Below, piece after piece: positions 1-64,000 of a stretch of DNA of 64,000 nucleotides. The first letter of the stretch is position 1, and the number at the start of each line of letters is the position of its first letter. Source of the DNA: Clostridiales bacterium (GTDB taxonomy: Bacteria > Bacillota > Clostridia > Christensenellales > CAG-138); assembly GCA_024698505.1 (NCBI GenBank), contig JAILRE010000009.1:870-64869 (forward strand), given 5' to 3'. The notes under the pieces were generated by a model. The model saw only the letters and a program-made list of their open reading frames with translations, was not told the origin of the DNA and did no database searches. The translations under genes and the position numbers were made by a program.

Positions 1-51
1 CCTACACCTGATTTCGAGTCAGGACCGTTATGACCGCTTCGATACCGCTCC
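1..51 (-). tRNA. tRNA-Ser (anticodon CGA), 5' part only; the 3' end lies beyond the window start
   Basis: Reverse complement of 1-51 reads GGAGCGG-TA-TCG..CGG-T-CCTGA-CTCGAAA-TCAGG-TGTAGG. This gives an acceptor arm, a D arm, a 5-bp anticodon stem with loop CU-CGA-AA, then the start of a long variable arm (class II tRNA). Confidence 0.6.
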
Positions 52-136
52 GTTTGATTTCGAACTATTATACAGCAGGCGGCGGGATTTTTCAACAGGG
101 AAAGAAGATATATACCTTATGACGCCTCGGGGGGCT

Positions 137-1627
137 TCACCTTTCGGTATTCAGTATCGCGAGTATGCGCTCCTCGGCCGCGGCGAGCTGGCTTCTTACG
201 GAGGGGACGGCGTCATAGTCCGTCGGGACGACCACGAATCCCTTGCCGAGGAAGGAATGTATCACGCGGCAGGGGTGGAATATCTCCTCCGAGAGGGTGA
301 CAGTTCCCGCCTCGTCCCTTTTAAGCTTCAGCTCGAGCACGACGGTGTCGTTGCAGATGGATCTGCTCATGCTGGAAACGAAATTGCCCAGCGAATACAT
401 GCAAAGAACGTTCCTGCCGTCGGCGGCGGTTATGTACGCGCTCGTCTGCAGGCAGTGGGAATGCGAGCCGCAGATGACGTCCGCGCCCGCGTCGGCGATA
501 AGCTGCGCGTGCTTTCGGACGTTGTCGGTCGGGGTATCTATGTACTCGCGGCCCCAGTGCTCGTAAACGACTATGAATTCGGCGCCCTTCGCCTTGGCGT
601 ACGCAATGTCGCGGCGGACGGCCTCGATGTAGTATCGGTTCAGCATATAGCCGTACCCGTCGGAGACGATGGGGACGTCGAAGCCGTTGAAGAACTCGGA
701 ATACGACAGCAGGCCCACCTTGATGCCGTTGACGTCCAGTATGGCGAAGCGTTCCTCGCCGTTTTCCGCGAAGAGCCCGGTATGGATGAAGCCCGCGCTA
801 TCGACGGCGTCGAGCGTCTCCGTTATGCCGGTAAGCCCCGCGTCGCAGCAATGATTGTTGGCGAGCACGAGCGCGTCGAAGCCCGCGTATTTGAGCGCGG
901 CGAGATATTCGGCGGGGCTGTTGCAGTTGGGCTTGCCGCCGATATGCTTCTGCTGGGCGGTGTAGGGCGCGGAGGGGGAGATCACCGTTTCGAGATTCCC
1001 CACGGTGCAGTCCGCGCGGGAAAACAGGGCCCGAACCAGCTCGAAGGACGGCCTGAAATCATATTTCTCGCCGCCGGAAGCCTGATTCCTCGCGATGTAC
1101 TGCTGCGCGGAAAGGCACATGAGATCGCCCACGCACATCATTACGCCCTCCCTCGGCAGGCCCGTCACGGGAGGAGCGGGGGTGGGGAAGGCAGCGGGAT
1201 CCGGCTTGGGCGTGTTCGTCGCCTTGGGAGTGGTGACGGGCGTCGCCGTTGGCTTGGGAGAGGGCGTCGCTGCGCCGCTTTCCGTGGGTTTGGGCGCGTC
1301 CGTAGGCTTCGCCGTGGGCTTCGGGGTATCCTCGGGAGTCTCGGTGTTTTTAACGGGTTCGGCGGTGGGCGCTTCGGTCGGCTCCTCCGTGGGGACGGGA
1401 GTGACCGCTTCCTCCGTAATAGAAGGCGCTTCCGTGGGCGCTTCCGTCGGGGCGTCCGTTATGGCGGGCTCCTGCGAGGGAGCTTCAGTCGGGGCGGGGG
1501 AGGCGAGGGCTTCCCTTTCCGAAGGGAGCGTGCCCCGCGCGCCGAACGGGCAAAGCAAAAGCACCGCCGCCATTATGAGCGCCAGGAGCCTTTTCATTAT
1601 GCTTGCGGAAGAGTTGCCGTTTTCCAT
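137..1627 (-). CDS. Secreted CapA/PGA_cap-family metallophosphatase-like protein with a Pro/Thr/Glu/Ala-rich linker
   Basis: 496-aa ORF. N-terminal signal-like MKRLLALIMAAVLLLC, a long PTEAPTEAP linker, then CapA-type motifs (GDLMC, VGNLET, LANNHCCD, YEHWGREY, GSHSHC). Confidence 0.8.
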   Translation of the reverse strand: MENGNSSASIMKRLLALIMAAVLLLCPFGARGTLPSEREALASPAPTEAPSQEPAITDAPTEAPTEAPSITEEAVTPVPTEEPTEAPTAEPVKNTETPEDTPKPTAKPTDAPKPTESGAATPSPKPTATPVTTPKATNTPKPDPAAFPTPAPPVTGLPREGVMMCVGDLMCLSAQQYIARNQASGGEKYDFRPSFELVRALFSRADCTVGNLETVISPSAPYTAQQKHIGGKPNCNSPAEYLAALKYAGFDALVLANNHCCDAGLTGITETLDAVDSAGFIHTGLFAENGEERFAILDVNGIKVGLLSYSEFFNGFDVPIVSDGYGYMLNRYYIEAVRRDIAYAKAKGAEFIVVYEHWGREYIDTPTDNVRKHAQLIADAGADVICGSHSHCLQTSAYITAADGRNVLCMYSLGNFVSSMSRSICNDTVVLELKLKRDEAGTVTLSEEIFHPCRVIHSFLGKGFVVVPTDYDAVPSVRSQLAAAEERILAILNTER

Positions 1628-1712
1628 GGGACCGCCTTATGATAATACTGATAAAACAAGTATACCCATCGGCGGCGGTTTGTCAATAAGAAACGGCGTT
1701 TTTCGACGGTTA

Positions 1713-1741
1713 TTGACACCCGCCGCGCCTATATGTATAAT
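1713..1741 (+). promoter_or_regulatory. Sigma-70-type promoter (TTGACA-17-TATAAT) for the downstream membrane-protein/HAD genes
   Basis: TTGACA at 1713-1718 and TATAAT at 1736-1741 with a 17-nt spacer, about 70 nt upstream of the ATG at 1810. Confidence 0.55.
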
Positions 1742-1809
1742 CTAAATGCGCTCCCGCCGCGGCTGAAACGGCGGATAAAGCGCAATACAACCCGAAAGGG
1801 GATCGGCTG

Positions 1810-2586
1810 ATGAGAGAATTCTTCGGTTTCGGCGGCTATTCGCGCCCTGCGGAGGGCTATCTTTCCTGGCAGCATCTCGTGTTCGTAACGAGCCTCATGG
1901 CGATCATGACGGCGCTTGCGGTCATACTCGGCAGAAGGAACCGCAATAAGCCCGCCGACGTCAAGAACCGCGTGCTCGTGATCGCGGCGATACTGATCGA
2001 CGCTGCGGAGCTTTTCAAAATAGTGCTCCTGTGCTTCCGCAGTCACAATCCTATGGACTGGATCTACAATCTGCCCCTGTTCCTTTGCAGCATACAGCTC
2101 ATCACGATACCCCTCGCGGCGTTCTCCAAGGGCAGGATCAAGGAAGCTGCGCTCGATTTCGTCTTCGTTTTCGGCCTGCTCGGCGCGGTGCTGGGCACCT
2201 ACGGCGCGGGCAACAACTATTCCGCATATCCCGTGCTCGGGTTCGACAACGCAGTGTCGGGCTTTACCCATTCCATATCGGGCTTCTGCGCGCTCTATAT
2301 AGGCATTTCCGGCATGGCGAGCATGAAGCGCGGCAATCTGCCGATCACGTTTGCGATAATCGTCGGCGTTTCCGCACTGGCGTATATCGCGGACAGACTG
2401 ATCCCCTACAACTACATGTTCCTGATCAGGGGCGACGGCACCCCGTACGATATCATCTACGGCATCGTAAAGGGAAGCCCCGTGCTCTATCCCCTGACCG
2501 TGGTGCTGCTGTTCATACTGTACATCTGCCTTTTCTACCTTATCTATTATCTTGCAAAGCGCAGAAAGAACGGGGCCGGAGAGTGA
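1810..2586 (+). CDS. Polytopic integral membrane protein (YwaF/TIGR02206-like)
   Basis: 258 aa with about 7 hydrophobic helices; RBS AAAGGGGA upstream of the ATG. The family assignment is from memory only. Confidence 0.55.
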   Translation: MREFFGFGGYSRPAEGYLSWQHLVFVTSLMAIMTALAVILGRRNRNKPADVKNRVLVIAAILIDAAELFKIVLLCFRSHNPMDWIYNLPLFLCSIQLITIPLAAFSKGRIKEAALDFVFVFGLLGAVLGTYGAGNNYSAYPVLGFDNAVSGFTHSISGFCALYIGISGMASMKRGNLPITFAIIVGVSALAYIADRLIPYNYMFLIRGDGTPYDIIYGIVKGSPVLYPLTVVLLFILYICLFYLIYYLAKRRKNGAGE

Positions 2587-3308
2587 ACCGTTACGCGAAT
2601 TACATATTCGACCTTTACGGCACGCTGGTCGACATTAAAACGGACGAGACCCTTCCGGGGCTCTGGGACGCGCTGGCGCTCGTTATGAGCGACTGCGGCG
2701 CCTTTTCGCGCACCGGCGATGAGATGAGGGAGGCCTATCTGAGGCTCTGCGCAAAGGAGCAGGCGAAGGCCGCCGATCCCCTTTACGAAATCGAGCTTCG
2801 CCGCGTGTTCGCCGGGCTCTACGCCGAGAACGGCGTCGAGGCGGATAATAACCTCATCGACGAGACGGCGTACTTCTTCCGCGCCGCTTCCACAATAAAG
2901 CTCAGGCTCTATCCCTGGGTGCTCCCCGTTTTCGAAAGGATAAGAAGGGGCGGCTCGCGGATATTCCTCCTCAGCAACGCGCAGGCCTGCTTCACGCTCC
3001 CGGAGCTTGAAAAGCTCGGCATTTCGGACGCGTTCGACGGCATAGCCATTTCGTCCGACGCGGGCTTCAGGAAGCCCGACCGCCGCATAATGCAGGGCCT
3101 TATCGACAGGTTCGGCATAGATCCCGCGGCGTCCCTCATGACGGGCAACGACAGGACGACCGACGTTGAGATCGCAAACAGGTTCGGCATGGATTCGCTG
3201 TATCTCAGGACGGAGACCTCCTTTGAGATACCCGGCGCGCCGAGGGCTACCTTCGAGCTGACGGACGGGGATCTCACGGGGCTTGAAGGGCTCATGGGCA
3301 TAGAATGA
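2583..3308 (+). CDS. HAD-superfamily hydrolase
   Basis: GTG start overlaps the upstream stop. N-terminus VNRYANYIFDLYGTLVDI contains HAD motif I (DxYGT); C-terminal GNDRTTDV is motif-IV-like. This is the 3' part of ORF 2031..3308. Confidence 0.75.
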   Translation: MNRYANYIFDLYGTLVDIKTDETLPGLWDALALVMSDCGAFSRTGDEMREAYLRLCAKEQAKAADPLYEIELRRVFAGLYAENGVEADNNLIDETAYFFRAASTIKLRLYPWVLPVFERIRRGGSRIFLLSNAQACFTLPELEKLGISDAFDGIAISSDAGFRKPDRRIMQGLIDRFGIDPAASLMTGNDRTTDVEIANRFGMDSLYLRTETSFEIPGAPRATFELTDGDLTGLEGLMGIE

Positions 3309-3323
3309 ACGGGCCGCGCGGTA

Positions 3324-3352
3324 TTGACATTGCCGCGCGCTTTGTTTATTAT
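3324..3352 (+). promoter_or_regulatory. Candidate promoter for fumC (TTGACA-17-TATTAT)
   Basis: TTGACA at 3324-3329 and TATTAT at 3347-3352. An imperfect hairpin (CTGAAGGCGGGG..CCCCGCGGCTTCAG) follows, just before the RBS. Confidence 0.45.
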
Positions 3353-3414
3353 TTATTAATGAAATAAAAGGGCTGAAGGCGGGGTTTTCCCCGCGGCTTC
3401 AGGGAGAGGATACA

Positions 3415-4791
3415 ATGGATCATCGCATAGAGCACGACAGCATGGGCGAGATGAAGGTCCCCGCGGACCGCTATTGGGGCGCGCAGACGGAAAGATCCCG
3501 CCTCAATTTCCCGATAGGCGCGGGCCGCGAGACGATGCCCAAGGAGATCGTTCGCGCGTTCGGCCTTCTGAAAAGGGCCGCGGCCGCCGCTAACCGCGAG
3601 CTCCTGCCCGAAAGGATGACGGAGGAGAAATTCGAGGCGATCGACAGGGCCGCCGAAGAGGTCGCAAACGGCCTGCTTTACGATCATTTCCCGCTCGTAG
3701 TATGGCAGACGGGCTCCGGCACGCAGACCAACATGAACGCCAACGAGGTAATAAAGAACCGCGGCAACGAGATCGCCGGGAGGACGCTCCTGCATCCGAA
3801 CGACGACGTGAACATGTCCCAGTCCTCAAACGACACCTTCCCCACCGCGATGCATATAGCGGCGGTGACCGCGCTCGAAGACGAGCTGCTCCCCGCGGCG
3901 GAAAGGTTTGCAGAGACTCTGAAGGAGCTTGAAAGGGCCAACGAGGACGTTATTAAGATAGGCCGCACCCATCTTCAGGACGCGACTCCCCTAAGGTTCT
4001 CGCAGGAGATCTCCGGCTGGCGCGCCGGCGTGGAGCGCGGCTGCGAGCTGATTAGGGCCGCGGAAAAGCCCCTCTTCGAGATCGCCCTCGGCGGAACGGC
4101 CGTCGGCACGGGCATAAACGCGCCCGAGGGCTTCGGCGAGGCCGCGGCAAGGGCTCTCGCCGAAATAACGGGCAAGCCCTTCGTCTCCGCCGGGAACAAG
4201 TTCCACGCGCTCACCTCGAAGGACGAGCTGGTATCCGCGCACGGCGCGGTCAAGGCGCTGGCGTGCGACATGATGAAGATAGCCAACGACGTAAGGTGGC
4301 TCGCCTCCGGCCCGAGGTGCGGTATAGGCGAGATCAGCATCCCCGAGAACGAGCCCGGCTCCTCCATAATGCCGGGGAAGGTGAACCCCACCCAGTGCGA
4401 GCAGGTCACTATGGTGGCCGTGCAGGTGATGGGCAACGACGCCGCGATAGGCTTCGCCGCCTCGCAGGGGAATTTCGAGCTCAACGTGTTCATGCCCGTC
4501 ATAGCCTATAACTTCCTTCAGTCCGTAAGGCTGCTCGCCGAATCGATAGCCTCCTTCGACGAGCGCTGCGCAAGGGGGATAAAGGCGAACAGGGAGAGGA
4601 TGCGCGCCAATCTCGAAAGATCGCTGATGCTCGTAACGGCGCTGAGCCCCGCGATAGGCTACGAGCGCGCCGCAGAGGTCGCGAAAAAGGCCCACCGCGA
4701 GGGGATCACCCTCAGGGAGGCCTGCCTTCTTCTCGGATACGCGGACGGCAAGAGCTTCGACGAGCTCGTCCGCCCGGAGAAGCTCGTTTGA
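3415..4791 (+). CDS. fumC: Class II fumarate hydratase
   Basis: 458 aa. N-terminus RIEHDSMGEMKVPADRYWGAQTERS and signature GSSIMPGKVNPTQCE. Confidence 0.95.
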   Translation: MDHRIEHDSMGEMKVPADRYWGAQTERSRLNFPIGAGRETMPKEIVRAFGLLKRAAAAANRELLPERMTEEKFEAIDRAAEEVANGLLYDHFPLVVWQTGSGTQTNMNANEVIKNRGNEIAGRTLLHPNDDVNMSQSSNDTFPTAMHIAAVTALEDELLPAAERFAETLKELERANEDVIKIGRTHLQDATPLRFSQEISGWRAGVERGCELIRAAEKPLFEIALGGTAVGTGINAPEGFGEAAARALAEITGKPFVSAGNKFHALTSKDELVSAHGAVKALACDMMKIANDVRWLASGPRCGIGEISIPENEPGSSIMPGKVNPTQCEQVTMVAVQVMGNDAAIGFAASQGNFELNVFMPVIAYNFLQSVRLLAESIASFDERCARGIKANRERMRANLERSLMLVTALSPAIGYERAAEVAKKAHREGITLREACLLLGYADGKSFDELVRPEKLV

Positions 4792-4838
4792 GGAAGGCCC
4801 CGCTCCCGCGAAAAATACCGCGTCGTTACATATTTGTA

Positions 4839-4868
4839 TTTGACAACGCAGCGCGGCAAGGGTATAAT
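4839..4868 (+). promoter_or_regulatory. Promoter of the purC-purA-purB operon
   Basis: TTGACA at 4839-4844 and TATAAT at 4863-4868 with an 18-nt spacer. Confidence 0.55.
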
Positions 4869-4876
4869 TATTCTGT

Positions 4877-4929
4877 TGCAGACAGAGGCGTCACTAAGCT
4901 GTTTTCGTTTGGGGCGCCTGCATTTTTTT
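4877..4929 (+). terminator. Leader hairpin followed by T7: candidate attenuator in the purC 5' UTR
   Basis: TGCAG..GGCG at 4877-4890 can pair with CGCC..CTGCA at 4913-4922, followed directly by TTTTTTT (4923-4929). It lies between the promoter and the purC RBS. Confidence 0.4.
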
Positions 4930-4972
4930 GAAACGATCACACGAACAATCAAGGAACCGGAGGTGCATATCC

Positions 4973-5686
4973 ATGGAAAAAACCGTACAGCTTTACGAGG
5001 GAAAGGCCAAGAAGGTCTTCGCCACCGAGAATGAGGAGCTCCTTATCGTCTCCTACAAGGACGACGCGACCGCGTTCAACGGTCTCAAGAAGGGCACCAT
5101 AGTCGGCAAGGGCGCCATCAACAACCGTATGAGCAACCTGCTCATGCAGATGCTCGAAAAGAAGGGCGTCCCCACGCATTTCGTAGAGGAGCTGAACGAC
5201 CGCGAGACGGTCGTCAAGCGCGTTTCCATAGTTCCCCTCGAGGTAATAATCCGCAATATCTCCGCGGGCTCCTTCGCCAAGCGCTACGGCGTGCCCGAGG
5301 GCATAGTTTTCGACGCTCCCACGATCGAGTTCTCCTATAAGAACGACGATCTGGGCGATCCGCTCATCAATTCGTATCACGCGCTCGCGCTGAAGCTCGC
5401 GACTCCCGAAGAGATCGAGACCATCAAGACATACGCCTTCAAGGTGAACGAGGAGCTCAGGAAGTTCTGGACGGAGTGCGGCGTCACCCTCGTCGATTTC
5501 AAGCTCGAGTTCGGCAGGCTCTCGGACGGGACGATCGTCCTCGCCGACGAGATCAGCCCCGATACCTGCAGGCTTTGGGATTCCGCCACCGGCGAAAAGC
5601 TCGATAAGGACAGGTTCCGCCGCGATATGGGCGGCGTAGAGGATGCGTACGCCGAGATAATGAGAAGGCTTCTCGAAAACGTCTGA
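4973..5686 (+). CDS. purC: Phosphoribosylaminoimidazole-succinocarboxamide (SAICAR) synthase
   Basis: [18 protein letters not shown]... is a typical PurC N-terminus; RBS GGAGG upstream. In frame within ORF 4928..5686. Confidence 0.9.
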
Positions 5687-5700
5687 CGGAGGAAAGATCC

Positions 5701-6975
5701 ATGGCAAACAGCGCGATAGTCGGCGTCAACTGGGGCGATGAGGGCAAGGGCAGGATGGTCGACCTCCTGACCGAGAACTACGATATCGTCGTCAGGTTCC
5801 AGGGCGGCGGAAACGCCGGTCACACCGTAATTAACGACAGGGGCAAGTTCGCTCTGCATCTTCTGCCTTCCGGCATATTCAGGGAGGGCGTCGTCAACAT
5901 ACTCGGAAACGGCGTTGCGCTCGATCCCGAAAACCTCTGGAAGGAAATGACGGAGGTAATGGGGAAGGGCGTTTCGATAACCCCCGACAATCTCAAAATA
6001 TCGAGCAGGGCCTCCCTTCTTATGCCCTGGCACCGCGATCTCGACGAGCTCGAGGAAAGGCGCCTCAAGGACAAGAAATTCGGCTCCACGAAGCAGGGCA
6101 TAGCCCCCTTCTATTCCGATAAATACCAGAAGAAGACCGTCCTCGCGGGCGAGCTCTTCTATCCCGAAAAGCTCAGGGCGCACCTTCGCGATCTGATGGA
6201 GTGGAAGAACCTCATACTCACCTCCGTTTACGGCGCGGAGCCCTATACGGAGGAAAGGCTCGATGAGTGGCTCTCCTCCTACTGCGAGAGGATAAAGCCC
6301 TTCATATGCGATACGGGCGAGTATCTGAAGCGCGCTCACGACGAGGGCAAGAGCATCCTCTTCGAGGCGCAGCTCGGCTCCCTCAGGGATATCGATTACG
6401 GCATACATCCCTTCACCACCTCCTCCAACACGCTGGCGGCATACGCGCCCATCGGCTCCGGCTGCCCCCAGGTCAAGATCACGAACGTCATCGGCGTAGT
6501 CAAGGCCTATTCCACCTGCGTAGGCGAGGGCCCGTTCGTCTGCGAGATGGAGGGCGAGGAGGCCGAAAGGCTCAGGCAGGAGGGCGCGGAATACGGCGCC
6601 AAGACCGGCAGGCCCAGGCGCGTCGGCCCGATAGACCTCGTCGCAACGAGGTACGGCGCCGAGATGCAGGCCGCGACCGAGATCGCCCTGACCAAGCTCG
6701 ACGTATTGAGCTACCTCGATAAGATACCCGTCTGCTCCCATTACGAGCTGGACGGAGAGATAGTCGATATCTTCCCGTTCCCCGCCGCGCTGGACGACGC
6801 GAAGCCCGTTATCGAGTATCTTGACGGCTGGAAATGCGATATTTCGAAAGTGCGCCGCTTCGAGGATCTTCCCGAAGCCGCAAGGGAATACGTGCTCTAC
6901 GTGCAGAGGGCGATAGGCTGTCCCATAACCTACGTCTCCGTCGGCCCCGAGCGCGAAAGCATAATCATCAGGTAA
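5701..6975 (+). CDS. purA: Adenylosuccinate synthase
   Basis: 424 aa with P-loop-like VGVNWGDEGKGRMVD and GGGNAGHTV. Confidence 0.95.
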   Translation: MANSAIVGVNWGDEGKGRMVDLLTENYDIVVRFQGGGNAGHTVINDRGKFALHLLPSGIFREGVVNILGNGVALDPENLWKEMTEVMGKGVSITPDNLKISSRASLLMPWHRDLDELEERRLKDKKFGSTKQGIAPFYSDKYQKKTVLAGELFYPEKLRAHLRDLMEWKNLILTSVYGAEPYTEERLDEWLSSYCERIKPFICDTGEYLKRAHDEGKSILFEAQLGSLRDIDYGIHPFTTSSNTLAAYAPIGSGCPQVKITNVIGVVKAYSTCVGEGPFVCEMEGEEAERLRQEGAEYGAKTGRPRRVGPIDLVATRYGAEMQAATEIALTKLDVLSYLDKIPVCSHYELDGEIVDIFPFPAALDDAKPVIEYLDGWKCDISKVRRFEDLPEAAREYVLYVQRAIGCPITYVSVGPERESIIIR

Positions 6976-6987
6976 GGAGGGACGAAA

Positions 6988-8412
6988 GTGGATCAGTCGA
7001 CCGCCGCATATCAATCCCCGCTCGCGTCAAGGTACGCGTCGGACTATATGCTCAAGCTCTTCTCCGCGGATACGAGGATAAGGACCTGGAGAAGGCTCTG
7101 GGTATCCCTTGCAAAGGCGGAGATGAAGCTCGGCCTTCCCATAACGCAGGAGCAGGTCAACGAGCTCGAGGCGCATATCGGGGATATCGACTTCGAATGC
7201 GCCGCCAGGCGCGAAAAGGAAGTCCGCCACGACGTCATGGCCCACGTCTATACCTACGGCAAGGCCGCTCCCTCCGCCGCGGGAATAATCCACCTCGGCG
7301 CCACCAGCTGCTACGTCACCGATAACGCGGATCTCGTCATCTACCGCGACGGCCTCCGCTATATAAGGAGCGAGCTGCTCGCCGTTATCAGGAACCTCGC
7401 CGATTTCGCGGAGGAATACAGATCCCTGCCCACTCTGGGCTACACCCACTATCAGCCCGCGCAGCTCGTCACCGTAGGCAAGCGCGCGACGCTGTGGATG
7501 CAGGATCTTGTTTCCGACGTTAACGAGATCGACTTCGCCATCCGCAACATCAGGTTCCTCGGCTGCCGCGGCACCACGGGCACCGAGGCGAGCTTCATGG
7601 ATCTTTTCGAGGGCGATTCCGCGAAAATCGACGAGATGAACCGCATGATCGCCGCCGATTTCGGCTTTGACGAGCTGTTCGCCGTCTGCGGTCAGACCTA
7701 TCCCCGCAAGACGGACAGCCGCATACTCAACGCGCTCTCCTCCGTCGCGCAGAGCCTCAGCCGCATGGCGAACGATATAAGGCTCCTTCAGCACGACAGG
7801 CAGCTCGAGGAGCCCTTCGAAAAGAACCAGATAGGCTCCTCCGCAATGGCGTATAAGCGCAATCCCATGCGCTGCGAAAGGATCTGCTCGCTCGCAAGGT
7901 ACCTCATGGCGGACGCTGCGAACGCCTCCATGACGGCCTCCGTGCAGTGGCTAGAACGCACGCTGGACGATTCCGCCAACCGCCGCATCTCCCTGCCCGA
8001 GGGCTTCCTCTGCGCGGACGCGATACTGAGGCTCGCCGCCAACGTGACCGACGGGCTCCACGTCAACGAGAAGATAGTCGAGCGCACCGTTATGGAATAC
8101 CTGCCCTTCATCGCGACCGAGAACCTCATGATGGAGGGCGTCAAGAGGGGCGGCGACCGTCAGGAGCTTCACGAGATAATCAGGACCTGCTCCATGGAGG
8201 CGACCAGGCGCATGAAGGAGGGCTATGACTGCGATCTGCTCTCCCGCCTCAAGGAAAGAAAGGAGTTCGGCCTGACCGGCGACGAGATGGACGAGCTTCT
8301 GAGGCCCGAAAAGTACATAGGACGCTGTCCCGAGCAGGTCACGGCGTTCGTGAACGCGATAAGGCCGATGCTCGAAGGCGCGGCCGAGGAAAAACAGGAT
8401 ATAGAACTGTAA
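6988..8412 (+). CDS. purB: Adenylosuccinate lyase
   Basis: 474 aa; GTG start after AAGGAGGG. Fumarate-lyase signature GSSAMAYKRNPMRCE. Confidence 0.9.
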   Translation: MDQSTAAYQSPLASRYASDYMLKLFSADTRIRTWRRLWVSLAKAEMKLGLPITQEQVNELEAHIGDIDFECAARREKEVRHDVMAHVYTYGKAAPSAAGIIHLGATSCYVTDNADLVIYRDGLRYIRSELLAVIRNLADFAEEYRSLPTLGYTHYQPAQLVTVGKRATLWMQDLVSDVNEIDFAIRNIRFLGCRGTTGTEASFMDLFEGDSAKIDEMNRMIAADFGFDELFAVCGQTYPRKTDSRILNALSSVAQSLSRMANDIRLLQHDRQLEEPFEKNQIGSSAMAYKRNPMRCERICSLARYLMADAANASMTASVQWLERTLDDSANRRISLPEGFLCADAILRLAANVTDGLHVNEKIVERTVMEYLPFIATENLMMEGVKRGGDRQELHEIIRTCSMEATRRMKEGYDCDLLSRLKERKEFGLTGDEMDELLRPEKYIGRCPEQVTAFVNAIRPMLEGAAEEKQDIEL

Positions 8413-8460
8413 CGGAGAGGGCGGGGAAACACCCCGCCCGCCGCTTGAAAAGGCGAAAGA

Positions 8461-9684
8461 ATGAACAAACACGAAAAGCGAAAGGGAATATTCGCAGCCC
8501 TTGCCGCGCTCTTGTCGGCGCTGCTCCTTTTCGCGTCCTGCAAGCTTACGAATAATGAAGCGAACGCCTCGCAGGAGCCCCGAAACACCGGTACGGCCGC
8601 GGAGCTTCCCGCCGGGGAGCCGACCGAAACCGCGGAGCTTTCCGAAACGGAGCTCCCGGATGATACGGCAGATCCCGCCGCGACCCGGGGCGAAGCTTCC
8701 GAAGCGCCCGCCGTCACGGGCTCTCCCGATGCCTCTTCGGATGCGCCTACCGAAGCTCCCGAAAACACGCCCGCTCCCACGGAGGGGGCGGGGAAAACGG
8801 CTGCTCCCACTGCGGCGCCTACCGCCGCTCCGTCTTCTGCGCCCTCGCAGACCGCCGCGCCTGCGGCGACTCTAACACCGACGGCGACTCTTGCGCCGAC
8901 TCCCGCGCCGACTCCCGCACCGACTGTTGCTCCGACTGTTGCTCCGACTGCGGCTCCGACCGCGGCTCCGACTCCCGCTCCGACTCCCGCGCCTACCGCG
9001 ACGCCGAAGCCGACGAACACTCCCGTTCCCGAGCCCACGCCCGAGCCCTCCTATACTCCGCTTACGGAGGAGGAGCTCTCCCGCCTCGTCAATTTCGAGA
9101 ACCGTCTGCCCGATGATTTCGTCCCGCACGATCTCGTCAAGGCAAAGACGCTTATGGGGGACGCTGCGACCGTCAGGAAGAGCAGCATAAAGATCCAGTA
9201 TGAGGTCGGCCTGCACCTGAAGGAGATGTTCCTCGCCGCTTACGCCGAGGGGATAACCTGCCGCTACCGCATCAACAGCGCGTACCGCACGCAGGAAGCG
9301 CAGTGGAACCTCTGGAACAACAAGCTGGCGAACGATCCCGATTACGGCTCCGATCCGTATAACGATCCCGTCGGCGCAATGCCCGGCAACGCGAGCGAGC
9401 ACTGCGCGGGGCTTGCGGTGGATCTCGCCTCCACCGATTTCCCGCAGGAGGACGCCGCCTTCGGCAGCACGCCGGAGGGGATCTGGCTCCGCGATAACGC
9501 GCACAGGTTCGGCTTCATATTAAGATACCCCGCCGATAAGACGCACGTGACCGGCGTCAAGTGGGAGCCGTGGCATTTCCGCTACGTCGGGACGGAGCTC
9601 GCCCGCCTTATCTATGAGAGCGGCCTCTGCATGGAGGAATACTTCGCGCAGAACGAGCCCGGCATAGGGGAGAGCAGGCCGTAA
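8461..9684 (+). CDS. Lipoprotein D,D-carboxypeptidase, VanY / peptidase M15 family, with a Pro/Thr/Ala linker
   Basis: Lipobox LLFASC, about 190 aa of a PT/PA-rich linker, then M15 motifs (SAYRTQEAQ, SEHCAGLAVDL, WEPWHFRYVG). Confidence 0.85.
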   Translation: MNKHEKRKGIFAALAALLSALLLFASCKLTNNEANASQEPRNTGTAAELPAGEPTETAELSETELPDDTADPAATRGEASEAPAVTGSPDASSDAPTEAPENTPAPTEGAGKTAAPTAAPTAAPSSAPSQTAAPAATLTPTATLAPTPAPTPAPTVAPTVAPTAAPTAAPTPAPTPAPTATPKPTNTPVPEPTPEPSYTPLTEEELSRLVNFENRLPDDFVPHDLVKAKTLMGDAATVRKSSIKIQYEVGLHLKEMFLAAYAEGITCRYRINSAYRTQEAQWNLWNNKLANDPDYGSDPYNDPVGAMPGNASEHCAGLAVDLASTDFPQEDAAFGSTPEGIWLRDNAHRFGFILRYPADKTHVTGVKWEPWHFRYVGTELARLIYESGLCMEEYFAQNEPGIGESRP

Positions 9685-9758
9685 AACGCCCCGAACAAGC
9701 CCCGAAAAGCGACTTGGATTTCCGCCGGGGCAGGATTGCTGAAAACAATTTACAGAAC

Positions 9759-9797
9759 AGCCCGCCGCTTCTTTTTGAAGCGAGCGGGCTTTTTCTT
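9759..9797 (+). terminator. Rho-independent terminator after the M15 peptidase gene
   Basis: AGCCCGCCGCTTC / GAAGCGAGCGGGCT stem with one bulge, followed by TTTTTC. Confidence 0.7.
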
Positions 9798-10155
9798 TAT
9801 TGTCAGGAGGCGGGGGCGGCGCGGAGGGGAAGACGCCGGTTTTTCCTTATAAAACCGCGAAAAAATATATCGCCGAAACCGAACGGGAAGGGCTTTTTGC
9901 GATATACGATCCCACAAAAACGGGGGTGAAATATATCGGGTAACGCCCGCGGCGCGTCCGTAATAATATATAAGAGGCTCCGAAACCGCCTGTAAATTGG
10001 TTTAACAATGCCATAAAAACGGCGTAAAAAAGCCGCTTTTGAAAATATATTATAACTTTTGCCGTTTTGCCTATGGACAATATATGGCAAGGTGAGTATA
10101 ATATATCCAACACTCGAAAGGTAACACCTTTCGGAATATATCAGGAGGAAAGAAA

Positions 10156-12564
10156 ATGCACAGTAGTATGAAGAAGATCGTATGTGCCATCGTCGCCGCT
10201 CTGATGATACTGGCAATCCTGCCCGTAGCTTCCATGGCAGCGCAGATCACATCTGCGAGGACCGAATCCCGTATGCTCGCCAAGGCGGCCAACGCCTGGG
10301 CGGAGATCGACGCGGTCGAAAAGGACGTGCTCGCCAAGAGGGCGACGCCCGCCGCAGTCACTATGGCAGCTTTCAACGCCGCTTCCAACAGCAAGCTCGT
10401 TGATAAGGGCAGCATCGTTTGGGAAGGTCCCGAACAGTTCGCCTTCACCGTTAACGGCATGCACTGCGTCTACGTATACCGTGTACGCAACACCACCTAT
10501 CAGCCCGCTGTGACCCAGAAGGTCTTCGATTCCATCGTAAAGGGCACCTGCGGCACCGCCGGCAGCAAGAACGTTCTTCTCGTCGGTCCCTATTACAACT
10601 CCGATTCCAGCTTCACCAACCAGTATAAGAACGAGTCCACCTCCATCGCGAACGCCACCGGCGGCACCTGCACTCAGCTGGTAAACTCCAACGCCACCGG
10701 TCCCAACATCGCTTCCAACTACACCAACAAGGGCGTTGTTATTTATGACTCCCACGGCGCTCAGTCCGGCACCACCTCTTACCTCTGCCTGACCTCCAGC
10801 ACCGGTCTTACCACCACCGACTACAACAAAGGCTGGGCTATCAACGGCGGTTCCTGGTACGGCATCGACGGCCGCTACGTTCAGAACCACGTTTCCGGCA
10901 CCCTCTCCAACTGCATCGTCTGGATGGCTATCTGCGAAGGCATGAAGAAAGAGGGCAAGGGTACCACCGGTACCGCTCTGCTCGCTGCAGGCGCGGCCTG
11001 CGTTTACGGCTATTCCCAGTCCGTCTCCTTCACGGGCGACTATAAGTACGAGGCCAAGTTCTGGACCGAGATGAAGAACGGCGCCACCGTCAAGGATGCT
11101 ATTGCCGCTATGAAGAGCACCTACGGCGTGCCCGATCCCGTTTCCGGCGGTGATGCATACCCCATCGTAATGAGCGCGCTGGATTCCTTCCCCAGCAATC
11201 CTGACGCCAACCAGACCGTTAAGTGCGACTGGACGCTCATCGGCGGCAGCTCAACTCCCGTAACGATCACCTCCGTTTCCGTTGCGAACGTTAACGTCAA
11301 GGTCGGCGGCACCGCGAACGTATCCGTCACGGTCAACCCCTCCAACGCCAACTATACCATCACCTCTTACGCAAGCTCCAACACCTCGGTAGCTACCGTT
11401 TCCTCCTCCGGCGTCGTAACCGGTAAGGCTGCGGGCACCGCTACCCTCACCGTAAAGGTCAAGGACAACAACTCCGGCACCACCTACACCAAGACGGCCA
11501 CCATCACCGTCTCCGAGTTCACCGGCTACACCCTCGTATCCGCTCCCACCGCGGGCGGCCAGTACATCATCGTTTCCGGCGGCTATGCCGTAGGCAACAC
11601 GATCTACTCCAGCAACCACTATCTGACCTCCTACGCGGTCACCGTCAACTCCGACAACACCCTGACGATCCCCTCCTCCGTAACCGTCAACAACATCCTC
11701 TGGACTGCGGGCGGCAACGCGACGAGCGGCTGGACCTTCAAGAATGTCGGCAACAGCAAGTACATGGGTCTTGATTCCTCCCAGTACCTGTATCCGTCTT
11801 CCACCTCCGTCGCATGGCTCTATTCCGGCGGCGACCTCAATAACCAGGTAGACTCCGACGGTTACTACTATCTGTCCCTCGGTTCCAGCAAGGCCTACTT
11901 CACGACCAGCAAGAACACGGGCAACAGCATCCAGTTCTATCAGTACGTATCCGGCGGCACCACGCCGACCGCGGCTCCCACGGCTGCTCCCACCGCGGCT
12001 CCCACGGCTGCTCCCACTGCGGCGCCCACCTCGGCTCCCACCGGCACCTACTATGCGCCGACCACCACGATCACGACCGGCACCGAGTATCTGATCGGCT
12101 ACACCGACGGCACCAACACCTACCTGCTGATGAACTACAACCCCTACACCAGCAACCACTACTACTACAACTCCAGCTCCAACTACTACGGCTATGCGAT
12201 CAGGGCGATCATGAGCGGCAGCAACGTCGTCGGCGTTGACACCACCACGATGACCAGCGCGACCCTCAGCAACGTCACCTGGAAGTTCGTAGCGAACGGC
12301 AGCTACTACAAGATCCAGTCCGGCTACAACAGCAGCTACTATCTCCGCGTATACTCCAGCAAGAGCTACGCCGATATGTATCCCGCTTCCGGCACCAGCT
12401 ACGCCACCAAGTGGCAGTACACCGGCGGCATGCTGAAGTACACCGTATCCTCCAGCGTCATCAAGTACGCCAACTTCTACTCCGGCGCGGCCGATGACTA
12501 CGGCTTCTTCGGAGCCACCACCGGCAGCGGTGTTCAGATCGTCCTCTTCAAGAAGGTCGGCTGA
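10156..12564 (+). CDS. Large secreted surface protein: putative caspase-fold Cys-peptidase-like domain, Big_2 Ig-like domain, two related C-terminal domains joined by a (PTAA)n linker
   Basis: 802 aa with a signal peptide (MKKIVCAIVAALMILAILPVASMAA). Candidate His/Cys pair in VIYDSHGAQ and WMAICEGM. Big_2-like segment VTITSVSVANV..ATLTVKV. PTAAPTAAPTAA repeats. Strong RBS AGGAGGA. Uses the narrow optimal-codon set (ACC, TCC, GGC, AAC, TAC). Confidence 0.7.
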   Translation: MHSSMKKIVCAIVAALMILAILPVASMAAQITSARTESRMLAKAANAWAEIDAVEKDVLAKRATPAAVTMAAFNAASNSKLVDKGSIVWEGPEQFAFTVNGMHCVYVYRVRNTTYQPAVTQKVFDSIVKGTCGTAGSKNVLLVGPYYNSDSSFTNQYKNESTSIANATGGTCTQLVNSNATGPNIASNYTNKGVVIYDSHGAQSGTTSYLCLTSSTGLTTTDYNKGWAINGGSWYGIDGRYVQNHVSGTLSNCIVWMAICEGMKKEGKGTTGTALLAAGAACVYGYSQSVSFTGDYKYEAKFWTEMKNGATVKDAIAAMKSTYGVPDPVSGGDAYPIVMSALDSFPSNPDANQTVKCDWTLIGGSSTPVTITSVSVANVNVKVGGTANVSVTVNPSNANYTITSYASSNTSVATVSSSGVVTGKAAGTATLTVKVKDNNSGTTYTKTATITVSEFTGYTLVSAPTAGGQYIIVSGGYAVGNTIYSSNHYLTSYAVTVNSDNTLTIPSSVTVNNILWTAGGNATSGWTFKNVGNSKYMGLDSSQYLYPSSTSVAWLYSGGDLNNQVDSDGYYYLSLGSSKAYFTTSKNTGNSIQFYQYVSGGTTPTAAPTAAPTAAPTAAPTAAPTSAPTGTYYAPTTTITTGTEYLIGYTDGTNTYLLMNYNPYTSNHYYYNSSSNYYGYAIRAIMSGSNVVGVDTTTMTSATLSNVTWKFVANGSYYKIQSGYNSSYYLRVYSSKSYADMYPASGTSYATKWQYTGGMLKYTVSSSVIKYANFYSGAADDYGFFGATTGSGVQIVLFKKVG
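11965..12042 (+). repeat. In-frame 12-nt tandem repeat (6.5 units) encoding (PTAA)n
   Basis: CCGACCGCGGCT / CCCACGGCTGCT units repeated head to tail. Confidence 0.9.
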
Positions 12565-12581
12565 GAAAAAACCAACCACAG

Positions 12582-12614
12582 GCGGGCGCGCGGATGCGCG
12601 CCCGCTTTCCTTTG
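12582..12614 (+). terminator. Rho-independent terminator
   Basis: Perfect 10-bp stem GCGGGCGCGC-GGAT-GCGCGCCCGC followed by TTTCCTTT. Confidence 0.75.
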
Positions 12615-12711
12615 CTCAAAAATTCACAAAAAAGCCCATAACAGGGCATTGAACCGCATAGAACAGTATGGTAGAATCAGGTATCGGGATCCGCAGAAAG
12701 GAGGATGCGCC

Positions 12712-13920
12712 ATGAAAAGAAAGGTAAAAACCGCAGCGATGCTGCTTCTTGCCGCGCTTGTTTTCTGCCTCGCCGCCTGCGGGGAAAAGAAGCCGAAGGA
12801 TAACTCCGCCAAGTACGGCGCGCCCGTTGAATTCGAAGGCCCCCCGCACGAGGTCTCGGTCATGTTCGTAAACGTCGGCAAGGCGGACTGCGCCGTAGTC
12901 ATGGTAGACGGGCATACCTGGCTCGTCGACACCGGCACGGAGGAGAGCTTCATAAAGACCTTCGCCGCGCTGAAGCTGCTCGGCGCAGAGACGATCGACG
13001 GCGTGATACTCTCGCACGGGCATTCCGATCACTCGGGCGGCCTCGCTCCCATTTCGGAGAGCTTCCCCATAGGCAGGGTATGTTATCCCGGTTATCTTAT
13101 CGACAGGGACAGGATAGCTTCCATGATCGCGGATCTCGGCCTCGTGGGCGCGGCGGTCTCCGTGGGGGACAGGATCGGCGTGACGGAGGGCGTCAGCTTC
13201 CTCGCGCTCGCGCCGTTAACGCTGAACGTGAACGACGACAACGACAATTCCCTCGTGCTCATGCTGGAGGTCAACGGCCGCAGGTGCCTCTTCACGGGCG
13301 ATATGCAGTTTGCTGAGGACGGCGAGCTCGTCGCCTCCGGCGCGGATATCTCCTGCGACGTATTGAAGGTCCCCAATCACGGCAATCCCGACGCGGTCTC
13401 CGAAGCCTTCGCAAACGCCGCGAAGCCCCTTATCTCCGTTACCTCCACCGATACCGGCGTCGACGCGAACTCCGCCAACCGCAGGGTGCTCGCAAAGCTC
13501 GGCATGTCGGATAATTTCATCACCGAGAATTACGGCATGGGCGTGCTCGTGACCGTCTCCCCGCGCGGAGAGATAGCCTTGACCTTCCCCGAACAGCCGG
13601 AGGCGGCGAAGACCGGCCTTTCCGTATCCGAGGCCGACAAGCCCGGTCAGTTCCTCACCATTAAGAACGAAGGCGCGGAGGCTGCCGATATTTCGGGCTG
13701 GTTCGTCTATTCCTCGAAGGGCTTCGAGACCTTCCGATTCCCGAACGGGACGGTCGTCCCCGCGGGCGGAAGCATTACCGTCGCCTGCAAAAACAGCGCG
13801 GCGGCGCAGTACGCAGACCTCATCTGGAACAAGAAGAAGATATTTGCCGACAAGAAGGAGGACAGCGCGGTCCTGTGCGATCCCTTCGGGAACGAGATAT
13901 CGCGCCTGATAAGTCAATAA
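12712..13920 (+). CDS. Lipoprotein with a ComEC-type metallo-beta-lactamase domain and a C-terminal lamin-tail (LTD) domain
   Basis: RBS GAAAGGAGG then ATG at 12712. Lipobox CLAACG. MBL motif SHGHSDHSGG and LKVPNHGN. C-terminal LTIKNEGAEAADISGWFV resembles an LTD. Confidence 0.75.
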   Translation: MKRKVKTAAMLLLAALVFCLAACGEKKPKDNSAKYGAPVEFEGPPHEVSVMFVNVGKADCAVVMVDGHTWLVDTGTEESFIKTFAALKLLGAETIDGVILSHGHSDHSGGLAPISESFPIGRVCYPGYLIDRDRIASMIADLGLVGAAVSVGDRIGVTEGVSFLALAPLTLNVNDDNDNSLVLMLEVNGRRCLFTGDMQFAEDGELVASGADISCDVLKVPNHGNPDAVSEAFANAAKPLISVTSTDTGVDANSANRRVLAKLGMSDNFITENYGMGVLVTVSPRGEIALTFPEQPEAAKTGLSVSEADKPGQFLTIKNEGAEAADISGWFVYSSKGFETFRFPNGTVVPAGGSITVACKNSAAAQYADLIWNKKKIFADKKEDSAVLCDPFGNEISRLISQ

Positions 13921-13929
13921 CGGCTCCCA

Positions 13930-13954
13930 AGCTCCGCCGAGGCGGGGCTTTTTG
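13930..13954 (+). terminator. Rho-independent terminator
   Basis: AGCTCCGCC / GGCGGGGCT stem followed by TTTTT. Confidence 0.6.
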
Positions 13955-13976
13955 ATTGCCCGTGATCCGATTATAT

Positions 13977-14005
13977 TTGACACTTCATCGGCGCGGGCGT
14001 ATAAT
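13977..14005 (+). promoter_or_regulatory. Promoter of feoAB (TTGACA-17-TATAAT)
   Basis: Both hexamers are exact consensus, 34 nt upstream of the ATG. Confidence 0.65.
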
Positions 14006-14038
14006 TATACCGAAAAATACGGATAAGGTGCACAAAAG

Positions 14039-16603
14039 ATGGCGAACGAAAAGAACGACCGCACGCTTGCGGAGCTGGGCATTGGCCAAACGGCCTACTG
14101 CCGCAGGCTCACCGCCGAGGAGCCCGCGCTGAGGCGCAGGCTGTTCGACATGGGCATTACGCCCGGAACGGCGATAACGGTCAAAAAACGCGCCCCGATG
14201 GGCGACCCGCTCGAGCTTTCCATAAGGGGCTACGCGCTCTCCTTAAGGCTCGAGGACGCGAAAAAGATAGAACTCATGACCGATGACGAGGCGGGGGACG
14301 CGCTCCGCGCCAAGGCCGAAGCCATCGCGGATTTCATGCGCACCGGCCGAAGCCTCCTCGAAGCCGAGACCGACACCGACCGCGAGGATAAGAACGTCCA
14401 CGAGCGGGCGGCCAAGCTCACAGAGCTGATGCTCTCCCCGCTGGAGGGCTGCGAGGTCTGCGGCAGGAAGCACAACAAGGGCAAGGGCGGCGAGGCCTGC
14501 CCCAAGGAGCTCTTCCCCGATAAGCCCGTTAAGCTCGCGCTCGCGGGGAACCCCAACTGCGGCAAGACGACGCTCTTCAACGCCATGACGGGCTCAAGGG
14601 AATACGTGGGCAATTTCCCCGGCGTGACCGTTGAAAAGAAGGAGGGCAAGATCAAGACGGACGGCGGCCTCTGCACAATGGGCCACGAAATGACGCTCGT
14701 CGATCTGCCCGGCATATACTCGCTCTCGCCCTACACTATGGAGGAGATCGTCGCAAGGCGGTTCATAGTGGACGAGCAGCCCGACGCGATAATCAACATA
14801 ATCGACGGCACCAATCTCGAGAGGAACCTGTATCTCACGGTCCAGCTCCTCGAGCTGGAGCGCCCCATGATAATCGCCCTCAACATGATGGACGAGGTCG
14901 AGAAGAACGGCGACAGGATCGACTGCAAGCGTCTGTCGTTGGAGCTCGGCATACCCGTGATCCCCATCTCCGCGAGGACGGGGGAGGGCGTGAAGGATCT
15001 CGTATCGCAGGCGCAGAGGCTGATACTCGCCGTGCATACGCAGTTCCACGAGGGCTTCCGCCTCGAGCCCGACCATCTCTACGACGATTTCACTCACGGC
15101 ATACATCATAAGCTGGACGCGGTGATCGACGAATACGCCCGAAAAGCCGGCCTTCCCACGCACTGGGCGGCTATGAAGCTCCTCGAGGGCGACGTTCCCG
15201 TGGAGGAAAGGCTGAAGCTCCCCGAGGATAAGCTCGGCGAAGTCCGCGCAATCGTCAACGAATACGCCACCGCCTCCGCAAGCCCCTACACCGATAACAT
15301 CGCCCTTCTGGCCGACAGCCGCTACCGCTATATCGACGGCGTGGTCGCCGCCTGCTATTTCAAAAAGGACAAGGGCGGCAAGCCCGGCCTCTCCGACAAG
15401 ATCGACCGGGTGCTCACCAATAAATACCTCGCAATACCCATATTCCTCGGCATAATGGCGCTCATATTCGCGCTCACGTTCTCCACGGTCGGCGCGAAGC
15501 TGCAGGAGTTCATGGAGTGGCTGATATTCGATACCGCCGTTCCCGCCGTGTCGAAGGGGCTGGAGGCGGCCTCCGCGCCCGTGTGGTTCGTTTCGCTCGT
15601 CTGCGACGGCATACTGCGCGGCGTGGGCGGAGTGCTCTCGTTCCTTCCGCAGATAGCGGTGCTGTTCCTCTGCCTTTCCCTGCTTGAGGACAGCGGCTAT
15701 ATGAGCCGCATAGCGTTCATGATGGATAAGCCCATGCGAAGGTTCGGCCTTTCAGGCAAGAGCTTCATACCCCTGCTCATGGGCTTCGGCTGCTCCGTTC
15801 CCGCCATAATGGGCACGAGGACCATGGAGAACATGAAGGACAAGCGCAATACCATGCTGCTCATACCCTTCATGAGCTGTTCCGCGAAGCTCCCCGTATA
15901 CGGGCTGATAGCGGGCGCGTTCTTCGGAGGCAAGGCCGCGCTCGTGATAATCGGGCTCTATATCATCGGAATAATACTCGGCATAGTCTCGGGGCTCCTT
16001 TTCAAAAAGACGCTCTTCCGCGGGAACGACGCCGCGTTCATGATAGAGCTTCCCCCGTACAGGCTGCCGAAATTCAAGGATACGATGCTCCACGTTTGGG
16101 AAAGGGTAAAGCACTTCCTCCTGAAAGCGGGCACGCTGATATTCGCAATGAGCGTCGTCATCTGGTTCCTGATGCGCTTTGATTTCAGGTTCCGCCTGCT
16201 TTCCGAGGAGGAGATAGGCTCCTCGATAATCGGCACGATAGGCGGCTTCATAGCGCCCGTATTCAAGCCGATGGGCTTCGGCACTTGGATGGCTGCCGTC
16301 GCTCTTCTGACGGGCTTCGTAGCCAAGGAGAGCGTGGTTTCGACGCTCTCGATACTCTACGGCTTCGCAATGGGCTCGGGCTCCGCCGCGTTCCAAGCCA
16401 TGACCGCGGGCGGCTTCACCGCAAGGGCCGCGCTCGCGTTCCTCGTTTTCGTACTGCTCTACGTGCCCTGCGTCGGCGCGACGGCCACCCTTTCGAGGGA
16501 GATCGGCAGCCGCAAATGGACGGCGTTCTCGATAGCTTATCAGATAGCGATCGCCTACGCCGCTTCGCTCGCGGCGTATCTGATCGCCGGGCTGTTCATG
16601 TAA
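14039..16603 (+). CDS. feoB: Ferrous iron transporter, FeoA-FeoB fusion
   Basis: 854 aa. N-terminal FeoA-like SH3 segment (RRLFDMGITPGTAITVKKRAPMGDPLEL), about a 110-aa linker, G-domain GNPNCGKTTLFNAMTG, then a polytopic membrane domain. Confidence 0.9.
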   Translation: MANEKNDRTLAELGIGQTAYCRRLTAEEPALRRRLFDMGITPGTAITVKKRAPMGDPLELSIRGYALSLRLEDAKKIELMTDDEAGDALRAKAEAIADFMRTGRSLLEAETDTDREDKNVHERAAKLTELMLSPLEGCEVCGRKHNKGKGGEACPKELFPDKPVKLALAGNPNCGKTTLFNAMTGSREYVGNFPGVTVEKKEGKIKTDGGLCTMGHEMTLVDLPGIYSLSPYTMEEIVARRFIVDEQPDAIINIIDGTNLERNLYLTVQLLELERPMIIALNMMDEVEKNGDRIDCKRLSLELGIPVIPISARTGEGVKDLVSQAQRLILAVHTQFHEGFRLEPDHLYDDFTHGIHHKLDAVIDEYARKAGLPTHWAAMKLLEGDVPVEERLKLPEDKLGEVRAIVNEYATASASPYTDNIALLADSRYRYIDGVVAACYFKKDKGGKPGLSDKIDRVLTNKYLAIPIFLGIMALIFALTFSTVGAKLQEFMEWLIFDTAVPAVSKGLEAASAPVWFVSLVCDGILRGVGGVLSFLPQIAVLFLCLSLLEDSGYMSRIAFMMDKPMRRFGLSGKSFIPLLMGFGCSVPAIMGTRTMENMKDKRNTMLLIPFMSCSAKLPVYGLIAGAFFGGKAALVIIGLYIIGIILGIVSGLLFKKTLFRGNDAAFMIELPPYRLPKFKDTMLHVWERVKHFLLKAGTLIFAMSVVIWFLMRFDFRFRLLSEEEIGSSIIGTIGGFIAPVFKPMGFGTWMAAVALLTGFVAKESVVSTLSILYGFAMGSGSAAFQAMTAGGFTARAALAFLVFVLLYVPCVGATATLSREIGSRKWTAFSIAYQIAIAYAASLAAYLIAGLFM

Positions 16604-16645
16604 GGCCAGGAAAAACAGGCATACCGCACGATAAAAAAACGAATA

Positions 16646-16680
16646 ACCGCCGCTCGTATCGATCGAGCGGCGGTTTCATA
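16646..16680 (+). terminator. Rho-independent terminator after feoB
   Basis: ACCGCCGCTCG / CGAGCGGCGGT 11-bp stem followed by TTTCATATT. Confidence 0.65.
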
Positions 16681-16732
16681 TTCTCACGCCTTTCGGAATA
16701 CACATCAAAAAAACGTGAAAGGCGAATAAAAC

Positions 16733-18007
16733 ATGGAAACACTTCGATACGGCGGCAGGGGGAACCAAGTACTGCTCCTGCAGCTCGCGCTTAAAAGGGC
16801 GGGCTTTTATCACGAGACTCCCGACGGAGTTTTCGGCACGAAAACGCTCAACATGCTCAAACGCTTCCAAAGGGCGTCGGGACTCTCCCCGGACGGAATT
16901 GCGGGGAACAGGACATGGGCCGCGGCGGAGCCATATATTTACGGATACGTCGGCGCGAAGCTCCGCCAGGGGGATACCTTCTACCGCCTCGCCAAACGAT
17001 ACGGGACGGACGCAGACGCTATCGCCGCGGCGAATCCGTCGCTCGATCCCGCGGATCTGAGGCTCGGCGCAAACGCAGTCGTCCCGCTGGGGTTCCCCGT
17101 GACTGCGACGGACGTGCCGTGGTCTTCCCTCCTTGCAAAGATAACGGCGGAGGGCCTTATGAAAAGGTACCCCTTCATATCCACGGAGCTCATGGGCTAT
17201 TCCGTTCTCGGCAGGGAGCTCTTCGCTCTTAAAATGGGGAAGGGCAAACGGGAGGTCTTCATTAACGCCGCGCATCACGCGAACGAGTGGATAACCGCCC
17301 CGCTCGTGTTCGATTTCCTCGAGACCTGCGCCGAAGCCTACGCCTCGGGCGGGGAGGTGGAGGGCAGGAGCGCGGCCTCGCTCTTTTCGGAAACGAAGCT
17401 CTTTATCACGCCGATGGTCGATCCCGACGGCGTGGATCTTGTTAACGGAGCCGCCCCGCGGGAGGGGTACGAGAGGGCGCGCGCCATAGCGGAGGATTAC
17501 CCCGATATCCCGTTCCCTTCGGGCTGGAAGGCGAATATCGAAGGCACGGACCTAAACCTCAACTATCCCGCCGAATGGGATACGGCAAGGGACAATAAGT
17601 ACCGAATGGGTTACGTCAAGCCAGCTCCGAGGGACTTCGTGGGCGGATATCCCCTCTCCGCGCCCGAATCCGCCGCGGTGTACGGCTTCACCAAGAGGCA
17701 CGATTTCGCGCTGACCGTCTCATATCACACGCAGGGCGGCGAGATCTACTGGCAGTTCGCCGGCATAGAGCCCGAGGGCGGGGAAGCGCTCGCAAGGAAA
17801 ATGGCGGAGGTCTCCGGCTACAAGGCGGCGGAGGCGCCGTATGAGTCCGGCTTCGCGGGGTATAAGGACTGGTTCATACTGGAATACCGCCGCCCGGGCT
17901 TTACCGTGGAGGCGGGGCGGGGGAGCAATCCGCTGCCGCTTTCGCAGTACGGGAGCATAAGAAGGGAGAACTTCCCCATAATGGCCGCCGCGCTTGCGGG
18001 GGAATGA
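16733..18007 (+). CDS. Peptidoglycan-binding / LysM / M14 carboxypeptidase (gamma-D-glutamyl-diamino-acid peptidase-like)
   Basis: PG_binding_1-like N-terminus (GNQVLLLQLALKRAGFY), LysM-like LRQGDTFYRLAKRYGTDADAIAAANP, and M14 zinc motif AAHHANEWIT. Confidence 0.8.
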   Translation: METLRYGGRGNQVLLLQLALKRAGFYHETPDGVFGTKTLNMLKRFQRASGLSPDGIAGNRTWAAAEPYIYGYVGAKLRQGDTFYRLAKRYGTDADAIAAANPSLDPADLRLGANAVVPLGFPVTATDVPWSSLLAKITAEGLMKRYPFISTELMGYSVLGRELFALKMGKGKREVFINAAHHANEWITAPLVFDFLETCAEAYASGGEVEGRSAASLFSETKLFITPMVDPDGVDLVNGAAPREGYERARAIAEDYPDIPFPSGWKANIEGTDLNLNYPAEWDTARDNKYRMGYVKPAPRDFVGGYPLSAPESAAVYGFTKRHDFALTVSYHTQGGEIYWQFAGIEPEGGEALARKMAEVSGYKAAEAPYESGFAGYKDWFILEYRRPGFTVEAGRGSNPLPLSQYGSIRRENFPIMAAALAGE

Positions 18008-18164
18008 ATCCGAAGCTCTGCCGAGGCAGAGCTTTTTTACAAAATATAAATGCTCAAATTCCCTTTTTCCGGTTGAAATATATCGAATTATATTGTATCA
18101 TTCAAGTGTATGGGCATTGAAGAACTTCATGCCGATCCATTATGAAAAACAGAAGGAGAGCACC

Positions 18165-20414
18165 ATGATCGATCTTTATGAAAAAGGCGTATATCTGGTA
18201 AACGGCAAGCCCCAGTGCGAGCCCGTTCCCGGCGTCACCCCCGAAGAGGGCCGCGAGAACACCATCGCTTATCAGATACTCAGGGCGCACAACACTTCCG
18301 ACGATGCGAAGAAGATGCGTATCCGTTTCGACTGCCTCATGTCGCACGACATCACCTACGTCGGCATCATCCAGACGGCGAGGGCTTCCGGCCTCAAGGA
18401 ATTCCCCATCCCCTATGCGATGACCAACTGCCACAACAGCCTCTGCGCCGTCGGCGGCACCATCAATGAGGACGACCACGTATTCGGCCTTTCCGCTGCC
18501 AAGAAGTACGGCGGCATCTACGTTCCCGTCAATCAGAGCGTCATCCACAGCTACGCGCGCGAGGCGATGGCGAACTGCGGCAACATGATCCTCGGCTCCG
18601 ACTCCCACACCCGTTACGGCGCTCTCGGCACCATGGGCGTTGGCGAAGGCGGCCCCGAGCTCGTCAAGCAGCTCCTCAAGAACACCTGGGATATCAACGC
18701 TCCCGAGGTAGTCCTCGTTTACATGACCGGCGCCCCCAGGAAGGGCATCGGCCCGCACGACGTCGCGCTCGCTCTCGTCAAGGCGACCTTCGCGAACGGC
18801 TTCGTCAAGAACAAGGTCATGGAGTTCGTCGGCCCGGGCATCGAGAGCCTGCCCTACGACTTCAGGAACGGCATCGACGTTATGACCACCGAGACCACCT
18901 GTCTCTCCTCCATCTGGGAGACCGACGCCGAGATCGAGAAGTATTACCGCATCCACGGCCGTCCCGAGGGCTTCAAGAAGCTCGCTCCCAAGGGCGTCGC
19001 TTACTATGACAGCATGATCACCGTCGATCTCTCCAAGATCGAGAGCATGATCGCGCTGCCATTCCATCCCTCCAACGCCTACACCATCCACGAGTTCCTC
19101 GCGAACCCCGTCGAGATACTCAAGTCCGTCGAGGCCGAGGCCGAGAAGAAGTTCGGCTCCAAGGTCCATCTCAAGCTGACCGACAAGGTCGTTGACGGCA
19201 AGGTCTACGCGGATCAGGGCGTTATCGCGGGCTGCTCCGGCGGCACCTTCGACAACTGCGTAGCCGCCGCTCAGATAATGGACGGTCACGACGTCGGCGA
19301 CGGATACTTCGGCTTCTCCGTATATCCCACCAGCGTTCCCACCTCCCTCGAGCTGACCAGGATCGGCATGACCGAGAAGCTCCTCGAGAGCGGCACCATC
19401 ATCAAGCAGAGCTTCTGCGGCCCGTGCTTCGGCGCAGGCGACGTTCCCGCCAACAATGGTCTCTCCCTCCGCCACACCACCAGGAACTTCCCCAACCGCG
19501 AAGGCTCCAAGCCCGGCGAGGGCCAGATCTCCACGGTCGCCCTTATGGACTCCCGCTCCATAGCCGCCACCGCGAGGAACCACGGCGCCATCACCGCCGC
19601 CACCGATATCGACTTCGACGATACCCATTACGAGTATCACTTCGATAAGTCCGTCTACGACAGGCGCGTTTACAACGGCTTCGGCAAGGCCGATCCCTCC
19701 GTCGAGCTCAAGCTCGGGCCCAACATCACCGATTGGCCCGCCATGTACGCTCTTACGGACAACGTCCTCCTCGAGCTGGACGCCGTCATCCGCGATCCCG
19801 TCACCACCACCGACGAGCTGATCCCCTCCGGCGAGACCTCGTCCTACCGCTCCAATCCCATCAGGCTTGCCGAGTTCGCACTCTCCCGCCGCGTGCCCGA
19901 GTACGTCGGCCGCAGCAAGCAGGTCATGGCTATGGATTTCGAGCGCCGCGACGGCAAGAAGCCCGAGCGCATCATGAACGCTCTCGCAAAGGTCGGCAAC
20001 GCCGATGAGCTCATCGAAAAAACCGGCTTCGGCTCCTGCGTATTCGCGAACAAGCCCGGCGACGGCTCCGCCCGCGAGCAGGCCGCTTCCTGCCAGAGGG
20101 TGCTCGGCGGCTTCGCCAACATCTGCTACGAGTACGCCACCAAGCGTTATCGTTCCAACTGCATCAACTGGGGCATCCTCCCGTTCACCCTCCCCGAGGG
20201 CGCGGAGTTCCCCTATGAGTGCGGCGACTTCGTCTACGTCGAGGGCGTCCGCGAGGCGGTCAAAAACGGCGTCGAGACGATCCCCGCAAAGGTCATCGCC
20301 AAAGACGGCGTGCACGATATCACGCTGAACATCAAGGGCCTCACCGCCGACGAGAAGGAGATCCTCCTCGAGGGCAACCTGATGAACTACTACAAGGCCC
20401 ACATGAAGGACTAA
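18165..20414 (+). CDS. Aconitase-family Fe-S hydratase (aconitate hydratase-like)
   Basis: RBS AGAAGGAGAG then ATG at 18165 (internal Met of ORF 17994..20414). Motifs GSDSHT, CGPCFG, and swivel-domain GDGSAREQAASCQR. Confidence 0.8.
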   Translation: MIDLYEKGVYLVNGKPQCEPVPGVTPEEGRENTIAYQILRAHNTSDDAKKMRIRFDCLMSHDITYVGIIQTARASGLKEFPIPYAMTNCHNSLCAVGGTINEDDHVFGLSAAKKYGGIYVPVNQSVIHSYAREAMANCGNMILGSDSHTRYGALGTMGVGEGGPELVKQLLKNTWDINAPEVVLVYMTGAPRKGIGPHDVALALVKATFANGFVKNKVMEFVGPGIESLPYDFRNGIDVMTTETTCLSSIWETDAEIEKYYRIHGRPEGFKKLAPKGVAYYDSMITVDLSKIESMIALPFHPSNAYTIHEFLANPVEILKSVEAEAEKKFGSKVHLKLTDKVVDGKVYADQGVIAGCSGGTFDNCVAAAQIMDGHDVGDGYFGFSVYPTSVPTSLELTRIGMTEKLLESGTIIKQSFCGPCFGAGDVPANNGLSLRHTTRNFPNREGSKPGEGQISTVALMDSRSIAATARNHGAITAATDIDFDDTHYEYHFDKSVYDRRVYNGFGKADPSVELKLGPNITDWPAMYALTDNVLLELDAVIRDPVTTTDELIPSGETSSYRSNPIRLAEFALSRRVPEYVGRSKQVMAMDFERRDGKKPERIMNALAKVGNADELIEKTGFGSCVFANKPGDGSAREQAASCQRVLGGFANICYEYATKRYRSNCINWGILPFTLPEGAEFPYECGDFVYVEGVREAVKNGVETIPAKVIAKDGVHDITLNIKGLTADEKEILLEGNLMNYYKAHMKD

Positions 20415-20430
20415 GACCGTATCGGCCTGC

Positions 20431-20459
20431 GGGCGGAGCGAATGCTCCGCCCGTTTTTC
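20431..20459 (+). terminator. Rho-independent terminator
   Basis: GGGCGGAGC-GAAT-GCTCCGCCC followed by GTTTTTC. Confidence 0.8.
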
Positions 20460-20515
20460 TTTCCGCGCGGCGCGAAGAGGCAAAAAATATTTTTATCAAA
20501 ACCGACAAATAGGGG

Positions 20516-20571
20516 TTGACAACTGTTATCCAAAGCGGTATCATACGGGTAGAGGATAACAAGAGTTATCC
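20516..20571 (+). promoter_or_regulatory. blaI-like promoter (TTGACA-17-TATCAT) with a GTTATCC site and a GGATAAC-N4-GTTATCC palindrome
   Basis: TTGACA at 20516-20521 and TATCAT at 20539-20544. GTTATCC at 20525-20531. Perfect palindrome at 20554-20571, between the -10 and the start codon. Confidence 0.55.
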
Positions 20572-20585
20572 ATGTTTGAAACGAG

Positions 20586-20972
20586 GTGAACGCTGTGAAG
20601 AAGATATCCCTTTCCGACGGCGAATGGAAGCTCATGAATCTCCTGTGGGACAGCGAGCCCAGGACGATAGGCGAAATGGTGACCGCTCTGAAGCACGATA
20701 CCGGCTGGACGAAGGCGACGATCAACATTATGCTTACCCGCCTTGCCGAAAAGGAGGCCGTCCGCATAGAGACGGGGGGCAGGGCAAAGCTGTTCTATCC
20801 CATCGTTAAGAGGGACGAGGCCGTCGTGCAGGAGGCGAAGGACACCCTCGGCAAGATAAGGCCCTCCGGCCTCGGGCTGCTCGTCAGCACCATGACTAAG
20901 GAATCGAAGCTCTCCGACAGCGAGATCGACGAGCTTCTTGCCATTCTGAAGGAGGCGAAGGAACGTGACTGA
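20586..20972 (+). CDS. BlaI/MecI/CopY-family transcriptional repressor
   Basis: 128 aa. Winged-helix N-terminus LSDGEWKLMNLLWDSEPRTIGEMV..TKATINIMLTRLAEKEAV. An alternative GTG start lies at 20595. Confidence 0.85.
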   Translation: MNAVKKISLSDGEWKLMNLLWDSEPRTIGEMVTALKHDTGWTKATINIMLTRLAEKEAVRIETGGRAKLFYPIVKRDEAVVQEAKDTLGKIRPSGLGLLVSTMTKESKLSDSEIDELLAILKEAKERD

Positions 20973-23064
20973 TCTTATTTGGGTCATATCTTCATCGGTT
21001 TTGATAATCGCCGTAACGGTCATCCGCGCCGCGCTGGGCAAAAGGATGAGCGCGGGGCTGAGGTATGCGCTTTGGGGCATAGTGCTCGTAAGGCTGCTCA
21101 TACCCGGGATGATATTCTCAAGCCCCGTCAGCATCGAGAACGCCGCCGACAGGACGGAGATAGTGAGGGACATGGAGGCCGTGCGAGAGGTCAGCGCCAT
21201 CGCGCAGGCCGAGGACGGCTCCGTCGTGGGCCTTTTGAAGAGGCCCGCGCAGCAGACCTCCGCGAACGAGGGCGAGACAAAGCCCGCGCCTGCAGTCTCC
21301 GCAAAGCCGGAGCCGGCAGTTTCCGCAAAGCCCGCGCCCGCCGCTTCCGAAAAGCCGGATCCCAAACAGGACGAGGCGCAGCAGACCGCCGCTCCCGCCG
21401 GGGAGAAGGTCAGGACCGCGGTGATACTTTCCGAAGCCACGCCCGAGCGCTTCACGAAAATGCAGAAGACTCTGAAGCTCCGCGACGTGCTGAACGTAAT
21501 CTGGTACACGGGCATGGGCCTTGCAGCCGTCTACTTCATCGCGGCGAACCTGCGCTTCTATCTCAGGCTCAGAAAGAGGCGCGAGCGCATAGGGGAAGCC
21601 CCCGGCTGCCGCGTATACAGCGTGGAGGGGCTCACCTCCTCCTGCCTGTTCCTCAATTCGATATACGTCTCGAAGGAGACCGCAAACGACGCGGAGAAGC
21701 TCCGTTACGTGCTGGCGCATGAGCGCGCGCATTTCCGCCATGGGGACAGCGTATTCGCCCTGCTCCGCTCGGCGGCGATAGTGCTCCACTGGTACAATCC
21801 CCTCGTCTGGCTGGCGGCCTTCCTTTCAAGGCATGACAGCGAGCTCTTTGCCGACGCTGGAGCTGTTTCCGCGGTCGGCGAGGACGAAAGGGAGCGCTAC
21901 GGCAAGACGCTGATCGAGCTTTCGGCGCGTTCCTCCGTGTATGCTCCCATAGCCTGCGCCGCGACCATGATGACGAGCGGCAAGGCGGAGCTCAAGAGCC
22001 GCATAACCCATATCGCGAAGCGCCGCAGGATGGGCCTTGCAATAGCCGCGGCCGTGCTCGTGCTGGCGCTCGCCGCAGTCGGCTGCTCCTTCATAGGCGG
22101 CCAAAAGAAGCCCGACGAAAACGGACCCAAGACCACCGAGGCGCCGACGGAGGAGCCTACCGCAACACCGACCGAGGTTCCCACCGAGGAGCCGACGGCC
22201 GAGCCGACGGAGGCGTCTGCTCCGACGGAAGCGCCTGCTCCGACGGAGGAGCCTACTCCGGAGCCTACTGCGACTCCCGAGCCCACTCCCGATCCCATCC
22301 CGACGGGCGTGCCGTATCTTCGCGTGACGTGTACTACCGTTTATGAGGACGGCAGCCTGACGCGTATTACCGGAGGCGTTTTGGATGCGTACGATAGCGT
22401 GCTCTATAACTATTCGGAGGATCATTACGACGATCCGGATACGATCTTCGAGTACAACGAGCGCGGGGACCTCGTCAGGGAGCAGCGGCGCGGAGCTTTT
22501 TACGAATACGTATGGGAGTATAACGAAGCCGGGCGTCCCACGAAGCAATCGGTCTATTTCGGCTACGACGGAAAAGAGGCCGACCTCATGAACTACTTGT
22601 GCTATGATTACGATGAGGATGGAAAGCTCGTCGCGATAAGGTCGTATTTCTACGACGACAGACTGGTGGGCACCACGGAATTCGATGAATTCGAGAGGCC
22701 GAAAAGGAACTACAAAGACGATCCGGAGCAGCCCTCAAGCGAACTCTTATATGAATACGACGAGCACGGAGAGCAGACGATTCGTACCCAGAAGTATTAC
22801 CGCGACGGTGAACTCGTGCGTTGGCAGACCGATCGGAATGAGATGACTTACGATGAGAACGGCCGCGTTACCGAGAGAATCAGTTACAGCAGCGAATCTT
22901 CATACGGCAATGAGATCGAGGAGCATCCGACGGGAAAACGCGTCCGTGAGTACGATGAAGCCGGCAGGCTGATAAAGGAATATTGCTACGAATACATAGA
23001 CGGTGAGTTTGTGCTGTTCTCGACAACGATCAACGAATTCGAGATCATTTACGAAGGCGAATAA
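20965..23064 (+). CDS. BlaR1/M56-family membrane metalloprotease sensor with a C-terminal YD-repeat ectodomain
   Basis: GTG start overlaps the blaI-like stop by 8 nt. HEXXH in LAHERAHFRHGD. A TM segment then a PTEEPT linker. At least 6 YD-type repeats (EYNERGDLV, EYNEAGRPT, YDYDEDGKLV, YEYDEHGEQT, TYDENGRVT, EYDEAGRLI). Confidence 0.8.
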   Translation: MTDLIWVISSSVLIIAVTVIRAALGKRMSAGLRYALWGIVLVRLLIPGMIFSSPVSIENAADRTEIVRDMEAVREVSAIAQAEDGSVVGLLKRPAQQTSANEGETKPAPAVSAKPEPAVSAKPAPAASEKPDPKQDEAQQTAAPAGEKVRTAVILSEATPERFTKMQKTLKLRDVLNVIWYTGMGLAAVYFIAANLRFYLRLRKRRERIGEAPGCRVYSVEGLTSSCLFLNSIYVSKETANDAEKLRYVLAHERAHFRHGDSVFALLRSAAIVLHWYNPLVWLAAFLSRHDSELFADAGAVSAVGEDERERYGKTLIELSARSSVYAPIACAATMMTSGKAELKSRITHIAKRRRMGLAIAAAVLVLALAAVGCSFIGGQKKPDENGPKTTEAPTEEPTATPTEVPTEEPTAEPTEASAPTEAPAPTEEPTPEPTATPEPTPDPIPTGVPYLRVTCTTVYEDGSLTRITGGVLDAYDSVLYNYSEDHYDDPDTIFEYNERGDLVREQRRGAFYEYVWEYNEAGRPTKQSVYFGYDGKEADLMNYLCYDYDEDGKLVAIRSYFYDDRLVGTTEFDEFERPKRNYKDDPEQPSSELLYEYDEHGEQTIRTQKYYRDGELVRWQTDRNEMTYDENGRVTERISYSSESSYGNEIEEHPTGKRVREYDEAGRLIKEYCYEYIDGEFVLFSTTINEFEIIYEGE

Positions 23065-23077
23065 TAAAGATCGAATG

Positions 23078-23106
23078 AAAAACTCCCTTGAAAAAGGGAG
23101 TTTTTT
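23078..23106. terminator. Bidirectional-looking terminator hairpin
   Basis: AAAAACTCCCTT-GAAA-AAGGGAGTTTTTT. Confidence 0.75.
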
Positions 23107-23475
23107 ACATGCCCGAAATTTCGAAAAAACGAATCGGCGATCTTCCTTTCGGGCATGATAGGCTCATGGAAAGAACGAACGAAACTATCGGGCGGGAGAG
23201 AAGGGGAAGAGGCTTCCCCTCCCGCGAAGGAGCCGGGGAGGAGTTCCCCGAAAAGCAGTGGGAAAGACAGAAGGCGGACGTGCCGGACGTCTTCCCGGAG
23301 GAGATGCCCGCGGAGCATCCGCACGAAACGCATGAGTATCAGCCCTTCTGCGGTAACGATATTTTCGAGATGACGGGCCTGGGGACTGTGAACATGCCTT
23401 ACCGCGCGCAAACAAGGCCGGGGTTCGGTGATGATGGGCTTGCGCCCGGGGCCCTTGCGGAAGGGATCGGCACGC

Positions 23476-23517
23476 TCCCGCCCTCCGATTTGTAAGGCGC
23501 AAAACAAAAAAGGCGGC
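23476..23517. repeat. 42-bp direct repeat, copy 1
   Basis: TCCCGCCCTCCGATTTGTAAGGCGCAAAACAAAAAAGGCGGC, identical to 23701-23742. Confidence 0.95.
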
Positions 23518-23700
23518 GGTTCTACGTCCGCCCCACCGCTCAGCCTCCCTTCCTCCGGAGGGGAGGCGTCGAACCGACGCAGTCGGAGAGACGGAGGGGC
23601 AGCTCTTCCTGCAATCAGCTCTTTGCACGATACCCCTCAGTCGGCATACGCCGACAGCTCCCCTGCAGAGCAAGGGAGCCTGTTCGGACGCACACCCGCG
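23518..23700. repeat. 183-bp hairpin-rich insert belonging to the intergenic repeat family
   Basis: Contains GTCGAACCGACGCAGTCGGAGAGACGGAGGGGC, a near copy of 34605-34640, plus the palindrome CCTCCGGAGG and a GTCGGC..GCCGAC hairpin. Confidence 0.7.
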
Positions 23701-23742
23701 TCCCGCCCTCCGATTTGTAAGGCGCAAAACAAAAAAGGCGGC
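23701..23742. repeat. 42-bp direct repeat, copy 2
   Basis: Identical to 23476-23517. Its 3' end forms the left arm of the terminator hairpin at 23737-23751. Confidence 0.95.
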
Positions 23743-23757
23743 AAAGCCGCCTTTTTT
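23731..23757. terminator. Bidirectional terminator shared by the convergent genes
   Basis: AAAAAAGGCGGC-AAA-GCCGCCTTTTTT. Confidence 0.8.
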
Positions 23758-23766
23758 CGTTAGCTC

Positions 23767-25035
23767 TTACTGTTTCTTAGCCTTTTTGGCTCCGGCCTTC
23801 TTCTCGAGCACGGAGAGCTTGAGGCCGGTGTTGTAGAAGTCCTTGGTGGTGCAGCCCGCTCGGCCGCCGCCCGCGCAGGCGCAGGCGCACGCGCAGGCGC
23901 AGGAATGAGCGCAGGCGCAGGAGGAATGCGCGCAGCCACCGCTCCTCGTGGAGCCGCCGCCGGAGGAACGCGGCCTCGAGACGGGGATCGTCACGACGTG
24001 CACGCGCATATAGGTGTTGGGATCGGGACCGTAATGGTAGGTGCCGTCGGTCTTCTTGTCCTTCACCTCTTCGGGGACCTGCTCCTCGGTAACGGTCTCC
24101 TTGCTCTTGATGAAGCTCGTTCCGCAGTACGCGCAGTTATCCTTGCCCTCGGGCCTCGGCGCGCCGCAGTTCGGGCAGGACTCGTGATAGACTATCTTCT
24201 CCCTCGTGATCTTCTTTTCGGAAGAGGCGCCCGAGAAGCCCGAGCCGCCCTTGAACACGGCCTGGAACGCGCTCTTGATCGCGCTTATCACGCCGACCAC
24301 GATCATGAAGAACACGACCGCGGAGATGCCCGTTGCAAAGTCGCAGCCGAGATCCTGACAGCTGGAACCGTCGTCATAATCGCCGCCGCCGCCAAAGCCC
24401 TTTTCTATCGTCTTGGAGCTGTCGAAGGCGTACGCGTCGTTTTCGTACGTGACGCCGACCGTGTAGGTATCGTTCGCGGCGAGCGCGGTCTCCCAGGTGT
24501 AATAGCCGTCCTCCTTCAGAAGGCAGGCGGGGGTAACGGATTTGACGAGCCTGCTGTCCCACTTGATTATCAGCTTGTCGACCGAGCAGTCGAACCAACC
24601 GGGGGTGAATTCATAATAGGTCTCGCCCTCGGTGAAGTAGTTCATCTGGTACATATAGTCCTGCACCACTTCGAAATCGAAGCTGACTACCTCGCCCTCG
24701 TAATACTTCCTGTCAAGGTCGACCCTCGCGTAGGTGCCGCTCTTGGAGTAATAGGTCACGCTGTCGACCGTATCGGAAAGGCCGCGCATGGAGAGATAGT
24801 TGGAATTCGGTATGCCGACCTTTACCCATTCGAGCGGGCCCTCGCTGGAGCTGTCAAGCACCTTCCAATCGAAATGATAGGTGAGTGTCAGCGTGCCGTC
24901 CTCGTTCACGTCAACGGTGATGCGGTATTCCAGTATCTCGTCGAGAGGGCCGGCCGCCTTTGCCTTGGGAGCGACCCCAATGAGTACCGTCAGAAGCAGC
25001 GCGAGCGCCGCGATAATAACAACAGCTTTTTTCAT
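23767..25035 (-). CDS. DUF2207-N-like membrane protein with a cytoplasmic zinc ribbon and a C-terminal (Cys-Ala)n tail
   Basis: RBS AAGGAGGG then ATG at 25035 (MKKAVVIIAALALLL). Beta-rich ectodomain EYRITVDVNEDGTLTLTYHFDWKV, TM segment ISAVVFFMIVVGVISAI, CPNCG..CAYCG, and tail GGCAHSSCACAHSCACACACACAGGGRAGC. Confidence 0.75.
   Translation of the reverse strand: MKKAVVIIAALALLLTVLIGVAPKAKAAGPLDEILEYRITVDVNEDGTLTLTYHFDWKVLDSSSEGPLEWVKVGIPNSNYLSMRGLSDTVDSVTYYSKSGTYARVDLDRKYYEGEVVSFDFEVVQDYMYQMNYFTEGETYYEFTPGWFDCSVDKLIIKWDSRLVKSVTPACLLKEDGYYTWETALAANDTYTVGVTYENDAYAFDSSKTIEKGFGGGGDYDDGSSCQDLGCDFATGISAVVFFMIVVGVISAIKSAFQAVFKGGSGFSGASSEKKITREKIVYHESCPNCGAPRPEGKDNCAYCGTSFIKSKETVTEEQVPEEVKDKKTDGTYHYGPDPNTYMRVHVVTIPVSRPRSSGGGSTRSGGCAHSSCACAHSCACACACACAGGGRAGCTTKDFYNTGLKLSVLEKKAGAKKAKKQ
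23873..23937. repeat. GCGCAG/GCGCAC hexamer tandem tract encoding the Cys-Ala repeats
   Basis: GCGCAGGCGCAGGCGCACGCGCAGGCGCAGG...GCGCAGGCGCAGG, read on the minus strand as (CA)n. Confidence 0.9.
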
Positions 25036-25049
25036 GCCGGTCGCCCTCC

Positions 25050-26423
25050 TTATCGATCCCTGTGTATGCGCAGGGGACATTCGCCGCTCATAAGAGCGGA
25101 GTTTTCGCGTATCCTCGAACACGCCTCGCCGTTCCACACGGCTTCCCAATCATCCTCGAGCATGCTGCCGAGCGCATTCCCCGAAAGCCAGCTCTGGCAG
25201 GGGACTATGCTCCCTCCGGGCGTGACCGCCATATTGGAGAGGCACGCGCCGCAGGTGGGCGTGCTTATGCCGAGCTCGCCGCAGAGCGCGGCGTCCACCC
25301 AGCCGGGGGAGGTGAAGCTTATCTCCATCTCGTTTGCGTAGCAGTAATCGACGGCTTCCCTCAGTATGGCCGTTATCTCTTCCTTCGTCAGCTGCAGCCT
25401 CTCGGAGGGATCCTTCGCGGCGTTGCCCGTCGTGATGAGGCCGGAGCAGGTGACGTAGGTCACTCCGAGCCCGCGCAGGAATTTCAGCGTGGAGAGGTAA
25501 TCGCGGTTCAGCGTGCAGAGCGGCGTGTTCACCGAAAGGCTGAGGCCCGCGGCAAGCGCGTTTTTGATGCCGTTCACGGTGTCGCCGTATTTCTCCGCGC
25601 CGACGAGCGCGTTATGCACCTTCTCATCCGAGGAATAGAACGTGACCTGCACGCTGTCGAGCGAAGCCTCGCGGAGCTTTAAGACGTAATCCTCCGTCAG
25701 CAGTATGCCGTTCGTGTTGAGCCTCGTTATGAACCATTTCGCGTAGTCGATAAGCTCGGGAAGATCGGGCCTGATCGTCGGCTCGCCGCCCGTGAAGGTG
25801 ACCTGCGTAACGCCGATCTCACGGCATTTGTCGATTATCCTCTTCCAATCGTCGGTCGAAAGCTCGGCCTCCTCGGCGTGCTGCTGACCGGCGGCGTAGC
25901 AGTGGACGCATTTCTGATTGCAGTGCCATACGCCGTCCTTCGTCATGGCGCTCACCATGAGATCCATCCTGTGCGGAGCGCGCATGAAGGGCGCGTACTC
26001 GCCCAGGGTGACGTATTCGATATCCTCGGTCACCTTCTCGCCCCGCGCGACCTGCTTGAAGGTGTTCATTATCGTGTAGATATCCTCGCGCAGACGCTTC
26101 CTGCCGAGAAGGGGATAGACCTTCCGCACGGCCTTTTCGGTGCTGCGCATTATGGTCTCGGTCTCCTCCTCGCCGACGGGGCGGCCCGCGTACTTATTCA
26201 CCTCGTTTATGAACTCGATCAGGAGTATGCTCCATGAACGGTTGACGGGTATCACGTCCTGACCGTTGATTATCGCGCAGGACGCCGCGATCTCGTTCCC
26301 CTGAACGACGGGCGGAACGAGATGTATCCTCACTACGCCGGGCCCCTCGGGGTTGAGCGTGGTGTGGTAGACCTCGTTGAAATGCTCCGCCGCGTAGCGC
26401 AGTTCTCGCTTCGATGTTTTCAT
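25050..26423 (-). CDS. Radical SAM enzyme with a C-terminal SPASM/twitch-like Cys cluster and a ~150-aa N-terminal extension
   Basis: 457 aa. CxxxCxxC in HCNQKCVHCYAAG, GGEP motif FTGGEPT, and C-terminal cysteines in VTCSGL.., TCGACLSNMAVTPGGSIVPCQSW, EACSRI, GECP. Confidence 0.85.
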   Translation of the reverse strand: MKTSKRELRYAAEHFNEVYHTTLNPEGPGVVRIHLVPPVVQGNEIAASCAIINGQDVIPVNRSWSILLIEFINEVNKYAGRPVGEEETETIMRSTEKAVRKVYPLLGRKRLREDIYTIMNTFKQVARGEKVTEDIEYVTLGEYAPFMRAPHRMDLMVSAMTKDGVWHCNQKCVHCYAAGQQHAEEAELSTDDWKRIIDKCREIGVTQVTFTGGEPTIRPDLPELIDYAKWFITRLNTNGILLTEDYVLKLREASLDSVQVTFYSSDEKVHNALVGAEKYGDTVNGIKNALAAGLSLSVNTPLCTLNRDYLSTLKFLRGLGVTYVTCSGLITTGNAAKDPSERLQLTKEEITAILREAVDYCYANEMEISFTSPGWVDAALCGELGISTPTCGACLSNMAVTPGGSIVPCQSWLSGNALGSMLEDDWEAVWNGEACSRIRENSALMSGECPLRIHRDR

Positions 26424-26466
26424 TTATCTACCTCCTGTGTGTTTTTCGGGAGTTTGGGTTCTTATT

Positions 26467-27177
26467 TCATTCGGCTTCGGCCTTCTTTTTTTCGCGCCTT
26501 TTCACGAACAGCAGAAGGAATACGGCGTATAAGGCCGCGGCCGCCGCGTCGATGATCGCGGTGACGTAGGGGCGGCCCTCCCAAAGCAGGGAGCCGAGCG
26601 CCCCGGCAAGCCCTATCACGCAGGCCGCCAGGAGCAGGGCCGTCAGGTTCTTTTTGGAAAGCAGTTTTTTAAGCGGCACGTTCGGAAAGATCGCCTTCTC
26701 GGCCGCGAGTATCAGCGCGAAGACGGCGGCTGCCCCGATAAGGAGCTTTATTAAAGCCCCGACGAAGGGTATGCCGAGGGCGCCCGTCAGCGCGGCGACG
26801 CCCCAGACTATGCCGGACCCGACCGCCCAAACGGGCAGCAGCACGAGCAGCCTTGCAATAAGGGGCATGGAGCGGAGCCTGTCCCCGAGCTTGGCCCGAA
26901 GACCGCGCTTTCTTTCGGAATCGTCGGGCGCGGGTATCAGCTCCGGCTCGGCGGAGGGAAGCTCCATCGTCTGCACGACGGCGGCGGGGGAGGCGAGCTG
27001 CTCGGGGGTGAGCGCCTCCTTCTGAGGGGCGAACATGCCGCCGAAGAAAAGCGAAGCCGCAAGCGCCGTTCCCGCGGCAGCCTGCTTCGCCTTTTTGCCC
27101 AGCTTTTTAATATCGGGCTTCTTCAGTTTATGCTCGTTTTCCATAGGGGGAATACCGCCCTTTCCGTCTGAACGCAT
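26467..27177 (-). CDS. Hypothetical polytopic membrane protein with a Lys-rich N-terminus (start uncertain)
   Basis: Minus-strand promoter TTGTTT-17-TGGTATAAT (-10 at 27188-27193) lies 10 nt upstream of ATG 27177. Alternative starts are ATG 27144 and TTG 27216. About 5 hydrophobic helices; stop is 43 nt before the rSAM start. Confidence 0.5.
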   Translation of the reverse strand: MRSDGKGGIPPMENEHKLKKPDIKKLGKKAKQAAAGTALAASLFFGGMFAPQKEALTPEQLASPAAVVQTMELPSAEPELIPAPDDSERKRGLRAKLGDRLRSMPLIARLLVLLPVWAVGSGIVWGVAALTGALGIPFVGALIKLLIGAAAVFALILAAEKAIFPNVPLKKLLSKKNLTALLLAACVIGLAGALGSLLWEGRPYVTAIIDAAAAALYAVFLLLFVKRREKKKAEAE

Positions 27178-27262
27178 ATCCTTATGGATTATACCATATA
27201 TTTTCGGCAAAAACAATTCCCCGGGCGAAGTATTTCACGGGTACAAATCTTCGTTATTCGGC

Positions 27263-27291
27263 TTGACAGAGGGCCGCGTTTCCCTTATAAT
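27263..27291 (+). promoter_or_regulatory. Promoter of the lysine-fermentation operon (TTGACA-17-TATAAT)
   Basis: Both hexamers are exact consensus, immediately upstream of the riboswitch. Confidence 0.7.
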
Positions 27292-27296
27292 AGAAG

Positions 27297-27510
27297 GGTA
27301 GAGGCGCAGGAGGTCAGGTAGCGCGCCGCGCATGGGCTGCGGAGCTTATGCGGCGCGTGAATGGGGCTTCTGCCGAAGGTGTGCTTTATCCGTGAAAGGC
27401 GCATCTGGGCGTACGGCCGAGCGCCGTGCGACTGTCATTGCTTGTCAATGGTGCGCTATTGTTCCGGGCTGCTTTTGTGCGGCCCGCGGACGGGAGCGCC
27501 TTTTTATTTC
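27297..27510 (+). ncRNA. Lysine riboswitch (L-box) aptamer plus a U-tract expression platform
   Basis: L-box core elements in the correct order: AGAGGCGC, CAGGTAGCG, GTGAATGGGGCTTCTGCCGAAGG, TCTGGGCGTACGG, GACTGTCA. A GC-rich hairpin region ending in CCTTTTTATTT (27499-27509) follows. Confidence 0.85.
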
Positions 27511-27534
27511 AATCACTATTCGGAGGTATCATCC

Positions 27535-27942
27535 ATGGAACAGAAGATCACATCCACCATCCGTCTCCGCATGAGCGCGCAGGACGCGCATTACGGCGGA
27601 AATCTTGTCGACGGCGCGCATATGCTCGCCCTCTTCGGCGACGTCGCGACCGAGCTCCTCATCAAGCTTGACGGCGACGAGGGCCTCTTCAAGGCTTATG
27701 ATATGGTCGAGTTCATCGCTCCCGTTTTCGCGGGCGACTATATCGAGGCCTACGGCGAGATCACCCATATCGGCAACACCTCCCGCAAGATGGTCTTCGA
27801 GGCCAGGAAGGTGATAGCTCCCCGTCCCGACATCAACGATTCCGCTTGCGACGTTCTGGCTGAGCCGATCGTCGTCTGCAGGGCCTCCGGCACCTGCGTC
27901 GTCCCCAAGGACAAGAAGCGCGGCAATTACGAGAACCTGTAA
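27535..27942 (+). CDS. kal: 3-aminobutyryl-CoA ammonia-lyase (hotdog fold)
   Basis: RBS CGGAGGT then ATG at 27535. 135 aa ([28 protein letters not shown]). Position in the kce-kdd-kam operon. Confidence 0.8.
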
Positions 27943-27955
27943 GAGGAGATAACAA

Positions 27956-28783
27956 ATGGAAAAGCTGATCATCACGGCCGCCATCTGCGGAGCAGAGGTC
28001 ACGAAGGCCAATAATCCCGCCGTTCCCTACACCGTTGAGGAGATGGTGAACGAGGCAAGGTCCGCCTACAACGCGGGCGCGGCCATAATCCACGTCCACG
28101 TCCGTGAGGACGACGGCACCCCCACCCAGAGCCGCGAGCGCTTCCGCGTCGTGATGGACGCGATAAGGCGCGAGCTGCCCGACGTCATAATGATCCCCTC
28201 CACCGGCGGCGCCACCGGCATGAGCCCGGAGGAGCGTCTCCAGCCCACGGAGCTCTTCCCCGAAATGGCCACCCTTGACTGCGGCACCTGCAATTTCGGC
28301 GACGAGATATTCGACAACACGATGCCCACCATGCGCGCCTTCGGCAAGCGCATGATCGAGAACGGCATAAAGCCCGAGTACGAGTGCTTCGAGATGGGCC
28401 ATATCGACACCATCCTCGACATGGCGAGGAAGGGCGAAGTCCCCGGCGATCCCATGCAGTTCAACTTCGTTCTCGGCGTCAAGGGCTGCACCCCCGCTAC
28501 GGTGCAGAACCTCGTCTGGATGGTCAACGCCATCCCCAAGAACGCCACCTGGACCTCCACCGGCGTAGGCCGCGCCGCTTTCACTCTCGCCGCTCCCACC
28601 ATCGTTATGGGCGGCAACGTCAGAGTCGGCTTCGAGGATAACATCTACCTCTCCAGGGGCGTGAAGGCCGCCTCCAACGGCGAGCTCGTTGAGAAGGTCG
28701 TAAGGCTCTCCAGGGAGCTCGGCCGCGAGATCGCTTCCCCCGAGGAGGCAAGGCGCATACTCTCCCTCAAGCCCAGGATGTAA
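27956..28783 (+). CDS. kce: 3-keto-5-aminohexanoate cleavage enzyme (BKACE/DUF849)
   Basis: 275 aa; MEKLIITAAICGAEVTKANNPAVPYTVEEMV is a typical BKACE N-terminus. Confidence 0.9.
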   Translation: MEKLIITAAICGAEVTKANNPAVPYTVEEMVNEARSAYNAGAAIIHVHVREDDGTPTQSRERFRVVMDAIRRELPDVIMIPSTGGATGMSPEERLQPTELFPEMATLDCGTCNFGDEIFDNTMPTMRAFGKRMIENGIKPEYECFEMGHIDTILDMARKGEVPGDPMQFNFVLGVKGCTPATVQNLVWMVNAIPKNATWTSTGVGRAAFTLAAPTIVMGGNVRVGFEDNIYLSRGVKAASNGELVEKVVRLSRELGREIASPEEARRILSLKPRM

Positions 28784-28878
28784 GGCTTTCAGAGGGCGGA
28801 CGAAACAGTTACCAACCCCCTTTTTCAGGGCGGTAAACCAAATAGAATAAAAAAACATTAACACGGAGGAATAATACA

Positions 28879-29919
28879 ATGGCACTCAAAGGCAACAAGT
28901 ACGGTACTCACAGGGTCATCGAGCCCCAGGGCGTTCTCACTCAGGCCGCCTGGAAGATCGACAACGACATGACCAAGCGTTACTCCAACGAGATCATCTG
29001 CGACGTTATCTCCCTCAACATCGACTCCGCTTCCTTCACTCAGATCGAGGAAGCCTGCGAGGGCGACGAGAAGAGGATCGGCGAGATGATAATGGGCATC
29101 GTCGCCGAGCGCGGCAAGCAGCAGAACCCCGTTACCGGTTCCGGCGGCATGTTCATCGGCAAGGTCGCCTACATCGGCGAGGATCTCAAGGACCGCGACC
29201 TGAAGGTCGGCGACAAGATCGCTTCCCTCGTTTCCCTGTCCCTCACTCCCCTCAAGATCGACAAGATCCTTGCCATCCACAAGGATATCGACCGCGTTGA
29301 CATCATCGGTCAGGCCGTCCTCTTCGAGAGCGGCATCTACGCGAAGCTGCCCGACGACATGAGCGAGCCTCTGGCCCTCGCGGCCCTCGACGTAGCGGGC
29401 GCTCCCGCTCAGGCGCGCAAGCTCCCCAAGGAGGGCGACAGCGTCCTCATTCTCGGCGCAAACGGCAAGTCCGGCGTTCTCTGCGGCTATGAGGCCATGA
29501 AGAAGGTCGGCCCCAAGGGCAACGTCGTCGGCGTCGTAAGGAACCCGAAGCAGGTCCCCGCTCTCATGGAGCTGGGCGTTTACAATAAGGTCATCGTCGC
29601 CTCCGCGACGGAGCCCATCGCCGTTCTCAACGCCGCTCTCGAGGCGAACGACGGCAAGGAGTACGATATCTCCATCAGCTGCGTCAACGTCGAGTCCTGC
29701 GAGATGAGCGCGATCCTCCCCGTCCGTGACGACGGTATCGTCTACTTCTTCTCCATGGCCACCTCCTTCACCAAGGCCGCTCTCGGCGCAGAAGGCATCG
29801 GCAAGGACGTCACCATGATCGTCGGCAACGGCTACACCAAGGATCATGCCGAGATCACCCTCAACGTTCTCCGCGAGAACGAGAAGCTCCGCAAGCTCTT
29901 CGACGAGAAGTACTGCTGA
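28879..29919 (+). CDS. kdd: L-erythro-3,5-diaminohexanoate dehydrogenase
   Basis: 346 aa (MALKGNKYGTHRVIEPQGVLTQAAWKIDND). Rossmann-like LILGANGKSG. Operon context. Confidence 0.85.
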   Translation: MALKGNKYGTHRVIEPQGVLTQAAWKIDNDMTKRYSNEIICDVISLNIDSASFTQIEEACEGDEKRIGEMIMGIVAERGKQQNPVTGSGGMFIGKVAYIGEDLKDRDLKVGDKIASLVSLSLTPLKIDKILAIHKDIDRVDIIGQAVLFESGIYAKLPDDMSEPLALAALDVAGAPAQARKLPKEGDSVLILGANGKSGVLCGYEAMKKVGPKGNVVGVVRNPKQVPALMELGVYNKVIVASATEPIAVLNAALEANDGKEYDISISCVNVESCEMSAILPVRDDGIVYFFSMATSFTKAALGAEGIGKDVTMIVGNGYTKDHAEITLNVLRENEKLRKLFDEKYC

Positions 29920-29930
29920 TAACGTATATC

Positions 29931-29977
29931 GCCGCCCCGCGCAGTCCGATAAAGCGTCCGCGCGGGAGCGGCTTTTT
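29931..29977 (+). terminator. Internal terminator-like hairpin between kdd and the lipoprotein gene
   Basis: GCCGCCCCGCGC / GCGCGGGAGCGGC stem with one bulge, followed by TTTTT. Confidence 0.55.
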
Positions 29978-30013
29978 CGCAAAAACCTTTCCCCTAAAAC
30001 GGAGACCGACCGT

Positions 30014-30652
30014 ATGAAAAAAACAATTTCTCTTCTGCTCCTCGTCCTGCTGGCAGTATCGCTCTTTGCGGGCTGCAAGAAGGATCCCTACGTTCCCGAA
30101 GGCCCCACGATAGTCGATTACGGCGAGGTCGAGTACGTCCCCTACAGTGATGAAACCGCCCTCTCCTTCAGCTATCTCGACTGCTTCGCAAGGGCAACGG
30201 AGGACGGCCCCTTCGTAGCCAACACCCCGGATAAAAAGGGCGTGCTGACCTACGATTTCTACGATTCCTTCAAGGAATACGAGGGCACGCAGCAGTATTA
30301 CCAGATCCCGAGCCGCACCTTTGCCGAGATTGCCGCCTTCTCCGACAGCGAGGCGTACGAGTACCTCGAGGCCGCCCTCGGCATGGTAGAGGCCATGAAC
30401 GCCGATTACCACGTCGACGATTTCATCTTCGAAAAGGATGACAAGCTCATCACCCTCGGCATGGAGGTCACTGCGACCTACCGCACGACGGGGGAGATAC
30501 AGAAGATGTTCATCAGGAAGTTCATCGTCGAGAACGAGCGCGTTTACACTGTCCAGTACGTCGTCCCCGCGAGCTGCATTGAAAAATACGGCCCCTGCGT
30601 GAAGGGCATGATACTGGATCTTGCCAACGCTCTTGAGGGCTCGGCCGACTAA
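30014..30652 (+). CDS. Hypothetical lipoprotein embedded in the lysine-fermentation operon
   Basis: MKKTISLLLLVLLAVSLFAGC lipobox. 212 aa with no recognisable domain. Confidence 0.7.
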   Translation: MKKTISLLLLVLLAVSLFAGCKKDPYVPEGPTIVDYGEVEYVPYSDETALSFSYLDCFARATEDGPFVANTPDKKGVLTYDFYDSFKEYEGTQQYYQIPSRTFAEIAAFSDSEAYEYLEAALGMVEAMNADYHVDDFIFEKDDKLITLGMEVTATYRTTGEIQKMFIRKFIVENERVYTVQYVVPASCIEKYGPCVKGMILDLANALEGSAD

Positions 30653-30684
30653 GAGCATTCAATAATTCAGAAAGGATCAAGAAA

Positions 30685-31962
30685 ATGGTCACGATCAATC
30701 AGAGCCGCGCATACGGGCTTTTCAAGGATATCCCCGACGAGCTGTGGAACGACTGGCAGTGGCAGGTCGCCAACCGCATTGAGACCCTTGAGGATCTCAA
30801 AAAGTACGTCAAGCTCACCCCCGAAGAGGAGGACGGCGTCAGGAAGTGCCTCGGCACGCTCCGCATGGCGATCACGCCCTATTATCTCTCCCTCATCAAT
30901 CCGGACGATCCCTTCGATCCCGTAAGGCGTCAGGCGATCCCCACCGCGGCGGAGCTCTATCAGGCCCCCGAGGATCAGCTCGATCCTCTGCATGAGGACA
31001 CCGATTCGCCCGTTCCCGGCCTCACCCACAGGTATCCCGACCGCGTACTCTTTCTCGTTACCGACCAGTGCTCCATGTACTGCCGTCACTGCACGAGGAG
31101 GCGCTTCGCCGGCCAGACCGACACCGCCGTTCCCGACTGCCAGATCGAGGGCTGCCTCGATTACATCAGGAAGCATCCCGAGGTGCGCGACGTACTGCTC
31201 TCCGGCGGCGATGTGCTGATGCTCTCCGACGAGAAGCTCGAGTACATCATCTCCGAGCTGCGCAAGATCCCCCACGTGGAGATCGTAAGGCTCGGCTCCA
31301 GGACTCCCGTCGTCTGCCCCCAGAGGATCACTCCCGCCCTCTGCGCCATGCTGAGGAAGTATCATCCCATCTGGCTGAACACCCACTTCAACCATCCCAA
31401 TGAGATCACCGAGGAATCCAAGCGCGCCTGCGCCATGCTGGCCGACGCCGGCATCCCCCTCGGCAACCAGTCGGTGCTGCTCCACGGCGTGAACGACTGC
31501 GTCCACGTTATGAAGAAGCTCGTCCAGGCGCTCGTCTACATCAGGGTAAGGCCGTATTACATCTACGTCTGCGACCTGTCGATGGGCCTCACGCATTTCC
31601 GCACCCCCGTTTCCAAGGGCATCGAGATAATCGAGGGCCTCAGGGGGCATACCTCCGGCTACGCCGTGCCCACTTTCGTGGTCGACGCTCCCGGCGGCGG
31701 CGGCAAGACGCCCGTCATGCCCAACTACGTCATCTCCCAGACCCCGAGGAAGACCATACTCAGGAATTTCGAGGGCGTCATCACCACCTATACCGAGCCC
31801 GAGAACTACGTTGAGGACTGCCACTGCGAGGAATGCCGCAAGGCGAAGGAGCAGAGGTTCGAGCCCGTCGGCGTAGCGGGCCTCGAGCAGGGCCGCAGGG
31901 ACGGCGCGATCTCCCTTGAGCCCAAGGGCCTCGCAAGGCTGGAGCGCGGCAGAAAGCACTGA
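30685..31962 (+). CDS. kamA: L-lysine 2,3-aminomutase (radical SAM, PLP)
   Basis: 425 aa with CSMYCRHCTRRR (CxxxCxxC) and a typical KamA N-terminus. Confidence 0.95.
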   Translation: MVTINQSRAYGLFKDIPDELWNDWQWQVANRIETLEDLKKYVKLTPEEEDGVRKCLGTLRMAITPYYLSLINPDDPFDPVRRQAIPTAAELYQAPEDQLDPLHEDTDSPVPGLTHRYPDRVLFLVTDQCSMYCRHCTRRRFAGQTDTAVPDCQIEGCLDYIRKHPEVRDVLLSGGDVLMLSDEKLEYIISELRKIPHVEIVRLGSRTPVVCPQRITPALCAMLRKYHPIWLNTHFNHPNEITEESKRACAMLADAGIPLGNQSVLLHGVNDCVHVMKKLVQALVYIRVRPYYIYVCDLSMGLTHFRTPVSKGIEIIEGLRGHTSGYAVPTFVVDAPGGGGKTPVMPNYVISQTPRKTILRNFEGVITTYTEPENYVEDCHCEECRKAKEQRFEPVGVAGLEQGRRDGAISLEPKGLARLERGRKH

Positions 31963-32005
31963 GCGGGCGGATAAGCCGCCAAATACTAAAAGTCAGGAGA
32001 ATACC

Positions 32006-33559
32006 ATGACTGAAAAACTCAGACTTAATCAGGAAAACGTGAAGAAAGCGCGTGAATCCGCCCACAGGATAGCGGTCGAGACGCAGAGCTTCATCGATCT
32101 GCACACCACCGTTACCGTCGAGAGGACGGTCTGCCGTCTGCTCGGCATCGACGGTATAAACGCGCTGGACGTTCCCCTGCCCAACGTGGTCGTCGATCAC
32201 ATGAGCGAGAAGGGCCTCCTGGGCGTCGGCGCGGCGTACCTTCTGGGCACGGCCATGCTGGATACCGGCAAGACCCCGCAGGAGATCGCCGAGGCCATAG
32301 ACGAGGGCACGATAGACCTTTCCAAGCTCCCTCCCCGCAGCATCGAGGATATCCGCTCGGTCATAATGCCCGTCGCGGAAGCCACCGCCGAGAGGGTAAG
32401 GAAGAACGTCGCCAAGCGTAACGAGTATCTCAAGGAGTTCGGTGATAAGACCGATCCGTACCTCTACGTAATAGTCGCAACGGGCAATATCTACGAGGAC
32501 ATCACCCAGGCCAAGGCCGCCGCCAAGCAGGGCGCGGACATAATCGCCGTCATCAGGACGACGGGCCAGAGCCTCCTCGATTACGTTCCCTTCGGAGCGA
32601 CGACGGAGGGCTTCGGCGGCACCTACGCCACGCAGGAGAATTTCCGTCTCATGCGCGCCGCGCTCGACGAGGTGGGCGAGGAGGAGCACCGCTACATAAG
32701 GCTGTGCAACTACTGCTCCGGCCTCTGCATGCCCGAGATAGCCGCAATGGGCGCTCTCGAAAGGCTCGACGTCATGCTGAACGACGCGCTTTACGGCATA
32801 CTCTTCCGCGATATCAACCCCCAGCGCACCATAATCGACCAGTACATGAGCCGCGTCATCAACTCCTTCGCGGGCGTCATAATCAACACGGGCGAGGATA
32901 ACTACCTCACCACCGCGGACGCCGTCGAGGAGGCGCACACCGTGCTCGCGTCCCAGTTCCTCAACGAGCAGTTCGCTCTCGAGGCGGGTCTTCCCGAAGA
33001 GCAGCAGGGCCTCGGCCATGCCTTCGAGATCAATCCCGACGTCGAGAACGGCTTCCTCTACGAGCTGGCGCAGGCGCAGATGGCAAGGCAGATATTCCCG
33101 AAGGCGCCTTTAAAATACATGCCCCCGACCAAGTTCATGACGGGCAATATCTTCCGCGGCCACGTGCAGGACGCGCTCTTCAACATCGTAACGATACTCA
33201 CGGGGCAGAAGCTCCACCTCCTCGGAATGCTCACTGAGGCGATACATACCCCCTTCATGAGCGACCGCGCGCTTTCCATCGAGAACGCGCAGTACATATT
33301 CCGCACCATGCACGACCTCGGCGACGATATCACCTTCCGTGAGGGCGGCATTATGGAGACGAGGGCGAACGAAGTCCTTAAGAAGGCGGCCGACCTTCTG
33401 GGCGAGATCGAGAAGATGGGCCTCTTCGCCACTCTGGAGAAGGGCATTTTCGCCGATATCAAGCGTTCGAGGGACGGCGGCAAGGGCCTTGCGGGCGTCA
33501 CCAGGAAGGACGCCGTCTACTTCAACCCCTTCATAGAGCTTATGAAAAGGGAGGTGTAA
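32006..33559 (+). CDS. kamD: D-lysine/beta-lysine 5,6-aminomutase alpha subunit
   Basis: RBS AGGAGA then ATG at 32006. About 517 aa, directly followed by the B12-binding beta subunit. Confidence 0.85.
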   Translation: MTEKLRLNQENVKKARESAHRIAVETQSFIDLHTTVTVERTVCRLLGIDGINALDVPLPNVVVDHMSEKGLLGVGAAYLLGTAMLDTGKTPQEIAEAIDEGTIDLSKLPPRSIEDIRSVIMPVAEATAERVRKNVAKRNEYLKEFGDKTDPYLYVIVATGNIYEDITQAKAAAKQGADIIAVIRTTGQSLLDYVPFGATTEGFGGTYATQENFRLMRAALDEVGEEEHRYIRLCNYCSGLCMPEIAAMGALERLDVMLNDALYGILFRDINPQRTIIDQYMSRVINSFAGVIINTGEDNYLTTADAVEEAHTVLASQFLNEQFALEAGLPEEQQGLGHAFEINPDVENGFLYELAQAQMARQIFPKAPLKYMPPTKFMTGNIFRGHVQDALFNIVTILTGQKLHLLGMLTEAIHTPFMSDRALSIENAQYIFRTMHDLGDDITFREGGIMETRANEVLKKAADLLGEIEKMGLFATLEKGIFADIKRSRDGGKGLAGVTRKDAVYFNPFIELMKREV

Positions 33560-33562
33560 GGC

Positions 33563-34351
33563 ATGAGCAGCGGTTTATACAACACGCATAAAGCGGATTT
33601 CGATACGAAGTTCGACCCGACGAGGGTAAAGGCCTACGGCGACACGATGAACGACGGCAAGGTGCAGTTCTCGTTCACATTGCCCGTCAAGAACGATGAG
33701 CGCGGCATAGAGGCCGCCCGTCAGCTCGTCCGCAAGATGGGCGTCGACGAGCCGAACGTCGCCTGCGCGAAGACTCTCGATAAGGAGTTCACGTTCTTCG
33801 TCGTTTACGGCTCCGTCTCCCATTCCGTCGACTATGAGAACATACACGTCCTCACCGTCGAGGAGGAGACCATGAGCATGGAGGAGACCGACGCCTACAT
33901 CAAGGAGCATTTCGGCCGCAAGATAGTGATGGTCGGCGCCTCCACCGGCACCGACGCGCACACCGTCGGCATCGACGCGATAATGAACCGCAAGGGCTTT
34001 GCGGGGCATTACGGTCTTGAGCGTTACGAAATGATCGAGGCCTACAACTGGGGCGCTCAGGTCCCCAACGAGGAATTCGTCAAGAAGGCGCTCGAGGTCA
34101 ACGCCGACGTGCTGCTCGTCTCGCAGACGGTCACGCAGAAGGATATCCACATCCAGAACCTCACCGAGCTCGTCGAGTATCTCGAGGCCGAGGGCCTTCG
34201 CGACAGGTTCATTCTGATCTGCGGCGGCGCCAGGATCACCCATGAGCTCGCCAAGGAGCTGGGCTACGACGCGGGCTTCGGCGCCGGCAAGTACGCCGAC
34301 GACGTCGCAACCTTCGCCGTGACCGAGATGGTCAAGCGCGGGATGAAATAA
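33563..34351 (+). CDS. kamE: D-lysine/beta-lysine 5,6-aminomutase beta subunit (B12-binding)
   Basis: 262 aa. Cobalamin-binding region VMVGASTGTDAHTVG (DxHxxG). Confidence 0.85.
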   Translation: MSSGLYNTHKADFDTKFDPTRVKAYGDTMNDGKVQFSFTLPVKNDERGIEAARQLVRKMGVDEPNVACAKTLDKEFTFFVVYGSVSHSVDYENIHVLTVEEETMSMEETDAYIKEHFGRKIVMVGASTGTDAHTVGIDAIMNRKGFAGHYGLERYEMIEAYNWGAQVPNEEFVKKALEVNADVLLVSQTVTQKDIHIQNLTELVEYLEAEGLRDRFILICGGARITHELAKELGYDAGFGAGKYADDVATFAVTEMVKRGMK

Positions 34352-34371
34352 GCGAAATAATTTGGCACGAT

Positions 34372-34398
34372 AAAAAGGGCTGCGATGCAGCCCTTTTA
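34372..34398 (+). terminator. Rho-independent terminator after kamE
   Basis: GGGCTGC-GAT-GCAGCCC flanked by an A-run and TTTT. Confidence 0.75.
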
Positions 34399-34447
34399 AT
34401 ATTTCCGCGGGAGGAGATTCGAGCGTGAGGCAGACAGCCCCGCAGGC

Positions 34448-34680
34448 TTTTTCTTCTCATTTCTTTTGCTCCCTTTTTTCGTTCGGATCATTCGGAAAGG
34501 ATCCCCCTGCCGAGGGATCCTTTTGAGCATTTCCCCTCATCCACCGCAAGCGGTCCCCCTTCTCCACCAAGGAGAAGGCTGAGCGTAAAGCGGCCGGTAA
34601 AAGTGTCGAGCCGACGCAGTCGGCGAGACTGATGAGGGGCGGAGGGGGGAATGAGAAAGGCAGTAAAGGGGCGGCCTTCC
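34448..34680. repeat. Intergenic hairpin-rich repeat element (full-length copy)
   Basis: 34448-34582 is a near copy of 41839-41977; 34605-34640 of 23568-23600; 34647-34672 of 41427-41453. Contains a 9-bp closing stem CCCCTCATC/GATGAGGGG around three hairpins. Confidence 0.8.
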
Positions 34681-34684
34681 CCCA

Positions 34685-35641
34685 TCAATCGAACGTCTTT
34701 CCGTCGCATCTGTCGCGGAAGATCCAGGTCCTGCCGCCGTCCGTCGTTTCAAACCAGACGTCGCAGGTATCGGGGTCGTACTCATCCCTGCGGTCGGAAG
34801 CAACGTAAACGGGGATCACCCCGTGATCGCCGTTGAATACAGGAACGAGATACTGCGGCGCGTAGAAATAAGGCCTGACCTCTTCCGGAAGATCAAGATC
34901 CGCCATATGGCTCCACGTCTTTCCGCCGTTGAACGTGGCGTAAACGCAGGAATCGAAGATGGTCGTATCGTGACTGCACTCGGTGAAATTGTAGCAGATG
35001 AAGGCTGTTTTCTCATCCTTTACGCATGCACCGGTTATCCCGAGACCGCCGACCTTCTCCTCGGGGCGATCCATTCTCTTCCAATTGCCTTCATCGTCCA
35101 AATACCACAGCAGGAAGTCGTCCACCATATCGGGCCAGTAGGGGATGGCGGCGAAGTTATCGCCGATATAGCCGAAAAGATTTGGGCGCTCATCCCATGT
35201 TTCCTTGGGCGCCGGCGCAATGAGCTCTGCCGGCAGAGTTCGGACGAGACGCATTTTCGTAAGCGTCTCGTCGGTCTCGTAAACGCCGAGCCCATCCTCG
35301 GTTTCTTCAAGCAGATAAATGCACTTGTTGACGTGCACGAGGATATCGGAGGTCTCACCGTTAAGGAGCGCGGCGCAAAGAGCATAGTATTCCTCCTCAA
35401 CGGCGGCAAAGGGCTCGTCGGTAGCGGGGACCGCCGTATCCTCCGGCGTCTCCGTCGGCGCGGGCGGGGTCGTCTCAAGGACCGTGGGGGAGGGCGTATC
35501 GAAAGCTGCCGCAGCCTCGGTCGGGCTTAATGAGGGTTCCTCGCTCCCGTCGCTCGGGCGGTTTCCGTGCGGCGTGCAGGAGACGAGGAGGATCAGCGCA
35601 AGCACAACGGCAGGCAATGCATACAAAGATTTCTTTTTCAT
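34685..35641 (-). CDS. Lipoprotein with C-terminal Asp-box-like (DGGxTW) motifs; paralog of 55956..56993
   Basis: Lipobox LILLVSC, a PT-rich linker, then FNGGKTW and FETTDGGRTWIF. Confidence 0.7.
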   Translation of the reverse strand: MKKKSLYALPAVVLALILLVSCTPHGNRPSDGSEEPSLSPTEAAAAFDTPSPTVLETTPPAPTETPEDTAVPATDEPFAAVEEEYYALCAALLNGETSDILVHVNKCIYLLEETEDGLGVYETDETLTKMRLVRTLPAELIAPAPKETWDERPNLFGYIGDNFAAIPYWPDMVDDFLLWYLDDEGNWKRMDRPEEKVGGLGITGACVKDEKTAFICYNFTECSHDTTIFDSCVYATFNGGKTWSHMADLDLPEEVRPYFYAPQYLVPVFNGDHGVIPVYVASDRRDEYDPDTCDVWFETTDGGRTWIFRDRCDGKTFD

Positions 35642-35800
35642 TTTAGCATCCTCCGAATTTTCCTATGCCTTCAGTTTATCGTATTCAAAGAGAATAATCA
35701 ATGTATTTCTTCGCGATATTACAGCTTTATGACGATTCTGTTTTTTCGACCGGCTCGCACAAGGGGTGGATAACGGACCGAAATTTCCCAAATTTCCCTG

Positions 35801-35828
35801 TTGACATTTAGAACAAACGTGTTATAAT
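35801..35828 (+). promoter_or_regulatory. Promoter (TTGACA-16-TATAAT) with an overlapping GAAC-type operator; leaderless configuration
   Basis: AGAACAAACGTGTT at 35810-35823 abuts the -10. The ATG at 35835 is 6 nt after the -10. A second GAACAAACG lies at 35838-35846. Confidence 0.55.
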
Positions 35829-35834
35829 ACAGAT

Positions 35835-37865
35835 ATGGAACAAACGAGCGAAAGAACCTATATCTGCATCGACCTGAAATCCTTCTACGCGTCCGTCGAG
35901 TGCGTGGCGCGCGGGCTGGATCCGCTCGGCGTGAATCTTGTCGTCGCGGATGAGACGAGGACGGAAAAGACGATCTGCCTTGCCGTCTCGCCCTCACTGA
36001 AGGCTTACGGGATATCCGGCAGGGCGCGCCTTTTCGAGGTGGTGCAGAGGGTCGCGGAGCTCAATTCCGACCGCAGGTATGCGGCGAGGGGCAGGAAGCT
36101 CACGGGCTCCTCGTGGGTGGACGCCGAGCTGAAGGCCGATAAGAGCCTCGCGATAGACTATATCGTCGCTCCCCCGCGCATGGCGAAATACATGGCGGTC
36201 AGCACGCAGATCTACAACATCTATTTAAGGTACATCGCGCCGGAGGATATCCACGTCTATTCGGTGGACGAGGTGTTTATCGACGCCACGAATTACGGCA
36301 GGCTCTACCGCATGACCCCGCGCGAGCTGGCGATGAAGATGATAGGGGACGTACTCAATGAGACGGGCATCACGGCGACGGTAGGCATAGGCACGAACAT
36401 GTACCTTGCCAAGATCGCGATGGACATTGACGCGAAGCACATGAAGCCCGACGAGAACGGCGTCCGCATCTCCGAGCTGGACGAGATGAGCTACCGCAGG
36501 CGGCTCTGGTCGCACACGCCGATAACCGATTTCTGGCGGATAGGGAAGGGCATAGCAAGGCGGCTCGACGAATACGGCATACGGACGATGGGGGATATCG
36601 CCCTCTGCTCCGTGGCGGACAAGCGCAGCGCCCTCAACGAGGATTTCCTCTACAAGCTCTTCGGCATAAACGCGGAGCTTCTGATCGACCACGCCTGGGG
36701 GTACGAGCCCTGCACCATGGCGGACGTGAAGGCCTACCGCCCGCGGACGCACAGCCTCAGCCTGGGGCAGGTGCTGAAGGAGCCCTACGAATTCGAAAGG
36801 GCGAGGCTGATAGTGCGGGAGATGGCGGACGACCTCTCGATGGACGTTTTCGCGAAGGGCCTCGTCACCGATCAGGTGGTGCTGACGGTCTGCTACGATA
36901 CGGAAAACGTGCGCGATCCCGAGAGGCGGAGGCGCTACAAGGGCCCCATAGAGGCCGACGGCTACGGCAGGCAGGCGCCCAAGTCCGCCCACGGCTCGTT
37001 CAATCTGCCCATGACCTCCTCGACGAAGCTCTTCACCGAGGGCGCGGTCGCGCTTTTCGACAGGATAGCTGACAGGTCGCTCACGGTAAGGCGGATATAC
37101 GTCGTCGCGAATCATACCGTGCCGAAGGAAGCCCTGCCGAGCGGCCCCGTTTACGAGCAGCTCGATCTTTTCACCGACCCGGAGGAGCAAAAGCGCGCCT
37201 TCGAGAGGGAGCGCTTCGCCCGCGAAAGGGAGGAGCGCCGCCAGGACGCGCTCGTGAAGATACGCGGCAAATTCGGCAAGAACGCCATTCTGAAGGGCAT
37301 GAACTACGAGGAGGGCGCCACCTCGATAGAGCGCAACGGCCAGATAGGCGGCCACCGCGCGGGCGATCCCGAGCAGGGCGGCCAAACGCCGGGAGGCGTA
37401 AAAAAAAACAGTACCGGTGGCACAACGTGCCCCTGTGAATATGAGGAGGACGGCATGAGAAGGGGAGAAGACGCCTACGAGGAGATAATCGGTCTGCCGC
37501 ATCACAAGTCCGCGGAAAGGCCGCATATGTCAAATTACGACAGGGCGGCGCAGTTCGCCCCCTTCGCGGCGCTCACGGGATACGAGGAGGCGGTCTCGGA
37601 AACGGCCCGCCTGACCGAACAAAAGCCCGAGCTGGACGAGGACGAGAAGCAGCTCATAGACGCATGGCTCCGAAGGCTGAGGCAGGATCCCGGCTCGGTG
37701 GATGCGGGCGTGACCTACTTCACGGCCGACAAGCGCAAAAAGGGCGGCGCGATACTTGAATCGAAGGCCGCCGTCGCCGGGATAGACGAACACGCCCGCG
37801 CCGTCGTATTCGAGGACGGAACGAGCGTGCCGATAGACGATATAATCGCCGTGGACGGGGAATGA
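35835..37865 (+). CDS. Y-family DNA polymerase (UmuC/DinB-like) read through into a YolD-like C-terminal module
   Basis: 676 aa. N-terminus ICIDLKSFYASVECVARGLDP, polymerase core to about aa 510, then after the A9 tract an internal SD (GAGGAGGA) plus ATG 37455 and YolD-like HMSNYDRAAQFAPFAALTGYEEAV. Confidence 0.8.
   Translation: MEQTSERTYICIDLKSFYASVECVARGLDPLGVNLVVADETRTEKTICLAVSPSLKAYGISGRARLFEVVQRVAELNSDRRYAARGRKLTGSSWVDAELKADKSLAIDYIVAPPRMAKYMAVSTQIYNIYLRYIAPEDIHVYSVDEVFIDATNYGRLYRMTPRELAMKMIGDVLNETGITATVGIGTNMYLAKIAMDIDAKHMKPDENGVRISELDEMSYRRRLWSHTPITDFWRIGKGIARRLDEYGIRTMGDIALCSVADKRSALNEDFLYKLFGINAELLIDHAWGYEPCTMADVKAYRPRTHSLSLGQVLKEPYEFERARLIVREMADDLSMDVFAKGLVTDQVVLTVCYDTENVRDPERRRRYKGPIEADGYGRQAPKSAHGSFNLPMTSSTKLFTEGAVALFDRIADRSLTVRRIYVVANHTVPKEALPSGPVYEQLDLFTDPEEQKRAFERERFAREREERRQDALVKIRGKFGKNAILKGMNYEEGATSIERNGQIGGHRAGDPEQGGQTPGGVKKNSTGGTTCPCEYEEDGMRRGEDAYEEIIGLPHHKSAERPHMSNYDRAAQFAPFAALTGYEEAVSETARLTEQKPELDEDEKQLIDAWLRRLRQDPGSVDAGVTYFTADKRKKGGAILESKAAVAGIDEHARAVVFEDGTSVPIDDIIAVDGE
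37400..37408 (+). repeat. A9 homopolymer at the polymerase/YolD-like junction
   Basis: Nine consecutive A residues. An A8 version would end the polymerase at the TGA overlapping ATG 37455 (ATGA). Confidence 0.95.
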
Positions 37866-37987
37866 CGCCTCGTACAGACGGACGAAACCCCGGACGGCGC
37901 GGCCGACGAATGGTTCGGCCATTCGTCCGAAAATGTCGGCCGAACGGCTGAACGGAGTGCGTTAAACGGTACTTTACGAACGGCCGA

Positions 37988-38344
37988 TCAGAACAGAAAC
38001 TCTTTTGCGTCAAGGATTTTTCCGCCGGCGGTGCAGGCTGCGCAGGTGCAGTAGGCAACGCCGTTTTTCTTGGCCTCGAGCGCCTCGCCGAGCATGGTCT
38101 TCGCTTTCTCTTCACCGAAGTATTCAGCGGCCATGGGGGAGGAGTAGAAGCCTATCGCGTCGTCGATCCCGTTCACGTCCTCGGAAAGCTCGGCTATGAA
38201 GGCAAAGGCTTTGGCCCTTTGGCCCTCGGTCCCTATGGAGGCAAGCCAGCCGTTCGCGGCCTCCCTCAGCTCTTTGCAGCACATGGGAGCGGCAATAAGC
38301 TCCTCCGTGTATTTTTTCATATCCTCAGTCGTCATTGAAAACAC
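37988..38344 (-). CDS. Small conserved-looking cytoplasmic protein with CC and CxC..C motifs (function unknown)
   Basis: 118 aa. PMCCKELREAANGWL and AYCTCAACTAGG. Typical codon usage. Confidence 0.55.
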   Translation of the reverse strand: MFSMTTEDMKKYTEELIAAPMCCKELREAANGWLASIGTEGQRAKAFAFIAELSEDVNGIDDAIGFYSSPMAAEYFGEEKAKTMLGEALEAKKNGVAYCTCAACTAGGKILDAKEFLF

Positions 38345-38425
38345 CTCCTTTGAGTTCGGCCCTATTATAACATTTTTACGTCCGTTTGTGAATATCGGGC
38401 TTTATTGTTTATCGTCCGTTTTGCT

Positions 38426-38454
38426 TTGACATGCGGCCCTTGCGATGGTATAAT
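38426..38454 (+). promoter_or_regulatory. Promoter (TTGACA-17-TGGTATAAT), leaderless configuration
   Basis: The -10 ends at 38454 and the ATG at 38461 is 6 nt later, with no SD. Confidence 0.55.
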
Positions 38455-38460
38455 GCGGGT

Positions 38461-39018
38461 ATGGAGAACAACGAGTCGAAAAAACGCAAAGGCGTGCTTT
38501 CGCTCACGTTCTGCGCCATAATGGCGGCGCTGGGCGTGGGCATTATCCTCGTGGGCGGGCTGATCGGCGTCGCCACTTACGCCGCGCCGCTCATCGCCTC
38601 GATGTGCCTCATACCCGTCATCTACGAATTCGGCTCGGGCAGGGCGTGGCTCGCCTGGCTCGCGACGGCGCTGCTCGCCGCGCTGCTCTCGGCGGATAAG
38701 GAGGCCGCGGCCTTCTACGTCTTCCTCGGGTACTACCCGATAATCCGCCCCGTTTTCAACAGGATCCGTCCGAGGGCGCTTCGCCTGCTCGTCAAATTCC
38801 TGTATTTCGCGGCGGTCATACTCGCAATGTACGCGCTGCTCTGCTTCGTTGTAAAGCTCGACGCGGTGCTGTACGAGATCTATTCGGAGGCGGCGTGGGT
38901 GAACGTATTGCTCTTCTTCGCGCTCGTCGCCGTCATGCTCCTCTACGACGCGGCGGTGAGGGCGGCGGAGGTCGTCTACCTGAAGCGCATAAGGGACAAG
39001 CTCCGCTTCCTCGGCTGA
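38461..39018 (+). CDS. Hypothetical polytopic membrane protein
   Basis: 185 aa from MENNESKKRKG, with about 5 hydrophobic helices. Confidence 0.6.
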   Translation: MENNESKKRKGVLSLTFCAIMAALGVGIILVGGLIGVATYAAPLIASMCLIPVIYEFGSGRAWLAWLATALLAALLSADKEAAAFYVFLGYYPIIRPVFNRIRPRALRLLVKFLYFAAVILAMYALLCFVVKLDAVLYEIYSEAAWVNVLLFFALVAVMLLYDAAVRAAEVVYLKRIRDKLRFLG

Positions 39019-39037
39019 ACCCGATCTTTTGAAAGCT

Positions 39038-40420
39038 ATGAAGAAATTCATCGGAGACAGGGCGTTTTACCGCAAGCTTTTCGCGGTGATGCTGCCCATA
39101 CTCGTCCAAAACGTAATAACGAATCTCGTCGGCCTGCTGGATAACATAATGGTCGGCAGGCTCGGCACGGAGCAGATGAGCGGCGTTGCGATAGTCAACC
39201 AGCTCATTTTCGTGTTCGCGCTCTGCATATTCGGCGGCATATCAGGCGCGGGCATTTTCACCACGCAGTATTACGGCAAGGGCGACGACGAGGGCGTAAG
39301 GCACACCGTCAGGATCAAGTTCTACATCGTTATCGCGGCGGTGACGCTCTTCGCGCTCGTATTCACGTTCTTCGGCGAAAGGCTCATCTCCTTCTTCCTG
39401 CACGAGGGCAAGGAGAAACTCGATCTGGAGGCGACGCTGGACTTCGGAAAGCAGTACCTCGCCGTAATGATCTGGCAGATGCTCCCGTTCGCCGTGATGC
39501 AGATCTATTCCGGCACGCTCAGGGAAACGGGGGAGACGGTCATCCCGATGGTATCGGGCATAGCCGCGATATTCGTGAACCTCTTCCTCAACTGGGTGCT
39601 GATATTCGGCAAGCTCGGCGCGCCCGCATTGGGCGTCCGCGGCGCGGCGTACGCCACGCTCATCGCAAGGTTCGTGGAGCTCGGCGTCGTCGTGATCTGG
39701 GCGCATACGCACAAGAAGCGCTGCCCCTATATAAAGGGGCTTTACAGCTCGTTCCGAGTGCCCGGCTCGCTCTTGAAAAACGTTGCGATAAAGGGCACGC
39801 CCCTGCTCGTGAACGAGGTGCTCTGGTCGAGCGGAATGACCATGCTGAACCAGTGCTACTCGCGCCGCGGGCTCGAGGTCGTCTCGGCGGTCAACATCTC
39901 GTCGACGGTATCGAACCTCTTCTTCTGCTCGTTCTTCGCAATGGGCTCCACCGTCGCTATAATCGTCGGCCAGCTCCTCGGCGCGGGCGAACACGAGCGG
40001 GCCGTTAGGGAGGACCGCCAGCTCATAGCTTTCTCGGTGTTCCTCTGCACGCTGACGGGCGTCGTCATGGCGGTGCTGGCTCCGCTGATACCCAGGATCT
40101 ACAACACCACGGCAGGCGTAAAGGCGCTCGCCGCGGAGATTCTCATCGTAAGCGCCTGCATGATGCCGATGGACGCCTTCACCAACGCGAGCTACTTCAC
40201 GTTGAGATCCGGAGGCAAGACCTTCATCACGTTCCTGTTTGACAGCGGCTTCGTCTGGTCGATCTGCGTGCCCGCGGCGTTCGTGCTCTCGAGATACACG
40301 AGCGTTCCCATACTGCCGATGTTCATAATCGTGAGATGCCTCGATCTCATCAAATGCGTGATAGGCTATATCCTCATCAAAAAGCGCGCCTGGGTGCACG
40401 ACCTGACGAAAGACCGGTAG
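39038..40420 (+). CDS. MATE-family efflux transporter
   Basis: About 460 aa with 12 predicted helices. N-terminus FYRKLFAVMLPILVQNVITNLVGLLDNIMVGRLG is typical of MATE. Confidence 0.85.
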   Translation: MKKFIGDRAFYRKLFAVMLPILVQNVITNLVGLLDNIMVGRLGTEQMSGVAIVNQLIFVFALCIFGGISGAGIFTTQYYGKGDDEGVRHTVRIKFYIVIAAVTLFALVFTFFGERLISFFLHEGKEKLDLEATLDFGKQYLAVMIWQMLPFAVMQIYSGTLRETGETVIPMVSGIAAIFVNLFLNWVLIFGKLGAPALGVRGAAYATLIARFVELGVVVIWAHTHKKRCPYIKGLYSSFRVPGSLLKNVAIKGTPLLVNEVLWSSGMTMLNQCYSRRGLEVVSAVNISSTVSNLFFCSFFAMGSTVAIIVGQLLGAGEHERAVREDRQLIAFSVFLCTLTGVVMAVLAPLIPRIYNTTAGVKALAAEILIVSACMMPMDAFTNASYFTLRSGGKTFITFLFDSGFVWSICVPAAFVLSRYTSVPILPMFIIVRCLDLIKCVIGYILIKKRAWVHDLTKDR

Positions 40421-40470
40421 AGCGAAATGAATGAATAAGCCCCGACAGGGGCTTATTTTCGTTATACTCC

Positions 40471-40500
40471 TTGACAGCAAACGAACAAATGTGCTATAAT
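40471..40500 (+). promoter_or_regulatory. Promoter (TTGACA-18-TGCTATAAT) with the same GAAC-type operator as the polymerase promoter
   Basis: CGAACAAATGTGCT at 40482-40495, in the same register relative to the -10 as 35810-35823. Confidence 0.55.
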
Positions 40501-40511
40501 ATAATTGTGGG

Positions 40512-40784
40512 GTGAAAAAAGCGAAGCTTGACAACTTAATATCGCATATTATAAATATTGAATCTATAGATGAAATAGAAATTTTTAAAAATTCTTTTTT
40601 CTATAGGATCATTCTATTATTGATTCTATTATTCATTCTATCATTCATTCTATTATTCAATCTGTTTTATCTATGGTTTGTTCTATGTTTCATTCTATTG
40701 TTCATTCTATGTTTCATTCTATTATTCATTCTGTGTTTCGTTCTATACTATGCTTTTGATACTCCGTGGGGATATGAGGGATAA
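40512..40784 (+). CDS. Putative small hydrophobic protein (90 aa, GTG start) built from 12-nt repeats; coding status uncertain
   Basis: ORF MKKAKLDNLISHIINIESIDEIEIFKNSFFYRIILLLILLFILSFILLF.. About 25% GC, atypical codons (ATT, ATA, CTA, TTA), no clear SD. Confidence 0.35.
   Translation: MKKAKLDNLISHIINIESIDEIEIFKNSFFYRIILLLILLFILSFILLFNLFYLWFVLCFILLFILCFILLFILCFVLYYAFDTPWGYEG
40612..40752 (+). repeat. About twelve tandem copies of a 12-nt unit (TTCTATNNTTCA-like)
   Basis: TTCTAT/TTCTGT starts at 40612, 40624, 40636, 40648, 40660, then 40681, 40693, 40705, 40717, 40729, 40741. Confidence 0.9.
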
Positions 40785-40812
40785 GGAACGGGGAACCGAA
40801 AAAACGATAGGG

Positions 40813-40842
40813 CTTGACAAGCCGATATAAGTGTGTTAATAT
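40813..40842 (+). promoter_or_regulatory. Candidate promoter for the VanZ-like gene
   Basis: TTGACA at 40813-40818 and TGTGTTAATAT about 17-18 nt downstream. Confidence 0.45.
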
Positions 40843-40876
40843 TGTTAGTACAGTAACGAACGGGATACGAAGGGAT

Positions 40877-41383
40877 ATGCAAATGAAGAGAAGCTCCAAA
40901 GCGTTTACGACAGCGGTGTTCGCCGTTTATATGATACTGCTCGTCTGGCTCGTGATGTTCAAGCTGGAGACGGATATTTCCCTGCTCTCGCGGTACAGGA
41001 GGGTGCTGCTGATCCCGTTTTGCCGCCCGGGATCTTCGAGCCTCCGCTTCGAGGCGGGGGAGATGCTTTTGAACCTGTTCGCGTTCATGCCGCTCGGGTA
41101 CTGGCTCGCCATGCTGGACTTTCCGAAAAAGCCGTGGGCGAGGACGCTTGCGGCGTTCTGCCTCAGCCTGCTCCTCGAGACGCTGCAGTACTTGTTTTTC
41201 CTCGGCACCTCCGACGTGACGGACCTTATCCTGAACACGCTCGGAGCTGTGCTGGGCGGGCTCGCGTTCAAAGGAGCGAAGCGGCTTATGGGGGAGAGGG
41301 CCGAAAAGGTCTCGAACGCTGCGGGGCTCTGCGTGATGCTGTTTCTGACAGCCGCCTGGGCGTTCCTGAACCTGATGAACTGA
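40877..41383 (+). CDS. VanZ-family membrane protein
   Basis: MQMKRSSKAFTTAVFAVYMILLVWLV, then LNLFAFMPLGYWL and GTSDVTDLILNTLGAVLG. Confidence 0.75.
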   Translation: MQMKRSSKAFTTAVFAVYMILLVWLVMFKLETDISLLSRYRRVLLIPFCRPGSSSLRFEAGEMLLNLFAFMPLGYWLAMLDFPKKPWARTLAAFCLSLLLETLQYLFFLGTSDVTDLILNTLGAVLGGLAFKGAKRLMGERAEKVSNAAGLCVMLFLTAAWAFLNLMN

Positions 41384-41448
41384 AAAGGTCCCTTGCTTTG
41401 CAGGGCGGCTGAGAGCCGACCGGAGCGGGGAATGAGAAATGCGGAAAA

Positions 41449-41707
41449 GGGTGCATTCACTTAAGGAGATGCAGGTTTTCAGCCGAAAAAAACTCAACGA
41501 ATAAAAAAGATCCGGGGATAGCGATATCCTCGGATCTTTCTATCGTTTTCAGGCTGAAAACCGTGAAGCGTCTCAAAAGTGGAGATTTTTGTGCCGGGCA
41601 AGGCGAAAAGCGCAGGAATACCCGTTAGCCGTCTTCCGAGCATGAAAGGCGCAGCACGGCGCAAAAAGATACCTTTTGAGGCTGTTTATCCTTAAGTGAA
41701 TGCGCCC
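41449..41707. repeat. 259-bp palindromic element bounded by 19-bp terminal inverted repeats (MITE-like)
   Basis: GGGTGCATTCACTTAAGGA at 41449-41467 versus the reverse complement of 41689-41707 (18/19 match). Inner 11-bp inverted repeat at 41474-41484 / 41552-41562. Central 15-bp hairpin at 41506-41539. Confidence 0.7.
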
Positions 41708-41977
41708 AAGAGCTGCCCCTTCCTTTATCCATGGGAAGGCTGATCGGCGGCGCGGACTGCCAAAAGGCCTCTCCCCGGTGGAGAGGCTCCCCCGAAGGGG
41801 GTGGCGAGGGGGTATGATATGAGAAAAACCCCGCGGGGTTTTTCTTCGCGTTTCTTTTACTCCCTTTATTTTTTCGTTCGGATCATTCGGGAAGGATCCC
41901 CCTGCCGAGGGATCCTTTTGAGTATTTCCCCTCATCCACCGCAAGCGGTCCCCCTTCTCCACCAAGGAGAAGGCTGA
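41708..41977. repeat. Further modules of the intergenic repeat family (truncated copy)
   Basis: 41839-41977 is a near copy of 34448-34582. Upstream hairpins are CCTTCC..GGAAGG-CTGA, GCCTCTCC-CCGGT-GGAGAGGC, CCCCC-GAA-GGGGG and the palindrome AAAAACCCCGCGGGGTTTTT. Confidence 0.8.
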
Positions 41978-42000
41978 TAACCTCCTGCAGTTAAAAACAA

Positions 42001-42038
42001 AGCATGGCGCGGAGTACGGCTCCGCCGCCATGCTTTTT
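42001..42038. terminator. Strong bidirectional terminator downstream of the HerA-like gene
   Basis: AGCATGGCGCGGAG-TACGG-CTCCGCCGCCATGCT stem flanked by an A-run and TTTTT. Confidence 0.75.
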
Positions 42039-42109
42039 GCAAACGGTTTTTCGGAAAACGAGGGCTTTTCGCCGCGGGAGTTCAAATGCCCGCGGTTTCG
42101 GTCAGGGCC

Positions 42110-43624
42110 TCATTTCCTCTTCAGGATGTTGAGTATGCCGCGGAATATCGTCCTGCCGAGCTCGCGGCCTATCGAGGTGGCGGTGGAGCCCGCTACCTTG
42201 CCGAGAGCCGAATTCTTCTTGCGGGAGTTCTTCTTTTTCTCGGCCTCCTTCTCCTTCTTCTCGCGCTCCTTCTCGGCCTTGGCGGCGGCCTTGGCTTCCT
42301 CCTCCTTCTTCTTTTCCTCGGCCTTCTCCTCCTCTATGCGGAGCTTGTCGGCGGTTATCTGCTCGTAGGCGGATTCGTTGTCCGCCGCGGTATCGTATCT
42401 GCCGTAAAGATCGGAGGCCTCTATCTCGGCCCTGCGCCTCTCGTCGTCGATCGTGCCCATCATGGACTGCGGCGGGAGTATCGTCACCCTTTCGGCGACG
42501 GTGGGGCGGCCCTTCTCGTCAAGGAAGCTGACGACGGCCTCGCCCGTGCCGAGGGAGGTTATCGCCTCCTCGGTATCGAAGGCGGGATTCTCGCGGAAGG
42601 TCTGCGCGGCGGCGCGTATCGCCTTCTGCTCGGCGGGGGTGTAGGCCCTTAAAGCGTGCTGCACGCGGTTGCCGAGCTGAGCGAGTATCGGATCGGGTAT
42701 GTCGGAGGGCTGCTGCGTTATGAAATAGACGCCCACACCCTTGCTTCGTATCAGCTTCACGACCTGCTCGATGTTCTCCTTCAGGGCCTTGGGCGCGCCG
42801 TTGAAGAGCAGATGCGCCTCGTCGAAGAAGAATACGAGCTTGGGCTTTTCAAGATCGCCCTCCTCGGGCAGCTCCTCGAAGAGCTCGGCCAAAAGCCAGA
42901 GCATGAAGGTCGAGTAGAGCAGGGGGGAGCGGAACAGCTTCGCGCAGTGGAAGACGTTTATATAGCCGCGGCCGTCCTCGTCCCGGCGCATCCAGTCGTG
43001 TATGTCGATGGCGGGCTCGCCGAAGAAGATATCGCCGCCCGCGTCCTCAAGCTGCAGGAGCGCGCGCTGCACGGCCCCCGCCGACTGCCGCGAAACGTTG
43101 CCGTAATCGTTCAGAAGCTCGGAGGCGTGATCGGCGGTGTAGGCCACCATGGCGCGAAGATCCTTCAGATCGGTCAGGAGCCAGCCCTTGTCGTCCGCAA
43201 GGCGGAAGACTATCGCGAGCACGCCCGTCTGCGCCTCGGTAAGGCCGAGGAGCCTCGCAAGGAGCGTCGAGCCCATATCGCTGACGGTCGTCCTGACGGG
43301 ATGCCCGCCCTCGGAGAATACGTCCCAGAAGCAGACGGGGAAGCTTCGCATGGGGAATTCCTCGGGATCGATCCCGATGCTTTCGAGCCGCTTTTCGATG
43401 ACGCTCATATCGCCCGCCTTAACGCAGGCGCCGAGATCGCCCTTGACGTCCGCGAGGAACACGGGCACGCCGAGGGAGGAGAAGCTCTCCGCCATGACCT
43501 TCAGCGTTATCGTCTTGCCGGTGCCCGTCGCGCCCGCGATGAGCCCGTGGCGGTTCGCCATTTGGGGGAGGATAAAGGCCTCTTTTTCGCCTTTTCCGAC
43601 GAGTATCCTGCCGTCCTTGAGCAT
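42110..43624 (-). CDS. HerA-like P-loop NTPase, DUF853/YjgR family
   Basis: RBS AAAGGAG then ATG at 43624. Walker A GATGTGKT, Walker B LVFFFDEAHLLF, K/E-rich region and a basic C-terminal tail. Confidence 0.85.
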   Translation of the reverse strand: MLKDGRILVGKGEKEAFILPQMANRHGLIAGATGTGKTITLKVMAESFSSLGVPVFLADVKGDLGACVKAGDMSVIEKRLESIGIDPEEFPMRSFPVCFWDVFSEGGHPVRTTVSDMGSTLLARLLGLTEAQTGVLAIVFRLADDKGWLLTDLKDLRAMVAYTADHASELLNDYGNVSRQSAGAVQRALLQLEDAGGDIFFGEPAIDIHDWMRRDEDGRGYINVFHCAKLFRSPLLYSTFMLWLLAELFEELPEEGDLEKPKLVFFFDEAHLLFNGAPKALKENIEQVVKLIRSKGVGVYFITQQPSDIPDPILAQLGNRVQHALRAYTPAEQKAIRAAAQTFRENPAFDTEEAITSLGTGEAVVSFLDEKGRPTVAERVTILPPQSMMGTIDDERRRAEIEASDLYGRYDTAADNESAYEQITADKLRIEEEKAEEKKKEEEAKAAAKAEKEREKKEKEAEKKKNSRKKNSALGKVAGSTATSIGRELGRTIFRGILNILKRK

Positions 43625-43682
43625 GGTGAAACTCCTTTGATTTGATGAGTAAACTATAACAGGGGTGAGGGGCGGTGTCAAG

Positions 43683-44159
43683 TCATTCGATGCTTTTCAG
43701 CCCGTCGTACAGATCGTTGAAGGACTTCGTTTTTTCGCATCTGCCGAAGGAGAGCTCGCGGTCCTCCCCGAATTCGAGGAGGAAGCATTTGGCAAGCTCG
43801 GCAACGGTCTGCTCCAGCGCGGTGAAGAACTGCGTGTAGGCGAATTCGCGGGCGGGAGTTCCCTCGCCGAAATTGGAAACGATGAGCGATTCCGTCACCT
43901 GATCGAGAGGATAGAGCTTTATATGCATCAGCTCGTGGACTATGACCTCCTCGAGATTGGCGTTCCTGGGGTTTGCGGAATTGATGAGGAGTATCGCCTT
44001 GCGGTCGTCGCAGTCGATCTTGAAATCGCCCGTCTTGCGCCATTCGGGATCGCGGACGAGCTCCAGCTTAACGTCCCACTGCGGGGAAATGCGGAGTTTG
44101 CGGACGTATTTTTCGAATAATTCGTTGAGCTTTTCTTCGTTCATTTTCTTTCCTTTCAT
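43683..44159 (-). CDS. Small HExxH protein (putative SprT/WLM-like metallopeptidase fold)
   Basis: 158 aa with VIVHELMHIKL. The start ATG overlaps the upstream stop (ATGA). An alternative ATG at 44144 has a good SD. Confidence 0.6.
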   Translation of the reverse strand: MKGKKMNEEKLNELFEKYVRKLRISPQWDVKLELVRDPEWRKTGDFKIDCDDRKAILLINSANPRNANLEEVIVHELMHIKLYPLDQVTESLIVSNFGEGTPAREFAYTQFFTALEQTVAELAKCFLLEFGEDRELSFGRCEKTKSFNDLYDGLKSIE

Positions 44160-44749
44160 TCCCGCGGGTCCTCTCCGGCTTTGGCTCTTGCCATCAGCAG
44201 ACCGCCGTTATTTTTGAGCCACGCCCTCTGCTGTTTACAGCCCGGCAGTATCCTCTCGACCTCCGCCCAGAACGCCTTTGAGTGATCGGGATGGATGATA
44301 TGGCATAGCTCGTGGACTATCACGTAATCGAGCACGGCCTCGGGCGCGAGCATCAGAAGGCAGTTGAAATTGAGGTTCCCCTTAGAAGAGCAGCTGCCCC
44401 ATTTCGTTTTCTGACAGCGGACGGTAACCTTCCCGTAGCTGACCTTCAGCAGGGAGGCGAAATGGCGGAGCTTTTCGGGGAGGGCCTTCTTCATGGAGGA
44501 GGAGAGGGCAGAAATCTCCCGCTCCGAGAGGCAGCCCGCGGCGTCGGCTCTGCTTTTTATTTCCAGAGCCTGCCTCTGCTTCTTTTCTATCCAGCCGGAA
44601 TAGGCCTCGACGAAGCATGCTATCTCGGCCTTGGGGCACCGCAGAGGCGCGCGGACGACGACCCGTCCGTCCTCCGTGACCTGAATGCCGAGCGTTTTCC
44701 GCTTTGAGCGTATTACCGTGAATGGGGGGATGTTCATATTATTCGTCAT
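44156..44749 (-). CDS. YgjP-like (DUF45) metal-dependent hydrolase
   Basis: FTVIRSKRKTLGIQV N-terminus and VIVHELCHIIHPDHSKAFWAEV. An alternative start lies at 44737. Confidence 0.8.
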   Translation of the reverse strand: MTNNMNIPPFTVIRSKRKTLGIQVTEDGRVVVRAPLRCPKAEIACFVEAYSGWIEKKQRQALEIKSRADAAGCLSEREISALSSSMKKALPEKLRHFASLLKVSYGKVTVRCQKTKWGSCSSKGNLNFNCLLMLAPEAVLDYVIVHELCHIIHPDHSKAFWAEVERILPGCKQQRAWLKNNGGLLMARAKAGEDPRE

Positions 44750-44945
44750 GATATGATTATAACACGGAAAGGGCGGTTCGGCAACGGAAAACGGATCGGC
44801 AGCCGCACGCAAATATACATTGGAAACGGGGTGCCGTCCCCTTTACTTTCGGGCGGTTTTATGGTATCATTATCCCAAAGGTATTACCTATAAAAAGAGC
44901 CTCGGACGGGGGATCCGCTCCCGCCCCGACGAAAGGAATATTGCC

Positions 44946-45428
44946 ATGAAAAAAACAGCGTTGATACTCGGAAGCGACAGCGACCTGCCCATCGCGGAGA
45001 AGGCCGCGGCGGTTTTGAAGAAGCTCGGTATGCCCTACGAGGCGCATATCATGAGCGCGCACCGCACCCCCGAGAGGACGGAGGCCTTCGCAAAGGCCGC
45101 CCATGAAAACGGCTTCGGCGCGATAATCGCCTTCGCGGGGAAGGCCGCGCATCTTGCGGGCGTTATTGCGGCGAACACCTGCGTTCCCGTGATAGGCGTG
45201 CCGATCAAGGGCTCGGATCTCGGCGGACTCGACGCGCTCCTTGCCACGGTGCAGATGCCCTCCGGCATACCCGTGGCGACCGTTGCGATAGACGGCGGAG
45301 CCAACGCGGCGTGGCTCGCGGCGAGGATGATAGCCTCCTCCGAACCTGAGCTCTACGAGAAGCTCCTCGATGAAAAGAACAAAATGGCGGAGGCCGTCGC
45401 CGCAAAGGACGCGGCGCTCTCCCTCTGA
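44946..45428 (+). CDS. purE: N5-CAIR mutase / AIR carboxylase catalytic subunit
   Basis: MKKTALILGSDSDLPI, SAHRTPE, and GVPIKGS..GLDALLATVQMPSGIPVATVAIDG. Confidence 0.9.
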   Translation: MKKTALILGSDSDLPIAEKAAAVLKKLGMPYEAHIMSAHRTPERTEAFAKAAHENGFGAIIAFAGKAAHLAGVIAANTCVPVIGVPIKGSDLGGLDALLATVQMPSGIPVATVAIDGGANAAWLAARMIASSEPELYEKLLDEKNKMAEAVAAKDAALSL

Positions 45429-45466
45429 TAAACGCAAATAACGACCGTATAAAGGAGAACCAAAGC

Positions 45467-46495
45467 ATGAAGTCAAGCAGCAAGAGCTACGCCGAAGCGG
45501 GCGTCGACATCACGGCCGGCTACGAGGCCGTAAAGAGGATAAAGGATCACGTCGCCAGGACGAAGATAGCCGGCACGGCTTCGGAGCTGGGCGGTTTCGG
45601 CGGCGCGTTCGAGCTCATGGGCTATAAGGAGCCCGTTCTTATCTCCGGCACGGACGGCGTCGGCACCAAGCTGAAGCTCGCCTTCCGCATGGACAAGCAC
45701 GATACCATCGGCATAGACTGCGTCGCCATGTGCGTGAACGACGTCGTCTGCAGCGGCGCGAAGCCCATATTCTTCCTCGATTACATCGCCACGGGCAAGC
45801 TCATCCCCGAGAGGATAGAGCAGATAGTCAAGGGCGTTGCGGACGGCTGCTGCGAATCCGGCTGCGCTCTGATCGGCGGCGAGACCGCCGAGATGCCCGG
45901 CTTCTACCCCGAGAACGAGTACGACCTCGCGGGGTTCTCCGTGGGCGTAGTCGAGAAATCCGAAATGATGAGCAACGACAACGTCAAAGAGGGCGACGTC
46001 ATAATCGCAATGTCCTCCTCCGGCGTGCATTCCAACGGCTTCTCCCTCGTGAGAAAGATATTCGACGTCGAGGGGGACGAGCTTTTCGAGTACGTTCCCG
46101 AGCTCGGCATGAGGCTGGGCGACGCGCTCCTCGCGCCGACGAAGCTCTACGTAAAGCCCGTTCAGGCGCTCAGGAAGGCCGTCACGGTCCATTCCCTCGC
46201 TCACATCACGGGCGGCGGCTTCTTCGAGAACATCCCCAGGGCCATCCCCGATGGGCTGACCGCGAAGGTCGAAAAGGCGAGGGTGCGCGTGCTGCCGATA
46301 TTCGATATCATCGCAAAGCACGGCAATATCCCCGAGAGGGACATGTTCAACACCTTCAATATGGGCGTCGGCATGGTCGCCACCGTTCCCGCCGATGAAG
46401 CGGAAAGGGCGATAGGGGCCCTGCGCGAGGTCGGCTGCGAGGCCTACGCCGTGGGCGAGGTCATCGCCTCCGACGAAGGTATCATCGTATGCTGA
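45467..46495 (+). CDS. purM: Phosphoribosylformylglycinamidine cyclo-ligase (AIR synthase)
   Basis: 342 aa with SYAEAGVDI, GGFGG and DGVGTKL. Confidence 0.95.
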   Translation: MKSSSKSYAEAGVDITAGYEAVKRIKDHVARTKIAGTASELGGFGGAFELMGYKEPVLISGTDGVGTKLKLAFRMDKHDTIGIDCVAMCVNDVVCSGAKPIFFLDYIATGKLIPERIEQIVKGVADGCCESGCALIGGETAEMPGFYPENEYDLAGFSVGVVEKSEMMSNDNVKEGDVIIAMSSSGVHSNGFSLVRKIFDVEGDELFEYVPELGMRLGDALLAPTKLYVKPVQALRKAVTVHSLAHITGGGFFENIPRAIPDGLTAKVEKARVRVLPIFDIIAKHGNIPERDMFNTFNMGVGMVATVPADEAERAIGALREVGCEAYAVGEVIASDEGIIVC

Positions 46496-47088
46496 GGGCG
46501 AGAGCCGCGGTGCTGGTCTCCGGAGGCGGCACCAATCTGCAGGCGCTGATAGACGCCGAAAAGCGGGGCGAGCTGAAAAGCGCGGAGCTTTCGCTCGTCG
46601 TCTCCAACAGGGCGGACGCTTTTGCCCTGCAAAGGGCCGAAAACGCGGGCATAGAGGGCGTTTTCATTCCGGGCGGCCCCGATTTCGAGGAGAGGCTCCA
46701 AAAGGAGCTCGAGGCGAGAGGCATAGATTTTCTGATACTCGCGGGCTTCCTGAGGATACTCGCCGCCGATTTCATCGACAAATGGCAGGGGCGGATAATA
46801 AACGTCCATCCCTCGCTGATACCCTCCTTCTGCGGCAAGGGGTTTTACGGCCTCAGGGTGCACAGAGCGGCGCTCGAAAGGGGCGTGAAGGTCACGGGGG
46901 CGACGGTGCATATCGTCACCGCCGAGGCGGACGCGGGCCCCATACTTTTGCAGAAGGCCGTTGAGATAGAGGAAGGCGACACGCCCGAGATACTTCAGAG
47001 GCGCGTCATGGAGCAGGCCGAATGGATACTCCTGCCGAGGGCGGCGGAGCTCCTGGCCGAAAAAATACTGAGTGAGGGAACGAAATGA
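46489..47088 (+). CDS. purN: Phosphoribosylglycinamide formyltransferase
   Basis: 199 aa with VLVSGGGTNLQALID and NVHPSLIPSFCG. Overlaps the purM stop. Confidence 0.9.
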   Translation: MLRARAAVLVSGGGTNLQALIDAEKRGELKSAELSLVVSNRADAFALQRAENAGIEGVFIPGGPDFEERLQKELEARGIDFLILAGFLRILAADFIDKWQGRIINVHPSLIPSFCGKGFYGLRVHRAALERGVKVTGATVHIVTAEADAGPILLQKAVEIEEGDTPEILQRRVMEQAEWILLPRAAELLAEKILSEGTK

Positions 47089-47786
47089 ACGATCTTTATT
47101 CTCTTCTTCGCACGCAGACCTATTCGGGCCGCGGCATAATACTCGGCACGACTCCAAAGGGGAAGGCCGCGATCGCCTATTTCATAATGGGCAGATCCGC
47201 CTCCTCGAGGGCGCGCATATTCGAAAGGAAAGCCGACGAGCTCGTTATAAAATACACGGCCGACAGGGCCCCCGAGCACGGCGAGCTCATAATCTACTCC
47301 CCGATAAGGCTCATCGGGGATCGCATCATCGTCACGAACGGCGACCAGACGGACACCGTTTACGAAGGATTGAGGCTCGGCGGAAGCTTCGAGTCCGCCC
47401 TTCAGACGAGGTGCTTCGAGCCCGATCCCCCTCATTTCACGGCAAGGATCTCGGGCCTCGTCACGATCGAAAACGGCGTCCCCTCCTACGAGCTTTCGAT
47501 ACTCAAGGCGGGCGATCCCGAGGGGAAGACCTGCGTCAGGAACTTCTTCCGCTATGAAAAGGCCGAGGGCAGAGGGCGCTACATCCACACCTACATGGGC
47601 GGCACGGACGTTTTGAAGACTTTCGAGGGCGAGCCATACGAGGTCAACGTCCCCGACGATATCGACGAATTCAAAAACGCCGTCTGGAACGGCATAAACG
47701 AGGACAACAAGGTCGCCCTGTACGTCAGGTTCACCGACGTTGATACCCGCGAATACGAGGACAGGCTGATAAACAAATACGAATAA
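47085..47786 (+). CDS. purO: IMP cyclohydrolase, PurO (archaeal) type
   Basis: 233 aa (YSGRGIILGTTPKGKAAIAYFIMGRSASSRARIF). Lies upstream of an AICARFT-only PurH. Confidence 0.75.
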   Translation: MNDLYSLLRTQTYSGRGIILGTTPKGKAAIAYFIMGRSASSRARIFERKADELVIKYTADRAPEHGELIIYSPIRLIGDRIIVTNGDQTDTVYEGLRLGGSFESALQTRCFEPDPPHFTARISGLVTIENGVPSYELSILKAGDPEGKTCVRNFFRYEKAEGRGRYIHTYMGGTDVLKTFEGEPYEVNVPDDIDEFKNAVWNGINEDNKVALYVRFTDVDTREYEDRLINKYE

Positions 47787-47796
47787 GGAGTAAAAC

Positions 47797-48981
47797 ATGC
47801 AGGAGCTTCGCTTAAAATACGGCTGCAACCCCAATCAGATACCCGCTTCCGTCTCCATGAGGGACGGGCGCGAGCTTCCCTTCGAGGTTCTAAACGGCAA
47901 TCCCGGCTACATCAATTTCCTTGACGCGCTCAATTCCTGGCAGCTCGTCAGGGAGCTTTCGGCCGCGCTGGGGCTTCCCGCGGCGGCCTCCTTCAAGCAC
48001 GTCAGCCCCGCGGGCGCGGCGGTCGGCGTGGAGCTTTCGGACGTAATGAAGAAAAAGCTCTTCGTTGAAAACATAGAGGACATCAACGATTCAAAGCTCG
48101 CCTGCGCCTACGCAAGGGCGAGGGGCGCGGACAGGATGTCCAGCTTCGGCGATTTCATCGCGCTCTCCGAAAAATGCGATCTTATTACCGCGAAGGTCAT
48201 AAAGCCCGAGGTCTCCGACGGCGTCATCGCCCCCGATTACGACGAGGAGGCGCTTGAGCTGCTGAGGACGAAGAAGGGCGGCAAGTACTGCATAATCAGG
48301 ATGGATCCCTCCTACGAGGCCCCCGAGTGCGAAACCAAGGAGGTCTTCGGAGTGAGCTTCACCCAGAGGAGGAACGACATAAAGCTCGACGAAAGCGCGC
48401 TTACGAACATCGTGACAATGAACCGCGAGCTTCCCGATACGGCGAAGCGCGATCTCATCGTCGCCATGATAACGCTCAAATACACCCAGTCGAATTCCGT
48501 CTGCTACGCTTACGACGGGCAGGCGATAGGCGTTGGCGCGGGCCAGCAGTCCAGGATACACTGCACCAGGCTCGCCGGCGACAAGGCCGACAACTGGCTC
48601 CTGCGCGAGCATGAAAAGGTGCTCTCTCTCCCCTTCAGGGAGGGGATCGGCCGCCCCGACAGGGACAACTGCATCGACTGCTACATTTCGGATCACAGCG
48701 GCGACGTGCTCTCAGACGGCGAGTGGCAGCGCTTCTTCAGCGAAAAGCCCGAGGAGCTGACCCCCGCGGAAAAGCGCGAGTTTTTGAATACGAGGGCGGG
48801 CATAGCCCTTGCCTCCGACGCGTTCTTCCCCTTCTCGGACAACATAACTCGGGCGGCGCGCTCCGGCGTCCGCTACGTCGTGCAGGCAGGCGGCTCCAAG
48901 AGGGACGGCGACGTCATCGCGGAGTGCGACAGGCTGGGGATCACGATGGTCATGAACGGCATAAGGCTGTTCCATCACTGA
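47797..48981 (+). CDS. purH: AICAR formyltransferase (PurH lacking the MGS-like IMP cyclohydrolase domain)
   Basis: 394 aa with KYGCNPNQ, KHVSPAGAAVG and AGQQSRIHC. Confidence 0.85.
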   Translation: MQELRLKYGCNPNQIPASVSMRDGRELPFEVLNGNPGYINFLDALNSWQLVRELSAALGLPAAASFKHVSPAGAAVGVELSDVMKKKLFVENIEDINDSKLACAYARARGADRMSSFGDFIALSEKCDLITAKVIKPEVSDGVIAPDYDEEALELLRTKKGGKYCIIRMDPSYEAPECETKEVFGVSFTQRRNDIKLDESALTNIVTMNRELPDTAKRDLIVAMITLKYTQSNSVCYAYDGQAIGVGAGQQSRIHCTRLAGDKADNWLLREHEKVLSLPFREGIGRPDRDNCIDCYISDHSGDVLSDGEWQRFFSEKPEELTPAEKREFLNTRAGIALASDAFFPFSDNITRAARSGVRYVVQAGGSKRDGDVIAECDRLGITMVMNGIRLFHH

Positions 48982-48997
48982 TAAGAAAGGCGATTCT

Positions 48998-50275
48998 ATG
49001 AGGATAATGGTGATCGGCGGCGGCGGCCGCGAATACGGGATAGCGAAAAAGCTCTCGGAGGATCCGAGGGTCGATAAGCTCTTCGTACTCCCCGGCGGGG
49101 GCGGCATGGAGGAGTTCGCCGAGTGCGTTCCCATAAAGGCGACCGATCTTGAGGGCGTCTGCGGCTTCGCTTCGGAGAACGAGATCGACTTTGCCGTCGT
49201 CACGCCGGACGATCCGCTCGCGATGGGCATGGCGGACAGGCTGAGGGCCATGGGCGTGCCGTGCTTCGGCCCGAATAAGGCCGCGGCGAGGATCGAATCC
49301 AGCAAGATTTTCGCAAAGGAGCTCATGAAAAAATACGGCGTCCCCACAGCTTCTGCTGTCAGCCTCTATTCCGCGGGCGAGGCGAGGGAGTACGTCAATA
49401 ACGCCGAACTGCCCCTCGTCATAAAGGCGGACGGGCTTGCTCTCGGCAAGGGCGTTTTCATCTGCCGCACGAGGGAAGAGGCGGAGGACGCCATCACCGA
49501 GCTCATGGACAACAGGCTCTTCGGCGCCTCGGGCGAGCGGGTGCTCGTCGAGGAATTCCTTGAGGGCCCGGAGGTGACGGTATTGAGCTTCACCGACGGA
49601 AAGACCGTCGTGCCGATGGTCGCCTCCATGGATCATAAGACGATAGGCGAGGGCGGGACCGGCCCCAACACGGGCGGCATGGGCGTTATCGCCCCGAACC
49701 CCTTCTACACGAAGGAGATCGCCGCCGAGTGCATGGAAAGGATATTCCTCCCCACGGTAAACGCCATGGCCGAGGAGGGCTGCCCCTTCACGGGATGCCT
49801 CTATTTCGGCCTCATGCTGACGAAGAACGGCCCGAAGGTGATAGAGTACAACTCCCGCTTCGGCGATCCCGAGGCGCAGACGGTGCTCCCCCTCATGGAA
49901 ACGCCGCTGCTCGACGCCATGCTTGCCTGCGAGAGCGGCGATCTTGCCGAAACCCCCGTCAGGTTCTCCGATAAGGCCGCCTGCTGCGTGGTGCTCGTCT
50001 CCGGCGGGTACCCCGGCAAATACCAAAAGGGCCTGCCCATCACGTTCGGCGAGCTCGATGAAAAAACGCTCGTCGTCCACGCCGGAACGAAGAGGACGGA
50101 GGATGGTTACGTTACTAACGGCGGCAGGGTGCTGAACGTTATAAGAGTAGAGGATACCCTCGAAGAGGCCGTGAGATCCGCCTACGAAGAGGCGGAAAAG
50201 ATAAGCTTCCCCGGCGTTTACATGCGCAGGGACGTCGGAAAGACCGCGATCGACGCTTTGGCTGAAAGGGATTGA
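48998..50275 (+). CDS. purD: Phosphoribosylamine-glycine ligase
   Basis: 425 aa with MRIMVIGGGGREYGIAKKL, an ATP-grasp core and NSRFGDPE. Confidence 0.95.
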   Translation: MRIMVIGGGGREYGIAKKLSEDPRVDKLFVLPGGGGMEEFAECVPIKATDLEGVCGFASENEIDFAVVTPDDPLAMGMADRLRAMGVPCFGPNKAAARIESSKIFAKELMKKYGVPTASAVSLYSAGEAREYVNNAELPLVIKADGLALGKGVFICRTREEAEDAITELMDNRLFGASGERVLVEEFLEGPEVTVLSFTDGKTVVPMVASMDHKTIGEGGTGPNTGGMGVIAPNPFYTKEIAAECMERIFLPTVNAMAEEGCPFTGCLYFGLMLTKNGPKVIEYNSRFGDPEAQTVLPLMETPLLDAMLACESGDLAETPVRFSDKAACCVVLVSGGYPGKYQKGLPITFGELDEKTLVVHAGTKRTEDGYVTNGGRVLNVIRVEDTLEEAVRSAYEEAEKISFPGVYMRRDVGKTAIDALAERD

Positions 50276-50276
50276 T

Positions 50277-53200
50277 ATGGTTTACAGAGTCTATTCGGAA
50301 AGAAACAGGGAATTCTCGGCGGAGGCCGAGTCGCTCAAGAACGACCTCGTCTCGCTCCACGGCATAAAGGGGCTTGAGAAGGTCAGGATACTGAGAAGGT
50401 ACGACGTCGAGAACGTCACGGAGGAGACCTTCAGGAGCTGTATCAACAGCGTGTTCTCCGATCCCAGGACGGAGACGAGCTTCTTCGAGCTGCCGGGCGG
50501 CGCGGATATCGCCTTCGCGGCGGAGTATCTGCCCGGTCAGTACGATCAGTGCGCCGACGCCGCGGCCCAGTCGATAAGGCTCATAGGCCTCGGAAGCGAC
50601 GGCTCCGCGGAGCCCATAGTCAGGACGGCGCGCGTGTACCTCATCTACGGAAGCGTCTCGGAGGCCGACGCATTGAAGATCAAGGCGAGCCTCATCAACC
50701 CCGTCGATTCGAGAGAGGGCGAGCTTTCAAAGCCCGAGAGCCTCAAGCAGACCTATTTCGAGCCCTCGTCCGTTGAATTCATAAACGGCTTCACGAAGCT
50801 TGACGACGAGGGGCTTGCAAAGCTCATAAAGGACATGGGCCTCGCCATGGACCTTGCGGACGCCGTCTGCTGCCGCGATTATTTCAAAAAGGAGGGCCGC
50901 GATCCCTCCGTTACGGAGATAAAGGTGCTCGACACCTACTGGTCGGATCACTGCCGCCACACCACGTTCAACACGCATATCGACGAAGTCGAGTTCGCGG
51001 ACGAGGCCGTGAAGGAGGCCTTCGGCAGATACATGGAGCTGAGGAAGGCCGTGGGCGATAAGAAGCCCGTCTGCCTCATGGATATAGCCACGATCGGCGG
51101 CAAATACCTCAAGAGGAAGGGCTTCCTCACGAGGCTCGACGAATCCAAGGAGATAAACGCCTGCACCGTCAAGGTGGAGGTGGATCATAACGGAAAGGAA
51201 GAGCCGTGGCTCCTCCTCTTCAAGAACGAAACGCACAATCATCCCACCGAGATAGAGCCCTTCGGCGGAGCCGCGACCTGCGTCGGCGGCGCGATAAGGG
51301 ATCCGCTCTCCGGCAGGGGCTACGTATATCAGTCCATGCGCGTGACCGGCGCCGCCGATCCCACCGCGCCCGTTGAAAAGACCATCCCCGGCAAGCTCCC
51401 GCAGAGGAAGATAGTCAGGGAGGCCGCCGCGGGATTCTCCTCCTACGGCAACCAGATAGGCCTTGCGACGGGCCTCGTTCACGAGATCTATCACGAGGGC
51501 TACGCCGCTAAAAGGATGGAGGTCGGCGCGGTCATCGCCGCCGCTCCTCAGGCGAACGTAAGGCGCGAGGAACCCGAAGCGGGCGACGCCGTGATACTCA
51601 TGGGCGGCAAAACTGGGCGCGACGGCTGCGGAGGCGCGACCGGCGCTTCCAAGGCGCACACCGTCTCCTCGCTCGAGCTCTGCGGAGCCGAGGTGCAGAA
51701 GGGCAACGCCCCCGAGGAGAGGAAGCTCCAGAGGCTGTTCAGGAACCCCGAGGCCTCAAAGCTCATCAAGCGCTGCAACGATTTCGGCGCGGGCGGCGTT
51801 TCCGTCGCCATAGGCGAGCTTGCGGACGGCCTGACGATCGATCTTGACAAGGTCCCGAAGAAGTACATGGGCCTCGATTCCACCGAGCTCGCGATCTCCG
51901 AATCGCAGGAGCGCATGGCCGTCGTCGTCGGGGATAAGGACGCCGAAAAATTCATAGCTCTCTGCGCGGCGGAGGGCATAGCGGCGGTAAGGGTAGCCTC
52001 CGTTACGGACGACGAAAGGCTCACCATGTTCTTCAAGGGGCAAAAGGCCGTCGATCTTTCAAGGGAATTCATCGACTCCAACGGCGCGGCGAAGCACACC
52101 GCGATAAAGGTCGAAAAACAGAACGAATATAAGGAAAAACTGCCAGAAGGCAGCTTCGGGGAGAAGCTCAAAAAGGTCGCCTCCGATCTCAACGTCTGCT
52201 CCCAGCGCGGCCTTGCGGAGACCTTCGATTCCACCGTCGGCGCGAACACGGTGATAATGCCCTTCGGCGGCAAATACCAGCTCACGCCCACTCAGGCGAT
52301 GGCGGCGAAGTTCCCCGTGGCGGACGGCAATACCAATACCTGCTCCGTGATGAGCTACGGCTTCGATCCCTACGTTTCCGAGGCCTCGCCCTATTACGGA
52401 TCGTACCTCGCCGTGCTCTCCTCCTACGGCAGGCTCGCCGCGGCGGGCGCGGACCTTTCCGAGTGCTGGATGAGCTTCCAGGAATATTTCGAGAGGATGC
52501 GGAGCGAGACCTCCTGGGGCAAGCCGCTTGCGGCGCTGCTCGGCGCGCTCGACGCCCAGATAGATCTTCGCACCGCGGCGATAGGCGGCAAGGATTCCAT
52601 GAGCGGCAGCTTCGAGGATATCCACGTCCCGCCCACGCTCATCTCCTTCGCGGCGGCAAAGGGAAACGTTAAGAACGTCATCTCCCCCGAATTCAAGCAC
52701 GCCGACAACAGGGTGATAAGGCTCACCGCGCTTCCCGACGGCAAGACGGGCCGCATAGGCGTCAATTACCGCGAGCTTGCGAAGGCCGTCGGCAAATGCA
52801 TAGCCGAGGGCACGATAGTTTCCGCTTACGTTCCCGGCAGGATGGGCGCGGCGGAGGCCCTCGTCAAGATGGCGCTCGGCAACGGCATCGGAGTCGAGCT
52901 CTATACCGACGATATCTTCCGCATGGAGGCGGGCTCGTTCATAGTCGAATGCACGGGCGAGGCCGATATCCCCGAGGGAGTCGCCAACTGCGAGATACTG
53001 GGCATGACCATCGGCAGGCCCGAATTCGTGTTCGCGGGCGAGGCCGCTGCCATAAGCGAGATCGACAAGGCTTACGATAAAACGCTCGAGGGCATATTCC
53101 CGTCCTCGGTACCGGGCGGCGAAATGCTGACGCTCGAATGCGCGGACAGGCCCTACGTAAAGCCCTTCGGCGTAAAGACGGCGCATCCCACGGCGGTGAT

Positions 53201-53978
53201 ACCCGTTTTCCCCGGCACCAACTGCGAATTCGAGACCGAGCGCCGCTTTAAGAAGGCGGGCTTCAACACCAAAGTGGTGGTTATCCGCACCGGCTCGGAG
53301 GCGGGCCTGCGCGATTCGATAACCGAGTTCAAAAACAGCATCGATTCCTCAGAGCTCCTGTTCATTCCCGGCGGCTTCTCCAACGGCGACGAGCCCGACG
53401 GAAGCGGCAAATTCATAGCCGCGTTCATGATGACTCCCGAATGCCGCGGCGCGATAGAGGCCATGCTCTCAAGGGGCGGCCTTGCGGGCGGCATCTGCAA
53501 CGGCTTCCAGGCGCTCCTCAGAACGGGGCTCCTGCCCTACGGGAAATTCACCGTTCCCACGCCCGAAATGCCCTCGCTCACGCATAACGTCATAGCAAGG
53601 CATATGTCCCGCATAGTCAGGGTCAGGGTGGAGACGAACGCCTCCCCGTGGCTCAGGAACGTAAGGCCGGGTGAGGTCTACTGCGTGCCCATCTCCCACG
53701 GCGAGGGCCGCTTCGTGGCTCCCGAGAGCGTGATGAAGGAGCTTGCCGCGAACGGGCAGATAATAACGAGGTATTCCGATCCCGCGGGCGTTCCCTCCAT
53801 GGATATGGCGGTCAACCCCAACGGCTCCTACGGCGCGGTGGAGGGCATCTGCTCTCCCGACGGGCGCATATTCGGCAAGATGGGCCACTCCGAGAGGATA
53901 GGCGACGGGCTGTATAAGAACGTGCCCGGCTGCTACGATATGCGCGTGTTCGAGTCGGCATTCGATTTCTTCAACTGA
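50277..53978 (+). CDS. purL: Phosphoribosylformylglycinamidine synthase, single-chain large form
   Basis: 1233 aa with ETHNHPTEIEPFGGAATCVGG and a C-terminal glutaminase domain GGICNGFQ. Confidence 0.95.
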   Translation: MVYRVYSERNREFSAEAESLKNDLVSLHGIKGLEKVRILRRYDVENVTEETFRSCINSVFSDPRTETSFFELPGGADIAFAAEYLPGQYDQCADAAAQSIRLIGLGSDGSAEPIVRTARVYLIYGSVSEADALKIKASLINPVDSREGELSKPESLKQTYFEPSSVEFINGFTKLDDEGLAKLIKDMGLAMDLADAVCCRDYFKKEGRDPSVTEIKVLDTYWSDHCRHTTFNTHIDEVEFADEAVKEAFGRYMELRKAVGDKKPVCLMDIATIGGKYLKRKGFLTRLDESKEINACTVKVEVDHNGKEEPWLLLFKNETHNHPTEIEPFGGAATCVGGAIRDPLSGRGYVYQSMRVTGAADPTAPVEKTIPGKLPQRKIVREAAAGFSSYGNQIGLATGLVHEIYHEGYAAKRMEVGAVIAAAPQANVRREEPEAGDAVILMGGKTGRDGCGGATGASKAHTVSSLELCGAEVQKGNAPEERKLQRLFRNPEASKLIKRCNDFGAGGVSVAIGELADGLTIDLDKVPKKYMGLDSTELAISESQERMAVVVGDKDAEKFIALCAAEGIAAVRVASVTDDERLTMFFKGQKAVDLSREFIDSNGAAKHTAIKVEKQNEYKEKLPEGSFGEKLKKVASDLNVCSQRGLAETFDSTVGANTVIMPFGGKYQLTPTQAMAAKFPVADGNTNTCSVMSYGFDPYVSEASPYYGSYLAVLSSYGRLAAAGADLSECWMSFQEYFERMRSETSWGKPLAALLGALDAQIDLRTAAIGGKDSMSGSFEDIHVPPTLISFAAAKGNVKNVISPEFKHADNRVIRLTALPDGKTGRIGVNYRELAKAVGKCIAEGTIVSAYVPGRMGAAEALVKMALGNGIGVELYTDDIFRMEAGSFIVECTGEADIPEGVANCEILGMTIGRPEFVFAGEAAAISEIDKAYDKTLEGIFPSSVPGGEMLTLECADRPYVKPFGVKTAHPTAVIPVFPGTNCEFETERRFKKAGFNTKVVVIRTGSEAGLRDSITEFKNSIDSSELLFIPGGFSNGDEPDGSGKFIAAFMMTPECRGAIEAMLSRGGLAGGICNGFQALLRTGLLPYGKFTVPTPEMPSLTHNVIARHMSRIVRVRVETNASPWLRNVRPGEVYCVPISHGEGRFVAPESVMKELAANGQIITRYSDPAGVPSMDMAVNPNGSYGAVEGICSPDGRIFGKMGHSERIGDGLYKNVPGCYDMRVFESAFDFFN

Positions 53979-54001
53979 TAAAAGCTTTTTTCGAGGTGGA
54001 T

Positions 54002-54880
54002 ATGGCAGTTCTCATAAACGGGACCGAATTGGCAAAAAAGGTCAAGGCCGAGGTGCGGCTCGGGGCGGAGGCGATGGTCGAAGCCCTGGGCGAAGAGGCA
54101 AGGCCCGATATGACGCTCATCGTTTTTGAGGGGGACCCCGTCTCAAGGAGCCTCGTCGCCATGAAGGCGCGCGACTGCGAGGCCGCGGGCATAGTCCCCA
54201 CGGTCGTCGAACTGCCGGACGAGACGACGGAGGAGGAGCTTTTCGCCCTCATCGAAAGGCTCAACGCGGATGAGAAAGTCACCGCGATACTCTGCCAGCT
54301 TCCCGTGCCGCCCCACGTAAGCACGAAAAAGCTCTTGAACCTCATTTCCCCCGAAAAGGACGTCGACGGCTTCTCCGCAAGGCTTGACGGCGATATTACG
54401 GACTTAGCCGCCTGCACCCCCGCGGGAGTGATCCGCATGCTGGACGAGTACGGCATAGAGGTCGCGGGGAAGCACTGCGTCGTCGTAGGGCGGAGCAATA
54501 TCGTCGGCAAGCCCATGGCGGCCCAGCTCCTCATGCGGGACGCGACCGTGACCGTCTGCCACAGCAAAACGCGCGATCTCGCCTCCTTTACGAGGCAGGC
54601 GGACGTGCTGATAGTCGCGGCCGGCCATGCGGGGCTCATAACGGCGGACATGGTGAAGGACGGCGCGGCCGTCATCGACGTGGGCATGAACTACGTCGAG
54701 GGCAGGCTCGCGGGCGACGTCGATTTCGAGGGCGTCTCCCAAAAGGCCGCGTTCATATCGCCCGTTCCCGGCGGCGTCGGCCCCATGACGAGAGCATACC
54801 TGCTCAAAAACGCCCTCAGGCTCTCCGCGGAAAAGCACGGGATGGGGGGGACGGCTGTTGGGTCTCGCCCGAATGAATAA
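54002..54880 (+). CDS. folD: Bifunctional 5,10-methylene-THF dehydrogenase / methenyl-THF cyclohydrolase
   Basis: MAVLINGTELAKKVK, VVVGRSNIVGKPMA and PVPGGVGPMT. A GTG at 53996 is an alternative start. Confidence 0.9.
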   Translation: MAVLINGTELAKKVKAEVRLGAEAMVEALGEEARPDMTLIVFEGDPVSRSLVAMKARDCEAAGIVPTVVELPDETTEEELFALIERLNADEKVTAILCQLPVPPHVSTKKLLNLISPEKDVDGFSARLDGDITDLAACTPAGVIRMLDEYGIEVAGKHCVVVGRSNIVGKPMAAQLLMRDATVTVCHSKTRDLASFTRQADVLIVAAGHAGLITADMVKDGAAVIDVGMNYVEGRLAGDVDFEGVSQKAAFISPVPGGVGPMTRAYLLKNALRLSAEKHGMGGTAVGSRPNE

Positions 54881-54894
54881 CGAAATACATCAAG

Positions 54895-54920
54895 AAAGCT
54901 TCCGAGGGAGGCTTTTTTTA
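54895..54920 (+). terminator. Terminator after folD
   Basis: AGCTTCC-GAG-GGAGGCT stem (one G-U pair) followed by a T7 run. Confidence 0.5.
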
Positions 54921-54925
54921 TAGAC

Positions 54926-54954
54926 TTGACATAGGAACGGAGGTGTTATATAAT
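54926..54954 (+). promoter_or_regulatory. Promoter (TTGACA-17-TATAAT) of the low-GC gene
   Basis: Both hexamers are exact consensus, with a 76-nt AT-rich leader to the ATG at 55031. Confidence 0.65.
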
Positions 54955-55030
54955 AATGAAAAACGGAGAATGAGCGTATATAAATTACATATTTCGTTTT
55001 TTGAACGGGATTACATAAAAGGAGGAGCAA

Positions 55031-55963
55031 ATGATTTACGGATACGATACAAGTGAGAAGATAAAAAGCGATGCAAAGCTGAATGTGTTGAAATATTCCG
55101 GTCCTTATGGGAAGGGTGCTTTTATCGGCAGATATTTGACGAATGCACCGTCAGGAGAAGACAAATGCTTGGAATATGATGAAGTTAAATTTTTGTCCGA
55201 CAACGATATTAATATTGTATCCATATTTGAAACGTACGGAGGGCCGTTGTCGTATTTTACTATGGCAAGAGGGATATCCGACGCGAGAGCTTCGGTTGCT
55301 GCTGCAACTGATTTAGGTCAGCCAAGTGGGAAACCTATTTATTTTGCGGTCGACATTCCTATATATGTGGATAATCAGAACCAAGTCCAAGCAATTTGGG
55401 AATATTTTGTTGGTGTTTCCCAAATACTGTCTGATTCGAATGAGAACCCACACGGGTACACACTTGGTGTGTATGGATGTGAAGGCACATGCTTAACGGT
55501 TAGAGCAGTATATCCTAATGCGTATACAATGCAGTGTAATCCCAAAACCAATGGCTCATTTAGTGATTGGAACTTAGATCAATCACAATACAATAATGGA
55601 AATCCGATATGGTATAATGGTGTTGCAGTGACAATTGATGTTGTCACTGCGCAAAATGGTAATTATGGCGGATGGAAGCATACGCATACATATCCTTCTA
55701 ATTGGACGCCAAGCTCTGACGGCATACATCACCACAAGCATTGTACAAATTGTGGCTTTGTTCTGAAAAAAAAGCATTCTTTTCCCAGCGCATGGAGCAA
55801 CTACGGGAATGCAAAAAAGCACAGGAAGGCGTGTACAGCCTGTGGAGCATACAAATATGAGCCCCATTCTCCAAATGCCGTAGGAACAAAATGCACGAAG
55901 TGCGGATATGAAGGCAATATCATCCTGCCTTCGGCAACAGACGGGGAGGACAGCAATGAATGA
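55031..55963 (+). CDS. DUF1906 (Rv2525c-like glycoside-hydrolase-like) protein with three C-terminal CxxC zinc-ribbon-like units; no signal peptide
   Basis: 310 aa. RBS AAAGGAGGAG. YGYDTS, FIGRYL, IVSIFE, IYFAVD and GVYG motifs. HKHCTNCG, RKACTACG and TKCTKCG. About 40% GC. Confidence 0.65.
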   Translation: MIYGYDTSEKIKSDAKLNVLKYSGPYGKGAFIGRYLTNAPSGEDKCLEYDEVKFLSDNDINIVSIFETYGGPLSYFTMARGISDARASVAAATDLGQPSGKPIYFAVDIPIYVDNQNQVQAIWEYFVGVSQILSDSNENPHGYTLGVYGCEGTCLTVRAVYPNAYTMQCNPKTNGSFSDWNLDQSQYNNGNPIWYNGVAVTIDVVTAQNGNYGGWKHTHTYPSNWTPSSDGIHHHKHCTNCGFVLKKKHSFPSAWSNYGNAKKHRKACTACGAYKYEPHSPNAVGTKCTKCGYEGNIILPSATDGEDSNE

Positions 55964-56993
55964 TTTGCGAAACCGGACCCATGTAAAGCGCGCATTGGCG
56001 CTTCTGCTCGCTGCGGCGGCATGCTTTTGCATGGCTGCCTGTAATAAGGCAGGGAAGGAGGCAGGGAAGGAGGCAGCGAAGCCCACGGAAGTTCCGCAGC
56101 CGACGGAAACCGTATCGGAGCAGCCGACCGAAGCTTCTGCGCCGCAGCCTGTTCCGCCGAGGACCGAGATACCGGCGCCCACGGAGCCCGCATACCCATG
56201 GGCCGGGGGCTTCCCCGCGCCCGATCCCGACGTGATCTCGCAGGCGGACGTAACTTTGAACGATTATCTGAAATGGAGCGAGTTTTCAAAGGAGCTGCTT
56301 GAAGGAAAGGAGCCCGTGGGCTTCGAGTTCCAAAGCGAGCTGCAGAATGCGTTCTTCGGCTTCTCACAAGGAAAAACATACGCTTATTCCGCGGCGAAGT
56401 TCTTCCCGGAGACAGGAGCTGCTGCCTATATGTACCCCATGGCGGTATTCCCGGGCGAATTGGGCAGGGAGGCGCAGAAGCTCCTTACACAATACGCGGA
56501 AGACTATCTCTCCGTCCAATGGCAAGAGGGTTCAGGCCCGAACGATCGCCTCCTTGCGGGCTTCTTCGGGGATGATTACGTCGTTTTCACGCTTGCTCTC
56601 AGCGGCACAAGAGCGGTGCATTGCATTTTTTTCACGGATGACGGCTGGAAAACGTGGCGCGAGTTGGGCCATAACAACGCCGAGACGCCCTGCATGCTTA
56701 CGGGCGCGTGCATGACCTCCGAGACCGATGGGTGGCTCTGCTTCTGTCTGAGGGATGAAAAGATAAGGGTGTTCAAAACCGAGGACGGAGGGGAGACCTG
56801 GCAGGATACGGGCCTCGATTTTCCGGATGAAGGCTATGCCGGCGTGACTTATACCCAAGTCGCTTCCCCTGTGTTTGAGGGAGCTCGGGGCGTGATACCG
56901 GTGCTGTTCGATTCAAAAGAAAGATCTCACAGGCTCGGCCGGTTTGAAACTGAGGACGGCGGCCGCACGTGGACGTTCCGCGAATGCGGATAG
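55956..56993 (+). CDS. Lipoprotein with Asp-box-like DGGxTW motifs; paralog of 34685..35641
   Basis: The ATG overlaps the upstream stop by 8 nt and follows SD GGGGAGGA. Lipobox CMAAC. FKTEDGGETW and FETEDGGRTWTF. Confidence 0.75.
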   Translation: MNDLRNRTHVKRALALLLAAAACFCMAACNKAGKEAGKEAAKPTEVPQPTETVSEQPTEASAPQPVPPRTEIPAPTEPAYPWAGGFPAPDPDVISQADVTLNDYLKWSEFSKELLEGKEPVGFEFQSELQNAFFGFSQGKTYAYSAAKFFPETGAAAYMYPMAVFPGELGREAQKLLTQYAEDYLSVQWQEGSGPNDRLLAGFFGDDYVVFTLALSGTRAVHCIFFTDDGWKTWRELGHNNAETPCMLTGACMTSETDGWLCFCLRDEKIRVFKTEDGGETWQDTGLDFPDEGYAGVTYTQVASPVFEGARGVIPVLFDSKERSHRLGRFETEDGGRTWTFRECG

Positions 56994-57001
56994 GATGCAT
57001 A

Positions 57002-57037
57002 TAAAAAACATCCCGGTATTTTTTCGGGGTGTTTTTT
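57002..57037. terminator. Bidirectional terminator between convergent genes
   Basis: AACATCCCG / CGGGGTGTT stem flanked by an A-run and a T-run. Confidence 0.6.
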
Positions 57038-57054
57038 GTTTGCCGAAAGCGGGC

Positions 57055-58476
57055 TTACGCCGATGCTTCCGCCGCTTCCGCCCGCAGCTCGGCCTCCTGC
57101 CGCTTCTGGTAGCGGCTCCTTATCGTCTCGGAGAACACGAAATGCGTTATGGCGGTAAGGCTCCACGAAATGGGGTAGGAGAGGTAGACTATCCAGAGCT
57201 CGTCCACGAGCTTTACGACGGTCATTATCCAGATGACTCTGAACACGCAGGAGCCTATCAGCGATATCGCGGTGGAGGTGGTGCTCCTGCCGAGCCCGCG
57301 CAGTACGCCCGAGCCGACCTCCATGAAGGCGAGCGTGAAGTAGGGCGTCAGCATTATCTTCATTCGCAGCATGGCGGTCTCCTCAGAAAGACTGCCGAGC
57401 GAGTAGAGGCTGAGCAGGGGCTTGTGGAATATGAGGAGGATACCCGCTACGGCTATCGCGATCATGCCCGTCACGAAATAGCAGGAGCGCATTACCTCGC
57501 GTATCCTTTTGTACTTAGCCGCGCCGTAATTCTGGCTCGTGAACGAGACGGAGGCCTGGTATACGGAGTTCGTGGCGACGTAAGCGAAGCCCTCGAGATT
57601 GCCCGCTGCGGCGTTGCCGTCGATAACGTCCGAGCCGCCGGGGCAGACGCGGTTGTTGATGCCTATAACCGTCGACTGTATGAGCATATTCGAGAGCGAG
57701 AACAGCGCGCCCTGCACCCCCGCGGGCAGGCCGTCCCGAATTATCTCGCGGACGGCTTCGCGGTCGAGCCGGAGCTTTTTGAGGTCGAGACGGCAGACGC
57801 CCTTGTCGCGCATCAGCGTGAGCCCGAGAAGCAGTGTCGAGGCGACGTTCGCAAGCACCGTCGCAAGCGCAACGCCGTCCACGCTCATGCCGCAGACGAG
57901 CACGAAGAACAGGTTCATCAGCACGTTCAGAAGGCCCGTCCCCGCGAGTATCACGAGGGGAGTGGCCGTATCGCCCTTGGCCCTGAATATCGCGATGAGG
58001 TAATTCGAGAGCGCTATGAAGGGCACTCCCGCGAAATAGATCCTCGTGTAGAGGGTGGCAAGATCGAGTATGTGGCCCTGATCGCCGAGCAGCCTCAGCA
58101 CCGGGCGGCAGACCGCCTGCCCGAGTATCCCGCAGAATACGCCCGTTATCAGCCCGACTATCAGCGAGGAATGCACCGCCGCGCCCGTCGCCTCGGGATC
58201 GTTCTTGCCGATGTTCCGCGCGACGACGACGTTCGTACCCACGGAGAACCCCATGAAGACGTTCAGTATCAGGTTTATCATGGCCGTCGTCGTGCCGATG
58301 GAGCCTATCGCGCCTTTGACGTTCGACATTCCCGCAACGATCATGTCCGCGGCGTTGTACAGCACCTGGAGCATGTTCGTTATCACCAGCGGGAGCGCGA
58401 AAAGGAACACCTTGCCGAGCAAGGGCCCGTTAAGCATATCGATCTCTTTGGATCTTTCAAGGAAGCGTATCTTCAT
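57055..58476 (-). CDS. MATE-family efflux transporter
   Basis: 473 aa; LNGPLLGKVFLFALPLVITNMLQVLYNAADMIVAG is a typical MATE N-terminus. An alternative start lies at 58437. Confidence 0.85.
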   Translation of the reverse strand: MKIRFLERSKEIDMLNGPLLGKVFLFALPLVITNMLQVLYNAADMIVAGMSNVKGAIGSIGTTTAMINLILNVFMGFSVGTNVVVARNIGKNDPEATGAAVHSSLIVGLITGVFCGILGQAVCRPVLRLLGDQGHILDLATLYTRIYFAGVPFIALSNYLIAIFRAKGDTATPLVILAGTGLLNVLMNLFFVLVCGMSVDGVALATVLANVASTLLLGLTLMRDKGVCRLDLKKLRLDREAVREIIRDGLPAGVQGALFSLSNMLIQSTVIGINNRVCPGGSDVIDGNAAAGNLEGFAYVATNSVYQASVSFTSQNYGAAKYKRIREVMRSCYFVTGMIAIAVAGILLIFHKPLLSLYSLGSLSEETAMLRMKIMLTPYFTLAFMEVGSGVLRGLGRSTTSTAISLIGSCVFRVIWIMTVVKLVDELWIVYLSYPISWSLTAITHFVFSETIRSRYQKRQEAELRAEAAEASA

Positions 58477-58566
58477 TCTTCAAGGCTGTCTCCGCGATTT
58501 ATGACTTTATTCTAAACATGACGGCGATGATTGTCAATAAGCGCGGGAAAATTATAGGCAAAACGC

Positions 58567-58597
58567 AAAAAAAACGCGCCCTTGGGCGCGTTTTTTA
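58567..58597. terminator. Bidirectional terminator
   Basis: AAAAAAAACGCGCC-CTTG-GGCGCGTTTTTT. Confidence 0.75.
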
Positions 58598-58605
58598 TTA
58601 TGCGT

Positions 58606-59001
58606 TTATTCCCCGAAGAGCTTTGCGTTGCACTTGGGGCAGATGGGATCCGCCTCCTCCTGCAGGGCGTCTTCATCGAGGGGGACCACCTCGCCGCAGT
58701 TGGGGCAGGTGAAATAATCGAAATCGTCCTCCCAATCGAAATCCTCGCCGTCCTCGTCTTCGTCCTCGTCCTCGTCCTCTTCCTCGAGGAGGAAGCCGAT
58801 GACCTCGTCCAGCTCGTCGATATCGGAATCTATCTCGTCCAGCTCGGCCTCGATATTGTCGACCCTGGCGGACTCGGTCTCCATCTCGTCGGCAATGGCC
58901 TCGAGACAGTCTGCGATGGCGCGGAGCAGCTTGGTGTTGTCGTCATCGGGCAGCTTCATGCCGTCCATGAGGCCGCGAAGGTAAGCAGTCTTCTCTTTCA
59001 T
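58606..59001 (-). CDS. Acidic zinc-ribbon protein (CD1247 N-terminal-domain-like), coupled to efp
   Basis: 131 aa with an Asp/Glu run EEEDEDEDEDEDGEDFDWEDDFDY and CPNCG..CPKC. The ATG shares one nucleotide with the efp stop (TGATG). Confidence 0.7.
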   Translation of the reverse strand: MKEKTAYLRGLMDGMKLPDDDNTKLLRAIADCLEAIADEMETESARVDNIEAELDEIDSDIDELDEVIGFLLEEEDEDEDEDEDGEDFDWEDDFDYFTCPNCGEVVPLDEDALQEEADPICPKCNAKLFGE

Positions 59002-59558
59002 CAGCAGCGCTCCATGTACTCGCCCGTGCGGGTGTCGATCCTGATGCGGTCGCCCTCGTTTACGAAGAGGGGAACGCTTACGACGTAACCGGTCTCAACG
59101 GTGGCCTGCTTGGTGACGTTGGTCGCGGTATCGCCGCGGACGCCGGGCTCGCACTCGGTGATGGTCAGCTCTACGAAGTTGGGAGCCGCAACGGAGAACG
59201 CCTTGCCCTTGTAGAAGCGGATGGTGACGTTCATGTTCTCAACGATGAAGTTGATGGCGTCTTCGACCTGCTCGTGATTGAGCTCGAGCTGCTCGTAGTT
59301 CTCTATATCCATGAAGGTGTAGAGATCGCCGTCGTTGTAAAGGTACTGCATCTCACGAGTCTCGATGTGAGCGGTGGGATACTTGTCGGTGGGGGAGAAG
59401 GTCTTCTCCAGAACGGCGCCGGTCATGACGTTTTTAAGACGCGTGCGTACGAAAGCCGCGCCCTTGCCGGGCTTAACGTGCTGGAAGTCCGCGATGGACC
59501 AGACCTGACCGTCTATCTCAACGGTGACGCCTTTGCGAAAATCGCCTGCTAAAATCAT
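59001..59558 (-). CDS. efp: Elongation factor P
   Basis: 185 aa with [19 protein letters not shown]. Confidence 0.95.
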
Positions 59559-59622
59559 AGGTTACCTCCAAATAAGAAATTGTTTGTTGCTTTATACCGA
59601 AGCGGACGAATACCGCATAAGG

Positions 59623-60693
59623 TCAGATGACGATGAGCTTCTTCGTGGTGGAAGCAAGATCGATATACCCGTCCTCCGTAAGGACGCAGTCGTCCTCGAT
59701 CCTGACTCCGCCGAGATCCTCAACGTAGATGCCGGGCTCGACGGTTATAGTGGAGCCGGGAACGAGCGTATCGTCGGAACGCTGGCTTGCGTAGGGGGAT
59801 TCGTGGATGTCAAGGCCGAAGCCGTGGCCCAGGGAGTGACCGAAGCACTCGCCGTAGCCCTCCGCGGCGATGACGTCGCGCGCGATGGTATCGAGCTCCT
59901 TGGCGCTCATATTGGGACGGAGCTTGTCGAGCGCGGAGAGCTGAGCCCTGAGGACTATGTTGTAGATCTTCCTGAGCTCGTCGGAGGGCTCGCCTATCGC
60001 GATGGTCCTCGTCATATCGGAGCAGTAGCCGTTGTACCTTGCGCCGAAATCTATGACGACCAGATCGCCCTTCTGCAGCCTGCGGGGGCCGGGGGTGGCG
60101 TGGCAGAGCGCGCCGTTGGGGCCGGAGCCGACGATCGTATCGAAGGAGTTCTCGTCCGCGCCGTGGAGCCTCAGAAGATGATCCAGCTCGTTTGCGACTT
60201 CCTTCTCGGTCATGCCCTCATGGATGACGGTGATGAGCTCCGCAAAGGCGGCGTCCGCTATGGACTGGGCCTTTTTGAGCATCTCGATCTCGTACTCGTC
60301 CTTGACGAGCCTTATCCCGTCGATAACGGGAGTCATGGGGACGAGCTCGACGGGGAGCTCCCTGTAGCTGTTGAACGCGCGAACGGTGAGATAGCCGTCC
60401 TCGAAAGCGCATTTCTTAACGCCCATTTCGGTGAGGACGGAGGCGATCTCGGAAGCTGCGATCGCGCGGGAGACCTCTATGACCTCGAAATCGGGAGCGC
60501 TCAGCTGATTCGCCTGAATGGTGTAGCGGAAATCGGTGAGGAGGACGCGCCTCTTATCGGTGATTATGAGCACCGATTCGTCGCTCGTGAAGTTTGAGAA
60601 ATAGCGGATGTTCGTGCGGGAGGTGATGATCGCCCCGTCAACGCCATGCTCGGAAAGAGCGGCCATCAGCTTTTCACATCTTTCTTTTAACAT
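59623..60693 (-). CDS. M24-family Xaa-Pro aminopeptidase
   Basis: RBS GGAAGGGAG then ATG at 60693. Motifs DFGARYNGYCSDMTRT, HSLGHGFGLDIHE and GIYVEDLGGVRIED. Classic pairing with efp. Confidence 0.85.
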   Translation of the reverse strand: MLKERCEKLMAALSEHGVDGAIITSRTNIRYFSNFTSDESVLIITDKRRVLLTDFRYTIQANQLSAPDFEVIEVSRAIAASEIASVLTEMGVKKCAFEDGYLTVRAFNSYRELPVELVPMTPVIDGIRLVKDEYEIEMLKKAQSIADAAFAELITVIHEGMTEKEVANELDHLLRLHGADENSFDTIVGSGPNGALCHATPGPRRLQKGDLVVIDFGARYNGYCSDMTRTIAIGEPSDELRKIYNIVLRAQLSALDKLRPNMSAKELDTIARDVIAAEGYGECFGHSLGHGFGLDIHESPYASQRSDDTLVPGSTITVEPGIYVEDLGGVRIEDDCVLTEDGYIDLASTTKKLIVI

Positions 60694-60946
60694 AAAACTC
60701 CCTTCCGCCGCCCTTCGGCGGCTGTTGCCGGGCCCCTTTTGCGCCGCAACAAATACGCCGTACGGGGAAGCCCTCTCATACAACATATTATTATAGCATA
60801 GAAATACCCTGCCGTACAAGTGTTATTTTCCGATTTCGCGCATTTCGGCGAATAAAAAAGGCGAAAGCCGGCGCGCCGAAGGTCTATTCCGGCGCCGCGG
60901 CGCATATAATTATTTCCGAAGACGAGGGGAACGGAGGCAGTTTAAG

Positions 60947-61945
60947 GTGGACGGGCCTTCCGGAAGGAGAAACGAAAAAGCGAACAGGGAGCTTCGGGAG
61001 GCGGTTTCCCGCGCGGGAGCGCTGCTTGCCGCCGTTTTCGTGATGCTGCTTCTGATGCTCGCGGCGTCCCTCGGGGATGGCACGCGGGAGGCGATAGTCG
61101 ATATCGTCTCGGCGGGGGCTTTGGGAAAGCCCGAAGAAACGCCCCGCCCGGCGGAGGATCAAACGGTGTTCATAAGGCTCGCGGACGTAGAAAAGGACGT
61201 CGGAGCGGACGTCATAATAAGGCTGCTGAAGGCTTCCGAAACGAGCGTCGGCATGACGCTCTCGGGGGACGAGCCGCGGATCCTCATCTACCACACGCAC
61301 GACACCGAGGCTTACAGGCCGACGGACGATGACCCGTACGAGGCGAGCGAGTATTTCAGAACGGAGGACGACGAGAAGAACGTCATAGCCGTGGGGGAGG
61401 AGCTTGCGAGGATACTCCGCGAGGAGTACGGCATACCCGTCATCCACGCGAAGGAGAAGCACGAGAACCCGAATATCAACGCGGCGTACTCGCGCTCGCT
61501 CGAGACGATGCGCTATTACAAGGAGCTGTACCCGACGCTGGAAATGTTCATAGACCTGCACAGGGACGGCGTCTCCGAGACGGGCTTCGAGAAGGATTAC
61601 GTCACCGTCGGAGGGCTTCAATGCGCGAGGATGATGTTCGTCGTGGGGACGGGGAAGAGCGGCAAAAGCTCGCAGTACGCGCCGGAGGAGAGCGATACCG
61701 AGCACGATATGCCCGACTTCGAGTCGAATTACGCGCTTGCCCTGAGGCTCACGGAGACGCTCCTTTCCTACGATCCGCGCTTTATGCGGAACGTCCGCGT
61801 AAAGGCGGGCAAATACAATCAGCAGGTGTCCGACAAATGCCTCCTTATCGAGGTCGGGCACAACGCGAACACCCTCGAACAGGCCAAGAACTCCATGATC
61901 TACCTCGCGAAGGCGATCGCTGCGCTGGAAAACGGTAATGAATAA
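60947..61945 (+). CDS. spoIIP: Stage II sporulation protein P
   Basis: 332 aa with an N-terminal TM segment, ILIYHTHDTEAY and MFIDLHRDG. Confidence 0.8.
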   Translation: MDGPSGRRNEKANRELREAVSRAGALLAAVFVMLLLMLAASLGDGTREAIVDIVSAGALGKPEETPRPAEDQTVFIRLADVEKDVGADVIIRLLKASETSVGMTLSGDEPRILIYHTHDTEAYRPTDDDPYEASEYFRTEDDEKNVIAVGEELARILREEYGIPVIHAKEKHENPNINAAYSRSLETMRYYKELYPTLEMFIDLHRDGVSETGFEKDYVTVGGLQCARMMFVVGTGKSGKSSQYAPEESDTEHDMPDFESNYALALRLTETLLSYDPRFMRNVRVKAGKYNQQVSDKCLLIEVGHNANTLEQAKNSMIYLAKAIAALENGNE

Positions 61946-61971
61946 AGCCCCGGATTTTCCGGGGCTTTTTC
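61946..61971. terminator. Bidirectional terminator
   Basis: AGCCCCGGA-TTT-TCCGGGGCT followed by TTTTT. Confidence 0.8.
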
Positions 61972-61983
61972 GTCAGACGTTCA

Positions 61984-62913
61984 TTATTCCATATTCAGCT
62001 CTTCCGCCACGATGTAAAGCGGCCTGTCCTTGAGCTCGTCGTACATGCGGTTGAGGTACATGCCCTGGAGGCTCATGAAGAGCAGTGTCACGGCGTTGAG
62101 ACCGACGAGACCGCAGAGCGCCCAAAGCCATGCGGGGAAGCTCACCTTGCAGCAGGCGAGCACTATCAGCGCGACGAGACCGAGCCCGGCAAGCGTCAGG
62201 AGCACGGCGCCGAATTCGCCGCAGAGCGTCAGTGGCCTGTCGGAGAAGCCGATTATGCCGTCGGAGGCGAGCCTCAGCATCTTCTTGAGCGTGTATTTCG
62301 TCTTTCCGGCGAAGCGCTCGTTCCTCACGTATTCGATGGGGACCGCCTCGAAGCCCATCCAGCCGCTCATGCCGCGCAGGAACCTGTTATGCTCGCGCAT
62401 TTTGAGGAAGACGTCGGCGACCTTGCGGTCGATAAGGCGGAAATCGCCGGTATCGAGGGGGATGGGGGTGGCGCTCATGGACTTGAGCACGCGGTAATAG
62501 GCGAAGGCGGTGAGCTTCTTGAATATCGTTTCGCCCTTCCTCTTGAGCCTCTTGCCGTAGGCGATATCCGCGCCGTTCTCCCAGGCCTTGACCATATCGG
62601 CAATGACCTCGGGCGGATCCTGCAGGTCGACGTCTATTATTATGAGCGCGTCGCCCTTCGCGGCGTCCATACCGCAGGTGACCGCCGTCTGGTGGCCGAA
62701 ATTGCGGCTGAAGGATCTGACCTTCACCTGGGGATTCTCCTTCGCGATCTCGCGCAGGATCTTCATGGAGCCGTCGCGGCTGCCGTCGTTTACGTAGATT
62801 ATCTCATAGGGATAGCCGATCTTCTTCATCTGCTCGTCCATCTTTTCGAACGAGATCCTGAGTACCTCCTCCTCGTTATAGACGGGGACGATGAGTGAAA
62901 GCGTCTTTTCCAT
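61984..62913 (-). CDS. Family 2 glycosyltransferase (polyprenyl-phosphate glycosyltransferase, GtrB/ArnC-like) with two C-terminal TM helices
   Basis: LSLIVPVYNEEEVL, VNDGSRDGS and IIIDVDLQDPPE. Confidence 0.85.
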   Translation of the reverse strand: MEKTLSLIVPVYNEEEVLRISFEKMDEQMKKIGYPYEIIYVNDGSRDGSMKILREIAKENPQVKVRSFSRNFGHQTAVTCGMDAAKGDALIIIDVDLQDPPEVIADMVKAWENGADIAYGKRLKRKGETIFKKLTAFAYYRVLKSMSATPIPLDTGDFRLIDRKVADVFLKMREHNRFLRGMSGWMGFEAVPIEYVRNERFAGKTKYTLKKMLRLASDGIIGFSDRPLTLCGEFGAVLLTLAGLGLVALIVLACCKVSFPAWLWALCGLVGLNAVTLLFMSLQGMYLNRMYDELKDRPLYIVAEELNME

Positions 62914-63047
62914 AGAAAGACCTCCGTTGTGTGATAAGCTAATTATACCAAGCGGACGGAAAAAGTCAATTCGGGAAAAGAAACACGCCGTGGCTTTTTG
63001 GGATAAGTTGTGTTAAAATGGTAAAAAAGCAAAGGGAGGAATACCGA

Positions 63048-64000
63048 ATGCTCATTCCCGGCGAAGAAAGGCTAAAAAGGGGCCGCGCCGCCGTGATCGA
63101 ATGCGCGGACGCGGAATGCGATATCTGTTATAAAGCCTGCGGCTTTTACGCGATAGGGAAGGGGGAGGACGGACTGCCCTATTCAAACCCTCAAAAATGC
63201 GTCGGCTGCGGGGGCTGCGCCGCGGTCTGCCCCAAAAGGGCGATAAAGCTTCTGAAGGACAGGGGGGACGGCACTTACGAGGTGACGCTCCCGTGGGAAG
63301 CCGAGCTTCCCGAAATAGACGATACCGTTCTGATAACGCCCCCCGGCGCTAAGGAGCCCGTTCGCGCGAGGGTGCTCCAGGCAAGGCCGAAGAATCCGCG
63401 CGTGTTCTCCGCGCTCGTAACGACCGCCGTTCCCAAATACGGGGAGGCGCTTTGTTCCGAGCCCGAGCCTCTGCCGAAGGATTTCCTCGTGGTCGTGGAT
63501 ATGCAGAACGATTTTGTATCGGGCTCGCTCGGCACCAAGGAGGCCGAGAGCATCGTCCCCGCGGCGGTAAAGAAGATAGAGGGCTTCAAGGGCGGCGTTT
63601 TCGCAACGCTCGACACGCATTTTGAGGATTATCTCGATACCCGGGAGGGGCGGCTCCTGCCCGTGCCCCACTGCATATCGGGGACGCGCGGCCACGAGCT
63701 CGAGCCCCTCATACGGGAGGCGCTCGAAAAGAAAAGCTATACGCCCGTCGAGAAGCTGACGTTCGGCTCCGTGAACCTTCCGAACCTCGTTCAAAACGCC
63801 GCGAACGGCGCGCCCGACTCGGTGGAATTCATAGGCCTCTGCACCGATATCTGCGTCGTCAGCAACGCTCTCATTATGAAGGCCCGCTTCCCGGAAGCCT
63901 CGATCTCGGTGGACGCCTCCTGCTGCGCGGGGGTAACGCCCGAGCTGCACGAGGCCGCGCTGAAGGTCATGCAGAGCTGCCAGATAACGGTCAAAAGATG
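63048..64000 (+). CDS. 4Fe-4S ferredoxin-domain / isochorismatase-family (nicotinamidase-like) fusion, 3' end beyond the window
   Basis: Open frame from RBS AAAGGGAGGA plus ATG 63048 to the window edge (absent from the ORF track because it has no stop). CVGCGGCAAVCP, then VVVDMQNDF, PVPHCISGTRGHE and IGLCTDICV. Confidence 0.75.
   Translation, partial: MLIPGEERLKRGRAAVIECADAECDICYKACGFYAIGKGEDGLPYSNPQKCVGCGGCAAVCPKRAIKLLKDRGDGTYEVTLPWEAELPEIDDTVLITPPGAKEPVRARVLQARPKNPRVFSALVTTAVPKYGEALCSEPEPLPKDFLVVVDMQNDFVSGSLGTKEAESIVPAAVKKIEGFKGGVFATLDTHFEDYLDTREGRLLPVPHCISGTRGHELEPLIREALEKKSYTPVEKLTFGSVNLPNLVQNAANGAPDSVEFIGLCTDICVVSNALIMKARFPEASISVDASCCAGVTPELHEAALKVMQSCQITVKR

Follow-up and report, generated by a model that had tools for sequence, protein, structure and literature searches.

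The DNA analysed here, a window of 64,000 nt, is part of contig C13 of a 2.03-Mb MAG of 64 contigs that is 85%-complete. This genome is designated G000, and other G-numbers denote the other genomes compared, either congeners or members of other genera. In the window, a VanZ-like gene from the ORF list (positions 40877..41383, plus strand; Pfam PF04892, E 2.4e-20) points with its 3' end toward a cluster of repeats, and is convergent with a HerA-like ATPase gene on the minus strand (42110..43624; Pfam PF05872, E 6e-206). The gap between the two genes is ~725 bp. No credible ORF had been seen in it in the initial annotation, and our analysis agrees: the longest frame, on the minus strand at 41573-42085 (170 aa), crosses the repeats and has a GC3 of 0.60, against about 0.7-0.85 for the genes neighbouring the gap. 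Exact-protein look-ups with the VanZ-like and HerA-like proteins gave zero matches.

The same gap was compared among congeners. In G003 the vanZ-like and herA-like genes are separated by only about 50 bp containing one bidirectional terminator hairpin, in G013 the gap measures about 190 bp, and in G001 and G009 it is occupied by an extra gene. None of these gaps had sequence in common with that of G000; base-for-base conservation among relatives, which the initial annotation had set against its proposal of mobile DNA, was absent. Because the congener gaps are either short or hold a gene, the gap in G000 is a lineage-specific pile-up of small repeats, as had been proposed.

Positions 41449..41707 hold a full copy of a 259-bp MITE, assigned to the plus strand as the strand of the more stable fold, according to the copy alignment, matches in congeners and the MFE. 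Its outer ends read GGGYGCATTCACTTAAGG.../...CCTTAAGTGAATGCRCCC. The inverted-repeat scan and the copy alignment placed the left terminal inverted repeat (TIR), GGGTGCATTCACTTAAGGAGATGCAG, at 41449..41474 and the right one, ...CTGTTTATCCTTAAGTGAATGCGCCC, at 41682..41707, both on the plus strand. Over 19 nt, GGGTGCATTCACTTAAGGA at 41449-41467 and GGGCGCATTCACTTAAGGA (reverse complement) at 41689-41707 match at 18/19 positions, and the match extends to 26 nt at 85%. These two sites, already noted in the initial annotation, were the sole matches to the 19-nt TIR in the window, where 0.02 are expected by chance. The TIRs were kept in all copies.

Genome-wide searches of G000 gave 58 BLAST matches to the MITE and 51 matches to the 19-mer TIR. 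The MAG contains 15 full-length copies, 88-96% identical, and about 14 that are cut by contig ends, about 27-30 in total. The copies at contig ends overlap by roughly 140 nt, and thus the MITE breaks the assembly. When the 15 copies were aligned with 30 nt of flank on each side, homology among them ended sharply at GGG...CCC; the copies are dispersed, with flanks unrelated to one another. The MITE was found in 11/13 other species of the genus with 73-85% identity to the focal copy, and the family is confined to this genus. The MAGs that carry it belong to uncultured Clostridia from the rumen of goats, sheep, buffalo and cattle. Mean identity between G000 copies was 92.8%, compared with 82% to the copies of other species, which points to amplification later than the species split. 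Searching the genome for the TIR had been suggested as a check, and its outcome, with the element multi-copy in most congeners, favours mobile DNA. A locus-specific fixed structural or regulatory sequence, such as one long structured RNA, would agree with the very high density of stable hairpins in the region. However, dispersed copies with unrelated flanks and congener gaps that share no sequence leave such a reading with next to no probability.

Flanking dinucleotides were tabulated for 39 distinct copies from G000 and related genomes. A 2-bp direct repeat flanks 36 of them: the pair was AA/AA in 32 copies and TT/TT in 4, and was unequal in 3. At the focal copy, AA is present at 41447..41448 on the left and 41708..41709 on the right (15 aligned copies with flanks; 39-copy flank table), which corrects the initial impression that no target-site duplication was obvious. 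We read the flanking repeat as a target-site duplication; its exact length is deduced from the identity of the flanks and from one diverged paralogue. This paralogue, an uninterrupted version of the small repeat that the focal copy splits, lies at about 34640-34685 of the window and reads GGGGAATGAGAAAGGCAGTAAAGGGG. The focal insertion site reads GGGGAATGAGAAATGCGGAAAA, then the MITE, then AAGAGC. The lengths of the paralogue and the focal site agree only after removal of one AA, which fits a 2-bp duplication.

Joining the flanks of a copy gave, in most cases, a canonical intrinsic terminator with an A-run, a GC-rich stem, a short loop with AA or TT and a T-run. Under a fixed target rule, in which the insertion point had to lie within the apical loop of a hairpin of 5 bp or more, 22/39 insertions qualified, compared with 348 of 3000 random genome positions (11.6%) used as control. 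In most copies the insertion divides the apical loop of a GC-rich terminator hairpin; the stems of these terminators are unrelated in sequence, and both stem halves are left intact on either side of the divided loop. The landing pad that had been suspected in a terminator region is thereby borne out in a sharper form, as terminator-hairpin loops. The focal copy itself is atypical: instead of a clean terminator loop, it occupies the large loop of a weaker hairpin, one that is part of another small repeat.

The joined flanks of all 15 G000 copies were used as empty-site queries across the genus. At the sites orthologous to the rplT terminator at C20:47289 and to C40:8413, C20:36796 and C42:50434, congeners carried intact terminators without the MITE; these species are too distant for the duplication to be read at single bases. 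Presence and absence thus differ between genomes, the orthologous terminator sites of congeners being empty. Scanned metagenomes yielded no empty rplT terminator, in a further scan no TIR was encountered with non-MITE sequence after it, and a search of a viral collection gave no matches. Being small and non-coding (259 bp with no credible ORF, the size criterion being under about 500 bp), bounded by TIRs and a duplication, dispersed and variably present, the sequence at 41449-41707 has the defining properties of a MITE, barring a known parent IS.

By reading of the sequence, the gene ending upstream is co-directional with the element for 14 of the 15 G000 copies. An ORF heuristic applied to all copies placed 10 co-directionally between tandem genes and at most 4 in the opposite sense, two of which rest on spurious frames; this heuristic is noisy, with spurious frames in a 57% GC genome, and supports a tendency only. 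Copies thus tend to share the direction of the gene in whose terminator they lie.

The remainder of the gap is made up of further small repeats. The left half of the split hairpin-repeat module (GGGGAATGAGAAATGCGG...; 41385..41448, plus strand) was recognized from its uninterrupted paralogue. Its right half, together with short GC-rich hairpin units at 41716-41744, 41765-41785 and 41786-41812, extends over 41710..41812 on the plus strand (inverted-repeat scan and paralogue), and weak relatives occur in congeners G002 and G009. The small hairpin repeats that had been reported to flank the element were therefore recovered, as a module split between 41385-41448 and 41710 onward with units to 41812. 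A perfect palindrome, AGAAAAACCCCGCGGGGTTTTTCT, forms a bidirectional terminator-like hairpin at 41821..41846 (inverted-repeat and terminator scans; no strand assigned). A second hairpin-rich repeat of about 145 bp occupies 41829..41977 on the plus strand and was shown by repeat comparison to be a copy of 34438-34582 (92.6%). Similarity stops right after GGAGAAGGCTGA, and other copies end at the same point; the last about 45 nt (ACCGCAAGCGGT...GGAGAAGGCTGA) are a multi-copy unit in congeners G010 and G002. The earlier description of a truncated copy of a module at 34448-34582 therefore holds as regards the copy and its end point, and probably not as regards the truncation, since GGCTGA looks like the natural end of the repeat unit. 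On the minus strand, a hairpin with 11-bp perfect arms followed by TTTGTTTTT (41999..42036; inverted-repeat scan and sequence reading) is likely the intrinsic terminator of the HerA-like gene. Taken as a whole, the arrangement is one of nested non-autonomous elements in a terminator region, as first surmised, with a multi-copy MITE inside another small repeat and more repeats filling the gap.

The predicted MFE of the element was -120.8 kcal/mol on the plus strand, as a three-way junction, compared with -108.6 on the minus strand. The TIR pair forms the basal stem, in which position 4 is a T·G that most copies conserve (GGGTGCAT with ATGCGCCC). Inside it lie two modules. Module A (41474..41562, plus strand), defined by the inverted-repeat scan and the conservation profile, is an inner palindrome, GGTTTTCAGCC...GGCTGAAAACC, around a terminator-like hairpin. 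The inner inverted repeat pairs 41474-41490 with 41546-41562 (17 nt, 88%) and has a perfect 11-nt core, GGTTTTCAGCC/GGCTGAAAACC. The hairpin at 41506-41539 has 15-nt arms that are 93% complementary, and with its tail was also called by the terminator scan (41506..41549, plus strand; 15-bp stem, an A-run before it and a T-rich tail). Both the 11-bp perfect inverted repeat and the 15-bp-stem hairpin with its A and T runs had been picked out before, and both were found again. Judged from its GC-rich stem-loop and T-run, the module A hairpin fits an intrinsic terminator and is called terminator-like here. The unpaired parts of module A are the most variable portion of the family in the conservation profile.

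Module B (41568..41682, plus strand) is a long hairpin with conserved internal loops and forms the core of an order-wide superfamily, as established by alignment A1, RNAalifold, pair counts and covariance model R1. The conservation profile showed it to be nearly invariant within the genus. BLAST matches in other genera were restricted to element positions 131-222 and sit in elements of about 165 bp with quite different inverted repeats. From alignment A1, with 23 sequences of 3 genera, RNAalifold predicted a long hairpin of 31 pairs. In it, 95.1% of cells were paired, compared with 40-55% when the partners were slid by 1-3 columns; compensatory changes on both sides were found in 13 pairs, compared with 2-6 in the slid controls; and 0/500 shuffles reached the observed values. 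G·U accounted for 86/713 cells, including four nearly fixed G·U pairs, and the complementary strand therefore pairs markedly worse, the plus-strand fold being better. The unpaired internal-loop sequences, CAAGG-N-AAAAGCGCAG and GAGCAT-N-GACGCAG, are also conserved. Readings of these loops as a K-turn or a promoter were discarded, as the sequences fit inconsistently across copies. Model R1 matched the focal module B at C13:42437-42551. It found module B in 21/61 genomes of the family (18/50 genera), with up to 27 matches scored in one genome, and in 22/151 genomes of the order, across many of its families. The interior of the element is more conserved than its TIRs. Neither the region nor the sister elements matched Rfam 15, where only chance-level scores far below gathering were obtained.

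The right half of the MITE therefore carries a conserved, covarying fold. The long structured RNA that the initial annotation offered as an alternative does not hold for the region as a whole, and is upheld in part for module B, whose fold is of this kind. It is conceivable that module B, or the whole foldback, is primarily a functional structured RNA, such as a 3'-UTR stabiliser, a processing site, a small RNA or a protein-binding RNA, whose spread in different TIRs is secondary and whose core is a captured passenger. Conservation of the core over so many genera and genomes while the TIRs differ is in keeping with this, as are the compensatory changes together with the conserved unpaired loops, the mostly co-directional placement with the upstream gene, and the four conserved G·U pairs and the T·G of the TIR stem, which favour one strand. 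Rfam families without a match, the absence of a promoter-like site from the focal region and the position of the module A terminator upstream of module B in this genus weigh against it; owing to that terminator, read-through transcripts may not reach module B. Moreover, no single-copy syntenic "gene" version of module B was seen, every match examined being in a TIR-bounded element. We consider a primarily RNA-based function rather unlikely, and it overlaps with the explanation we prefer, a MITE mobilised in trans.

The core is enclosed by other TIRs in G073 (20 copies), G064, G111 and G084. Copies of these sister families are flanked by 4-bp direct repeats of YTAR form (CTAA/CTAA, TTAG/TTAG, ATAG/ATAG and similar) and lie outside terminator loops. 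The family of G000 thus differs from its sisters in duplication length (2 bp vs 4 bp) and in target (hairpin loops vs not). The core appears to have become linked to another pair of ends. The IS5 target motif is a 4-bp duplication of 5'-YTAR-3' (PMC5009759), and the sister families, whose duplications have this form, speak for a DDE origin.

A parent element was sought in several ways. No TIR pairs more than 360 bp apart were detected in G000, 52 public loci and five congeners at least 90% complete, all spans being 160-360 bp. Self-BLAST for multi-copy genes and a solo-TIR check in G000 revealed no autonomous parent IS. Among Pfam domains, PF13358 (DDE_3) was found in none of five genomes, PF13586 (DDE_Tnp_1_2) in none of the MITE-rich genomes searched, and PF05598 (DUF772) was lacking from a 3-contig genome with six sister-family copies; PF01609 (DDE_Tnp_1) hit only an IS1182-like gene with unrelated ends and a broken gene in G073. 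PF01797 (Y1_Tnp) genes were present in 6/14 congeners without tracking the MITE, and the IS200 ends of G000 are unrelated to it. Such absence of a transposase is weak evidence, since MAGs often lose IS copies. G000 has a single IS1182-family gene (DUF772 + DDE_Tnp_1_6), with the same 21-bp hairpin, TCCCCCGGCAGAGCCGGGGGT, on both sides; hairpin-seeking transposases therefore live in this lineage. The TIR of this resident element (CAGACCRCKGACAAA) is unrelated to the MITE ends. An origin from IS630/Tc1-mariner, of the Correia or RUP type, was rejected, with TA flanks at 0/39 copies and PF13358 missing as above, and an IS110-type bridge RNA was rejected as the targets share no sequence.

Taken together, the gap is quite probably the result of successive insertions of small repeats, with 41449-41707 being a trans-mobilised MITE that has 26-bp TIRs, a 2-bp duplication (AA, rarely TT) and modules A and B, and that mostly enters terminator loops. 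An originally short terminator region would have grown to ~725 bp by successive insertion of small non-coding repeats. A transposase supplied in trans would make a 2-bp staggered cut, preferring the dyad or loop of hairpin-forming DNA. Since the sisters show YTAR duplications and the related IS1182 targets hairpins, this enzyme is, by analogy, most likely of the DDE type, of the IS5/IS1182 lineage. Insertion might be tolerated because the paired TIRs reunite the two halves of the host terminator, and module A, which would stand in for the host terminator some 60-100 nt into the element, could add to the tolerance. Copies tolerated in this way would build up behind genes, for the most part in the same direction as the gene upstream. 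Module B would be kept by selection on the plus strand, acting on it as RNA or as single-stranded DNA.

This account is weakest in the face of the excess of AA over TT (32:4) in the frame of the element. A symmetric DDE cut at AA/TT predicts equality, and the bias calls for selection on orientation or a strand-specific step. The same bias would suit a mechanism based on single-stranded DNA (REP/RAYT-like HUH) or on site-specific recombination by a serine or DEDD-type recombinase with a 2-nt AA core, and so would the better folding of one strand and the target hairpin loops, which are single-stranded when extruded. A 28-bp mini-form, GGGYGCATTCACTTAAGGAGATGCRCCC, bears on this as well. It was found in terminator loops at 11 loci in 5/14 congeners, consists of the first 24 nt and the last 4 nt of the element joined at ATGC, which is present in both ends, and reads as 11+6+11 around a palindromic CTTAAG centre. 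Repeated deletion could have produced it, or it could be a footprint of excision or the smallest unit able to move; under a HUH or recombinase mechanism it would be the minimal site or a footprint. However, deletion between the ATGC repeats of the left and right ends explains the mini-form too, and a fixed AA core leaves no room for the copies that read TT/TT in the frame of the element. The 4-bp YTAR duplications of the sisters are typical of DDE transposition, and the patchy Y1_Tnp genes and the unrelated IS200 ends speak against HUH. We regard a HUH or recombinase mechanism as improbable, and retain a DDE cut as the preferred one.

Beyond this, we put forward, as a speculation with rather low odds of being right, that module B represents a new class of mobile structured nucleic-acid module. 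It would be a ~115-nt fold with conserved internal loops and interchangeable TIR pairs, spread order-wide in Clostridia and persisting through a cis function, either as a handle for a host-encoded or other mobilising enzyme or as an RNA element at the 3' ends of host transcripts. In this genus it would have been combined with a strand-specific mechanism for recognising terminator hairpin loops.

Copies of the MITE break assemblies, many MAG contigs ending inside them, and inflate "gene-free" regions; recognising such elements improves the annotation of rumen and gut Clostridia. Targeting of terminator loops with the stem left intact is a structure-directed, near-neutral mode of insertion that complements stem cutting by IS1272. 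An order-wide covarying core without an Rfam match is a candidate functional RNA or DNA motif, and the preference for hairpin loops could serve as a targeting principle if the mobilising enzyme is found.

Bacterial MITEs, including Correia/NEMIS of Neisseria, RUP of S. pneumoniae, bcr1 of the Bacillus cereus group and ERIC/IRU, have been reviewed (PMC10969869). Like them, the element of G000 is small, non-coding, multi-copy and intergenic, has TIRs and a short duplication without a transposase of its own, folds as one long hairpin, and occurs clustered and nested with other repeats. Unlike Correia and RUP, which duplicate TA, it duplicates AA/TT, and unlike MITEs generally, it has an interior that is more conserved than the TIRs and common to a whole order. 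A preference for apical loops of terminator hairpins is not among the MITE target preferences in that review (PMC10969869).

Likeness to IS5 is limited to the sister families, with their 4-bp YTAR duplications; the G000 family duplicates 2 bp (AA/TT), and no IS5-type transposase with matching ends was found. Some IS5 subgroups produce duplications of 2-4 bp. In staphylococci, IS1272/TnSha1 of the IS1182 family targets hairpins by their structure, with little regard for primary sequence, and many of these hairpins are confirmed terminators; IS1272 cuts within the stem, removing part of the hairpin and creating no duplication (PMC4923244, PMC5678879). The MITE of G000 likewise targets hairpins without primary-sequence specificity, whereas it leaves the stem intact, splits the loop and duplicates 2 bp. 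IS1397 and ISKpn1 of the IS3 family insert into the loops of REP/palindromic units with a short duplication. In these two respects the MITE resembles them, its targets being loops of chromosomal palindromes, but they are autonomous ISs that use one repeated palindrome family, while the MITE is non-autonomous and enters unrelated terminators.

With REP/REPIN and RAYT systems the MITE has in common extragenic palindromes behind genes, a strand-specific structure and the expectation of a single-copy helper acting in trans. However, REPINs have neither a target duplication nor a long TIR-bounded cargo, both of which the MITE has, and Y1 genes do not co-occur with it. In eukaryotic SINEs of the CORE-SINE type, a conserved central domain persists while the terminal parts used for mobilisation are exchanged between lineages. 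The central domain of the MITE similarly persists with exchanged ends, but in a bacterial DNA element and not in eukaryotic retroelements. The element is of a familiar kind, a MITE, with two unusual traits: its targeting of terminator loops and its order-wide folded core.

Variants of the MITE 281 bp in length, found at loci L033, L036, L039, L041, L069, L075 and L081 in CAMOTD and CAMZFO MAGs, contained an extra hairpin of ~20 nt (e.g. AAACACTCAAAGAGTTTTTCG). This hairpin was located directly 5' of P3, the apical hairpin of module B, so the module B fold tolerates an added arm at that position. TIR pairs at 360-bp and 160-bp spacing in the congener G004 (C80:22364-22723 and C55:51142-51301) represented a longer and a shorter variant of the family, respectively. 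Half-elements comprising the left TIR and module A only were located at 11325-11440 and 44948-45049 on contig C40 of G000, the genome holding the window, both within or adjoining terminators. Module A and one MITE end can persist on their own.

A 28-bp mini-form of the MITE (GGGYGCATTCACTTAAGGAGATGCRCCC) was present at 11 loci, each time in a terminator loop, and 5 of 14 congeners carried it. It was found in G000 at C8:5068-5095, C19:30377-30404 and C32:247-274, and at loci L126-L136 in G002, G005, G009 and G013. The internal junction was identical at every locus. The mini-form could represent a footprint, the product of a recurrent deletion, or a mobile unit reduced to its minimum.

The hairpin unit of ~45 nt with the end GGAGAAGGCTGA (ACCGCAAGCGGTCCCCCTTCTCCACCAAGGAGAAGGCTGA), present in the window at 41928-41976 and 41716-41744, was in its own right a repeat dispersed through several congeners. 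Many loci in G010 (11 hits) and G002 (13 hits) carried it, and several units lay inside 7 kb of contig C2 of G010. In G001 (L091) and G009 (L093), the position of the window repeat cluster, between the vanZ-like and herA-like genes, was taken by an extra minus-strand gene of ~240 aa.

G000 carried a single IS200-type Y1 transposase gene (C41:3653-4009, locus L137), and the ends of this element were unrelated to the MITE ends. An IS1182-family element with the TIR CAGACCRCKGACAAA was located at ~18.0-19.7 kb on contig C1 of G000 (locus L204), where its transposase ORF (1378-2886 of L204, minus strand) encoded 502 aa with DUF772 and DDE_Tnp_1_6 domains. Both the Y1 gene and the IS1182-family element were higher in AT content than the G000 genome. 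The latter was bordered at ~1357-1377 and ~3008-3028 of L204 by identical copies of a 21-bp hairpin (TCCCCCGGCAGAGCCGGGGGT), which forms part of the end of an IS200-like element. The same hairpin at both borders indicates that the IS1182-family element inserted at this hairpin and duplicated it upon insertion.
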